From the NCBI GenBank assembly GCA_018238545.1, contig JABCTC010000001.1, forward strand, positions 64,001 to 128,000: a stretch of DNA of 64,000 nt. Reading direction: 5' to 3'. The translations under genes were made by a program, and so were the position numbers. This DNA comes from Candidatus Heimdallarchaeota archaeon (GTDB taxonomy: Archaea; Asgardarchaeota; Heimdallarchaeia; Heimdallarchaeales; Heimdallarchaeaceae). Numbering within the stretch: the first letter of the stretch is position 1; every line of letters begins with the position of its first letter. The notes under the pieces are model-generated. The model saw only the letters and a list, made by a program, of their open reading frames with translations. It had not been told where the DNA came from and did no database searches. This document shows positions 1 through 64,000 of the stretch, piece by piece.

Positions 1-10500: not shown

Positions 10501-11271
10501 ATGGAAGAAGAATTCAGTGATGAGCTACCAAAAGAAGAGCTTAGTGATGATGTAAAGGAAGAGCTTGAAGAGGAGCTTGAGGAACTTATTGAAGAAGTAG
10601 AAGAAGAAATCGACGAAGAACTCAAAGAAGAAGAAGAAGAAGAACCAGTAGATGAGCTTGTCGAGGAACTAAAAGAAATAGCCGAAGATGAAGATGACAT
10701 AGAAGAGATTGAGGAAGAAACTGTTGAAGAAGTGATTGAAGAATCTGTAGAAGATGTAGTAGAAGACATTATAGAAGAAATCGACGAAGAACCTGTAGAT
10801 GAAGAGATCATTGAAGAAATCGTTGAAGATATTGTCGAAGTGGAAGACAAACCTGAAGAAGAAACAGAGAAAGTAGAACCTATACTAGAAGCAATACCTG
10901 AAGAAGACGTTAAAATAGGTGGTAAGCTTCAAATTACACTCTTAGATGTTCCAGGAGAAGTTATTCCTTTTGGATATGATCTATCTAAAAACAAGTTAGT
11001 GATTAATGAAAACGAAGCCATGAAGGTTAAAATACTATATTCCTGGTTTTATGGTCAAAAGAAGAGTTTAGATGAGATATCAGCTGCTACAAGATTAACA
11101 ATTGATCAAATTGAAGAAATACTTGGAAATCCAATATACTTTGGAAAGATTTTCTTTGAAGATTCCCTTCAACTAGGTGATTATCAGCAAATACTTACTG
11201 AAAAATATTGTAGAATAAACAAAATCGATGCAACAAAGATAGAGGAAGAATATCTTTCTGCAAAAGCATAA
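10501..11271 (+). CDS. hyper-acidic N-terminal region fused to a large serine recombinase DNA-binding (Recombinase) domain; no catalytic domain
   Basis: about 135 aa of E/D-rich low complexity, then PFGY..LVINENEA..VK...SLDEIS...ILGNPIYFG...GDYQQIL. Confidence 0.65.
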   Translation: MEEEFSDELPKEELSDDVKEELEEELEELIEEVEEEIDEELKEEEEEEPVDELVEELKEIAEDEDDIEEIEEETVEEVIEESVEDVVEDIIEEIDEEPVDEEIIEEIVEDIVEVEDKPEEETEKVEPILEAIPEEDVKIGGKLQITLLDVPGEVIPFGYDLSKNKLVINENEAMKVKILYSWFYGQKKSLDEISAATRLTIDQIEEILGNPIYFGKIFFEDSLQLGDYQQILTEKYCRINKIDATKIEEEYLSAKA

Positions 11272-11278
11272 GAACGTC

Positions 11279-11313
11279 AATTGAGTAAACTCAATTTTCT
11301 TTTCGCTTTTTTT
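11279..11313 (+). terminator. hairpin + oligo-T terminator candidate
   Basis: AATTGAGT-AA-ACTCAATT followed by T tracts right after the 11271 stop. Confidence 0.45.
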
Positions 11314-11319
11314 ACTATT

Positions 11320-11411
11320 TTAAGCCAATAATCTATTGTTTCATATCTCCTAATTATTTCTTTTTTCTCCTCAATATCCGCTTTTTTATGTTCCAAATCC
11401 CAAATGGAAAC
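11320..11411 (-). repeat. diverged direct repeat of the 3' end of gene 12095..12460 (other copy 12095-12187)
   Basis: encodes VSIWDLEHKKADIEEKKEIIRRYETID versus VSVWDLEHKKADIEEKKEIIRRYETID. Confidence 0.9.
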
Positions 11412-11487
11412 ATGATTTCTCTTCTTTTATAGCTGTTTTGTGTTAAAAAGGAAAAGGATTATTAAGCTAAAAACCACTGTTTCATTA

Positions 11488-11676
11488 ATGACAGTAGAGT
11501 CGGAATTAGAAGAAATAAAGAAACAAATGCATGAAATTTCTAAGAAATTAGATGATTTGCTTTCAGATAGAGATGTAATTGCTATGTTAAAACTATCAGA
11601 GCTTTCTCTAAAGGAATTTCTTGACAATGAACCGAATCTATATTCACTTGAAGATCTAAAGGTTAGATATCAATGA
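11488..11676 (+). CDS. putative antitoxin of the MazF/PemK toxin
   Basis: 62-aa ORF overlapping the toxin start (ATGA); C-terminal LSELSLKEFLDNEPNLY. Confidence 0.7.
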   Translation: MTVESELEEIKKQMHEISKKLDDLLSDRDVIAMLKLSELSLKEFLDNEPNLYSLEDLKVRYQ

Positions 11677-12002
11677 AAGGTAAATTTGTTCTCTTACCCT
11701 TTCCGTTCACAGATCTAACAAAAGCTAAGTTACGTCCAGCTCTTATTATTTTTGAAAGCACAAAAGATGTTATTGTCAGTTTTATCTCTTCAAAAATACC
11801 TGATACAATATTGGATACAGAAATCTTGCTTACTGTTAATAATAAAGATTTTCAACTTTCAGGATTGAAGGTAGATTCAGTAATTAAGCTTGATAAAATT
11901 GCAACTATATTGAAGGATTTGATTATTGGAGAGATTGGTGAAGTTGGGAATGATTTAAGAAAAGAAGTTAATGCTAAACTATCCAAGATTCTCCGAATTT
12001 AG
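11673..12002 (+). CDS. mazF: type II TA toxin, PemK/MazF family endoribonuclease
   Basis: FPFTDLTKAKLRPALII, ISS, SGLKVDSVIKLDKI. Confidence 0.85.
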   Translation: MKGKFVLLPFPFTDLTKAKLRPALIIFESTKDVIVSFISSKIPDTILDTEILLTVNNKDFQLSGLKVDSVIKLDKIATILKDLIIGEIGEVGNDLRKEVNAKLSKILRI

Positions 12003-12094
12003 TAGCAATGCTGAATATTGACATAGCAGGTAAGAGAAAAATAATCCGTGCTAACTGTATCTCTTAATATAGCAATAAACAAGACATTGTGTTT

Positions 12095-12460
12095 TTAAGC
12101 TAAAAAATCTATTGTTTCATATCTCCTAATTATCTCTTTTTTCTCTTCAATATCTGCTTTCTTGTGCTCTAAATCCCAAACAGAAACCTCTTTTATTTCT
12201 TGCCAATCCAGAAAAGAGATTTTAGCGATAGAGAATTTTTCATTTTTGTCCATGATTATCTTCGCTTCTTCTACCAATTTTTCAACAGTAAGTCTTATCT
12301 GAAGATACTGAGAAAACTGATGATAACTGTGCCAGAATTCTTTGAATAAATCGTTCATAGAGACCTCTCCTTTATCCTTCAACAATTCCTCAATTTTCTC
12401 TTCCAGAACCCTTTTTGTTAACTCCCTTAGTTCTTCCGTATCACCCCAGAGATGTGGCAT
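12095..12460 (-). CDS. hypothetical protein, possible winged helix
   Basis: clean ORF; synonymous-biased divergence of its duplicated 3' end supports coding status. Confidence 0.7.
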   Translation of the reverse strand: MPHLWGDTEELRELTKRVLEEKIEELLKDKGEVSMNDLFKEFWHSYHQFSQYLQIRLTVEKLVEEAKIIMDKNEKFSIAKISFLDWQEIKEVSVWDLEHKKADIEEKKEIIRRYETIDFLA

Positions 12461-12552
12461 ATTACTTTCAGAACTCTCTCTTGGTCGAAACTATTAAAGA
12501 GCAAAAGAAAGAAGGAGACAGTAATAAAGTATAGAAAGGGAAAAAAGGATTT

Positions 12553-13431
12553 TTAAAAAGTTGCGCCACAATTTTGGCAAAATTTTGCAGCTATTGGTTG
12601 TTTTGCTCCGCAACTTGCACAGAATTTTGTATCGGCTTGAAGATTTGATTCAGTCTGTTGAGTTCCGTATGATGTCTCCTGAGGTGCACTTGTTCCTAGA
12701 CCTATTTGAGTTGTTAATGGTAAAACATACATGATTTCTTTACTTAGTGTTTTTAATCCGAATAGAAGAAATATGAAACCTAGTATAGAACCAAAGAATC
12801 CAAATATGGTAAAGAAGTTAATAATTGATGCAATTAGATTGATGGAAACTGCAATTAGAAGAGTAATTGTTGGTGGTTGAGGATATCTCTTTGATTTTTG
12901 ATATTCAGAAAACAGTTTGTAGATAAAGAAAGCACCTGTTGCTAACGATAAATTACCAACTAACATAAGTGCTGCCCCCCCATATCTGGGGACAAAAGCA
13001 CCAAAAATTGAACTAATTATATACCCGTAAATTGCATAACTAACATATCGGGCATTTATGGAACCTGAATCAATTGTTGAAAGTTTATGAAAACCAGAAC
13101 CAAGTTTAAATGTGTTTATAATTACTTGAATTGCTAATGCTAGCACTATAAGTACAGGTATGAACATTATGATAACAAACACTAAAGCAATTGCTAGAAT
13201 TTCAGGTGCAAACATTGCTCCTATTAGAGCATATATCGATAGTGTTGCTAGACTAAACCCTATTGTTGGCACTAAGAAACCTATAATTAAGACAGAAAAC
13301 ATGATTCCAAGTGCAAAGCCAATAATGACTAACCAACTTAAGTAATTAGATATTCGCTTTGAACTATCAGCGATCTTCATTTTAACAGAGTCAAATGGTG
13401 TGGTTGGATATGCTTGAGCCATTTTAATCAC
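12553..13431 (-). CDS. membrane protein with C-terminal zinc ribbon
   Basis: multiple TMs; FCASCG...KFCQNCG. Confidence 0.75.
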   Translation of the reverse strand: MIKMAQAYPTTPFDSVKMKIADSSKRISNYLSWLVIIGFALGIMFSVLIIGFLVPTIGFSLATLSIYALIGAMFAPEILAIALVFVIIMFIPVLIVLALAIQVIINTFKLGSGFHKLSTIDSGSINARYVSYAIYGYIISSIFGAFVPRYGGAALMLVGNLSLATGAFFIYKLFSEYQKSKRYPQPPTITLLIAVSINLIASIINFFTIFGFFGSILGFIFLLFGLKTLSKEIMYVLPLTTQIGLGTSAPQETSYGTQQTESNLQADTKFCASCGAKQPIAAKFCQNCGATF

Positions 13432-13575
13432 GATAGATAAACGATTCTTACAATTATAAATATCTATTCCTTTTCTCTTGTTTCCGTAAATCGAAGACTT
13501 AATACTACGATAAGTAACATTAACTATAAATATCCAAAAGACACTTTTGATACAAAAACAATCGAGGTCCTTATA

Positions 13576-16428
13576 GTGATAAAAAAGAGAAGTTTAGTTT
13601 CAATTTTTATATTAATTATTTTCTTGAGCAGTCTTGGGATTTCAGTTAGTTCGGCAGAGACAAGTTCAACAACTTCTGAAAACATAACTGATAGTATATC
13701 CTCAATCTCATCCTTTCCTTCAGAGGAAAGCATGGTAGATTATAGGATAGTTCAGATTGATGAAAACCAAAATCTAGATGGAAATATCTTCCAAGACAGC
13801 TTTGAATCAAAATTATTGGAAAGTGACAAAACAGTAATTTTCGATGCTATACTATCTTTTGATAGACCGGTAGGAGCTGATGAACAGATCTTTTTCTCAA
13901 AGAACGATATTGAAATTGTTTCAGAATATGATGTGATTTATGGTATGCATGTAAGAGGAACAGCTGAATCTATTCTTCTGCTAAATGATTTGAAAAACGC
14001 TCTTTACATTGAAGAAAATGCTGTAGGAGAAGCTTTACTCTACAATGTTACCGAACAGTTTGGCGTGAGAGATATTTGGCAAGCTTCCTTAGGGATGGGT
14101 TATACAGGTAACTCTGATAAAGCAATAGCAATTCTAGATACTGGTATAGATGACACTCATTTAGATTCAGCTTTTACTCTTGCTTATTGGCAAGATTTCG
14201 TTGGAGCAAACGCTTCACTATCTAGTCCCGTTTATTATCCTACTGCTACAGACCTAGCTGAGCATGGTACACATTGTGCAAGCATTGCTGCATCTTCAGG
14301 AGCTCAAACAACAACTGGAGCTTGGAAAGTAACCGATTCAGGATTCTTTCCAATAACAGATGGTTGGCACTATTATGGAACTGGATTTTACATTCCAACA
14401 GCTCAAACAGTAACAATAAATTTCTCCTGGTCAAACTCCGGTGGTACAGTATATGTTGGTTTTGAAGATGAATTAGGAGTAGATGTAGCTAATAATTACT
14501 TTAGTCCTGCAAGTGGAGGAGTAGGAACATTTTCTTATTCGATTTCATCTGCTGGTTGGTACTGGCCTTATTATGGAAGTGTTTCAGGAGAAGCAGGTAA
14601 TTTCTATTCTGCTGAAGTGGCATATAATTCAGGTTGGACAAATCCTTATACCGATGGAAGAGGACCTTTCACAGGTGTAGCTCCTGATAGCCAGATTGTA
14701 GGATTAAAGGTTTTAGATGATTTTGGAATAACCTATACTTCTCAATTCTTATTAGGTTTGGATTGGTTGTATAACAATGGTCAAGATTATGATGTGACTG
14801 TGGCGAGTATGAGTTTGGGTTTTGGACAAATTGTATCTTCTGTGGATACGGCTATCACAAATATTGTGAGAAACAAAGGTATCGTTTGTGTAGCAGCTGC
14901 TGGTAATGGTGGAACCTCAGCTGGAGGTATATTCTCTCCAGCTTCATGTGTTGATGTAATTTCTGTTGGTGCGGTAAATAAAGCTAATGAAATTGCTTAT
15001 TACAGTAGTGTTGGTACTGCACTTTACCCACATATTGATGTTGTAGCTCCAGGAGGGTCATGGGCTTACAGTGGCAGTGCAGCTCCATATCAACCTATTA
15101 TAGCTGGAGATTCTAATGATGGAGATGAAGCATATAGTTATGTAACCTCTTCATATCAAACACCTGGAATAGATTATTACAGTAACAACTTTCGAGGAAT
15201 GCAAGGAACAAGTATGGCCTGCCCATTTGTTGCTGGAGTAGCTCAACTAGTTATTGATGCTATGATTGATGCTGGAGAATGGGAATACTCTTGGGCTGTT
15301 GCAAAGAAAGTTAAACAGATAATCTGTATGGGCACATCAGAATTAAGAAATCTAGAAGCAACTTTAGCTAATGGAGGAGAAACTTATGATGGAGATAGCG
15401 ATGGCACTCCGCAAGTTACTCCAATTAATCGAGTAACAAAAGATTACACTGAAGGATGGGGATCAATCTATCCTATTGCAGCTATTGAAGCTGTTACAAG
15501 TTGGATGACTGTAGGAACACCAGAAACTGTTTCTCTTTCAGGTAAATTAGGTGAAACACGTGTTATCATCAGACAAGTAGATCTCGAGAGTGGTACCCTT
15601 TATCGAATGGAAGGAAACTTTACAGTGACTAATTTTATTGATGCTGATCTATTGCTTTTCCGAGAAAATCCTAGTGAAACTGGTGATCCTATGCTTTATG
15701 CTGCTTGTACTTTAGGAATTGTAGCAAATGAATCAATAATTTTCAATGTTCCAGAAGATGGTACATATTATTTTGTTGTTAAGTGGGTCGATGGTAGTTA
15801 TCAAGGAGACTGTAAATTTTCTATTGATCGTATAATTAATCTCCAATCTCATAATTATGGAGACATTCTGCAATCAGGCACAAAAATCACTTTCAATATT
15901 GATACAACAAGTCTAACATCATTGATCTACAAGTGGGACACTAATGCTCCAATAGCATTCAGCTCCCCCTATGAAGTTTACCTTCCAGTAGGTGATGGAG
16001 AACATGCTGTAACAATATACATGCAGGATACTTGGGGAAACAACGCAGAAATCTTCTATGCGTTCGTCACAGATGACACGAAACCTATCATACTCTTAGA
16101 TGGCGTTTCAAACAACGATGAAATAACTGCAACACAAAATATCTCTGTGAATATCGTTGAAGCTCATCTCCAAGGAGTGGTTTATCACTGGGATACAAGT
16201 ACTGATCAAGCTTGGGCAGAACCTTATACAACTACGGCGCCTAAGAGTGTAGGAATCCATACTTTGTCTGTAACAGCAACGGATGTAGCAGGAAACCAAG
16301 AAACAACAATTTTCACTTTTGAAGTTATCGGATCAACAACAGATCCTACAGGCAATTTCATGATACCTGTGTTTGCTGCCATATTCTCACTGATGCTGGT
16401 TGCAGTAATTCGAAGAAAGAAAAAATAA
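13576..16428 (+). CDS. secreted S8 (subtilisin-like) serine peptidase with Ig-like domains and C-terminal anchor
   Basis: ILDTGID, HGTHCA, AAAGN, GTSMACP catalytic motifs; signal peptide; TM + RRKKK. Confidence 0.92.
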   Translation: MIKKRSLVSIFILIIFLSSLGISVSSAETSSTTSENITDSISSISSFPSEESMVDYRIVQIDENQNLDGNIFQDSFESKLLESDKTVIFDAILSFDRPVGADEQIFFSKNDIEIVSEYDVIYGMHVRGTAESILLLNDLKNALYIEENAVGEALLYNVTEQFGVRDIWQASLGMGYTGNSDKAIAILDTGIDDTHLDSAFTLAYWQDFVGANASLSSPVYYPTATDLAEHGTHCASIAASSGAQTTTGAWKVTDSGFFPITDGWHYYGTGFYIPTAQTVTINFSWSNSGGTVYVGFEDELGVDVANNYFSPASGGVGTFSYSISSAGWYWPYYGSVSGEAGNFYSAEVAYNSGWTNPYTDGRGPFTGVAPDSQIVGLKVLDDFGITYTSQFLLGLDWLYNNGQDYDVTVASMSLGFGQIVSSVDTAITNIVRNKGIVCVAAAGNGGTSAGGIFSPASCVDVISVGAVNKANEIAYYSSVGTALYPHIDVVAPGGSWAYSGSAAPYQPIIAGDSNDGDEAYSYVTSSYQTPGIDYYSNNFRGMQGTSMACPFVAGVAQLVIDAMIDAGEWEYSWAVAKKVKQIICMGTSELRNLEATLANGGETYDGDSDGTPQVTPINRVTKDYTEGWGSIYPIAAIEAVTSWMTVGTPETVSLSGKLGETRVIIRQVDLESGTLYRMEGNFTVTNFIDADLLLFRENPSETGDPMLYAACTLGIVANESIIFNVPEDGTYYFVVKWVDGSYQGDCKFSIDRIINLQSHNYGDILQSGTKITFNIDTTSLTSLIYKWDTNAPIAFSSPYEVYLPVGDGEHAVTIYMQDTWGNNAEIFYAFVTDDTKPIILLDGVSNNDEITATQNISVNIVEAHLQGVVYHWDTSTDQAWAEPYTTTAPKSVGIHTLSVTATDVAGNQETTIFTFEVIGSTTDPTGNFMIPVFAAIFSLMLVAVIRRKKK

Positions 16429-16689
16429 CTTTCTCTTTTTCACTTTTTTTTCTCTTTTTCTTAAACTAAAACGATTATCTTACAGAAGATTAGATTTAAA
16501 ATATCTATTGCAAATAGTACTACGTTGAGGAAAATGATTTAGTTACCCCTGGCGGAAAAATTGAAGAGAATTGCATAATATGATTTCTCAACTTCTTATG
16601 ATAAAGATATAATTATATTTCCTTTAGTTTTGATTTTCTAGTCTCCTTCCATCAAAATGATTATTAATATCAAAAAAAAACTCTAAATA

Positions 16690-17046
16690 ATGTTACCGAA
16701 AAAATTACATGTCTTCTGGTATAGAAAACTGTTTTTAGACATAAGAAGTGAAACGAGTCTAAAGCGAATACTATGGATAGGGAGCTTCTTAATGATCTTG
16801 AATGTAGTTCTAGTAATAGGCTTGGTAATGTTAGCTCTGATTTTATACCAGCTTAACTCAGTTGATGGGTTAAGTACAAACGAATTCATCTATACTGCAG
16901 TATCTTTTGTGAGTGGGTTGTTATTGCTTGCACCTCTTTTTCTAATATTTGTTCCTGGGATGCGCGCTCTTTTCTATGAAAGGGTTAGAAGAGATAAAAT
17001 AGCTGGGGAAGAAGCTGCTAAAAAAGAAACTAAAAATAGAAAATAA
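16690..17046 (+). CDS. small 2-TM membrane protein
   Basis: two hydrophobic helices. Confidence 0.55.
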   Translation: MLPKKLHVFWYRKLFLDIRSETSLKRILWIGSFLMILNVVLVIGLVMLALILYQLNSVDGLSTNEFIYTAVSFVSGLLLLAPLFLIFVPGMRALFYERVRRDKIAGEEAAKKETKNRK

Positions 17047-17180
17047 ATACCATAATGACAAATAATAACATTTTCTTCAAGATTTATTTACTGAAAATAC
17101 ATTTTGTATTTAAGCCCCACAAGAAATTTTGTGACAAGTACGCAATTAAACTGCAATTAAAAAAAACATCTTCTTAAAAG

Positions 17181-18119
17181 GTGGTCTTCTTTGTTAGATT
17201 AAGACATGGTGAATCTACAATGGCAGTAGAAACAGTGGCAATTCGAAATACAGAGGAAAGCTTGGGCACGTACATCAGTGCTCAAGACTTATCCCTGATA
17301 TTATCTCCAGCTCTCCGAAAGCAGAGCATAGTTCGTTCTTATTTTACGAGTAATGAAGAAGATCGAACAAATAGGATAATGGATTTTATTAACAGCATAG
17401 CTAATGTGTTCTTTGAACACTATCCTAGCAAAATTATTACTGAGATAGTTATACAATTTCAAAGACTTCTTCCTGAATTTCTTGAAGATTACGGTGATAA
17501 TCGTTACTTCACCAAGAAGCATGCTGCTAATTATTATCTAGCTCTTCTAGATTTTAGGCTCAATATGGTTGGTGCTAAACTCAGCCCTAAACATGTTGAT
17601 CTTGTTAGGAACTTGCTCGATATTAAAAAAAGTAAGATACTTAGTTACTTCTCAGTAAAAAAGGTTCAAGCTGATCTTCTAACTTCAGGTTATTTACAAA
17701 GGAAAAAACGCGAAGTATTTAGCCCTATGTTGAAGAATCGTGTATCACAAATGATTAATGAGTTCATATTAGTATTTCCTAAATTAGAGATGGATCTAGA
17801 ATCTTTACAAAAAACGGCGTATGATTTAATCGACGAGAAACTGATCCCCAGAATTAATGTTGAGGAAGCAGCGTTAGTAATTGTAACTTCTCTCCTACCT
17901 TATCACCTTTCTGAGAGAGGGTTGATGGGTAGTTTTTGGATAATTATTCGAGATAAATATCATATTGAGCTAGAATATCTTAAAAGAAAGGTTTATCGTT
18001 ATCGTTCTCTGCTTAAGAAAAGTGCTTTTATTACTGAAATGGGTTTAGGTTTGGGTTTAAATAATTCTGTGGAAGAGAAAAAACATGGTTATTCCTCCTT
18101 GGTTAACGAGTTTGTATGA
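17181..18119 (+). CDS. hypothetical alpha-helical protein (start possibly 17220)
   Basis: long ORF, no recognised motif. Confidence 0.6.
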   Translation: MVFFVRLRHGESTMAVETVAIRNTEESLGTYISAQDLSLILSPALRKQSIVRSYFTSNEEDRTNRIMDFINSIANVFFEHYPSKIITEIVIQFQRLLPEFLEDYGDNRYFTKKHAANYYLALLDFRLNMVGAKLSPKHVDLVRNLLDIKKSKILSYFSVKKVQADLLTSGYLQRKKREVFSPMLKNRVSQMINEFILVFPKLEMDLESLQKTAYDLIDEKLIPRINVEEAALVIVTSLLPYHLSERGLMGSFWIIIRDKYHIELEYLKRKVYRYRSLLKKSAFITEMGLGLGLNNSVEEKKHGYSSLVNEFV

Positions 18120-18825
18120 GACATTTATAGGAATATTCACAGGGACAGTAAGAGTCACTTTCCTTGTAGTTCTCATTCTTTTTGTTACTAAATTCCTATG
18201 GGATATCCTTAGCGATTGGCTCTTCAAAGATGTCAAGAAATATTTTAACTACTTATTCTTCCCTGGAGCTTTCTTCCATCAACTAGCTCATTCACTAGTG
18301 ATCAAACTTTTTGGATACAAAGTCAAGGTAAATTTTCACATGAGTTACGGTTTACGCGATATCAGTTCTCAAAGTTTGTCAGGAGAGCTTAAAAATGTTG
18401 TACATGCCTTCTTTATCGGTATTGCTCCCCTCTTTAATTTCGTTATAGTTGCTCTTCTAATACAATTTCATCCCGAATTTATTGCTTTCTTCGAATATGC
18501 AAATTTCAGTCTTGGAAACTGGTTTATTATCTACCTTATTGTCTGCTTTGCATATTTTGGAATGCCAGATTTTTCCGACTTGATGCTTCCGTTTACAACT
18601 GCAACTGCTCGTCACGCTGAAATAATCTTCCTGTTGATGGTAGGTTTTTTCAGTTTTGTAATCGCAATTAGTTTGTGGGGATGGTTTATTCCTTTGATCA
18701 ACCTTATCATTTACTCAATAGTCTTGATTTACCTTGCAGAGAAAGAATTTTTCACAAGACGGAAAACTCCTATCCAAGATGGTTTTGAGCCTAAAGATGA
18801 TTCAGTTGATAAAAAACCCCAGTAA
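18085..18825 (+). CDS. membrane zinc-metalloprotease-like protein (M50/DUF3267-like) with HQxxH variant
   Basis: FFPGAFFHQLAH, IGIAPL, PDFSD; multiple TMs. Confidence 0.6.
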   Translation: MVIPPWLTSLYETFIGIFTGTVRVTFLVVLILFVTKFLWDILSDWLFKDVKKYFNYLFFPGAFFHQLAHSLVIKLFGYKVKVNFHMSYGLRDISSQSLSGELKNVVHAFFIGIAPLFNFVIVALLIQFHPEFIAFFEYANFSLGNWFIIYLIVCFAYFGMPDFSDLMLPFTTATARHAEIIFLLMVGFFSFVIAISLWGWFIPLINLIIYSIVLIYLAEKEFFTRRKTPIQDGFEPKDDSVDKKPQ

Positions 18826-18892
18826 ATGCAAAAAGATTTTAACCTTACAAATTACTATAAACTATAACTTCAAAACATTTAGGTGATTTACA

Positions 18893-19825
18893 ATAAAACT
18901 CCCATTAAAGTACGAAGCAACTGTAACTTCTTCTAATAGGATTACAATCCCTAGATGGATAACTTTTATTGAATCCGAAGATGTTATTGAAGGTTTTATC
19001 CAAGTTCCAAACATTGAAACATCTTATCCTTTTGAAAAGAAGGTTTCGGCTACACGTCACATTACTATAGGCTTCATCAAAACTTTCCTTCCTGATAAAA
19101 CAATACCAAACAGAGTGAATATAACAATCACGAAAGTGAATAAGATTGTTATGGCTGATTTCTGTTTTAATCTTGTCAGTTACAAACAAGATGCAAATAA
19201 ATACATAATGAATTTCTCCTCAATCAAACCTAACACTTCTATTCAATTCAAGCTAGATACTCTTGCAGAAGAATATGGAAACACTTTTTTTGAAAGACAA
19301 GTATCTGAAGGGAATCATTATCTTGAACCTATTTTTGAGGAAAAGGACGGAAAATGGATTATTTCTATCTACATTCCTGCTCAAGACGACATGGGAAGCA
19401 CGTTTCAATTTATATTTTTCTTCATTCTCTCCCAGGAGTGTTATCAGAAATATAATGCAACAATTGCTAAAATAAAGAAATTAGTTCATCGATTCTCAAT
19501 CTGGCTATATAGTTGTGAGGATCTTAACAAAGAAAATCTCTCAAAACTCTCTTCTCAATTTCGAGAGATCCTGGAAAAAGGGTCGGAACCTAATTATCTG
19601 GAAATGAAAGAAATTTTGAAAATGCCCACATCTGAAAGAGAAATCATTTTAGTTGTTCTCAAAGAGCATAGAAGCGGTGGGATAAGCCTAGAACACCTTG
19701 CACAACTTCTACAAGAGTCTCAGAAGATTGTTTCAGAAGTTGTTTCAAAATTAGTTAATAAGGGATTTCTTAGAATACTCAAAGAAGACGATGTAACTAT
19801 TATTGACTCTTTATGGATTATCTAA
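18893..19825 (+). CDS. putative regulator: AbrB-like N-terminus and C-terminal winged helix; frame extends upstream of the called GTG
   Basis: frame is open from 18887; GGTGA RBS precedes ATA at 18893; VTSSNRITIP motif; C-terminal ISLEHLAQLL...SKLVNKGFL. Confidence 0.55.
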   Translation: MKLPLKYEATVTSSNRITIPRWITFIESEDVIEGFIQVPNIETSYPFEKKVSATRHITIGFIKTFLPDKTIPNRVNITITKVNKIVMADFCFNLVSYKQDANKYIMNFSSIKPNTSIQFKLDTLAEEYGNTFFERQVSEGNHYLEPIFEEKDGKWIISIYIPAQDDMGSTFQFIFFFILSQECYQKYNATIAKIKKLVHRFSIWLYSCEDLNKENLSKLSSQFREILEKGSEPNYLEMKEILKMPTSEREIILVVLKEHRSGGISLEHLAQLLQESQKIVSEVVSKLVNKGFLRILKEDDVTIIDSLWII

Positions 19826-20926
19826 TTAAGGTATGATTTCAGTAGTGTTATTATATTCAGGGTAATCGAATTGCTCTCTTTTTATAATGCTTTTCTCGAT
19901 TAGTTCTTCTACATCTTTTTTTATCCCTTTTAACTCTGAGATCAAATGTTTAACAGTTGTACAAACAAGGTTAAACCCTTCTTCACCCCATAGTTTATAC
20001 AAATTAGCAAATAAACATCTCCCTCCACACAAATCATAATCCTCACACTCTAGACAAGTATTTTCTATTTTGACAGAATTTCGTAATTCTTCTGGCTTAT
20101 TCTTTTTGATATCTCCAACTATAGTTTTTTCGAATTCAGGAGGGAGAGGACAAAAAGTTACAATTCCATCTGTGCGGATAGCAAAACTTCTCAATCCTGC
20201 TTCACACGGTAAATCTGTTTTGGTATTATTGAGTATGTTGCGAAAAACACCTAAGAATGGAACTATGCCTTTAACTTCTCCTGCTCTCATTTTTTCTAGC
20301 CAATATGAAACTAATTTTGTTATCCCTTCATTGTATTTTTTTACCCATGAAGGAAAATCTTTCCATCTTTCATTCATATTATAATCCCATTGACAATCTA
20401 GTTGCCAATGCACATGATCAAATGTTAAATCTTCATCATTTAATAAAAACAGAACATCAGTGTATATGTCAGAGACTTCAGAGACAGCCATACGTGCAAT
20501 TAGATCTCCGGTGAACCCCCTGCCTCGAATATCGGCGATATTGTGTTTAATCTTATCAAAAACACCTAATCCTCGGTTGGTTTCGGTAACATCCTTATCT
20601 CCGTCAATTGAAATGAGAATCGTTGACATTCTATTAAGGCTTTCAGTTTTTAACTTATGGAGCAAGATTCCATTTGTTTGCAAAGTAAAATGATTTGCAG
20701 AAATTTCACCCATAATGTTCTCTATAATCTCCATTTCTAGCAGTGGTTCTCCACCATAGAAAGCTATGTCAGGATCCTTATCAGTTGCTAAAAAATTCTT
20801 AAGTTCCTCTACATTCCAACTAGGTGTAACTGGTAAATCAGGATGAGGTTCATTAAGACAATATGCGCACCTTAGATTGCAATCATTTGAGGTGATTATG
20901 AACCAGTTCATTTTACCTTCAAACAA
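19826..20926 (-). CDS. radical SAM/SPASM protein (AF0577/TIGR04084-like)
   Basis: CNLRCAYC, FYGGEPL, SPASM cysteines CEAG..FCP..CLECEDYDLCGGRC. Confidence 0.8.
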   Translation of the reverse strand: MFEGKMNWFIITSNDCNLRCAYCLNEPHPDLPVTPSWNVEELKNFLATDKDPDIAFYGGEPLLEMEIIENIMGEISANHFTLQTNGILLHKLKTESLNRMSTILISIDGDKDVTETNRGLGVFDKIKHNIADIRGRGFTGDLIARMAVSEVSDIYTDVLFLLNDEDLTFDHVHWQLDCQWDYNMNERWKDFPSWVKKYNEGITKLVSYWLEKMRAGEVKGIVPFLGVFRNILNNTKTDLPCEAGLRSFAIRTDGIVTFCPLPPEFEKTIVGDIKKNKPEELRNSVKIENTCLECEDYDLCGGRCLFANLYKLWGEEGFNLVCTTVKHLISELKGIKKDVEELIEKSIIKREQFDYPEYNNTTEIIP

Positions 20927-20992
20927 GAAAAAGACTTGCCATATTAAAGTTCAATTGTGTGTAACAAAAAGAAAAAAAAAGAGAAAAAACGT

Positions 20993-21805
20993 TTATTCTA
21001 CTTTGGCACCACAATTAGTGCAGAACTTTTCCCCAACTTCTAAAGTTGATCCACAACTCATACAAAATGAAGTTGTTCTTGTTGGATCTTCACTTTGTAC
21101 TGGTTGAAAGGGTTGTTGCTGTACAGGTGTTTGATAAGTTGAATAGCTAGGTTGAGTGCTTGCTGGGGGAGCGTATGTAGATGGTGCATGGGTAGCTGGT
21201 GGTCTTGCAGGTTTAGTAATATTGTTTGAATTTTTAAATAATGTTCCTGCAAAACCCATTAACAATAGGGCATCAAGCCAGTCTGTAACATAATAAGCTA
21301 TATCTGCAAAAAGCCAGAAAATAAATGCTGATATTATGAATACTATTAGCATTACAAACTTAGTAAACCCATAAACCCATATTATTGGGCTATCTATTTG
21401 CCGGTTCATATTTTGAAATCCTTTGTTCACAACAACATAGGCTATACCTTTTATCAAAAATATCACTCCTATGATAAATAGGTCGATAAATACTCCTAAA
21501 GATGGTGAGTAGAAGTAAATTCCAAAGCCTATGATATAAACTAATAGTAAAACCACCCCTAAGATGAGTTTTCCATCCTTTTCAGTTTGTAGGTTATACA
21601 TCATTATGAGAACACCTAAGAATACAGCTACAGCAACTGCATTAGTTATATAGTATAACCAAGATATACTTGAAGAGTATATGATTTCATAGTTGAAAAA
21701 ATTTATAATGTTAACAATTGCATTAACTATGAAAACTCCTGCAGATACTTTCATCAATAATGAAACGTTATTTGATTTGTTAGAAATATCTGTATTTCCG
21801 TACAT
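20993..21805 (-). CDS. membrane protein with Pro/Gln linker and C-terminal zinc ribbon
   Basis: about 6 TMs; FCMSCG...KFCTNCG. Confidence 0.75.
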   Translation of the reverse strand: MYGNTDISNKSNNVSLLMKVSAGVFIVNAIVNIINFFNYEIIYSSSISWLYYITNAVAVAVFLGVLIMMYNLQTEKDGKLILGVVLLLVYIIGFGIYFYSPSLGVFIDLFIIGVIFLIKGIAYVVVNKGFQNMNRQIDSPIIWVYGFTKFVMLIVFIISAFIFWLFADIAYYVTDWLDALLLMGFAGTLFKNSNNITKPARPPATHAPSTYAPPASTQPSYSTYQTPVQQQPFQPVQSEDPTRTTSFCMSCGSTLEVGEKFCTNCGAKVE

Positions 21806-21850
21806 ATTTTTTCCTCAATTTTTTGAATCAACTTAATCAACAATTCAAAA

Positions 21851-22050
21851 CTATTTATAGTTTTTGCAAATTTTTGCTGAATATAGAACTCCGAGTATAC
21901 CAATAATTTTGAGTGCTATACCATTGTTGGAATTTCATGCTCTTGACCTAAATCTATCTTGATGAACTCTGAGGGGACTTTTGCTTATTTCACTTGATCT
22001 TAGCTAACTCTTCTTTTTCCGTTCTTTTGCATAATATTCATTAATATGAT
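21851..22050 (-). pseudogene. possible remnant of a PIN/DUF3368 toxin gene
   Basis: minus-strand fragment IALKIIGILGVLYSAK resembles the DUF3368 motif; interrupted by stops upstream. Confidence 0.35.
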
Positions 22051-22260
22051 TCTATGTTATTTCAACTTCTAAACTTCATAAATTAAAGAAATGCACAAAA
22101 TTGTTATATGACTTTCGTTGCCCTCTGCATACTATTTATATTAAGGGTAGTCACACGTTATATTAACTGGGGTTCAAATCAGTTTCACTAATTATCTACC
22201 TACAGTAGGTGAGATACTTAGAAGATTCATCGAGTGATAAACTCATAACACTAGCGGAAA

Positions 22261-23244
22261 GTGGACATATTGAAGATCCTTATTACATCTAAGAATGGAG
22301 AATTGCTCTATCAGTACGATAGCTTTAGTGAAAATAAAATTCACGATAATGCTTTGGTTACTAGTTTGATTAGTGCAATTGTTGCCCTCTCTTCCGAAGT
22401 AGTAAATTCTTTTCCACGTGAAATAGAGTTTGAGGGAAAAATACTCTATTTCTATACAGAAAATGAGTTAATTGTTGCTCTTCTTGTTAATATTGAAGCC
22501 CCATTCAATGGAGATATTCTTCCAATTCTTCTCGCAGAATTCAAGAAAGTCCAAGAGCAGTACAATTTCAGTATTTATCAGGCTATCAAGTATGAAGAGG
22601 AAGTTTCAATAGAAATAAAATCTGCTCTTGCTGAATATTTATCTAATATGCAAAAAAACATGCTAAATGTTTTTGAGAAAACTGATTTAACTGATTATAA
22701 GTCTTTGATCAAGTTGAAAAATGTCGCGAAAGACTTGATGTTTGATGGGTCAAGAGAGTTTCTGTCATTTGAAATTATATCTCGTATAGTTCCTGAAGGT
22801 CTAGATAAAGTACTCTATGGTCTAATTGTAGGAATTCCAGTTATAGTTGTAGGAAATCGAAACCTTGTTGAGCCAATGATTCATTCTTTACGTCTTCTTT
22901 CTCCAACCAAACTACTAAATGTCAAGCCATGGTCTTTCAAATATGAAATTGGCTATGACATTATTGGAACAAATGATTACGATAAGCTTTTACCTTCAAG
23001 TACATTGGTCATTATCAACATTGATGAAGGGATCGTTTTTGGAGGACACTCGTCAGCATATTTTGAAGATGTAATTAAACAGATTTCAAATCTGAATGCT
23101 GTAGAAGCTTTTACATTTCTAAGAACAGAGTTAGATTGGGTCTTTCAATCTCTGGAATCATTATCTATTCGTAGTCACTCTAAAGATACTCTTCCCCTGG
23201 AAAAACAAATGATTCTTTTTGAATTACTTAAACGCCTTCATTGA
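22261..23244 (+). CDS. longin-domain + DENN-like protein
   Basis: ILITSKNGELLY...LVTSLISAI longin pattern; GLDKVLYGLIVGIPVIVVG; paralog of 3282..4334. Confidence 0.65.
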   Translation: MDILKILITSKNGELLYQYDSFSENKIHDNALVTSLISAIVALSSEVVNSFPREIEFEGKILYFYTENELIVALLVNIEAPFNGDILPILLAEFKKVQEQYNFSIYQAIKYEEEVSIEIKSALAEYLSNMQKNMLNVFEKTDLTDYKSLIKLKNVAKDLMFDGSREFLSFEIISRIVPEGLDKVLYGLIVGIPVIVVGNRNLVEPMIHSLRLLSPTKLLNVKPWSFKYEIGYDIIGTNDYDKLLPSSTLVIINIDEGIVFGGHSSAYFEDVIKQISNLNAVEAFTFLRTELDWVFQSLESLSIRSHSKDTLPLEKQMILFELLKRLH

Positions 23245-23304
23245 TTTGTTTCTTCACAAAATAGTGAAGTTTATAATGTTCCATACAAATGAGCATTTAG
23301 TTCT

Positions 23305-23628
23305 ATGAGTTCCTCTGAGCAAAAAAATGAAAAATCTAGATTAGATTGGATAAGATTCAAGAAACATTCTTTAGTAGGAAAAATAATTTTTGTAAGTACA
23401 GTTTGCTTTTTTGGTGTATTGTTGCTATTCAACTTCTTTACTTTGCTCTATGGGAGGTGGACAGAATTAGGCATATATTCAGTTTGGCTTCTCTTTGGAT
23501 GGCTATTCTTCTCTGTATTGATCTACATTAGTTTTAGGATAATTTCAATGGTTATGACCAAAGGTAGCAAAGAGATCAAAGAACTGGAAAATTTACCTCC
23601 TGAAGAAAGTATACAGAATAAAAAGTGA
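23305..23628 (+). CDS. small 2-TM membrane protein
   Basis: two TMs; first of three overlapping small ORFs. Confidence 0.65.
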   Translation: MSSSEQKNEKSRLDWIRFKKHSLVGKIIFVSTVCFFGVLLLFNFFTLLYGRWTELGIYSVWLLFGWLFFSVLIYISFRIISMVMTKGSKEIKELENLPPEESIQNKK

Positions 23629-23942
23629 TCAAATTGACAGTGTGGAATGTACAACGCCAGCATAGCAAACTCTATCTGATTGTAATCGGATCAATTTATG
23701 TATTGCTTGTAGCTGCAATCATAGTTCTAGCCTCTATTGCAAACGATTGGTTATTCTGGATATTTGCCTCTCTAACAAACATAGCTATTATTGCAATCGG
23801 TGTGAAACGATTCATCAAGATATTGAAACCTAGAGTAGTTAGTGTTCCCTTGGGAGAAACTTTATCATATAGAACCACTACTCTAGAAAATGAGAATAAG
23901 GTAGAGAAAACTGAGAGTAATAAAGATGGAGAAAACAAATAA
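23625..23942 (+). CDS. small 2-TM membrane protein
   Basis: two TMs; GTGA overlap with the upstream gene. Confidence 0.65.
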   Translation: MIKLTVWNVQRQHSKLYLIVIGSIYVLLVAAIIVLASIANDWLFWIFASLTNIAIIAIGVKRFIKILKPRVVSVPLGETLSYRTTTLENENKVEKTESNKDGENK

Positions 23943-24180
23943 GGCAAGCGTTTCGCGAGTCTCAACAATCTCAAGTTTTGTCATGTTGTTTGGTACATTT
24001 GGTATAATATTTCTACTTGCATTTATAGAATCAATCACTGTGGATTGGTATCCCGAAATTTGGGGTGTTATCTTCATTTTGTTAACTTTTGGATTCAGTT
24101 TGTCTTATATTGTGTGCCAAAAAATTCTTGGAAGGGCAGCAAAGAATACGCCTGAGGAACCAAAACAAAACAACATCTAA
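23926..24180 (+). CDS. small 2-TM membrane protein
   Basis: two TMs; overlaps the upstream gene. Confidence 0.6.
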   Translation: MEKTNKASVSRVSTISSFVMLFGTFGIIFLLAFIESITVDWYPEIWGVIFILLTFGFSLSYIVCQKILGRAAKNTPEEPKQNNI

Positions 24181-24236
24181 CACGTATTCGAACAGTCTTA
24201 CCCAGCTTTAAATATTATGCAGAGCATATTTTTGTA

Positions 24237-24485
24237 ATGGGGACTTCCGACAATATGCGTGATAGTAGAATATTTGAGAAATCTATCCCCTTGATTCGTA
24301 GATGTATGAAAGAGAAAGTTAGTGTCTCTCTTCTTTTGTCAACACTAAAATTAATGGATATGGGACTTATTAAGGAAGTCGAAGATTTGAACAGTTTTAT
24401 GGAAAAAAGAGTAGAGATAAATCCCAATCGTGTACATGATGTGGAAAAAATCAAGGGTATGATTGTTCATCGCTATTTTGAATGA
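24237..24485 (+). CDS. small hypothetical protein
   Basis: 82-aa ORF with normal composition. Confidence 0.55.
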   Translation: MGTSDNMRDSRIFEKSIPLIRRCMKEKVSVSLLLSTLKLMDMGLIKEVEDLNSFMEKRVEINPNRVHDVEKIKGMIVHRYFE

Positions 24486-25852
24486 TTTTTCATTCTTTCA
24501 TAAAGAACTTTTGCTGCAAAAGCTGCTTCTCTTGGAGAAAGAAATATAGGTGCTTTCTCTTTCTCTGCAAACCCTTTTATCGCTTCAAGTATTGCCCCAC
24601 TCATAAATATTGGGAAGATAGGTTTTTTTCTACCAGTCTCATTCCAGGCTTTTATTACTCCTTTGTAGTGTTCGTCTGGCTTCATTTCTAAAAATGTAGG
24701 TATAACACAACATGGAACAACAATGTCAATATTTGGATCTTCTAGCATTGCTTTTGTAACTTGATAATACCCTTCCCCACTTGCTCCAGCAATCATATCG
24801 AGCGGATTAACCTTTTTTACCAAAGGAATCACATGAGGATTAATTTTTTGTTTAAACTCCTCAGAGAATTCAACAAGTTCTAACCCCATTTCTTCAGAGT
24901 GATCACTGAACAAAACAGCTGACCCACCTGAATTAGTTAAAACACCAATTTTTCCTCCCAGAGGTTCAGGTAGGAATGAGAAAGCCTTTATCGCTGCAAT
25001 GTAATCACCTAAGCTTTCGCATAAAGTAGCTCCAGCTTGTTTAACAGCTGTTTTAAGAGAGTTATAGTCAGTTGCAATTGAACCTGTATGGCTGCTTGCA
25101 CTTTTCATTCCCGCAACTGTTCTACCTCCTTTGAGGACTACTGTTGGTTTCTTAGCTGCAAGCTTAACAAGCTTATTGTAAAACGCTCTACCATCAATAA
25201 CATTTTCGAGATAAACAGTAACAACTTTAGTGTTCTCATCATCGATAAAATACTGGAGAAGATCTGTAAGGTTAACATCTATCATGTTGCCTAGATTGGC
25301 AAATTTGGAAAAACCTAATCCTTGCCACCACATTTCATAGAGAATCGCTGCTCCGAAAGAACCTGATTGTGTTACTATACTCACATTGCCTTCAATCGGC
25401 GTTTGAACAAAAGAAGCATTCATACCGATGTCAATATTTTGAATTCCAACGCAATTGGGACCAATCAATCTCATACCTGCATCCAAACTTCTGCGTTTTA
25501 TCTCTTGTTCAATTCTTTTACCTTCCTCGTTTATCTCTCCAAATCCTGCTGATACGATAATAACCCGTTTAACTTTTTTCTCAATGCATTGATCAATAAC
25601 AATCGGAACAGCTTTAGAAGGTACTAAAATAATGGCAAGATCTATATCTTTCTCAACATCCAATACAGATGGGTAACATTTTAACCCGAAAATTTCTGTT
25701 GCTTTTGGGTTGATTGGATAGATTTTTGCTTCCAATTTATCATTTTCTAATAAGTTTGCTGTCACTGCATTACCAAATTTTTTTGGGTCGCTTGTAGCTC
25801 CAATAATTGCTATGGATTTAGGATAAAAGAATTGATGAACCATCTTAATCAA
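24473..25852 (-). CDS. acdA: acetate/acyl-CoA ligase (ADP-forming) alpha subunit
   Basis: PKSIAIIGAT, IGPNCVG, TQSGS, ASSHTGSIA phospho-His motif, TNSGG, NPLD. Confidence 0.88.
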   Translation of the reverse strand: MIKMVHQFFYPKSIAIIGATSDPKKFGNAVTANLLENDKLEAKIYPINPKATEIFGLKCYPSVLDVEKDIDLAIILVPSKAVPIVIDQCIEKKVKRVIIVSAGFGEINEEGKRIEQEIKRRSLDAGMRLIGPNCVGIQNIDIGMNASFVQTPIEGNVSIVTQSGSFGAAILYEMWWQGLGFSKFANLGNMIDVNLTDLLQYFIDDENTKVVTVYLENVIDGRAFYNKLVKLAAKKPTVVLKGGRTVAGMKSASSHTGSIATDYNSLKTAVKQAGATLCESLGDYIAAIKAFSFLPEPLGGKIGVLTNSGGSAVLFSDHSEEMGLELVEFSEEFKQKINPHVIPLVKKVNPLDMIAGASGEGYYQVTKAMLEDPNIDIVVPCCVIPTFLEMKPDEHYKGVIKAWNETGRKKPIFPIFMSGAILEAIKGFAEKEKAPIFLSPREAAFAAKVLYERMKNHSK

Positions 25853-25909
25853 TTAGAAGTTATTACCTAACTTTTATGTTTTTCTCTTCCATCTGAAAAT
25901 AGAATGTGA

Positions 25910-26866
25910 TTATTTGAATCCCTTTTGTATGACATATTCGGACAAATCAATATTCAACACTTGAACTACTATACTTTCTAACATGGTAAAATCTTCCATA
26001 GGTTGTACCAACTCGTTTAGTACTTCAATTTCTCTTCTAGCTTCATGTTGACTTTCATCTTTTGCAATAATCATCGAGTAGATATACTGATCATCTGTCT
26101 TAATTATGTACTTATAATCACCAGAAACCATGTATTGCAACATCCCTGTTTTCCCAAATAACCTTTGACTAAAACTTTCAATTGCAGCTAGAAATCCTGC
26201 TAATAAAGAAGGATCTTCCTCAAGCCCAATTTTGTCAATCTCAAGCAGAGGAAAACCATCAATATCTGCAATCATAAACATAAGTGGGTCTATTTTTCTT
26301 TTTGTAGCAAGTTTTGCGGTGTTATTCTTTAACCAGTTTAGAGCATTATGTACATTTTCACCAGTTTTCATGCTAGTTTTAAAAAATTGATAGGAAGCAT
26401 TTTCTTTCTTTGCTAAATTATACAAACCCAAGTGATTTATAATCGATTCTAGGTCTAGACTTTCCTTTAAATCTGCTTTATTGCATAAGAACAAGATTAA
26501 GAATTCATCACGATTATCTTTGAGATCGACAATTCGCCAAAATTCTTCTTTAGCTTCATCAAAACTCTCTGGGTCAGCTGAATCTATCATGAATACTAAA
26601 CCATAAGCTAATTTTACATAAGATTCCCAAATTGTTTTTCGATAAGATATATGACCTCCAAGATCGAAAATATCAAATCTTGCATCTCCTATGTCTGTAG
26701 TTTCGAATTGCAAACCCATTGTAGGTTTGGTTTCCTCGAATTTACCAGTCATTATTCGCTTAACAAACGAAGATTTTCCTGCTTGAGATAAACCTATTAC
26801 AACTAATGGGATGCCTTTCTTATCAAATTTCATCGCAGTAGGTGCATTCTTCATCTTATCTAACAA
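25910..26866 (-). CDS. Arf-like small GTPase with C-terminal longin domain
   Basis: GLSQAGKSS (G1), PTMG (G2), DLGG (G3), NKAD (G4), TSMK (G5); C-terminal FMIADIDGFPL...LLAGFLAAIESF. Confidence 0.85.
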   Translation of the reverse strand: MLDKMKNAPTAMKFDKKGIPLVVIGLSQAGKSSFVKRIMTGKFEETKPTMGLQFETTDIGDARFDIFDLGGHISYRKTIWESYVKLAYGLVFMIDSADPESFDEAKEEFWRIVDLKDNRDEFLILFLCNKADLKESLDLESIINHLGLYNLAKKENASYQFFKTSMKTGENVHNALNWLKNNTAKLATKRKIDPLMFMIADIDGFPLLEIDKIGLEEDPSLLAGFLAAIESFSQRLFGKTGMLQYMVSGDYKYIIKTDDQYIYSMIIAKDESQHEARREIEVLNELVQPMEDFTMLESIVVQVLNIDLSEYVIQKGFK

Positions 26867-27082
26867 CTTCCCTTTCAGACATACTTTTATTTCTATTGAT
26901 ATTATTCGTTAGTACAAAATAAAGTTATCTTAATTTGCAATTAGTTTGTTCTTTAATATAAAAAGAAAATTCATTAAAGAAAAACTGAAACAAAGGTATT
27001 AGCTCTCTAAATCACAAATCAATTTTGTCGGTATTTACACCGTGTAAGTTTTGAGGAAAGAGATATATACAACATTTCACTA

Positions 27083-29866
27083 TTGTATGCTGTACTCGCT
27101 GATAGGGTGTGTAAGAATATGAATAGACAGAATTTAATGAAAACAACTTTCATTATTCTACTTTTGACACTTTCTATGATTGGGGTTTCTAATCAAGCTG
27201 CTCAAGCTCTAAATTACACTCAAGACCCCTCTACTGAAGAAGTGCAACAAGTAGCAACTGAACCGGCACAAGATCAAATAGGATTGCAAGACGCGGCTGA
27301 TACAATTGAAATCTGGATTGTGCAAGATTTTGTGATAACGGTATATGATTTGGCATTGATGGAATGTCATGTGCTAAGTCTTTATGGAATTGAAATTGAA
27401 GCGGATATAGAAGTATGGATACAATATGACAATGGTAGTGTTTTCCTTATCTATCAAGAATCAAGAATACTGTTTCCTTACTTGGAATATATCTTTAATG
27501 TAAATCATACTTTCACGTTAGTAGGTTTCCATTTAGTTAATCTCAAAGTAATGGATATAACAAATAATCAAGAAGTTACAACAGAGTGCCAATGGGAAGT
27601 TATTGATGGTTACGTAGAACTAGCTATTATTCAAGACTACGAAGCTCAAGTCGGAATAGAGGTTAAGATGGAATTTTATATCTATAATGGGTATCCAGTA
27701 GCAAGGGAATATTTCATTGAAGTATTTCTTGATGATGGTTCGGGTCCAATACAAATACATATTGAAACGACAATTATTGCAGCATATGATGTACTGATAA
27801 TAGTAGTTTACTGGACCTTTTCTGTAGCGGGATATTATGAGGTAATGCTAAGAGTTGCTGATGTACCTGAAACAAATGAATGGTTTTCTTATTGCCACTG
27901 GGAGGTTATGGATGGTTTCATAGATATAATAATTGAGCAAAATTATGAAGCATGGATTGGCATTGAGGAAAGGATACAGTTCTGGGTTTACAACTACTAT
28001 GCTATCGATATTACTGCTGACATCTCTGTTTGGATTGACAACGGAACACATGTAATTCAGATATGTTCTAGAACGGATGTAGTAATATATGCTGGAACGT
28101 ATTTTGTGGATGAAATTTTCTACACATTCATCTATGAAGGATTCTGGGAACTTTATGTAGAAGTTTTTGTAATTGAACTCGATATTACGTGGATAGAATT
28201 TTGTCCAGAAGGATGGTATGTTTATGGTGGGTTCATAGATGTTTGGATCTACCAACGGTACGAAGTTTTCATTCTTGAAGAAGCTATAATGTATTGTTGG
28301 GTCATAAGTAATTACGCAGTTGATCGTGATATAGCTATTGAAGTGTGGATAAGTAATGCAACGCATAACATCTTGATATATGGAGAAACTATGGTTATTA
28401 CTCCTGGAGAAATGTATAACTTCACGGTATTTTGGACGTTCTTTTACGTGGATTATTGGGATGTAAAACTAGTTGTTATTGATTTATTCTCAGGAGAGCT
28501 GTATGTTGACTACTGTTATTGGTATGTTTATGGAGGATATTTTGATCTCTATATTTACCAAGAATACTATGGATTAATCTCTGAAGATCTCTGGATGAGA
28601 TTTGAGATATATAATTACTACGAAGTAGATAAGACCGTAGAAATTGAAATACTCATCTTCGATGGTGTAAATTATGTTCAAGTGTATTATATTGTGGACA
28701 TTGTCAACTCACTTACATTTTGGATCTTGGATCTTTGTTACATATTTGAAGCCGCTGGATATTATGACGTGATACTAATTGTGACGGAAGTGGATACGGG
28801 AGAAGTGTGGATAGAATATTGTTGGTGGTACATCTATGCTGAATATCTAGATATCTGGATTGTCCAAGATATGGAAGCTTCAGTTGGTGAAGAGGTCCTT
28901 ATGGAATTCTGGATAGTAAACTACTACTCAATTGAAATGGATTTGACAGTTCAAGTATGGATAAATGATGGAACGGATAATGTCTTAGTTTATACTGACA
29001 CCTCGGTGATAATTGCAGCTAATGGTATTTACTCATTCACGTTGCCTTATACATTCTTATACGCAGGATTTTACACCATAACCTTAATTGTAATAGATGT
29101 AACAGGTGCTCAATGGTTTGAATACTGTAGATGGGATGTCTATGATGGATTCATTGATGTCTGGATAATTCAAGACTATGAAGCTGTTGTAGGACAAGAA
29201 GTATGGATGGTATTCTACGCACAGAGTTACTATGGATATGATGTACCCATCTATATAGAAGTGAGAATAGACACGGGATACGGAATTATAATACTTTATT
29301 CAGACACCTTAGATATACTAGCTGGTCAACTACTAATGTGGAATCTAAGTTATATATTCTTGGACCCAGGAATATTCCAAATCTACTTTGTAATTGTTGA
29401 ATTACAAACGGGTAATGTTTGGACTGCAGAATGTCGCTGGTATATCCACGATGATGGCTGGTTAGACATATGGATTGAACAAGGCTTCTATGGAGAAGTA
29501 GGAATAAACTATACTATGCAGTTTGGTGTGGGTAATCTGTTCTCAATAGATAAGAATCTGAATCTTGTAGTAAAAATAGTTCAAGGAGCTGACTCTTGGA
29601 TAGCGCATAATGAAACGAAATTGGTATTATCGATGACAACCTATGACTTCTACGTCTATTGGGTATTTGTGAACGAAGGTTGGTATGACGTTTACTTCAT
29701 AGTTACTGATGTCACCACTGGAACCGTTAAAATAGTTGATTGCTGGTGGAAGATCGAGAAACCCGTTATACCTGAATTCGGTGTCATAACTCTATTACCG
29801 TTACTAGGCGCTCTTTCTGCAGCGGTTTATTTAGCATTCAGAAGGAAAAGAAAACTAACTCACTAA
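27083..29866 (+). CDS. surface protein with about eight ~100-aa Ig-like repeats and a PEF-CTERM sorting signal (start probably 27119 or 27137)
   Basis: repeat unit [IDVWIxQDYEA...GYYDV.LxVxD...W.ExCxW]; C-terminal IPEFG + TM + RRKRK. Confidence 0.8.
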   Translation: MYAVLADRVCKNMNRQNLMKTTFIILLLTLSMIGVSNQAAQALNYTQDPSTEEVQQVATEPAQDQIGLQDAADTIEIWIVQDFVITVYDLALMECHVLSLYGIEIEADIEVWIQYDNGSVFLIYQESRILFPYLEYIFNVNHTFTLVGFHLVNLKVMDITNNQEVTTECQWEVIDGYVELAIIQDYEAQVGIEVKMEFYIYNGYPVAREYFIEVFLDDGSGPIQIHIETTIIAAYDVLIIVVYWTFSVAGYYEVMLRVADVPETNEWFSYCHWEVMDGFIDIIIEQNYEAWIGIEERIQFWVYNYYAIDITADISVWIDNGTHVIQICSRTDVVIYAGTYFVDEIFYTFIYEGFWELYVEVFVIELDITWIEFCPEGWYVYGGFIDVWIYQRYEVFILEEAIMYCWVISNYAVDRDIAIEVWISNATHNILIYGETMVITPGEMYNFTVFWTFFYVDYWDVKLVVIDLFSGELYVDYCYWYVYGGYFDLYIYQEYYGLISEDLWMRFEIYNYYEVDKTVEIEILIFDGVNYVQVYYIVDIVNSLTFWILDLCYIFEAAGYYDVILIVTEVDTGEVWIEYCWWYIYAEYLDIWIVQDMEASVGEEVLMEFWIVNYYSIEMDLTVQVWINDGTDNVLVYTDTSVIIAANGIYSFTLPYTFLYAGFYTITLIVIDVTGAQWFEYCRWDVYDGFIDVWIIQDYEAVVGQEVWMVFYAQSYYGYDVPIYIEVRIDTGYGIIILYSDTLDILAGQLLMWNLSYIFLDPGIFQIYFVIVELQTGNVWTAECRWYIHDDGWLDIWIEQGFYGEVGINYTMQFGVGNLFSIDKNLNLVVKIVQGADSWIAHNETKLVLSMTTYDFYVYWVFVNEGWYDVYFIVTDVTTGTVKIVDCWWKIEKPVIPEFGVITLLPLLGALSAAVYLAFRRKRKLTH

Positions 29867-29915
29867 TCTCTTTTTCTTTTTTTCTTTTTTATTTTAATAA
29901 TTTCTAATACCATTG

Positions 29916-29997
29916 CAATAGATCTTTAAAATTCGTTTTTCGCTTGATTCTATCTTATATGGCGGACTAAAATGATAAGATTTTTTGTAACAGGATC
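29916..29997 (+). repeat. diverged direct repeat of the promoter and first 9 codons of gene 30892..31848 (other copy 30836-30917)
   Basis: 82-nt ungapped match with 11 mismatches; MIRFFVTGS versus MKKYFVTGS. Confidence 0.9.
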
Positions 29998-30138
29998 TTG
30001 AAGAAGTGTAAGTAATTCTTCAAATGTAGGTTCTTCCTCTTCTTTCCACATAGCGAACAATTTTTCTTTCACAGTTTATAACTATTATTCAGATTCTATT
30101 AAGTGAAAGAATTTTTATATTAAGATTGTGAGTAGAAG

Positions 30139-30465
30139 ATGATTAGATTGACAACCATTGAATCAAAAGAAGATGATAAGGTTACTCTTTATCTAGAAAC
30201 TTTAAGGAAATATCAAGAAGAAATCGAACAAAAGTTCAAAGTTAACTATCTAGGTATTTTTGGTTCATTTGTTAGGTCCGAGCAGAAAGAATGTAGTGAT
30301 ATTGATATTTTAGTTGAATTCTTTGAAACTCCTAGTCTATTTCAATTTATTCGATTAGAAAACTACTTGAGTGAAATACTAGAAATAAAAGTAGATTTGG
30401 TAATGAAAGAAGCTCTCAAACACAACATAGGAAAGAGGATTCTCAAGGAGGTTATAGAAGTATGA
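30139..30465 (+). CDS. minimal nucleotidyltransferase (MNT) antitoxin
   Basis: IFGSFVRSEQKECSDIDILVEF, KVDLV. Confidence 0.9.
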   Translation: MIRLTTIESKEDDKVTLYLETLRKYQEEIEQKFKVNYLGIFGSFVRSEQKECSDIDILVEFFETPSLFQFIRLENYLSEILEIKVDLVMKEALKHNIGKRILKEVIEV

Positions 30466-41000: not shown

Positions 41001-41429
41001 CTGTACCTCATCTAAAGTAACATTGTAAAATGTCTGTAAATCCTCTAGTACCGAATAAATTGATAGAATTGAATCAATATAAGGATAGGCTGATTCATCT
41101 TCAAAAGTGCTTTCTAAACTCTTCACAAAATTCGTAAAGTTCTGTGATGTTAAGTCTGATTCTTCTAACCCATCAATCACTGCTACAAAGCTACTGCTAA
41201 ATTCAGGAAATTTATCCGCTAAGATATCCAATCCTACACCTGCTGGTGTTTCACCAAGAAACGCTGTTTCGTCAGTTTCAAGTTTATCACCTATATTTAT
41301 AGCCCAAGGTGCTGCTACTGATGCAAGTACTATCCAAGTAATTAGGATAAACCATCGATATTTTTCTGTAATTTCCGCGATTTTTGCGAATACAGATTTA
41401 CCATTCTTTTTGTTGTTGTTATTTTTCAA
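38022..41429 (-). CDS. MMPL-family (RND) lipid transporter
   Basis: two TM bundles with GAGVDYCIFMIFRYKE and GLGMDFDILLVSRIKEE; DATIVRLFLVPA. Confidence 0.9.
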   Translation of the reverse strand: MKNNNNKKNGKSVFAKIAEITEKYRWFILITWIVLASVAAPWAINIGDKLETDETAFLGETPAGVGLDILADKFPEFSSSFVAVIDGLEESDLTSQNFTNFVKSLESTFEDESAYPYIDSILSIYSVLEDLQTFYNVTLDEVQTFLNVTFTEQIPLMYDYISLANETTKGLIDLLEQVPLYYLFAWSDFSKFIYYTNNQTNAYSNGFFNSTEYVLMNNWTMFDNTTLDMYLMSTLPLAPVIPAMLADPYLADNMTSVLAFQVVNASMSAMYNESEYGIPYLNSLSYNYLLLLNATFDTIRLSSFIPQNAFFDDYYATSDPILTDFQQGMLSQLNVIGNLSTLKPSMKTQSGQLLVDLLPPGSEEQLLLQMAYMLREENYETSIIYKQTLISSITQAVNASFSTLLENFTISGFDFDPEMFFKDFDVEGMVTSLYETPLFMLDIVTTMMIQQFSLLVDQKIAQIMPYPTIVTDLPADIYYSLISSDNSTMVIAIFLSDVDESIDLGIYTPDIRAKIAEIKSDTDVTIDIHLTGTLALLYDLEYVMASDFENTDITSILFVLGVLVIVFLSPFTPFFPLIAISMGLMIVNALFMLMSNVIMMSSYTVIITSIVMMGAGVDYCIFMIFRYKEQRRKGDTKEKSIVETTKKIGESVITSGITVMIGFGALLFSKFSLLRLMGLGPLLGIAISLLIALTLIPVILHLLGDKIYWPRMGRNGKKEKKEKKEKKEVDESKPEKSNPLLERMTNFTLKYPLVVIAIFLLVSSPFVYFGVTGEQSYDITATLPSSMDSITGSNILANEFVVSELQPIQVLLIWNESLSLNESTGLPEEAKLIALESIISHIITNFDNVSSVHTVTRPNGEYIPPEMTDTIHLEQMHRYISDDNTTIMLMIYLELDPFGKEALDVAHDLITNLGTAVTAELALQDSVIYITGMTALYSELNTMMVEDTPIIIIFTVVGIFLVLFFLLGSFFTPIRLELTILLSVLVSLGATNLVFHYGLGQPIIWFLPVLLFVTMFGLGMDFDILLVSRIKEEIEKGATDKEATFKAVKSTSKMILSAGFIMSASFFSLMLSELWPLKIIGFAIGFAVLLDATIVRLFLVPALMMVLKKLNWWPYWRISKETVKRNYTKDKNKKD

Positions 41430-41438
41430 AATTTCACC

Positions 41439-42302
41439 TCATTTTTCCCCTATGCAAACAAGAATCTCAGCAAAATCGCCTACAAAACTCGATTTAGGAA
41501 ATATATCTTGCATTAATTCTTGAAAATCCTCTCGTCGAAATTGATTTGAATCTATGTTCAAATCCTTTTTTATGGGATTCAAATCCCCAATAAATGAAAT
41601 CATGCTTTGTTCAAGTATACTATAAAAGTATCTTACTTCAACTAACATAATCCGACCCTTCTTCTTAAGCACTCGTTGATATTCTCTGAGCAGTTTTTGG
41701 TAACATTTTGGTTCATGAAAGCCAAGAGAAAAGAAAGAGATTATGAGTGAGAAAAAGTCATCTTTGAGAGGTATTTCGTCGTATGTAGATTTTATGGTTT
41801 CATATCCCTCCAAGCTGCTATAACTGGAAAAAGACATCTGAAGGTTAAATGGTCTAATATCACTCTCAAGAATCTTTTGGGTGAATAGTTGTTGAAGGCT
41901 TGGATTAGATAAGATCATATCCGGTGCTACAATTGCTAGATTTCCCTTATCAAAATTCTTAAAGTTTTCTTCAATAATCATCCCGATTTCAATAATGAAC
42001 CTGTCAACTATTGTTGGAATAAAATAATCAAAAGCTGTTTTCATTGATTCTGTTATAACCATGCGACCTTCGTCTGTAACATTCACAAAAGCTTTATGAC
42101 CTGCACCTTCACGTTTTTCAATTGATATCAGCCCTTCTTTTTTTAATCTGTCGAACATTAGATAGAAAGAACTAGAGGGTTTATCTTTTAAAAAAGGAAA
42201 AATATTCTGTAATTCTTTAATTATTGCAGTTTTATACTTTTCCTTCTTCAAATTAACAATCTTAAGTATCTCTAATTCTTTCCAATTAAGAGAAGGTTTC
42301 AT
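41439..42302 (-). CDS. PadR-like winged helix fused to a methyltransferase-like domain
   Basis: PSSSFYLMFDRLKKEGLI..VTDEG; IPLKDDFFSLIIS...EYQRVLKKKG. Confidence 0.6.
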   Translation of the reverse strand: MKPSLNWKELEILKIVNLKKEKYKTAIIKELQNIFPFLKDKPSSSFYLMFDRLKKEGLISIEKREGAGHKAFVNVTDEGRMVITESMKTAFDYFIPTIVDRFIIEIGMIIEENFKNFDKGNLAIVAPDMILSNPSLQQLFTQKILESDIRPFNLQMSFSSYSSLEGYETIKSTYDEIPLKDDFFSLIISFFSLGFHEPKCYQKLLREYQRVLKKKGRIMLVEVRYFYSILEQSMISFIGDLNPIKKDLNIDSNQFRREDFQELMQDIFPKSSFVGDFAEILVCIGEK

Positions 42303-42540
42303 TGAGTAGAAAAGTTTTAGCAGTTATAAAAACATTTCCATATTTCTGGAAATATATTTACGGATGTATGAGTAATTTTTTCCATTTTTTAGTTTAAACG
42401 ATTCGGTTAAATAAGGTGGCCAACTAAAAAATTTAATGATATATAATCAATGTATTTTATCAGAAATTTAACAAAGTGTATTGTTCAAATGAGAGTCTTG
42501 CTATATCTTATCGAAGGATAATCATATTTTATATTAGCAT

Positions 42541-43593
42541 CTATGACTTGAGAAATTTCAGCTTAGGGAATATACTGATGTTCTTTTTTAAACATAATGC
42601 TACAATATAACTAAGCGTTGATATCCTAATACCACACAAAATATCGACAATAAAATGGTGATTGAAATAGATAGCTCCTAGAAATATGGCTAGACAATAA
42701 GGAATCGTTAAATATAGTGATTTTTTCCATTTTTGACGAATACAAAGGGTTGCTGATAATGCGTAAACAGCATGAACACTTGGGAATGCTGCAAAAGAGT
42801 TTTGTTCAAATGTTCCATAATACCACGAAAAAAGATTCACTCCTGTAATCTCGTCGATTCTTCCTAAACCAGCTGTTATATCTTGTGTATAATCTACTGC
42901 AATATCAGGTTGAGTAAAACCATATTGATCAATATACCAAGGAGCTGCTGAAGGAAAAATCATAAAAAGTATAAAAGCGAGTAATGTCGCAGTGTAGAAA
43001 TTTATTGCAAGGAATTTGAGATTTTCCCGATCATTTCTTATATATAAGTATAACCCAAAAACCATTGGAATCAAAGCATGTAACAAATAAACGCCCCCAA
43101 ATATAATATCTGTATAAACAGAATTGAAGGTCATATGGAACCAGTGGTTAGGAGTCATCCCGCCAAAAATCCACCCAAATAGTTTCATCTCTAAGTTATA
43201 GAAAACTTCTGTATAAACGCGTGGATAGATTAAGTGCTCTTTTACATTTGCCATTAATTCATAGGTACACCAAATTATGAAAAAAGGAAGACTATTAATT
43301 AATAAGGTAATAGGGGATTTAGAGTTATTGGGTTTTAACAAATAAATAACAGCAGAAAGAACCACAATTGAAATAAAAACAATTCCTGATAATAAGGAAA
43401 AACCCAAAAATCCGTCCCCATTAATAACTAGTAAAACAATAGCAAAAAGTAGATAAGAAATAGCGAAAAAAATGTGAAAATACCCCTCTCTAAACTCTTG
43501 AATTATCTTCTCTAATAACGATATTTTTACGATAGTTGTTGTCTTGTCTATAGGTTTATTTCTTCCAACTGTTTCAGGTTCCATTACGACCAC
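42541..43593 (-). CDS. PAP2 / AUR1-like membrane phosphotransferase, copy 2
   Basis: same motifs as copy 1. Confidence 0.8.
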   Translation of the reverse strand: MVVMEPETVGRNKPIDKTTTIVKISLLEKIIQEFREGYFHIFFAISYLLFAIVLLVINGDGFLGFSLLSGIVFISIVVLSAVIYLLKPNNSKSPITLLINSLPFFIIWCTYELMANVKEHLIYPRVYTEVFYNLEMKLFGWIFGGMTPNHWFHMTFNSVYTDIIFGGVYLLHALIPMVFGLYLYIRNDRENLKFLAINFYTATLLAFILFMIFPSAAPWYIDQYGFTQPDIAVDYTQDITAGLGRIDEITGVNLFSWYYGTFEQNSFAAFPSVHAVYALSATLCIRQKWKKSLYLTIPYCLAIFLGAIYFNHHFIVDILCGIRISTLSYIVALCLKKNISIFPKLKFLKS

Positions 43594-43660
43594 TTCTTAA
43601 TGTTAATTTAATAAAAAAAAATGAAAGAACTATCAGTAATTCACTAATATCCAGCTTTTG

Positions 43661-43747
43661 CTACTGATTGCTTTTTTTCTCTCTCTTAATTCTTGATTTT
43701 AAAGATTCTATAACTTGCTTTGTTTTTGCTTTTAATCTGTCTAACAT
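43661..43747 (-). CDS. unannotated 28-aa basic small protein
   Basis: first 17 codons identical to 36085..36186. Confidence 0.5.
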   Translation of the reverse strand: MLDRLKAKTKQVIESLKSRIKREKKSNQ

Positions 43748-43762
43748 TAGTATTCCTAATAT

Positions 43763-45196
43763 TTAATGATCTTTATTGGAATCCTCCCAAACTTCCTCAG
43801 TACCATCCCAATTTTTATCCCAGTATCGAGGTGGTTTCGAATTTACAAAATTTGATAACTTGTTAGATTCACATCGAATTCTATCAGCTACTGGTGCCCA
43901 ATTCTTAGCTACTTTTTGACATTTATCAGTAAGATTATCAACAGATTCTACTTCAATCATATGTGTAGATCGCGCATTTGATTCATGCACCATTTCTTTC
44001 AATTTATCAGGAATATCAAGAAGTGGACACACGCGTAAATAGTTTTTATTGAATGGTTGATGTTTGTTAAACTGCTTGAACAATGGCGATTTCAAAGATT
44101 CCAATAAGCTTACATCTTTGATATTAACATTTGAATAATGGATAAAGGCACATGGTTCAACATCTCCATTTGCATTAATATGTAGATAACTTCTTCCGCC
44201 AGCAATACACCCTCTCGCATAGTCTCCATCATTCCAAAAATCAATTAAGAAAACAGGTTTTGTTTCTCTAAATTTTCGAACCTGATTAAACATAAATTCT
44301 CTTTGTTCTGGAGTACTCATTAGCTCAGTTTTAGCATCTTTTCCAATTGGTATATATGTAAAAAGCCATCCATAACTTGCTCCCATATCAATCATATAAT
44401 CGATAAATTTTTCTGATCCCATAACGTCCACATTCTTATTATGGTAACAAGAAGAAAATCCAAACATGACACGGTGTTTCTTAAGCAGTTTCATGGAGTT
44501 TATTACCTTTTGATAAGTACCCTTACCTCGACGAAAATCTGTTTCTGCTTCAAAACCTTCCACACTTATTGCTAAAGTGAAATTTCCAACACTAGCTAAA
44601 GCTTCAGCGAATTCTTCATCTACAAGAGTTGCATTTGTAAATGCCAAGAAGAAGCAGTCTTGATGTTTTTTCGCCAATTTTAATAGATCATTCTTTCTGA
44701 TTGTTGGTTCTCCACCTGAATATAGGTACCAATAAATCCCTAGGTCTTTTCCTTCTTGTATGATCCTATCCATTAACTCAAAACTTAAATTATCTGTCTT
44801 CTCATAATCTGCAGCCCAGCAACCTGTACAGTTCAGATTACAAGAGGATGTTGGATCCATCAGAATAGATAGAGGAACATTACACTGGTGTTCTCTCATC
44901 GCTTTGCGAGACGTTTCTACTCCAGTCAGAAAAGTATTTACACCTAGATTCCTTACGAATAGTTTCATAGTCTTTGGATTTATATTTTTAAAGGAATCTA
45001 TAAGAAACTTATTCATTGGTTTGTCTTCATCCTGAAGAGATTGGAGCGCTTTCTTTTGATTAGGATTTGATGCAAATCGTTCAACGACTTTAATCATCTT
45101 TGGAATATTTTTCTCTGGATTCCTTATGGCATATCTAGTTGCTAAATTTAAGAGAACACCATTAATTTTGTTTTTTGCATTTATCATAGCTATCAC
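43763..45196 (-). CDS. radical SAM protein, copy 2
   Basis: MDPTSSCNLNCTGCWA; close paralog of 36186..37643. Confidence 0.88.
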   Translation of the reverse strand: MIAMINAKNKINGVLLNLATRYAIRNPEKNIPKMIKVVERFASNPNQKKALQSLQDEDKPMNKFLIDSFKNINPKTMKLFVRNLGVNTFLTGVETSRKAMREHQCNVPLSILMDPTSSCNLNCTGCWAADYEKTDNLSFELMDRIIQEGKDLGIYWYLYSGGEPTIRKNDLLKLAKKHQDCFFLAFTNATLVDEEFAEALASVGNFTLAISVEGFEAETDFRRGKGTYQKVINSMKLLKKHRVMFGFSSCYHNKNVDVMGSEKFIDYMIDMGASYGWLFTYIPIGKDAKTELMSTPEQREFMFNQVRKFRETKPVFLIDFWNDGDYARGCIAGGRSYLHINANGDVEPCAFIHYSNVNIKDVSLLESLKSPLFKQFNKHQPFNKNYLRVCPLLDIPDKLKEMVHESNARSTHMIEVESVDNLTDKCQKVAKNWAPVADRIRCESNKLSNFVNSKPPRYWDKNWDGTEEVWEDSNKDH

Positions 45197-45207
45197 GTTT
45201 TAAGACA

Positions 45208-45301
45208 CAAACAATTGTTTCAAACAATTATTTAAACATATTGCTTTCAAACAACTGTTTAAATACGGTGTTTCAAACATAAGTTTTAAATATCTGTTTG
45301 A
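45208..45301. promoter_or_regulatory. tandem palindromic operator array (about 7 units of AAACAnnTGTTT-like), putative TetR sites
   Basis: AAACAATTGTTT, AAACAACTGTTT and degenerate copies at 12-14 bp spacing between radical SAM copy 2 and the divergent tetR. Confidence 0.7.
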
Positions 45302-45492
45302 TTAGACTTATTTGTCGTATTATAATTGTTTTCATTGCAATAATAATAGCCAAAATATCAAATCTGTAGAGAAAATATATAATATTAGAGGTAAATAGTA
45401 TATTTGAACAAGCTTGAACAAGCTTAAGAATTGATTGGTTCAGAAATAAACTTGAGTAATTGCTAGATATTAAATTAAATGGAGAATTAACT

Positions 45493-46068
45493 TTGAAAGA
45501 AAAAATTTCAAAAAAGGATAAAATCATCAACACAACACTTAAACTTATTGCTGAAAAGGGTAATTTAGATTTCACAATAAGGGAGATTGTTTTAAATGCA
45601 GATGTTAATATCGCCTCGGTTAACTACTATTTTGGCACAAAAAAGAAATTGATTCAAGAAATAGAGAAGAAATTCAGTAAAAAATATGCTGAATATGAAA
45701 ATATTCTAAAAGATACTCAAATTACCCCAAGAGAACGTCTTCTCAAGTGGGCTAATTCTTTAACTGAATACATGGTGAGTAACCCAGGAGTAATTTCGAT
45801 TATGTGCAATAAAATATTTTTATCTGTAGATTTTAACAGTAATCTAGAATTATCTTTGCAAAAAACCAATAAGTACTTAGTTCGAATTATTAAAGAAATC
45901 ACAAATATAAATGATGAAGAAATTATTCAATTTAAATTGGTCAAATTAAATGCAGATCTTTTCTATCCTTTGCTTTTCATTAGAGATTTTGTAAAACTGT
46001 TTGGATTTTCTATCCAAAACCATGAAAGCCGAAGGAAATATATCAAAGCAGTTATAGATTCAATTTAA
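45493..46068 (+). CDS. TetR/AcrR family transcriptional regulator
   Basis: FTIREIVLNADVNIASVNYYFGTKKKL HTH. Confidence 0.9.
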   Translation: MKEKISKKDKIINTTLKLIAEKGNLDFTIREIVLNADVNIASVNYYFGTKKKLIQEIEKKFSKKYAEYENILKDTQITPRERLLKWANSLTEYMVSNPGVISIMCNKIFLSVDFNSNLELSLQKTNKYLVRIIKEITNINDEEIIQFKLVKLNADLFYPLLFIRDFVKLFGFSIQNHESRRKYIKAVIDSI

Positions 46069-46101
46069 ATTGAAAACAACAATAAAAATCTTGGTGTTTA
46101 A

Positions 46102-47406
46102 ATGACAAAGGTATCAAAAGAAGAAGTTCAATATTTAGCTTTTGAGGGTGGGGGCGGAAAAGGTGTAGCATATATTGGTGCTCTAGAAGTCATGAAGGAG
46201 CTAGGTATTATATCTTATTATAATAAAGAAAAAGAAAGTAAAATTTATAGAAGAATCAATACTGACAAAATCAAAGGTGTTGCAGGAACATCTGTAGGTT
46301 CAGTTGTAGCTTTGCTTGTAGCTTGTGGATATTCACCTGAAGAAATGCAAGAAATGCTGATGAAGAAAATAGGTATAAATATTCTTGACACAGTAGAATT
46401 CGGGAAAATGCCTACTATTTATACAGAGGAGTATCAAGACATAGTTATTCAAGATCCAAGATTTAAAGATATTGAGAAATTCATGAAAGCTTCATGGTTA
46501 GAATATATTAAATCAGAAGATAAGAGTATAAGTAATTTATTGGAAATACCTGTTAATCGTTTACAAAGTGGAGGTCTGAAATTTTTTTCATTGATCTTAA
46601 AAGGTTTCTTTAGTTATGAATCGAAAAAAACTTACTCTAAAGATTCGTCAATTAAAAATAATCTTATCAACATTAAGGAATTAGTTCATTCAGAAACAAT
46701 GAGTCCAGCATTAAAAAAAGTTTTAGCTGATCCTATTCATTCATTTAATAGTTTAAAATACGAATATGGGTTATTCTTAGGTAAGACAGCAAGAGACATG
46801 TTTGATTCATGGATTGAACAAAAGTCTGGAATACAAAACTGTACATTTAAAATGTTTCAAAAGGAGTTTAATATAGATTTAGTTATACCTGCTGTTAGCG
46901 TAAATTCAAAAGAGCTATTCTATTTCAGAAATAATAGAAAGTGGAAAGATTTATGTGTAGCAGATGCAGTAAGAATGTCAATAAACATACCTTTCTTGTT
47001 TAAACCTGTGTTAATGAAGAAAACAAAAAAGGGAATAAGCTCTGTTACAGATGAAATTCATTTAGCTAATTTTATGATTGATGGAGGTGCAATAAACAAT
47101 CTCCCTATACATGCATTTGATAAAAAAAGTTCTTCAAAGTTAAATCCTTCAGTCGTTGGATTTTCTCTAGTACCGTATAAAAAAGCAAAGACAACAGAAA
47201 TTAATTCCATAAATCAGTATATCGGGGATATAAGTTATATAATCCTAAACAATGCAACAAATCTTCAGATTCTACAAGAAGAAGATAGAGATCAGATTGT
47301 AGAATTAGATACTAAGGACGTGAGTATTTTTGATTTCTCATTTGAAGAGATACCAGAAGAAGTAAAACGGGAGTCTAGATCTAGAACATTAGAATATTTT
47401 TCGTGA
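46102..47406 (+). CDS. patatin-like phospholipase
   Basis: EGGGGKG, GTSVG, AVRMSINIP, IDGG. Confidence 0.9.
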   Translation: MTKVSKEEVQYLAFEGGGGKGVAYIGALEVMKELGIISYYNKEKESKIYRRINTDKIKGVAGTSVGSVVALLVACGYSPEEMQEMLMKKIGINILDTVEFGKMPTIYTEEYQDIVIQDPRFKDIEKFMKASWLEYIKSEDKSISNLLEIPVNRLQSGGLKFFSLILKGFFSYESKKTYSKDSSIKNNLINIKELVHSETMSPALKKVLADPIHSFNSLKYEYGLFLGKTARDMFDSWIEQKSGIQNCTFKMFQKEFNIDLVIPAVSVNSKELFYFRNNRKWKDLCVADAVRMSINIPFLFKPVLMKKTKKGISSVTDEIHLANFMIDGGAINNLPIHAFDKKSSSKLNPSVVGFSLVPYKKAKTTEINSINQYIGDISYIILNNATNLQILQEEDRDQIVELDTKDVSIFDFSFEEIPEEVKRESRSRTLEYFS

Positions 47407-47690
47407 TTGCATACCTTTCTGAAATGATTAAAAAATTAATAAGATAATTCATTGCGTATTTTTCCTTTATATTTCTAAGGAAAAGGAATCTGCTGAAGAG
47501 AAAATACAGCGAGATAATATCCTGGGAAAGATGAATTAAGTTTGAAGATAGTTATTGAGAAAAAATAGACAAAAAGGTAATTCCTACCCTTGTTTATCTG
47601 ATGAAATCTTCTTAGTAAACCAATATAAGAATCAAGTGTCAGATAAAATTGTTTTGAGTAAACAGGCTATAATTTAATGATTACTTATAC

Positions 47691-48605
47691 TTAATTCCAA
47701 TATTCATCATCTGTATAGTCAGATATTACTCCTATTGATTCTGGACCAAGGTGTGATAGAACTGAACCTCCACTTTGAACTAATTCGATTTCCATTTCTG
47801 GATATCTCTTTTTGATAATATCCGCCATATTGTTTGCATAATCGAGTCTGCTTCCATAGACTATTGCTATATTCTTTGGAACTTTAGTAAAATCATCAGT
47901 ACTCAGCTTTAGTGATTCTTCTAGTCCTTTTTGTACATCAGTTGTTGAGCCAGCTGTCACAACGTTTCCTTCTTCGTTCATGGTTACAATAGGTTTCTTT
48001 CTTAACACTGCTCCCATAAGGAATTTGGAAGTTCCAAGTCTACCTCCCTTCCACAAGTATCTTAAGGTTGGAAGGAGAATGATTGTTTTAATCTTCAAGG
48101 CTTGTTGAGTTAATATTTCAGCTATCTCTTCAGCACTGTGTTTCCCTTTTTTGATCAATTTGAGAGCCATTCTTATTAAGAAAACCTCTGGAGCAGATGC
48201 AGATAAGGAACTTACAACGTGAATATTTACATCCACAAATTGTTTCATTACTTGTTTTGCAGCTAGACGAGCACTATTGATTGATCCACTTAAACCTGCA
48301 CTTACTGTGACAACAACAATGTCCTTTGTTCCCTCTTTGATATGCTCCATATAGGCATCTGTGTAGTCTTTTGGATTTGGTTGAGAGGTTTTTGGAACAA
48401 AAGAATAAAGATTTAATTTTGGTATGTGTAAAAATGCTTTTTCGTCTTCAAACAATTTATAGTACGCATCTCTATCAAAATTCTCATCTTCTCTTAGCTC
48501 TTCTTCATGAACATACATGTACATGCAAGCTATCTTAACATTGTTTTCTTTAGCAAAATCCCAAGGTAAATCAGAACCACTGTCAGTAACTAAACCAATT
48601 GTCAT
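47691..48605 (-). CDS. DegV family fatty-acid-binding protein
   Basis: VTDSGSDL, PKTSQP, SAGLSGS, LWKGGR, SHLGP. Confidence 0.9.
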   Translation of the reverse strand: MTIGLVTDSGSDLPWDFAKENNVKIACMYMYVHEEELREDENFDRDAYYKLFEDEKAFLHIPKLNLYSFVPKTSQPNPKDYTDAYMEHIKEGTKDIVVVTVSAGLSGSINSARLAAKQVMKQFVDVNIHVVSSLSASAPEVFLIRMALKLIKKGKHSAEEIAEILTQQALKIKTIILLPTLRYLWKGGRLGTSKFLMGAVLRKKPIVTMNEEGNVVTAGSTTDVQKGLEESLKLSTDDFTKVPKNIAIVYGSRLDYANNMADIIKKRYPEMEIELVQSGGSVLSHLGPESIGVISDYTDDEYWN

Positions 48606-48839
48606 AAGATTTTTCTGTATTGCATCATTAAAAATCTATCTTATTCTTTGAACATTGTGAGCGAATATTTATAAATTCATAGAACATTCGAGTAGATTCA
48701 CTCTCTAAAAATCAATTTAAAGATTCAGGACGGTATTATCAAATCTCTGCAAAACTATAGTTAAATTATTTGAAAAGGCATGAAAAGTATCCGTGAAGAA
48801 AAAAAAGAGATGAGCGATTATTTATCACTTCTTGTTAAT

Positions 48840-49247
48840 TCATTCTGTTTTTCTTGCTTTTAGTTCTAGATATAGTGCTACAGCAAATCCTGCTCCAATT
48901 ATAAAGTATGACGCAGTGTTCATCCAATTCCAAGCATGAATCCCTTCTAGTCCAAATTGTATGTAGAGCATAATTGGAACCCCTGTAAAGCCAAATACCA
49001 TTTCTGTGATCAAGGGGATTTTAGCTTCTGCCCAGTTTGCTTTAAAGAACGTTATGAAACTCATAACTGCTAAGGAAAGAGCAGCACCACCAAAGCATAG
49101 TGGTAATCCTGGATCATCAAAAGGCCATTGTTGAATTCCTTGAAAGAACCATTCAAAGAGAAATAAGAAGGCTATAGCAAAGCTTATTTGAACACATCCT
49201 GTAACAAGAAACCAAATTTTTGTAAATTTTAACATTTCTTCAGACAT
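48840..49247 (-). CDS. 4-TM membrane protein
   Basis: four hydrophobic segments. Confidence 0.7.
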   Translation of the reverse strand: MSEEMLKFTKIWFLVTGCVQISFAIAFLFLFEWFFQGIQQWPFDDPGLPLCFGGAALSLAVMSFITFFKANWAEAKIPLITEMVFGFTGVPIMLYIQFGLEGIHAWNWMNTASYFIIGAGFAVALYLELKARKTE

Positions 49248-49421
49248 ATTTTTGTCTCCTTTTAGATTCTATTTAATAGAATCATACAAACACTGTGTTG
49301 GCATATCATATAAACATTATGTCTACATACCATGTACCCGTTATGTCTACATGATTTTACTATTGAAAATGTTTTATTAATTCTGAGAAAAAGGGAAAAG
49401 TAACACTGAGATACGAGGAAA

Positions 49422-49913
49422 TTAACCAGAATCGCTTTCTAATTTTGCTTTTTCCTTGGTTAAAATCTCTTCTTTCACTATTGGAACAACTTTAGACGCA
49501 GTAATAATAGGCATATCCGCTTCGTATTTGATTTCTACCCCTAATTCCTTCAAAGTTGATGTGTGTCTATCAGTTAAGAAGAATTCCCTGAGTTTAATCC
49601 AACTGGTAGATATGATCATAGGTATGTTTTTTGGATTTGAGAGCTGATCCTCATTTAATTTTTCTGTATAGTTTTTAATACACTCGTGATCTGCTGTTAA
49701 TTCTTTAACCGTATTAATTTCACCACATAACAAACAAAAATTCCAGCGAGCTGCATGCTTGTATAATGCCCTAAGTGTTATATCATATACCATAAAACTG
49801 TTCTTGAATTGTCCGCCCCACAGGTCCAAAACAAAATGTTTTGCTCTAGCGCGAATTCGATGTTTATCGGAAGTAGCAATATCTGGCATAGTATGTGAAC
49901 ATATTGTTTGCAA
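49422..49913 (-). CDS. hypothetical protein with a possible Zn site (CLLC...HEC)
   Basis: clean ORF; start possibly at MPDI. Confidence 0.55.
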   Translation of the reverse strand: MQTICSHTMPDIATSDKHRIRARAKHFVLDLWGGQFKNSFMVYDITLRALYKHAARWNFCLLCGEINTVKELTADHECIKNYTEKLNEDQLSNPKNIPMIISTSWIKLREFFLTDRHTSTLKELGVEIKYEADMPIITASKVVPIVKEEILTKEKAKLESDSG

Positions 49914-50004
49914 CCTATATAAATTTTAGTGAATATGCAAGAAATTACCCAGAAAGTATAAAAGAAAGGCTAAGTACTGTTTAATATTCTACGGAGTTTA
50001 AATA

Positions 50005-52468
50005 ATGACCGATTTTGTTTCTGAAACACCAGAACAAATAGACCAGTTAATTAGAAAAGGCTACAGTAACAAAATATTAGAGAAAATTCAATCTGTGCTA
50101 TCTTCCAAAGAAATTTCTGGAGAAACAAGATTAGACTATCAACTACTCAAATGCCGAGTTTTAACCAAGCTTAATCAGCACATTCCTGCTCTTAACTTGC
50201 TGGAAGAAATAAATAAGGAGACATTCAAAAGTGGTAATGATATCCAACAGTTAGATTACCATATTTGTAAATCTGAAAATTTTGAAATTACAGGTAAAGT
50301 GAAGGAAGGATTAGAGATTCTTGTAGAAGCTGAAAAAATTCTAGAGAAATCTAAAAGTATAGAATCTTTTGAAATATTTCAGAGAAAAATCGATTTGTTA
50401 ATTCAAAGAGCACGAACAATAACTATATCTAAGAGATATTTTGACTATTATCAACCAGAAAGCTTCGATCAGATAGTAGATTCTTTTGATGAATGCATTA
50501 ACCTTAGTCACAAACGAAATTATGACTATGGAATAGCCATTTCCCTGGAACTCAAAGGCTGGTTTTTTTACACCCTAGGTAGACTTAAAGAAGCCTTTGA
50601 ATGTTATGAAGAAGCTCATGAAATATGGAAAAGAGATGAGAATAAAATGGGTCATGCATGTATTCTTTTTAGAAAAGGTTTTTTGCATGCTTTTGCAGGA
50701 AATTCTGATCCTGCGATTGATCTTCTTGAAGAATCTCTTCTCATCAGTGAAGAAATAGGATCAAAAAGGCTTAATGCAAGCATACATTTTGCTCTAGATG
50801 CAGCATACTATAGCAGAGGTGAGATAGATCTATCATTAAAACATATTAAGATTGCAGTTGAATTATATCGAGAATTAGGTGATAGAGTATTTATTGCTTT
50901 GTCCCTTCACAATTATGGCTTTGTCCCTTCACAATTATGCAACTAAAATTATTTATGAAGATCTGGAGTATGAAAAAGGATTGACTCTTTTGCATGAAGC
51001 TTTGTCGGATGCAAAAGAATCTGGATCAAACAGGACATTTCAAGCAATCCAAACTGGTCTAATTTCCGCTTATATATACAAGGGAGAGCTAAATAGAGCT
51101 TTAGAATTCATTAATGAGTTAATAGAATCTTTTGCTGAGATTGGAGATATTGAGGGATTAGCAATAGCTCAAATGCATAAAGGTCAAATAAATCTAAAAA
51201 AGGGAGATTTGGATGAAGCATTGGAATTTTATTCTGATGCTCTTGAAAATTTTAGAATTCTTGAGAGACCAGATGGAACAAGAGAGTCATTAACTAATAT
51301 TGGAAAAATTTTTCAAATGAAGGGGGAGTATGATAAGGCTTTATACCAGTTCTATGAATTAAATAAGCAATCCAATAATCAAAAAAACAAACTCTTTTTA
51401 GCTTTAAATTATTCCAATCTCATTTCTTGTTACCTTGATTTGGGGGACTTGGAGAAAGCTGCCAGTTATCTGCAATCGTTACAAGAAATAGATAAGGAGA
51501 CAGAAAATAAGTTAGTTAAAATTACTAATAAACTATCAACAGCTTTAGTTCTAAAAAGGAATGAAAGCGTTCAAGATAGATTGAAAGCCAAAGAATTACT
51601 AAAATATATTATCAATGAGAAAGATGTAGAATATCGAACTGTTGAAACTGCAATTTTAAACTTATGCGATCTTCTGCTTATTGAATTGAAGAAATCAGAA
51701 GACTATAAATTACTTGAAGAGCTAAAATCCCTCATAAATAAATTACAAGAAATAGGGATTAGAGAGCTTACTTATCCTTTACTTGTACAAACATATTGGT
51801 TACAATCCCAGATATCTCTGCTTGAGTTTAATGCTGAAGGAGCACAACATCTGTACACAAAAGCACAAGTAATGGCAGAAGAAAAAGAGTTGGAGCCCAT
51901 GGCTAGAAAGATTTCAGATGAACACGATTTCTTGATAGGTCAACTTGATTTATGGAAAAAGTTTACTACAAAACTTCCTTCCATTTTAGAGCTATTTGAA
52001 CTCACAAGAATAGAAGATATGTTAAGCCAAATGTTAAGAAAAGGTGTAGTTCTTCCTTCAGAAATTGAAAAAGAAGATGAACAACCTGTTTTAATCTCTA
52101 TCTTTACAGAATCTGGTGAATTATTGTTCTCTGAGAAATTATTTGATACTTTGGAAGATGATATAATTGAAAGAATTTTACCTGAGATGAAAACACAGAT
52201 AGAAGAAGAAACTGATTATAATACAGCAAGAAGAGGACGATTATATGATTATTCCTATATACTTAGAAAGATAGATAAATTATTTTTCTGTTATTATTTT
52301 GTTGGAAAATCATATTCTGCAATTCATAAAATAGAGAAATTTTCAAGAATTTTGAATGAAGCTAGTAAAATATGGGAAAGACTAGTTACTTTCAGTCAAA
52401 CTGGATCAAATCTCAACTTTGAGGAACGCAATTTTATCGCTAGTTCTATTGACAACATCTTTTTTTAA
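50005..52468 (+). pseudogene. TPR-repeat protein with C-terminal longin-like domain, split by a 22-bp tandem duplication
   Basis: TPR motifs in both ORFs; GCTTTGTCCCTTCACAATTATG at 50896-50917 and 50918-50939; C-terminal ISIFTESGELLFS. Confidence 0.8.
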
Positions 52469-52586
52469 CACAAATTAATAAATTTGGCTTCTTTCTTTTT
52501 CCATTATGATGCAAAGATCCTAGGTATTTCTTGCTTTGTAAACAATCCTTTTAAGTTACTACATTTTGTCAAATTGGTTTGAGATT

Positions 52587-54011
52587 ATGAGAATAGGTCT
52601 TACATTTGATGATGTTCTTCTTGTACCAAAAAGGTCATCTGTTTTCTCTAGGCGTGATATAGATACTTCTACACGTCTTTCCAGAAATATCAATTTACAA
52701 ATCCCAATTGTTTCTTCTAACATGGATACAGTCACAGAATCACGTATGGCTATTGTTATGGCGCAACAAGGTGGAATAGGTATTATTCATAGATTTATGA
52801 CTGTTGACGAACAAGTTTCTGAAGTTAGAAAGGTTAAACGTTCTGAAATGATAAGAATAGACAATCCTTATTGTCTTCACCTTGAACATACTTTAGCTAA
52901 TGCTAAAAAAATGATGGATGATAAGGGTATTTCAGGTATTCTTGTTACTGATGATAAGGAGAAACTTATCGGGATTCTTACCACTCGTGATATCCTTTTT
53001 GAGGAGAATGGTGATGTTAAGTTAGCTGATTTGATGTCTACTGATTTAATCACAGCTTCTCCTGATATCACAATAGAAGAAGCTCAAGACATGTTGAAGA
53101 AGAATAGGATTGAGAAACTCCCCTTAGTAGATTCAAAAGGTTATCTGAAGGGTTTGATCACTTCTAAAGACATTATAAAAAGCAAAGTTCTTCCTGATTC
53201 CTCAAAAGATGCAAAAGGTCGTTTATTGGTTGGAGCTGCTATTGGTGTTAGAGGAGAATATCTACAAAGAGCTGAAGAATTAATTAACGCAAATTGTGAT
53301 GTTCTGGTTATCGACATAGCTCATGGACACTCTGATTTGGCTATCAATACCATAAGAGAAATAAGGGAAAACTTTGGCGATGTAGAGCTCATTGCAGGCA
53401 ACGTTGCTACAAAAGATGGCACTAAAGAATTGATTGAAGCTGGTTGTGATGGTATCAAGGCAGGAGTGGGTCCCGGTTCCATCTGCATAACAAGAATCGT
53501 TACTGGAGCTGGTGTTCCTCAACTTACAACAATTATGGATTGCTCGGAAATTGCTAAAGAGTATGATGTACCAATTATCGCTGATGGAGGTGTTCAGACA
53601 AGTGGAGATCTCACAAAAGCTATCGCTGCTGGTGCTTCAACTGTAATGATAGGTGGAATGTTTGCTGGCACAGAAGAAAGTCCAGGCGCATCTGTTCTAC
53701 GTCAAGGTAGAAGGTATAAGGTTGTCCGAGGTATGGCTAGTCTAGGGGCTTCTTTAGGAAGAGAATCAAGAAAGAAAGGTTCTTTTGATGAGCTTGATTT
53801 AGGGAGCATTGTTCCAGAGGGTGTTGAAGCAATGGTACCATATAGAGGTTCGACGGTGGAAGTTCTCGAACAGTTAGTAGGTGGATTACGTAGTGGCATT
53901 AGCTATTGTGGAGCTAAGAACATCAAAGAGATGCAAAAGAATGCTGAATTCATTCAAATTACTTCAGCTGGAAGAACTGAATCAGCTTCACATGATGTAG
54001 AGAAGATATAG
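52587..54011 (+). CDS. guaB: IMP dehydrogenase
   Basis: [19 protein letters not shown] pair, [28 protein letters not shown]. Confidence 0.95.
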
Positions 54012-54084
54012 CTCTTCTCCTTAATTTTTTGCTACAAATTTTTGGTGCAAATAACTTATGACATGAATTCTATCTGAATTCTTT

Positions 54085-54230
54085 AGAAGTACCTAGGTAC
54101 ATCATGGGGACGCCACGAACCCTCCTACCCCGCCCACATCTTTTTGTAAAGATGCTTACGGTTCGCTTTTGGTTTTTAAGATGTAGACTCGAGGATCACC
54201 ATAAAGTTGGTGCATATCTACAATCCTCAC
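54085..54230 (-). ncRNA. stand-alone (orphan) TnpB omega-RNA-like guide RNA
   Basis: 54105-54170 is colinear with the tnpB 3' scaffold 4967-5032 and shows compensatory changes; TTTATATA box at 54257-54250. Confidence 0.7.
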
Positions 54231-54312
54231 TGGATAATCTGTTTAACCCTATATAAATACCAAGAAAAATATACAAACAACTTATAAGTAACAACCAAAC
54301 CTTTGCACAGCA

Positions 54313-55818
54313 ATGGTGAATTATGGGGCTATTTCAGTTATCATTTTCAAAGTAAAGAACAACCAACCTTACTTTTATTTAGTTAAACGAAGTTCAAATA
54401 TGCCTATTTTTCCAGATACTTGGACACCTATTGCTGGTACTATAAATAAGGATGACCAAGAAGTCTATTCGTTCCTTTACAATAAATTGGGTAACATTAT
54501 CGATGATATGAGCTCTAGACTTACAGCTGTTAGACTTATGCTAGAACGAAATTTGCTCTCACCCTTTGAAGAAGAGCAAGCAAATAAAACTGAACAGGAT
54601 GTCTATGAAAGGATAAAGAATTTAGATTCTGATTTATTGAGTGTTTATCTTCATTCAATGATTCCCTCTGGTTTTGAAAAAATTAATAATGGAGAAAATA
54701 CTTTCAATGTTAAACAATACATTTTCATATCTTCAGGAAGTAGTATTTTTGAAAGACTAAATCTTATCAATAAATCAACTATTTACATTGATCCTAGATA
54801 TAAATTAGAAACTAAATCCAGATGGTTCTCTGCTAAACAGATAAAGAAGTTCTATGAAAAATCTAAAAAATTATTCCTTCCCTCTTTTGCTTATCTTATA
54901 CATTTGATTACTGATAAAGGAATGAAACTTATCGAAGCATCTCGTAGTCTAGTGAATATATTGGAAACTAATGAATCTGTGCACTACCAAATTCTACCTT
55001 TCATTTGGAGATATATGACTCAGGCATTAACTTTACCTCCGTTTCACACTACCAATATCTATGTTATTGGAGATAAAAGAAAATACATTATCGATCCCGG
55101 AGCAAATAGTGCATCTGATATTGTGAATCTTATAAGTTTTATTGAAGATCACATAAACGAAATTGAAGGCATCATTTTAACTAGTGCAAATGCTGATCAT
55201 TGTAATCAAGTTCTAGAACTGAAAAAAAGATACAATTTCCCAATTTACGCTTCTCATAATATAACAGGAATTATGGAAAGAGAAGGATGTGTGATTAATC
55301 ACGAATTAAAAGAAGGTGATAGAATTCAGTTAGGTCCCTACGAACCTACTGGTGAGAGCAACTGGTTTATGGAAGTTATAGATCTTCCTGGCAACTCTCT
55401 TGGATGTATTGGCTTATGGGATTCTAGAGGAATAATCTTCACTGGTTCAACACTACATAAAACACTAGTTAACACTCCTGGTCCTTACCCTAATTCCTTT
55501 GATGATTTATTTAGAAGTTTAAATAAACTGAAAAAATATCCAGCTCGTTTTGGACTTTCAGGTCATGGTAACTTAATAGCTGATGTGAATGCTTCGATAT
55601 CACTCAATCTAAAAAGAATGAAATGGTCAGAAAAATCTATTTTAAAGTATCTCAAGAAAGGTATTTCTCAGATAGATGAAATTGTTGACACGCTTATTGT
55701 TAAAGATCTACCCATGTGGAAAAGAATGACAAGAAATACCATTGTAGCTACTCTTGATAAACTGGTTCTTCAAGAAAAAGTTCTTCGAAGAGGGGATGGT
55801 TACTTACTCTCAAAGTAA
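54313..55818 (+). CDS. Nudix-like + metallo-beta-lactamase-fold + wHTH fusion (LACTB2-like), degenerate metal site
   Basis: TLPPFHTTNIY, IIDPG, TSANADH in place of THxHxDH, LSGHG. Confidence 0.7.
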   Translation: MVNYGAISVIIFKVKNNQPYFYLVKRSSNMPIFPDTWTPIAGTINKDDQEVYSFLYNKLGNIIDDMSSRLTAVRLMLERNLLSPFEEEQANKTEQDVYERIKNLDSDLLSVYLHSMIPSGFEKINNGENTFNVKQYIFISSGSSIFERLNLINKSTIYIDPRYKLETKSRWFSAKQIKKFYEKSKKLFLPSFAYLIHLITDKGMKLIEASRSLVNILETNESVHYQILPFIWRYMTQALTLPPFHTTNIYVIGDKRKYIIDPGANSASDIVNLISFIEDHINEIEGIILTSANADHCNQVLELKKRYNFPIYASHNITGIMEREGCVINHELKEGDRIQLGPYEPTGESNWFMEVIDLPGNSLGCIGLWDSRGIIFTGSTLHKTLVNTPGPYPNSFDDLFRSLNKLKKYPARFGLSGHGNLIADVNASISLNLKRMKWSEKSILKYLKKGISQIDEIVDTLIVKDLPMWKRMTRNTIVATLDKLVLQEKVLRRGDGYLLSK

Positions 55819-55876
55819 TGATTAGTTTGAAATATTCACGCTAAAACTTATATTTGCATCAAATACTACCCAAACA

Positions 55877-57325
55877 ATGAGTATTCCACTTATACTAGAA
55901 ATGTGTGATCCTAACGCTTGTAAACTAGAATGTATTGATATTTGCCCTCAGAATAAGAAAAACAAAGTTGCAATTGAGATTAAAGAAGATAAAGCACGTA
56001 TCATAAAAAAAAATTGTATTAATTGTTTGCAATGTGTTTATGCTTGTCCATTAGATGCTATAGAAACCACAATAGGTGGCAATAACAAAACAACTTCTTC
56101 AAAACTGAAAGCAGAGAAAACAAAGAAAACTAGTCGAGGAGAAGAGAAAGTTTTCACAATCGATGAAACAGTATTTGAAAGATACAGTGAAAAGAAAACT
56201 ATTTTCAATAGAAGAATCTGGGATGAGAGCTATGAAGGTTATAAAAAACCAATATATGGGAAAGCATCAGAAAGGGCAAAACTAGGGATAGACGGATACT
56301 CCGAAATAGAACAAGCTGCGATGGATGCTGCATGGTCGATAGAAAACCTTGTTTCTATGAAGGAATTTCATGAAGAACGTTCAAAAACTCTAAATTCAGA
56401 AGAAAAAAAGAAAGTTGAAGTTGCTAAAGCTAAAACAGATGTTAAACAAGTAAATTATGATGTCCAACAACCTCAGCAATACAAGGTAGAAGACCCAAGA
56501 GAAATGACTGTTTGGCTGAAAAAAATAGCAAAATTTTATGGCGCTAACCTAATAGGAATAGCAAAGCTTGATCCAAAATGGATATACTCCGAGGATAGAA
56601 TGGAGAGAGAATACATAATTCCTGAAAATTTGAAGTATGCGATAGTTATTGCAATAGAAATGGATCAAGGGGCAATAAACACTTCCCCAAAGATGCCTTC
56701 TGGTATTGCAACTGGCTTAGGATACTCAAAGATAGCTTTTGTTAGAACATTAGTATCAAAGTTTGTTAAAAATCTAGGATATGAAGCTGTTCCTGCTGGA
56801 AACACTTTAGGACTCTCTGTTCCTTTAGCAATTGAAGCAGGATTGGGTGGATATGGTCGACAAGGTTTGCTAATTACACGTGACTATGGGCCAAGAGTTA
56901 GGATATGCAAAATATTAACTGATATGCCTTTAATTGCAGATAAACCTGATTATAAATTTGCTAAATCAGTAGTTAAGTTCTGTCGTACTTGTAAAACATG
57001 CGCAGAAAGATGCCCTTCAGCTTCAATACCCTTTGATGACGATGAGAGTTACAAAACCTATAGTACCAGTAACAATCCTGGAATTAAGAAGTGGTATATT
57101 AATGTGGAAACCTGTTTTCTTTACTGGCTAGAGAATGGTGGAGATTGTTCTACTTGCATCTCTGACTGCGAATACAGCCATGTTCCCACTTTGCCTCATA
57201 AATTTGCTAATTGGATTATCATGAACTTTCCTTTTCTTAATCCTATTTGGCCATTTATAGGGAAAATGTTAGGCTATGGTGGTAATAAGTCAGCTAAGAA
57301 GTTCTGGAAGAAGATCAAAGTATAG
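55877..57325 (+). CDS. reductive dehalogenase / QueG-family cobalamin Fe-S protein with N-terminal ferredoxin
   Basis: N-terminal C..C...C...CP and CINCLQCVYACP; AIEAGLGGYGRQG, GPRVR, FCRTCKTCAERCP, CSTCISDC. Confidence 0.8.
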   Translation: MSIPLILEMCDPNACKLECIDICPQNKKNKVAIEIKEDKARIIKKNCINCLQCVYACPLDAIETTIGGNNKTTSSKLKAEKTKKTSRGEEKVFTIDETVFERYSEKKTIFNRRIWDESYEGYKKPIYGKASERAKLGIDGYSEIEQAAMDAAWSIENLVSMKEFHEERSKTLNSEEKKKVEVAKAKTDVKQVNYDVQQPQQYKVEDPREMTVWLKKIAKFYGANLIGIAKLDPKWIYSEDRMEREYIIPENLKYAIVIAIEMDQGAINTSPKMPSGIATGLGYSKIAFVRTLVSKFVKNLGYEAVPAGNTLGLSVPLAIEAGLGGYGRQGLLITRDYGPRVRICKILTDMPLIADKPDYKFAKSVVKFCRTCKTCAERCPSASIPFDDDESYKTYSTSNNPGIKKWYINVETCFLYWLENGGDCSTCISDCEYSHVPTLPHKFANWIIMNFPFLNPIWPFIGKMLGYGGNKSAKKFWKKIKV

Positions 57326-57337
57326 TTTTCCACCTTT

Positions 57338-58198
57338 TTACCCAAAGAAATCTGCAAGTTTATGTTGTCCCTTGAAGGTAGTTTTTTCTGGTATCATTAC
57401 ATTGAGGCCTCTCTTGCCTAGCATTTCTCTAAATTTACCTGCAATAGGAGGAGCGTAACCTGAAAAATGTTGGTTGATGTAAACAAATGCTGATTTTTCT
57501 GGATTATTTATTAATTCTTGAGAAAGCTCTCCGACCATCTCTTCTATTAATTCACTTCTATCTAGAACTTGTCTCCCCAAATCTGTTTGAGTCTTATGTG
57601 ATCCAATAATTCTTAGATAGAAATAATCACTCTTAATTTTCTCATATAAGTTAAGTTTGAGATATGGTAAATAAGCACTTACAATACCCAATTTCTTGTT
57701 ATTAAGAAAGTCATAGGTTTCTTGATTAAACCATGTTTTATGTCTGAATTCTAGTAGAAGTGTATAATCGTTGTGAGGAAAAAAGTTTACAAATGTTTCT
57801 AATTCTTCCATTGTTCTTGCATTTTTCTCAAAACTGGGGGCGAATTGCATGACTAGAGGACCAAGTTTATCCTTTAATGGACTCATTACATGCAAAAACG
57901 ATTTCAAACTCTCTCTGGTTGAAGCTAGACTTTCAGCTTGCGAGATTATCTTTGGCATTTTTGCTGTAAGAACAAAATCATCTGGTAGTAGTTTTTCCCA
58001 GCGTTTTGTGGTCTCTATTTTAGGATAAGCATAGAAAGTTGAATTTATTTCACAAGTGGTAAATTGTGTTGAATAATATCCAAGTAACTCATAATTTTTC
58101 ACGTCTGAAGGGTAAAAACCACCTAAATTTGCTTTCCAATCATCATAATTAAATCCAGTACAACCCACATGAATTTGCTGATTTGTCATGATATCCAC
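57338..58198 (-). CDS. DUF72 family protein
   Basis: VGCTGF, FYP, EINSTFY, LEFRHKTW. Confidence 0.85.
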   Translation of the reverse strand: MDIMTNQQIHVGCTGFNYDDWKANLGGFYPSDVKNYELLGYYSTQFTTCEINSTFYAYPKIETTKRWEKLLPDDFVLTAKMPKIISQAESLASTRESLKSFLHVMSPLKDKLGPLVMQFAPSFEKNARTMEELETFVNFFPHNDYTLLLEFRHKTWFNQETYDFLNNKKLGIVSAYLPYLKLNLYEKIKSDYFYLRIIGSHKTQTDLGRQVLDRSELIEEMVGELSQELINNPEKSAFVYINQHFSGYAPPIAGKFREMLGKRGLNVMIPEKTTFKGQHKLADFFG

Positions 58199-58309
58199 CT
58201 CAAGAAATAGTTTTTAGTTAAAAAGCCCGTCTTGTTCGCTAAAAATCTTTCTTTTTTATTGCGGAGAAAACTACTATAATCTATTTAATATATCTTGAGA
58301 ACTGTTTTC

Positions 58310-58412
58310 TGCCTTTAGGCAACCCCTTGCCCGTGAGGCTGAGTAGTGGCAGTTAGAACAATTAATTGAGTTACGCCACTAACTCTCCTCCATCCACCAG
58401 GGCATTTTTTTT
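58310..58412 (+). ncRNA. candidate ~95-nt structured small RNA or leader
   Basis: TTTAATATA box about 20 nt upstream; nested stems TGCCC/GGGCA, GAGG/CCTC, GAGTAGTGGC/GCCACTAACTC; ends in T8. Confidence 0.5.
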
Positions 58413-58521
58413 ATATTTAGATTACTGTGATTATTTATCTCTTTAACATAGCTTTTTTAGAAATTTCTCTGTGTCTATTGGGTTCAATTTAAAAAGGTTG
58501 AAACATTTCCCACGTTAAACA

Positions 58522-59844
58522 GTGGATTTTGAAATGGATACTATAGAAAAATTATCTAAACATATGCTTGTTGACGGATTTCCTTTGATACTTGACATGG
58601 AAAAAAGTCAAGGTTGTAGAATTTACGATAAAAAAAGTGATAAAACTTTTCTAGATTTCTTTTCTTTCTTTGCTTCTAACCCTGTAGGTATGAATCATCC
58701 CGAGATGGTAAGTAAAGAATTTATCAATAAGATAGGAACTATAGCAGTTAATAAGCCAAGTTGCTCCGATTTTTATACTGATGAAATGGGTGATTTTGTT
58801 GAAACTTTTAGTAGAGTAGGAATACCTGATTTCCTTCCGAACCTCTTTATGATATCAGGTGGTGCATTAGCTGTAGAAAATTCTCTAAAAGCAGCTTTTG
58901 ACTGGAAAGTGCGCAAGAATTTTGCTAAAGGAATAGATGAAGAAGTTGGATCAAAAGTTATTCATTTTGAACAAGCTTTTCACGGACGAAGTGGATACAC
59001 TCTTAGTTTAACAAACACTTTCGATCCTCGTAAAACAAAGTACTTCCCCAAATTCAAAGATTGGCCAAGAGTCATCACCCCCAAAATTACTTTTCCTCTT
59101 GAAGAAAATTTTGAATCAGTAATGCAATTAGAGGAAAAAAGTTGCCAACAAATACATGATGCAATAGAGCTATATGGAGACGATATTGCAGCTTTACTAA
59201 TCGAACCTATTCAAGCAGAAGGTGGTGATAATCATTTCCGACCACAATTCATGGAAAAATTAAGGTCAATATGCGACTCTCATGATATTATGCTTATTTA
59301 TGATGAAATACAAACTGGTGCTGGAATGACAGGTTCTTTCTGGGCTCTTGATCATTTTGGTGATAAAGCTAGACCTGATATTATATGCTTTGGAAAGAAA
59401 ATGCAAGTGTGTGGTATTCTTGCCTCCAACAAAGTTAAGGAAGTGGAAAACAATGTTTTCGAAGAATCAAGTCGAATAAACAGTACTTGGGGTGGAAATT
59501 TGGTAGACATGGTCCGTGCAACTAAGTATCTAGAAATAATTGAGAAAGATAACTTAGTAGCAAAAGCAGCGACCAATGGTAAGTATATGTTAGATTTGGT
59601 TTATGAATTCCAAACTGATTTCCCTGATTTAATATCCAACGCTCGTGGAAAAGGTTACTTTATTGCTTTTGACCTTCCTGATACTGCAACTCGTGATAAA
59701 ATTATGAAAATAGCTTATGATAAACAGCTATTGATTTTAGGTTGTGGTGAAAAATCTATCCGTTTCAGACCTTACCTTACAACAGAGCAAGCTGAAATTG
59801 ATGAAGGCATGGCTATTTTATTGGAGATTATCAAATCTCTTTAA
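58522..59844 (+). CDS. lat: L-lysine 6-transaminase (class III PLP aminotransferase)
   Basis: DFFSFFAS, GGALAVEN, FHGRSGYT, EPIQAEGGD, DEIQTG, FGKK, STWGG. Confidence 0.88.
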   Translation: MDFEMDTIEKLSKHMLVDGFPLILDMEKSQGCRIYDKKSDKTFLDFFSFFASNPVGMNHPEMVSKEFINKIGTIAVNKPSCSDFYTDEMGDFVETFSRVGIPDFLPNLFMISGGALAVENSLKAAFDWKVRKNFAKGIDEEVGSKVIHFEQAFHGRSGYTLSLTNTFDPRKTKYFPKFKDWPRVITPKITFPLEENFESVMQLEEKSCQQIHDAIELYGDDIAALLIEPIQAEGGDNHFRPQFMEKLRSICDSHDIMLIYDEIQTGAGMTGSFWALDHFGDKARPDIICFGKKMQVCGILASNKVKEVENNVFEESSRINSTWGGNLVDMVRATKYLEIIEKDNLVAKAATNGKYMLDLVYEFQTDFPDLISNARGKGYFIAFDLPDTATRDKIMKIAYDKQLLILGCGEKSIRFRPYLTTEQAEIDEGMAILLEIIKSL

Positions 59845-59983
59845 TTTCTTTTCTTCTCCATTGCGATGATTTTAAATATACATCTTTTTGTTATTTTTTA
59901 CAGCTAATGATTTAGCTTAAAAAATATGATTCATGATTAAACTTAAAATTTCATTGTGAATCTGATAAATAAGGTGGATAATA

Positions 59984-60892
59984 TTGCCTCTAGTAGAATG
60001 TGTGCCAAATTTCAGTGAAGGAAAGCGTGAAGAAGTAGTACAACAAATTGTTGATGCTATTAAAAAAGCTGGCAAGATAACTCTTCTTGACAGCCGTATG
60101 GATCCTGATCATAATAGAGCTGTAGTAACTTTCATAGGCGAACCTAATGAATGTTTGAAAGCAGCTTTTGCAGGATGTAAAAAAGCAACAGAACTCATAG
60201 ATATGAATGAACATAAGGGAGAACATAATAGGTTTGGAGCTACAGATGTAATTCCTTTCATACCCGTTTCTGATGTTTCGTTAGAAGAATGTGTTGATTT
60301 AGCACAGAAACTTGGAGAAAAATTAGCAAAGGAACTCAAGATTCCTGTATATCTTTATGGTGCTGCTGCATCCAAACCGGAAAGAGAAGTTCTTCAAAAG
60401 TTTAGAACTAAAACTTTCCAATATGAACAATTGAAAGAAGAAATAGCAACAGATGACCAGTATATTCCTGATTTTGGTGATAGAGAAACTCATCCAACTG
60501 CAGGAGCAACAATTATCGGAGCTAGAAACTTTCTTGTCGCTTACAATGTTTATCTTAATACTGATGATATGTCAATAGCTAAAACTATTGCAAAAAATAT
60601 TAGACACAGTGGTGGTGGTCTCAGATATATCCAAGCTGGAGCAATGGAGATCACTGAAAGAAAGTGTGTTCAAGTTTCAATGAATATAACTGATTATAAA
60701 GGAACACCTCTACACCGCGTTTTTGACATGGTAAAAAGAGAAGCGGAAAGATTTGGTGTAGCTGTAACAGAAAGCGAGATCTATGGAATGGTACCGATGG
60801 ATGCTTTGATTGATGCCGCAGAAAGCTACTTACAATTGAATAAATTCGATAGAGATCAAATTATAGAAAAAAAACTAGATTCTGAAGAGTGA
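59984..60892 (+). CDS. ftcD: glutamate formiminotransferase
   Basis: VECVPNFSEG, DHNR, GATDVIPF, QVSMN. Confidence 0.93.
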   Translation: MPLVECVPNFSEGKREEVVQQIVDAIKKAGKITLLDSRMDPDHNRAVVTFIGEPNECLKAAFAGCKKATELIDMNEHKGEHNRFGATDVIPFIPVSDVSLEECVDLAQKLGEKLAKELKIPVYLYGAAASKPEREVLQKFRTKTFQYEQLKEEIATDDQYIPDFGDRETHPTAGATIIGARNFLVAYNVYLNTDDMSIAKTIAKNIRHSGGGLRYIQAGAMEITERKCVQVSMNITDYKGTPLHRVFDMVKREAERFGVAVTESEIYGMVPMDALIDAAESYLQLNKFDRDQIIEKKLDSEE

Positions 60893-61536
60893 ATAACATG
60901 AGCAAAGAATTAATCGATATGAAAATAACAGAGTTTCTCGAAATTTTAGCGTCTGACGCTCCTGCCCCTGGTGGTGGAGCCGCAGCTGCTATCGCTGGAG
61001 CAATGGGCGCAGGATTAGGTTCAATGGTTGCTAACCTAACTATTGGTAAAGAAGGATATGAAACTGTACAAGACCTCTTCAAGGAAAAGCTTGTCAAAAC
61101 TGAAGCATTAAGAGCTAAGTTAACCGAATTAGTTGATTTAGATGCCAATGCTTTTAGTGGAGTAATCAAATCATTTGGTTTGCCAAAGGGAACAGAAGAG
61201 GAAAAGGCTGTTCGTTCTGCTACAATTTTATCAGAATATAAAGTTGCCACTGAAGTTCCCATGGAAACTTGTAAAGCATGCAGAGAAGTTATAGACCATC
61301 TAATTGATATGGGCACTAAAGGCAATAAAAACGCTTTAAGTGACATCGCAGTTGGTGCTTTATGCGCTCTTACAGGACTTAAATCAGCTGTTCATAATGT
61401 TGAAATTAATCTTGGTTATATATCTGGTAAAGATAAAGCATATGCAGAGCAGATGGAAGCACAACTAGGAAGTTTATTAGAGAATATTGATGAAAAGGTC
61501 AACAAACTCGATGAAGATGTTCGAGCAACCTTTTAA
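60889..61536 (+). CDS. fchA: formiminotetrahydrofolate cyclodeaminase
   Basis: LASDAPAPGGG, MVANLT, GNKNALSD, NVEINL. Confidence 0.9.
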   Translation: MNNMSKELIDMKITEFLEILASDAPAPGGGAAAAIAGAMGAGLGSMVANLTIGKEGYETVQDLFKEKLVKTEALRAKLTELVDLDANAFSGVIKSFGLPKGTEEEKAVRSATILSEYKVATEVPMETCKACREVIDHLIDMGTKGNKNALSDIAVGALCALTGLKSAVHNVEINLGYISGKDKAYAEQMEAQLGSLLENIDEKVNKLDEDVRATF

Positions 61537-61571
61537 CAATTTTTCTTTTTTATTTACTAATGTGATAATAG

Positions 61572-62117
61572 ATGAATCTAGTTTCCAAACTTCGAACTGT
61601 TCTTGATCCAATAAACAAAGAATTTCAATTCAAAGAAAATCTTGTTTTAACAGCTGTTCTGATCCCTATTTTCGTAATTGATGAGAAAATCCTTATGACT
61701 AAAAGATCCAACCTTGTAAAATTCCATAAAAGACAAATAGCCTTTCCTGGAGGGAGATATGATGATCAAGACCAAGATCTTATTACTACTGCCTTAAGGG
61801 AAACTTATGAAGAAGTTGGTATAAAACCTGCTCAAGTTGAAGTTATAGGAAAGCTTAACCCATTAGAGACAATAAATAATCATTATGTACATCCCTATGT
61901 TGGTATCATCTCAGAAGATATAGAAATAATAATTAATCCTGATGAAGTTGCAGAATATTTCTTTGTTCCTATAACTAAATTGTTGGATAAGAGCACTGCA
62001 AAAAAGGGATTTATAGCCGGAGGATTAAGATCATATTACTCTGTGGAAAAATACAAAATCTGGGGCATTACAGCTGGAATTTTATCTGATTTCTTAACTA
62101 GATTAAACTCTTTTTAG
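61572..62117 (+). CDS. Nudix CoA pyrophosphatase
   Basis: QIAFPGG...TALRETYEEVG, IWGITA. Confidence 0.88.
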   Translation: MNLVSKLRTVLDPINKEFQFKENLVLTAVLIPIFVIDEKILMTKRSNLVKFHKRQIAFPGGRYDDQDQDLITTALRETYEEVGIKPAQVEVIGKLNPLETINNHYVHPYVGIISEDIEIIINPDEVAEYFFVPITKLLDKSTAKKGFIAGGLRSYYSVEKYKIWGITAGILSDFLTRLNSF

Positions 62118-62512
62118 AACTTAAGTTCATCGAGTAAACTATCTATTTCATCATCTTCATCAGAACTTTCTTCTGTTTCCTCTTCACTTGTTTCGTCTTC
62201 TATCATGACTATAACTGGTATTCTCTGATCTTTCAGATAGTATTTGTATGCTTCTCTGTCTCCCAGAGCATCTAACATACTACCTGCTAACTCACTATAA
62301 GCATCATCTAGAGTTACGATTGAATCCTGTGTTTGTTGCCAAGTGTAAAATTCGCTTTTGTTCGCATGAAAGTATGTGACCATTTCCTTAGGATTGAAAA
62401 ATTTCTTTTCGATATCATCTCGTATAGATGTAAGTTTGAAGAGGTTGAATCGATATTTTTCTAACATATGCCCACTTTTTTCCAAGTAATCCTTGAAAGT
62501 AATTTCTTGCAT
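62114..62512 (-). CDS. hypothetical protein with acidic tail
   Basis: clean ORF. Confidence 0.65.
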   Translation of the reverse strand: MQEITFKDYLEKSGHMLEKYRFNLFKLTSIRDDIEKKFFNPKEMVTYFHANKSEFYTWQQTQDSIVTLDDAYSELAGSMLDALGDREAYKYYLKDQRIPVIVMIEDETSEEETEESSDEDDEIDSLLDELKF

Positions 62513-62604
62513 GAATCAATATAATTTTCTTTGAATATAACTTATTCGGCTTAAATACATAAGATAGAGGTAAATTTCTTAAATAGTTCATATAATGTCC
62601 TCTC

Positions 62605-63114
62605 ATGTTTGATAATCTAGAGTTACCTTCAAGTATGGTAGATTACCTAATTTCAATAACACCAATTCTAGGAATATCTGGGACATTAGACAATTATGCA
62701 ATGTATGTTTTTAGCAAATATTTTGCGCTATCTGATAATAAGATACTACTCCATTTTGAAGAATCAGATGTCCCAGAAACGATTAGTTTGAACATTCTTC
62801 GTAAAGGAGACGACAATACTGTCATTTCTGGTTACAAGAATGAGAAACTAGACCAGAAGCGTTTAGAAACAGCTAAAGTCCTCAACAATCCATATTATGT
62901 ACACTCTGTGATAACTTTTGAAGTTAAGTTTGAAGAAAAGCTAGATTATCAAGAAAATGAAACATTAGCGATCTATAAAGTAGTAGCAGCGTTTGGAGTT
63001 GCAGGATTGGATCCCACATTCAATGATAAAGTTACATTAGCAAAAACTTTTGAAATAATGTCATTATCGGCTGTAGATAACTATATTATAGAGCGAAAAA
63101 TAGAAAATTGTTGA
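62605..63114 (+). CDS. hypothetical protein
   Basis: first of three abutting ORFs. Confidence 0.65.
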   Translation: MFDNLELPSSMVDYLISITPILGISGTLDNYAMYVFSKYFALSDNKILLHFEESDVPETISLNILRKGDDNTVISGYKNEKLDQKRLETAKVLNNPYYVHSVITFEVKFEEKLDYQENETLAIYKVVAAFGVAGLDPTFNDKVTLAKTFEIMSLSAVDNYIIERKIENC

Positions 63115-63486
63115 GTGAATCGAATGCCTACACGAAGTAGCAAGAAATACGTGAAATATGAGCTTAGTTACAAACAAAAACGAAAACTCCTTAAGCTCTC
63201 AACTAAGCACGAAATTGATCCAGAAAACATTATCTTGATTATTGAAGAATTCTTTGATGAATGGTCTGAAAACACTAATAACATCAGCTGGCAGACTGTT
63301 TTAACTTACTTAAACATAAAAATACTTAACAAACGCATAAACAATATGTCAGATGAAATTGTTGAAATAAAGAAGAAGAATACTACCCAGAAAAAGATGT
63401 TAGTCGAATATGAAGATGATTATTTAGCATTGATAGAGTTAGGGAAAGCTCTTGAATCCTTAACAAAGATTGGTGATCAAGCATGA
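63115..63486 (+). CDS. hypothetical coiled-coil protein
   Basis: abuts its neighbours; heptad-like C-terminus. Confidence 0.6.
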   Translation: MNRMPTRSSKKYVKYELSYKQKRKLLKLSTKHEIDPENIILIIEEFFDEWSENTNNISWQTVLTYLNIKILNKRINNMSDEIVEIKKKNTTQKKMLVEYEDDYLALIELGKALESLTKIGDQA

Positions 63487-63905
63487 AGAAAAAACAAACT
63501 TTCAATATTCATCTTCCTGATACAATTTCAGAGCAAATAGATGACATAGAAAATGTTGTGGATAACTTTCTTTCAAATTTCAAGTATCTTGAGAATCTTG
63601 AACTTGATGATTTAACTAATGAAGAGAACCTAGAACTGGATCTAACCCGATTATCTGAAGAATTTAATCAGATAAGTCAAGTTTATGGCAAACTTCGTCA
63701 AGAATATGGTGTTTTGAATTTCCATGGTAATGAACTTTATACAAGAAATACTTTAACAGGATTGAAACTAGGTCTTGTGACTGGTAAACTTGAAAGAGCA
63801 AAATCTATCTGGGGAACTCAACTAGCTTTGGATTATGATGCTGCAAAAGAACTTATACAATATTTCTTTGACAGGTATCTTAAGAAAAGTGAAGATGATG
63901 ATTAA
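63483..63905 (+). CDS. hypothetical coiled-coil protein
   Basis: ATGA overlap with the upstream ORF. Confidence 0.6.
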   Translation: MKKKQTFNIHLPDTISEQIDDIENVVDNFLSNFKYLENLELDDLTNEENLELDLTRLSEEFNQISQVYGKLRQEYGVLNFHGNELYTRNTLTGLKLGLVTGKLERAKSIWGTQLALDYDAAKELIQYFFDRYLKKSEDDD

Positions 63906-64000
63906 TTCGAATTTGAATTAATCTTTTCATCGTTTTCTTCCTTTAGTTTACTCTTCTGTTGTTCTGTTTTCTCTTTGCTATTGTCCTCTCCATTTTCTTT

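Follow-up and report, generated by a model that had tools for sequence, protein, structure and literature searches.

Between guaB and the gene for a metallo-beta-lactamase-fold hydrolase, the 64,000-nucleotide stretch of a Candidatus Heimdallarchaeota genome analyzed here (the window) carries a gene-less mini-element on its minus strand, which we call the orphan element. With a probability of about 0.8, we regard it as a non-autonomous, RNA-only OMEGA mini-transposon, that is, a PATE-like standalone omega-RNA, and it is probably a selfish parasite that borrows TnpB in trans for staying in place. The kind has already been published, as standalone mobilized omega-RNAs and as omega-RNA-bearing PATEs; the member described here is new and well supported, has unusual ends and comes with a hint of expression. 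It would represent a clean natural case of a promoter-driven, protein-free guide RNA of the TnpB type in an Asgard archaeon, and it reveals no new defense or regulatory system.

Boundaries, copies and empty sites

The first-pass annotation of this DNA had described an orphan omega-RNA at 54085-54257. Alignment of the copies showed that the element is not unique but multicopy and that it is wider, spanning 54283-54058 (Table 1). Conservation begins after TTAT at the left boundary and stops after TCAT at the right one, and the element measures 226 bp in the window and about 236 bp in most copies. The statement that no tnpB ORF is attached to the window copy was confirmed; neither an ORF nor tnpB was found inside it, and the 226 bp hold no effector or transposase gene.

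Table 1. Features of the orphan element, its surroundings and the tnpB element, in window coordinates
Feature	Position	Strand	Basis or remarks
Gene-less mini-element (orphan element)	54058..54283	-	Alignment of copies; absent here in relatives
Target motif TTAT (predicted TAM), host DNA	54284..54287	-	31/38 parsed left boundaries
Left end	54258..54283	-	T-rich, TTTGTA(C/T)A motif, no hairpin
TATA box (TTTAWATA)	54250..54257	-	Position relative to left end equals the tnpB-element promoter position
5' structured RNA module	54179..54228	-	Two nested helices, possible alternative pairing
Core in common with tnpB 3' end (omega-RNA scaffold core)	54105..54170	-	43/66 to window tnpB
3' domain and right end	54058..54105	-	ATGA(T) pairs with terminal (G)TCAT around two hairpins
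Predicted guide (host flank)	54038..54057	-	Copies diverge from here on
Metatranscriptome-contig cover	54045..54209	.	165-nt contig, cold-seep run X20
guaB (IMP dehydrogenase), right neighbor of the insertion	52566..54011	+	PF00478
Metallo-beta-lactamase-fold hydrolase gene	54313..55818	+	PF00753; orphan element within its TATA-like box
Solo tnpB element, family A	4867..6298	-	Ends ATAT and CATCAT; guide starts at 4866
tnpB, split into 321-aa and 142-aa frames	4940..6188	-	PF01385 and PF07282; 1-nt insertion near 5350

The host genome contains six full copies (that of the window and those on contigs C38, C40, C42, C109 and C114), among which the window copy has the lowest covariance-model score. 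It also contains partial copies, namely, one truncated on its 5' side, two halves at contig edges and three decayed remnants. A pattern scan of GTDB genomes yielded 49 loci, all in Ca. Heimdallarchaeota; tnpB was joined to the orphan right end in none of the 49, and no coding parent with that right end was found among them or among 20 intermediate model matches. The scan with a covariance model built from the copies, proposed in the first-pass annotation as a search for more orphans, detected full-length copies in 12 genomes belonging to two genera, and none in the other searched families of the order.

Lack of conservation at the guaB locus in relatives was one of the outcomes that, according to the first-pass annotation, would refute its reading, and this outcome was observed: the orphan is absent there in 11 of 11 relatives. 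Two of these loci (in G016 and G010) are empty sites at which TTTAT runs straight into the right flank, and the nine further relatives also carry no orphan element at guaB. Relatives without the element were likewise found for three other orphan loci of the host genome, and at further loci a copy that is intact in one species has a decayed ortholog in another. These empty sites and decayed orthologs indicate a mobile element that comes and goes rather than a kept host locus. The empty sites also show that the element inserts precisely after TTAT. One insertion is common to three species with the same flank (L003/L040, L006/L072 and L011, in G007, G011 and G012), and it is interrupted by another element in G012.

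In typical copies, the left end and the right end form an imperfect inverted repeat (15-16/24). A general target-site duplication was considered and rejected, as 10-11/12 nt matches between left end and flank occur in only 2 of 38 copies. The left end of the window copy is shortened (54272-54283), its first 12 nt matching its own right flank at 10 of 12 positions, and copy L058 has a likewise shortened left end, with an 11/12 match to its own right flank over the first 11-12 nt. Matches of this quality arise once in 1400 among mismatched pairs. The two shortened ends may stem from local duplication or from repair after cutting.

On the plus strand, the target TTAT belongs to a TATA-like box (TTATAA) located 25 nt before the hydrolase ATG at 54313, and the left end of the orphan element rebuilds TTATAA on that strand. 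The same box-to-ATG spacing was found at 7 of 37 insertion sites versus 4.5% of random TTAT sites, an enrichment partly explained by intergenic bias, since the random-site background includes coding sites.

A covarying RNA with a tnpB-like core

The ungapped 66-nt match reported between 54105-54170 and the tnpB 3' end (4967-5032), both on the minus strand, was recovered with 43 of 66 positions identical; across 50 doublet-shuffled windows, the top ungapped score was 35 and the mean 32.4. The orphan core is closer to other tnpB subfamilies (46-51/66, the tnpB copies of G016 reaching 51/66) than to the window tnpB, and the orphan covariance model R1 matches tnpB ends with E values of about 1e-11 to 1e-17. 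An Rfam scan of the window returned no match. The interpretation of the orphan as an omega-RNA-like scaffold devoid of a tnpB gene is supported.

The orphan RNA, of approximately 173 nt, is composed of the 5' module, the tnpB-like core and a 3' domain closing on TCAT, and it offers a compact scaffold free of coding constraint. In an alignment of 37 copies, pairing holds in 97.8% of the cells, and double-sided changes were seen in 15 of the 45 pairs, counts that are somewhat inflated by the relatedness of the sequences and by a structure partly derived from them. None of 500 shuffles was as high, and slid controls gave 3 to 5 pairs. The proposed selection of the structure independently of coding thus held, and compensatory changes are present in the window copy too. 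The variable segment of 16-18 nt forms a hairpin in both the orphan and the tnpB end, as first described, and this hairpin (helix 4) has double-sided changes in five of its six pairs among the 37 copies. Helices 1-2, in the 5' module, include five pairs with double changes, and helices 6-8, in the 3' domain, are 98-99% paired. Because the ATGA:TCAT helix hardly varies, it is predicted rather than shown by covariation.

The compensatory change noted earlier between CGAACC and GGTTCG turned out to be peculiar to the window copy. Family-wide this helix is 72% paired, and one of its pairs forms in 1 of 35 sequences; GGAT(A)C closes a local hairpin (helix 5) rather than a long-range pairing. An alternative 5' pairing (columns 3-8 with 35-40) has five conserved pairs with one-sided changes only. 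The joint alignment-wide score of this alternative helix and the CGAACC/GGTTCG pairing set was not above that of shuffles.

Relatives of the 5' module occur in other orphan subfamilies, whose right ends are different; this recurrence speaks for an RNA-only lineage of long standing rather than for fresh deletions. A likeness of the module to tnpB codons (RGLF region) failed the shuffle tests (p = 0.64 and p = 0.32), and no relationship between the module and tnpB coding sequence was detectable. Loci L014 (G018:C71), L238 (G011:C40) and L249 (G005:C108) represent further gene-less omega-RNA subfamilies, which combine a related GGA(T/C)TGTAG 5' module with 3' ends of the tnpB type that close in TCATCAT.

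The promoter-like TTTATATA box at 54257-54250 was confirmed. Its promoter-like character was borne out by its placement: in 41 of 43 copies it precedes the first RNA helix by 24 nt, and the spacer in between varies in sequence. In tnpB elements, the left end has its TATA box at the corresponding place, 22-23 nt upstream of the ATG, and the orphan's "own promoter" is therefore most likely the left-end promoter of the element.

In run X20, a cold-seep metatranscriptome, one 165-nt contig with a depth of 45 is identical to 54045-54209, its strand and ends being unrecorded; there was no cover elsewhere in 53400-54900, flanking genes included. The contig includes 13 nt of locus-specific flank and the private variants of the window copy, and thus derives from the locus of this copy and not from a paralog. 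Transcription of the orphan element from this locus into the flank is hinted at by this single contig from one run, available as contigs only, for which DNA carry-over is possible.

It may be that the RNA of this mobile element is no longer compatible with TnpB, the conserved structure serving transposition or being a by-product of the left-end promoter. This explanation would account for a 5' module and a 3' domain that differ from those of tnpB-linked RNAs, for the lack of conservation of the long-range pairing first proposed and for the parent tnpB not having been found. Nevertheless, the core common to tnpB ends is the best-conserved part, the helices covary as RNA and contain many G-U pairs, the RNA extends into the flank, and orphan and tnpB elements have the same target motif. 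We consider a loss of TnpB compatibility unlikely.

Guide, targets and possible partner nuclease

The guide had initially been placed right after the ..CCA at which the core ends. The following 20 nt are conserved in 8 orphan copies at different loci and in 20 tnpB copies; being shared, within either family, by copies whose loci are unrelated, the presumed guides are scaffold. Past ..CCA, conservation ends approximately 47 nt on for the orphan (TCAT, 54058) and 100 nt on for the tnpB element (CATCAT, 4867). The actual guide is predicted to start at 54057 and to equal the flank of the insertion. This window guide matches the empty site of G016 at 20 of 20 positions, directly behind TTAT; TTAT followed by the guide is present in the empty allele and absent from the filled allele. 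In G016, an orphan (L053, C118) and a full tnpB element (L242, C280), lying in paralogous sequences, have the same right flank and would thus carry nearly the same guide.

A special link between the orphan and the tnpB gene 49 kb away, as suggested at first, did not stand. Alignment to an intact paralog revealed the 1-nt insertion near 5350 in the window tnpB. As this copy is frameshifted, intact TnpBs exist elsewhere and other subfamilies are closer to the orphan core, the 49-kb distance is meaningless. The window tnpB element has an imperfect terminal inverted repeat (25/32). Intact tnpB copies elsewhere encode 405-419 aa, and outside the window the host genome has ten TnpB ORFs that are uninterrupted and retain the three RuvC motifs, the elements with intact TnpB having the same TTAT and TCAT boundaries as the orphan elements. 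The RuvC-II glycine and later glutamate of TnpB resemble the rearranged RIIr-5 type (PMC10691335), which is a resemblance and not a tree. From these sequences, use of the orphan RNA by TnpB in trans is plausible. Two other groups of TnpB were observed in the host genome: family C (G000:C62:24326-25704 and five more), which is bounded by TGAT and ACTCAT and has inverted TTCCG motifs, and a further family of 492 aa in two copies (G000 C62:60084-61829).

PATEs often encode omega-RNAs that need TnpB in trans, and a TnpB whose guide is the flank behind the TAM cuts the empty allele, repair of which restores the element (PMC10055086). By analogy, the left-end promoter of the orphan element would make the omega-RNA directly, and intact TnpB from other elements would load it in trans. 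The complex might then cut TTAT plus flank in element-free alleles, after excision or on the sister chromosome, and repair of the cut allele would copy the orphan element back. The filled site would be spared because the element's own end is TCAT and the TAM is TTAT, as in an IS607 IStron, and a transposase supplied in trans would move the element itself. The known empty target, the predicted TAM TTAT, about 40 covarying variants and the hint of expression make TnpB trans-loading directly testable.

The initial proposal was broader, namely, a host-domesticated, CRISPR-less multi-guide system for defense or regulation, in which dispersed guides would direct TnpB to foreign DNA or to genes of the host. 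A promoter of its own, a covarying structure and the RNA contig are consistent with such a system, as are its persistence across two genera and the few insertions with the same flank in two to three species. However, the guides are local insertion flanks, the guaB locus is empty in 11/11 relatives, and orthologous copies decay. When eight guides were compared with the host genome, no TTAT-plus-guide target was found except one site with 4 mismatches; in viral contigs, the window guide had no exact TTAT-plus-guide match, and the element end likewise had none. A domesticated system is very improbable, and for the window copy the defense reading is largely refuted.

That the orphan is a decayed, functionless tnpB end left by deletion is extremely improbable, and for the orphan family this is refuted by covariation and precise insertion: such remnants are known in the genome (a promoterless deletion mini at C111:9865-10064, in which the left and right ends of family A are simply fused, and a bare tnpB 3' end at C62:3980) and the window copy scores lowest of the full copies of this genome, but the orphans, present in 12 genomes, constitute a separate family that has its own ends, with compensatory changes, a fixed promoter spacing and an identical RNA contig.

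Ends and the mobilizing enzyme

Standalone omega-RNAs (Altae-Tran et al. 2021, as presented in PMC10691335) are mobilized, have no effector or transposase and are active in trans. Like those outlined in that source, the orphan has effector loci in the same genome and its guide just outside the right end; unlike them as outlined there, it has a 5' module and a right end for which no coding parent was found, and an Asgard host. It also resembles the PATE-like IS200/IS605 minimal elements of Geobacillus stearothermophilus (Meers et al. 2023, PMC10055086) in being gene-less, with a tetranucleotide target motif, a TCAN right end, no duplication and an encoded omega-RNA, and the expected role of both is retention through cutting of the empty site. 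In contrast to these PATEs, the orphan ends are imperfect inverted repeats, with no DNA hairpin on the left: orphan left ends showed no more folding than shuffled sequences (z 0.1 to 1.6), and the right end does have a hairpin. In 24 genomes of the genus, with a completeness of 72-92%, the search detected the controls but no Y1 TnpA (PF01797). Given the missing left-end hairpin and the lack of Y1 TnpA in these genomes, the orphan element is not a strict IS200/IS605 PATE, even though it inserts 3' of a short motif, TTAT, without duplication, as such PATEs do.

The ends of IS607 elements show no duplication, a core dinucleotide in common and an imperfect inverted repeat with short repeated motifs, the canonical core being GG (PMC6188088); in the IS607 CboIStron, the target is TGGG and the element's own end TCGG (10.1101/2023.11.20.567912). 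Similarly to IS607 (PMC6188088), the orphan inserts without duplication, and its TTAT target and TCAT end share a core dinucleotide, AT, and differ at -3, which mirrors TGGG versus TCGG in CboIStron. Unlike IS607, it has a core of AT and not GG, its inverted repeat reaches the termini, and the cognate serine TnpA was not found beside these TnpBs. The imperfect inverted repeat and the short repeated motifs of IS607 ends also have counterparts here: in four of six tnpB copies the ends are inverted at 22-25 of 32 positions, versus 4-9 in direct orientation, and family A tnpB ends have repeated TTGTC motifs. A relative of the family C TnpB (45% identical) is preceded by an IS607-type tnpA in another Asgard. 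With their AT dinucleotide, inverted short motifs, lack of a left hairpin and lack of duplication, the orphan ends point to an IS607-type serine enzyme.

The IS607 TnpA of the host genome is paired with another, long TnpB and with unrelated ends. No other repeated transposase was found in the genome self-comparison, and a metagenome scan and two contigs contained solo TnpB genes with no transposase beside them. The IS607 tnpA is followed by a TnpB-like ORF of ~630-650 aa at G000:C82:18142-20904, C71:12832-15584, C102 and C72 (L031-L034), and this family has 45 fragments in the genome and is also present in relatives. In G012, a mini of this family is inserted into an orphan element (L011, L056).

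Loci of aCas1-TnpB with flanking repeats and a downstream GTTCACTCA motif have been reported in Asgard archaea (PMC10691335), and the ..GTCACTCAT end of family C in the host genome resembles that motif. Unlike in these loci, cas1 adjoins no examined tnpB or mini-element; neither in 24 cas1 loci nor in 30 tnpB loci from across the phylum were the two genes found side by side. Solo cas1 genes with inverted repeats of 56-93 bp and without a polymerase gene were observed at L135 (G040:C36), L126 (G023:C39), L127 (G000:C36:20350-20860) and L133, and the gene is broken in every copy seen; such a unit is a minimal transposon resembling casposons or aCas1 elements. The repeats include TTTTTGTCGA, a sequence similar to the TTTTTGTC motif at the ends of family A tnpB elements. 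Casposons generate a long target-site duplication, of about 14-15 bp. Membership of the orphan in the casposon or aCas1 transposons was rejected, with no long duplication (2/38 short matches) and no linked cas1. No link of the solo cas1 to orphan ends was found, its inverted repeats being different. It is improbable that an enzyme so far unconnected with standalone omega-RNAs, for example the solo Cas1, moves both the RNA-only elements and the AT-core TnpB elements that partner them. If this Cas1 did so, integration of the Cas1 type, TnpB and guide cassettes with their own transcription would together make up a three-part CRISPR-like parasite in Asgard archaea.

Three serine recombinases of 260-270 aa are also encoded in the host genome (G000:C6:7488, C88:39972 and C26:29240). 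They are not IS607-like and have a C-terminal recombinase domain, with homologs across the genus.
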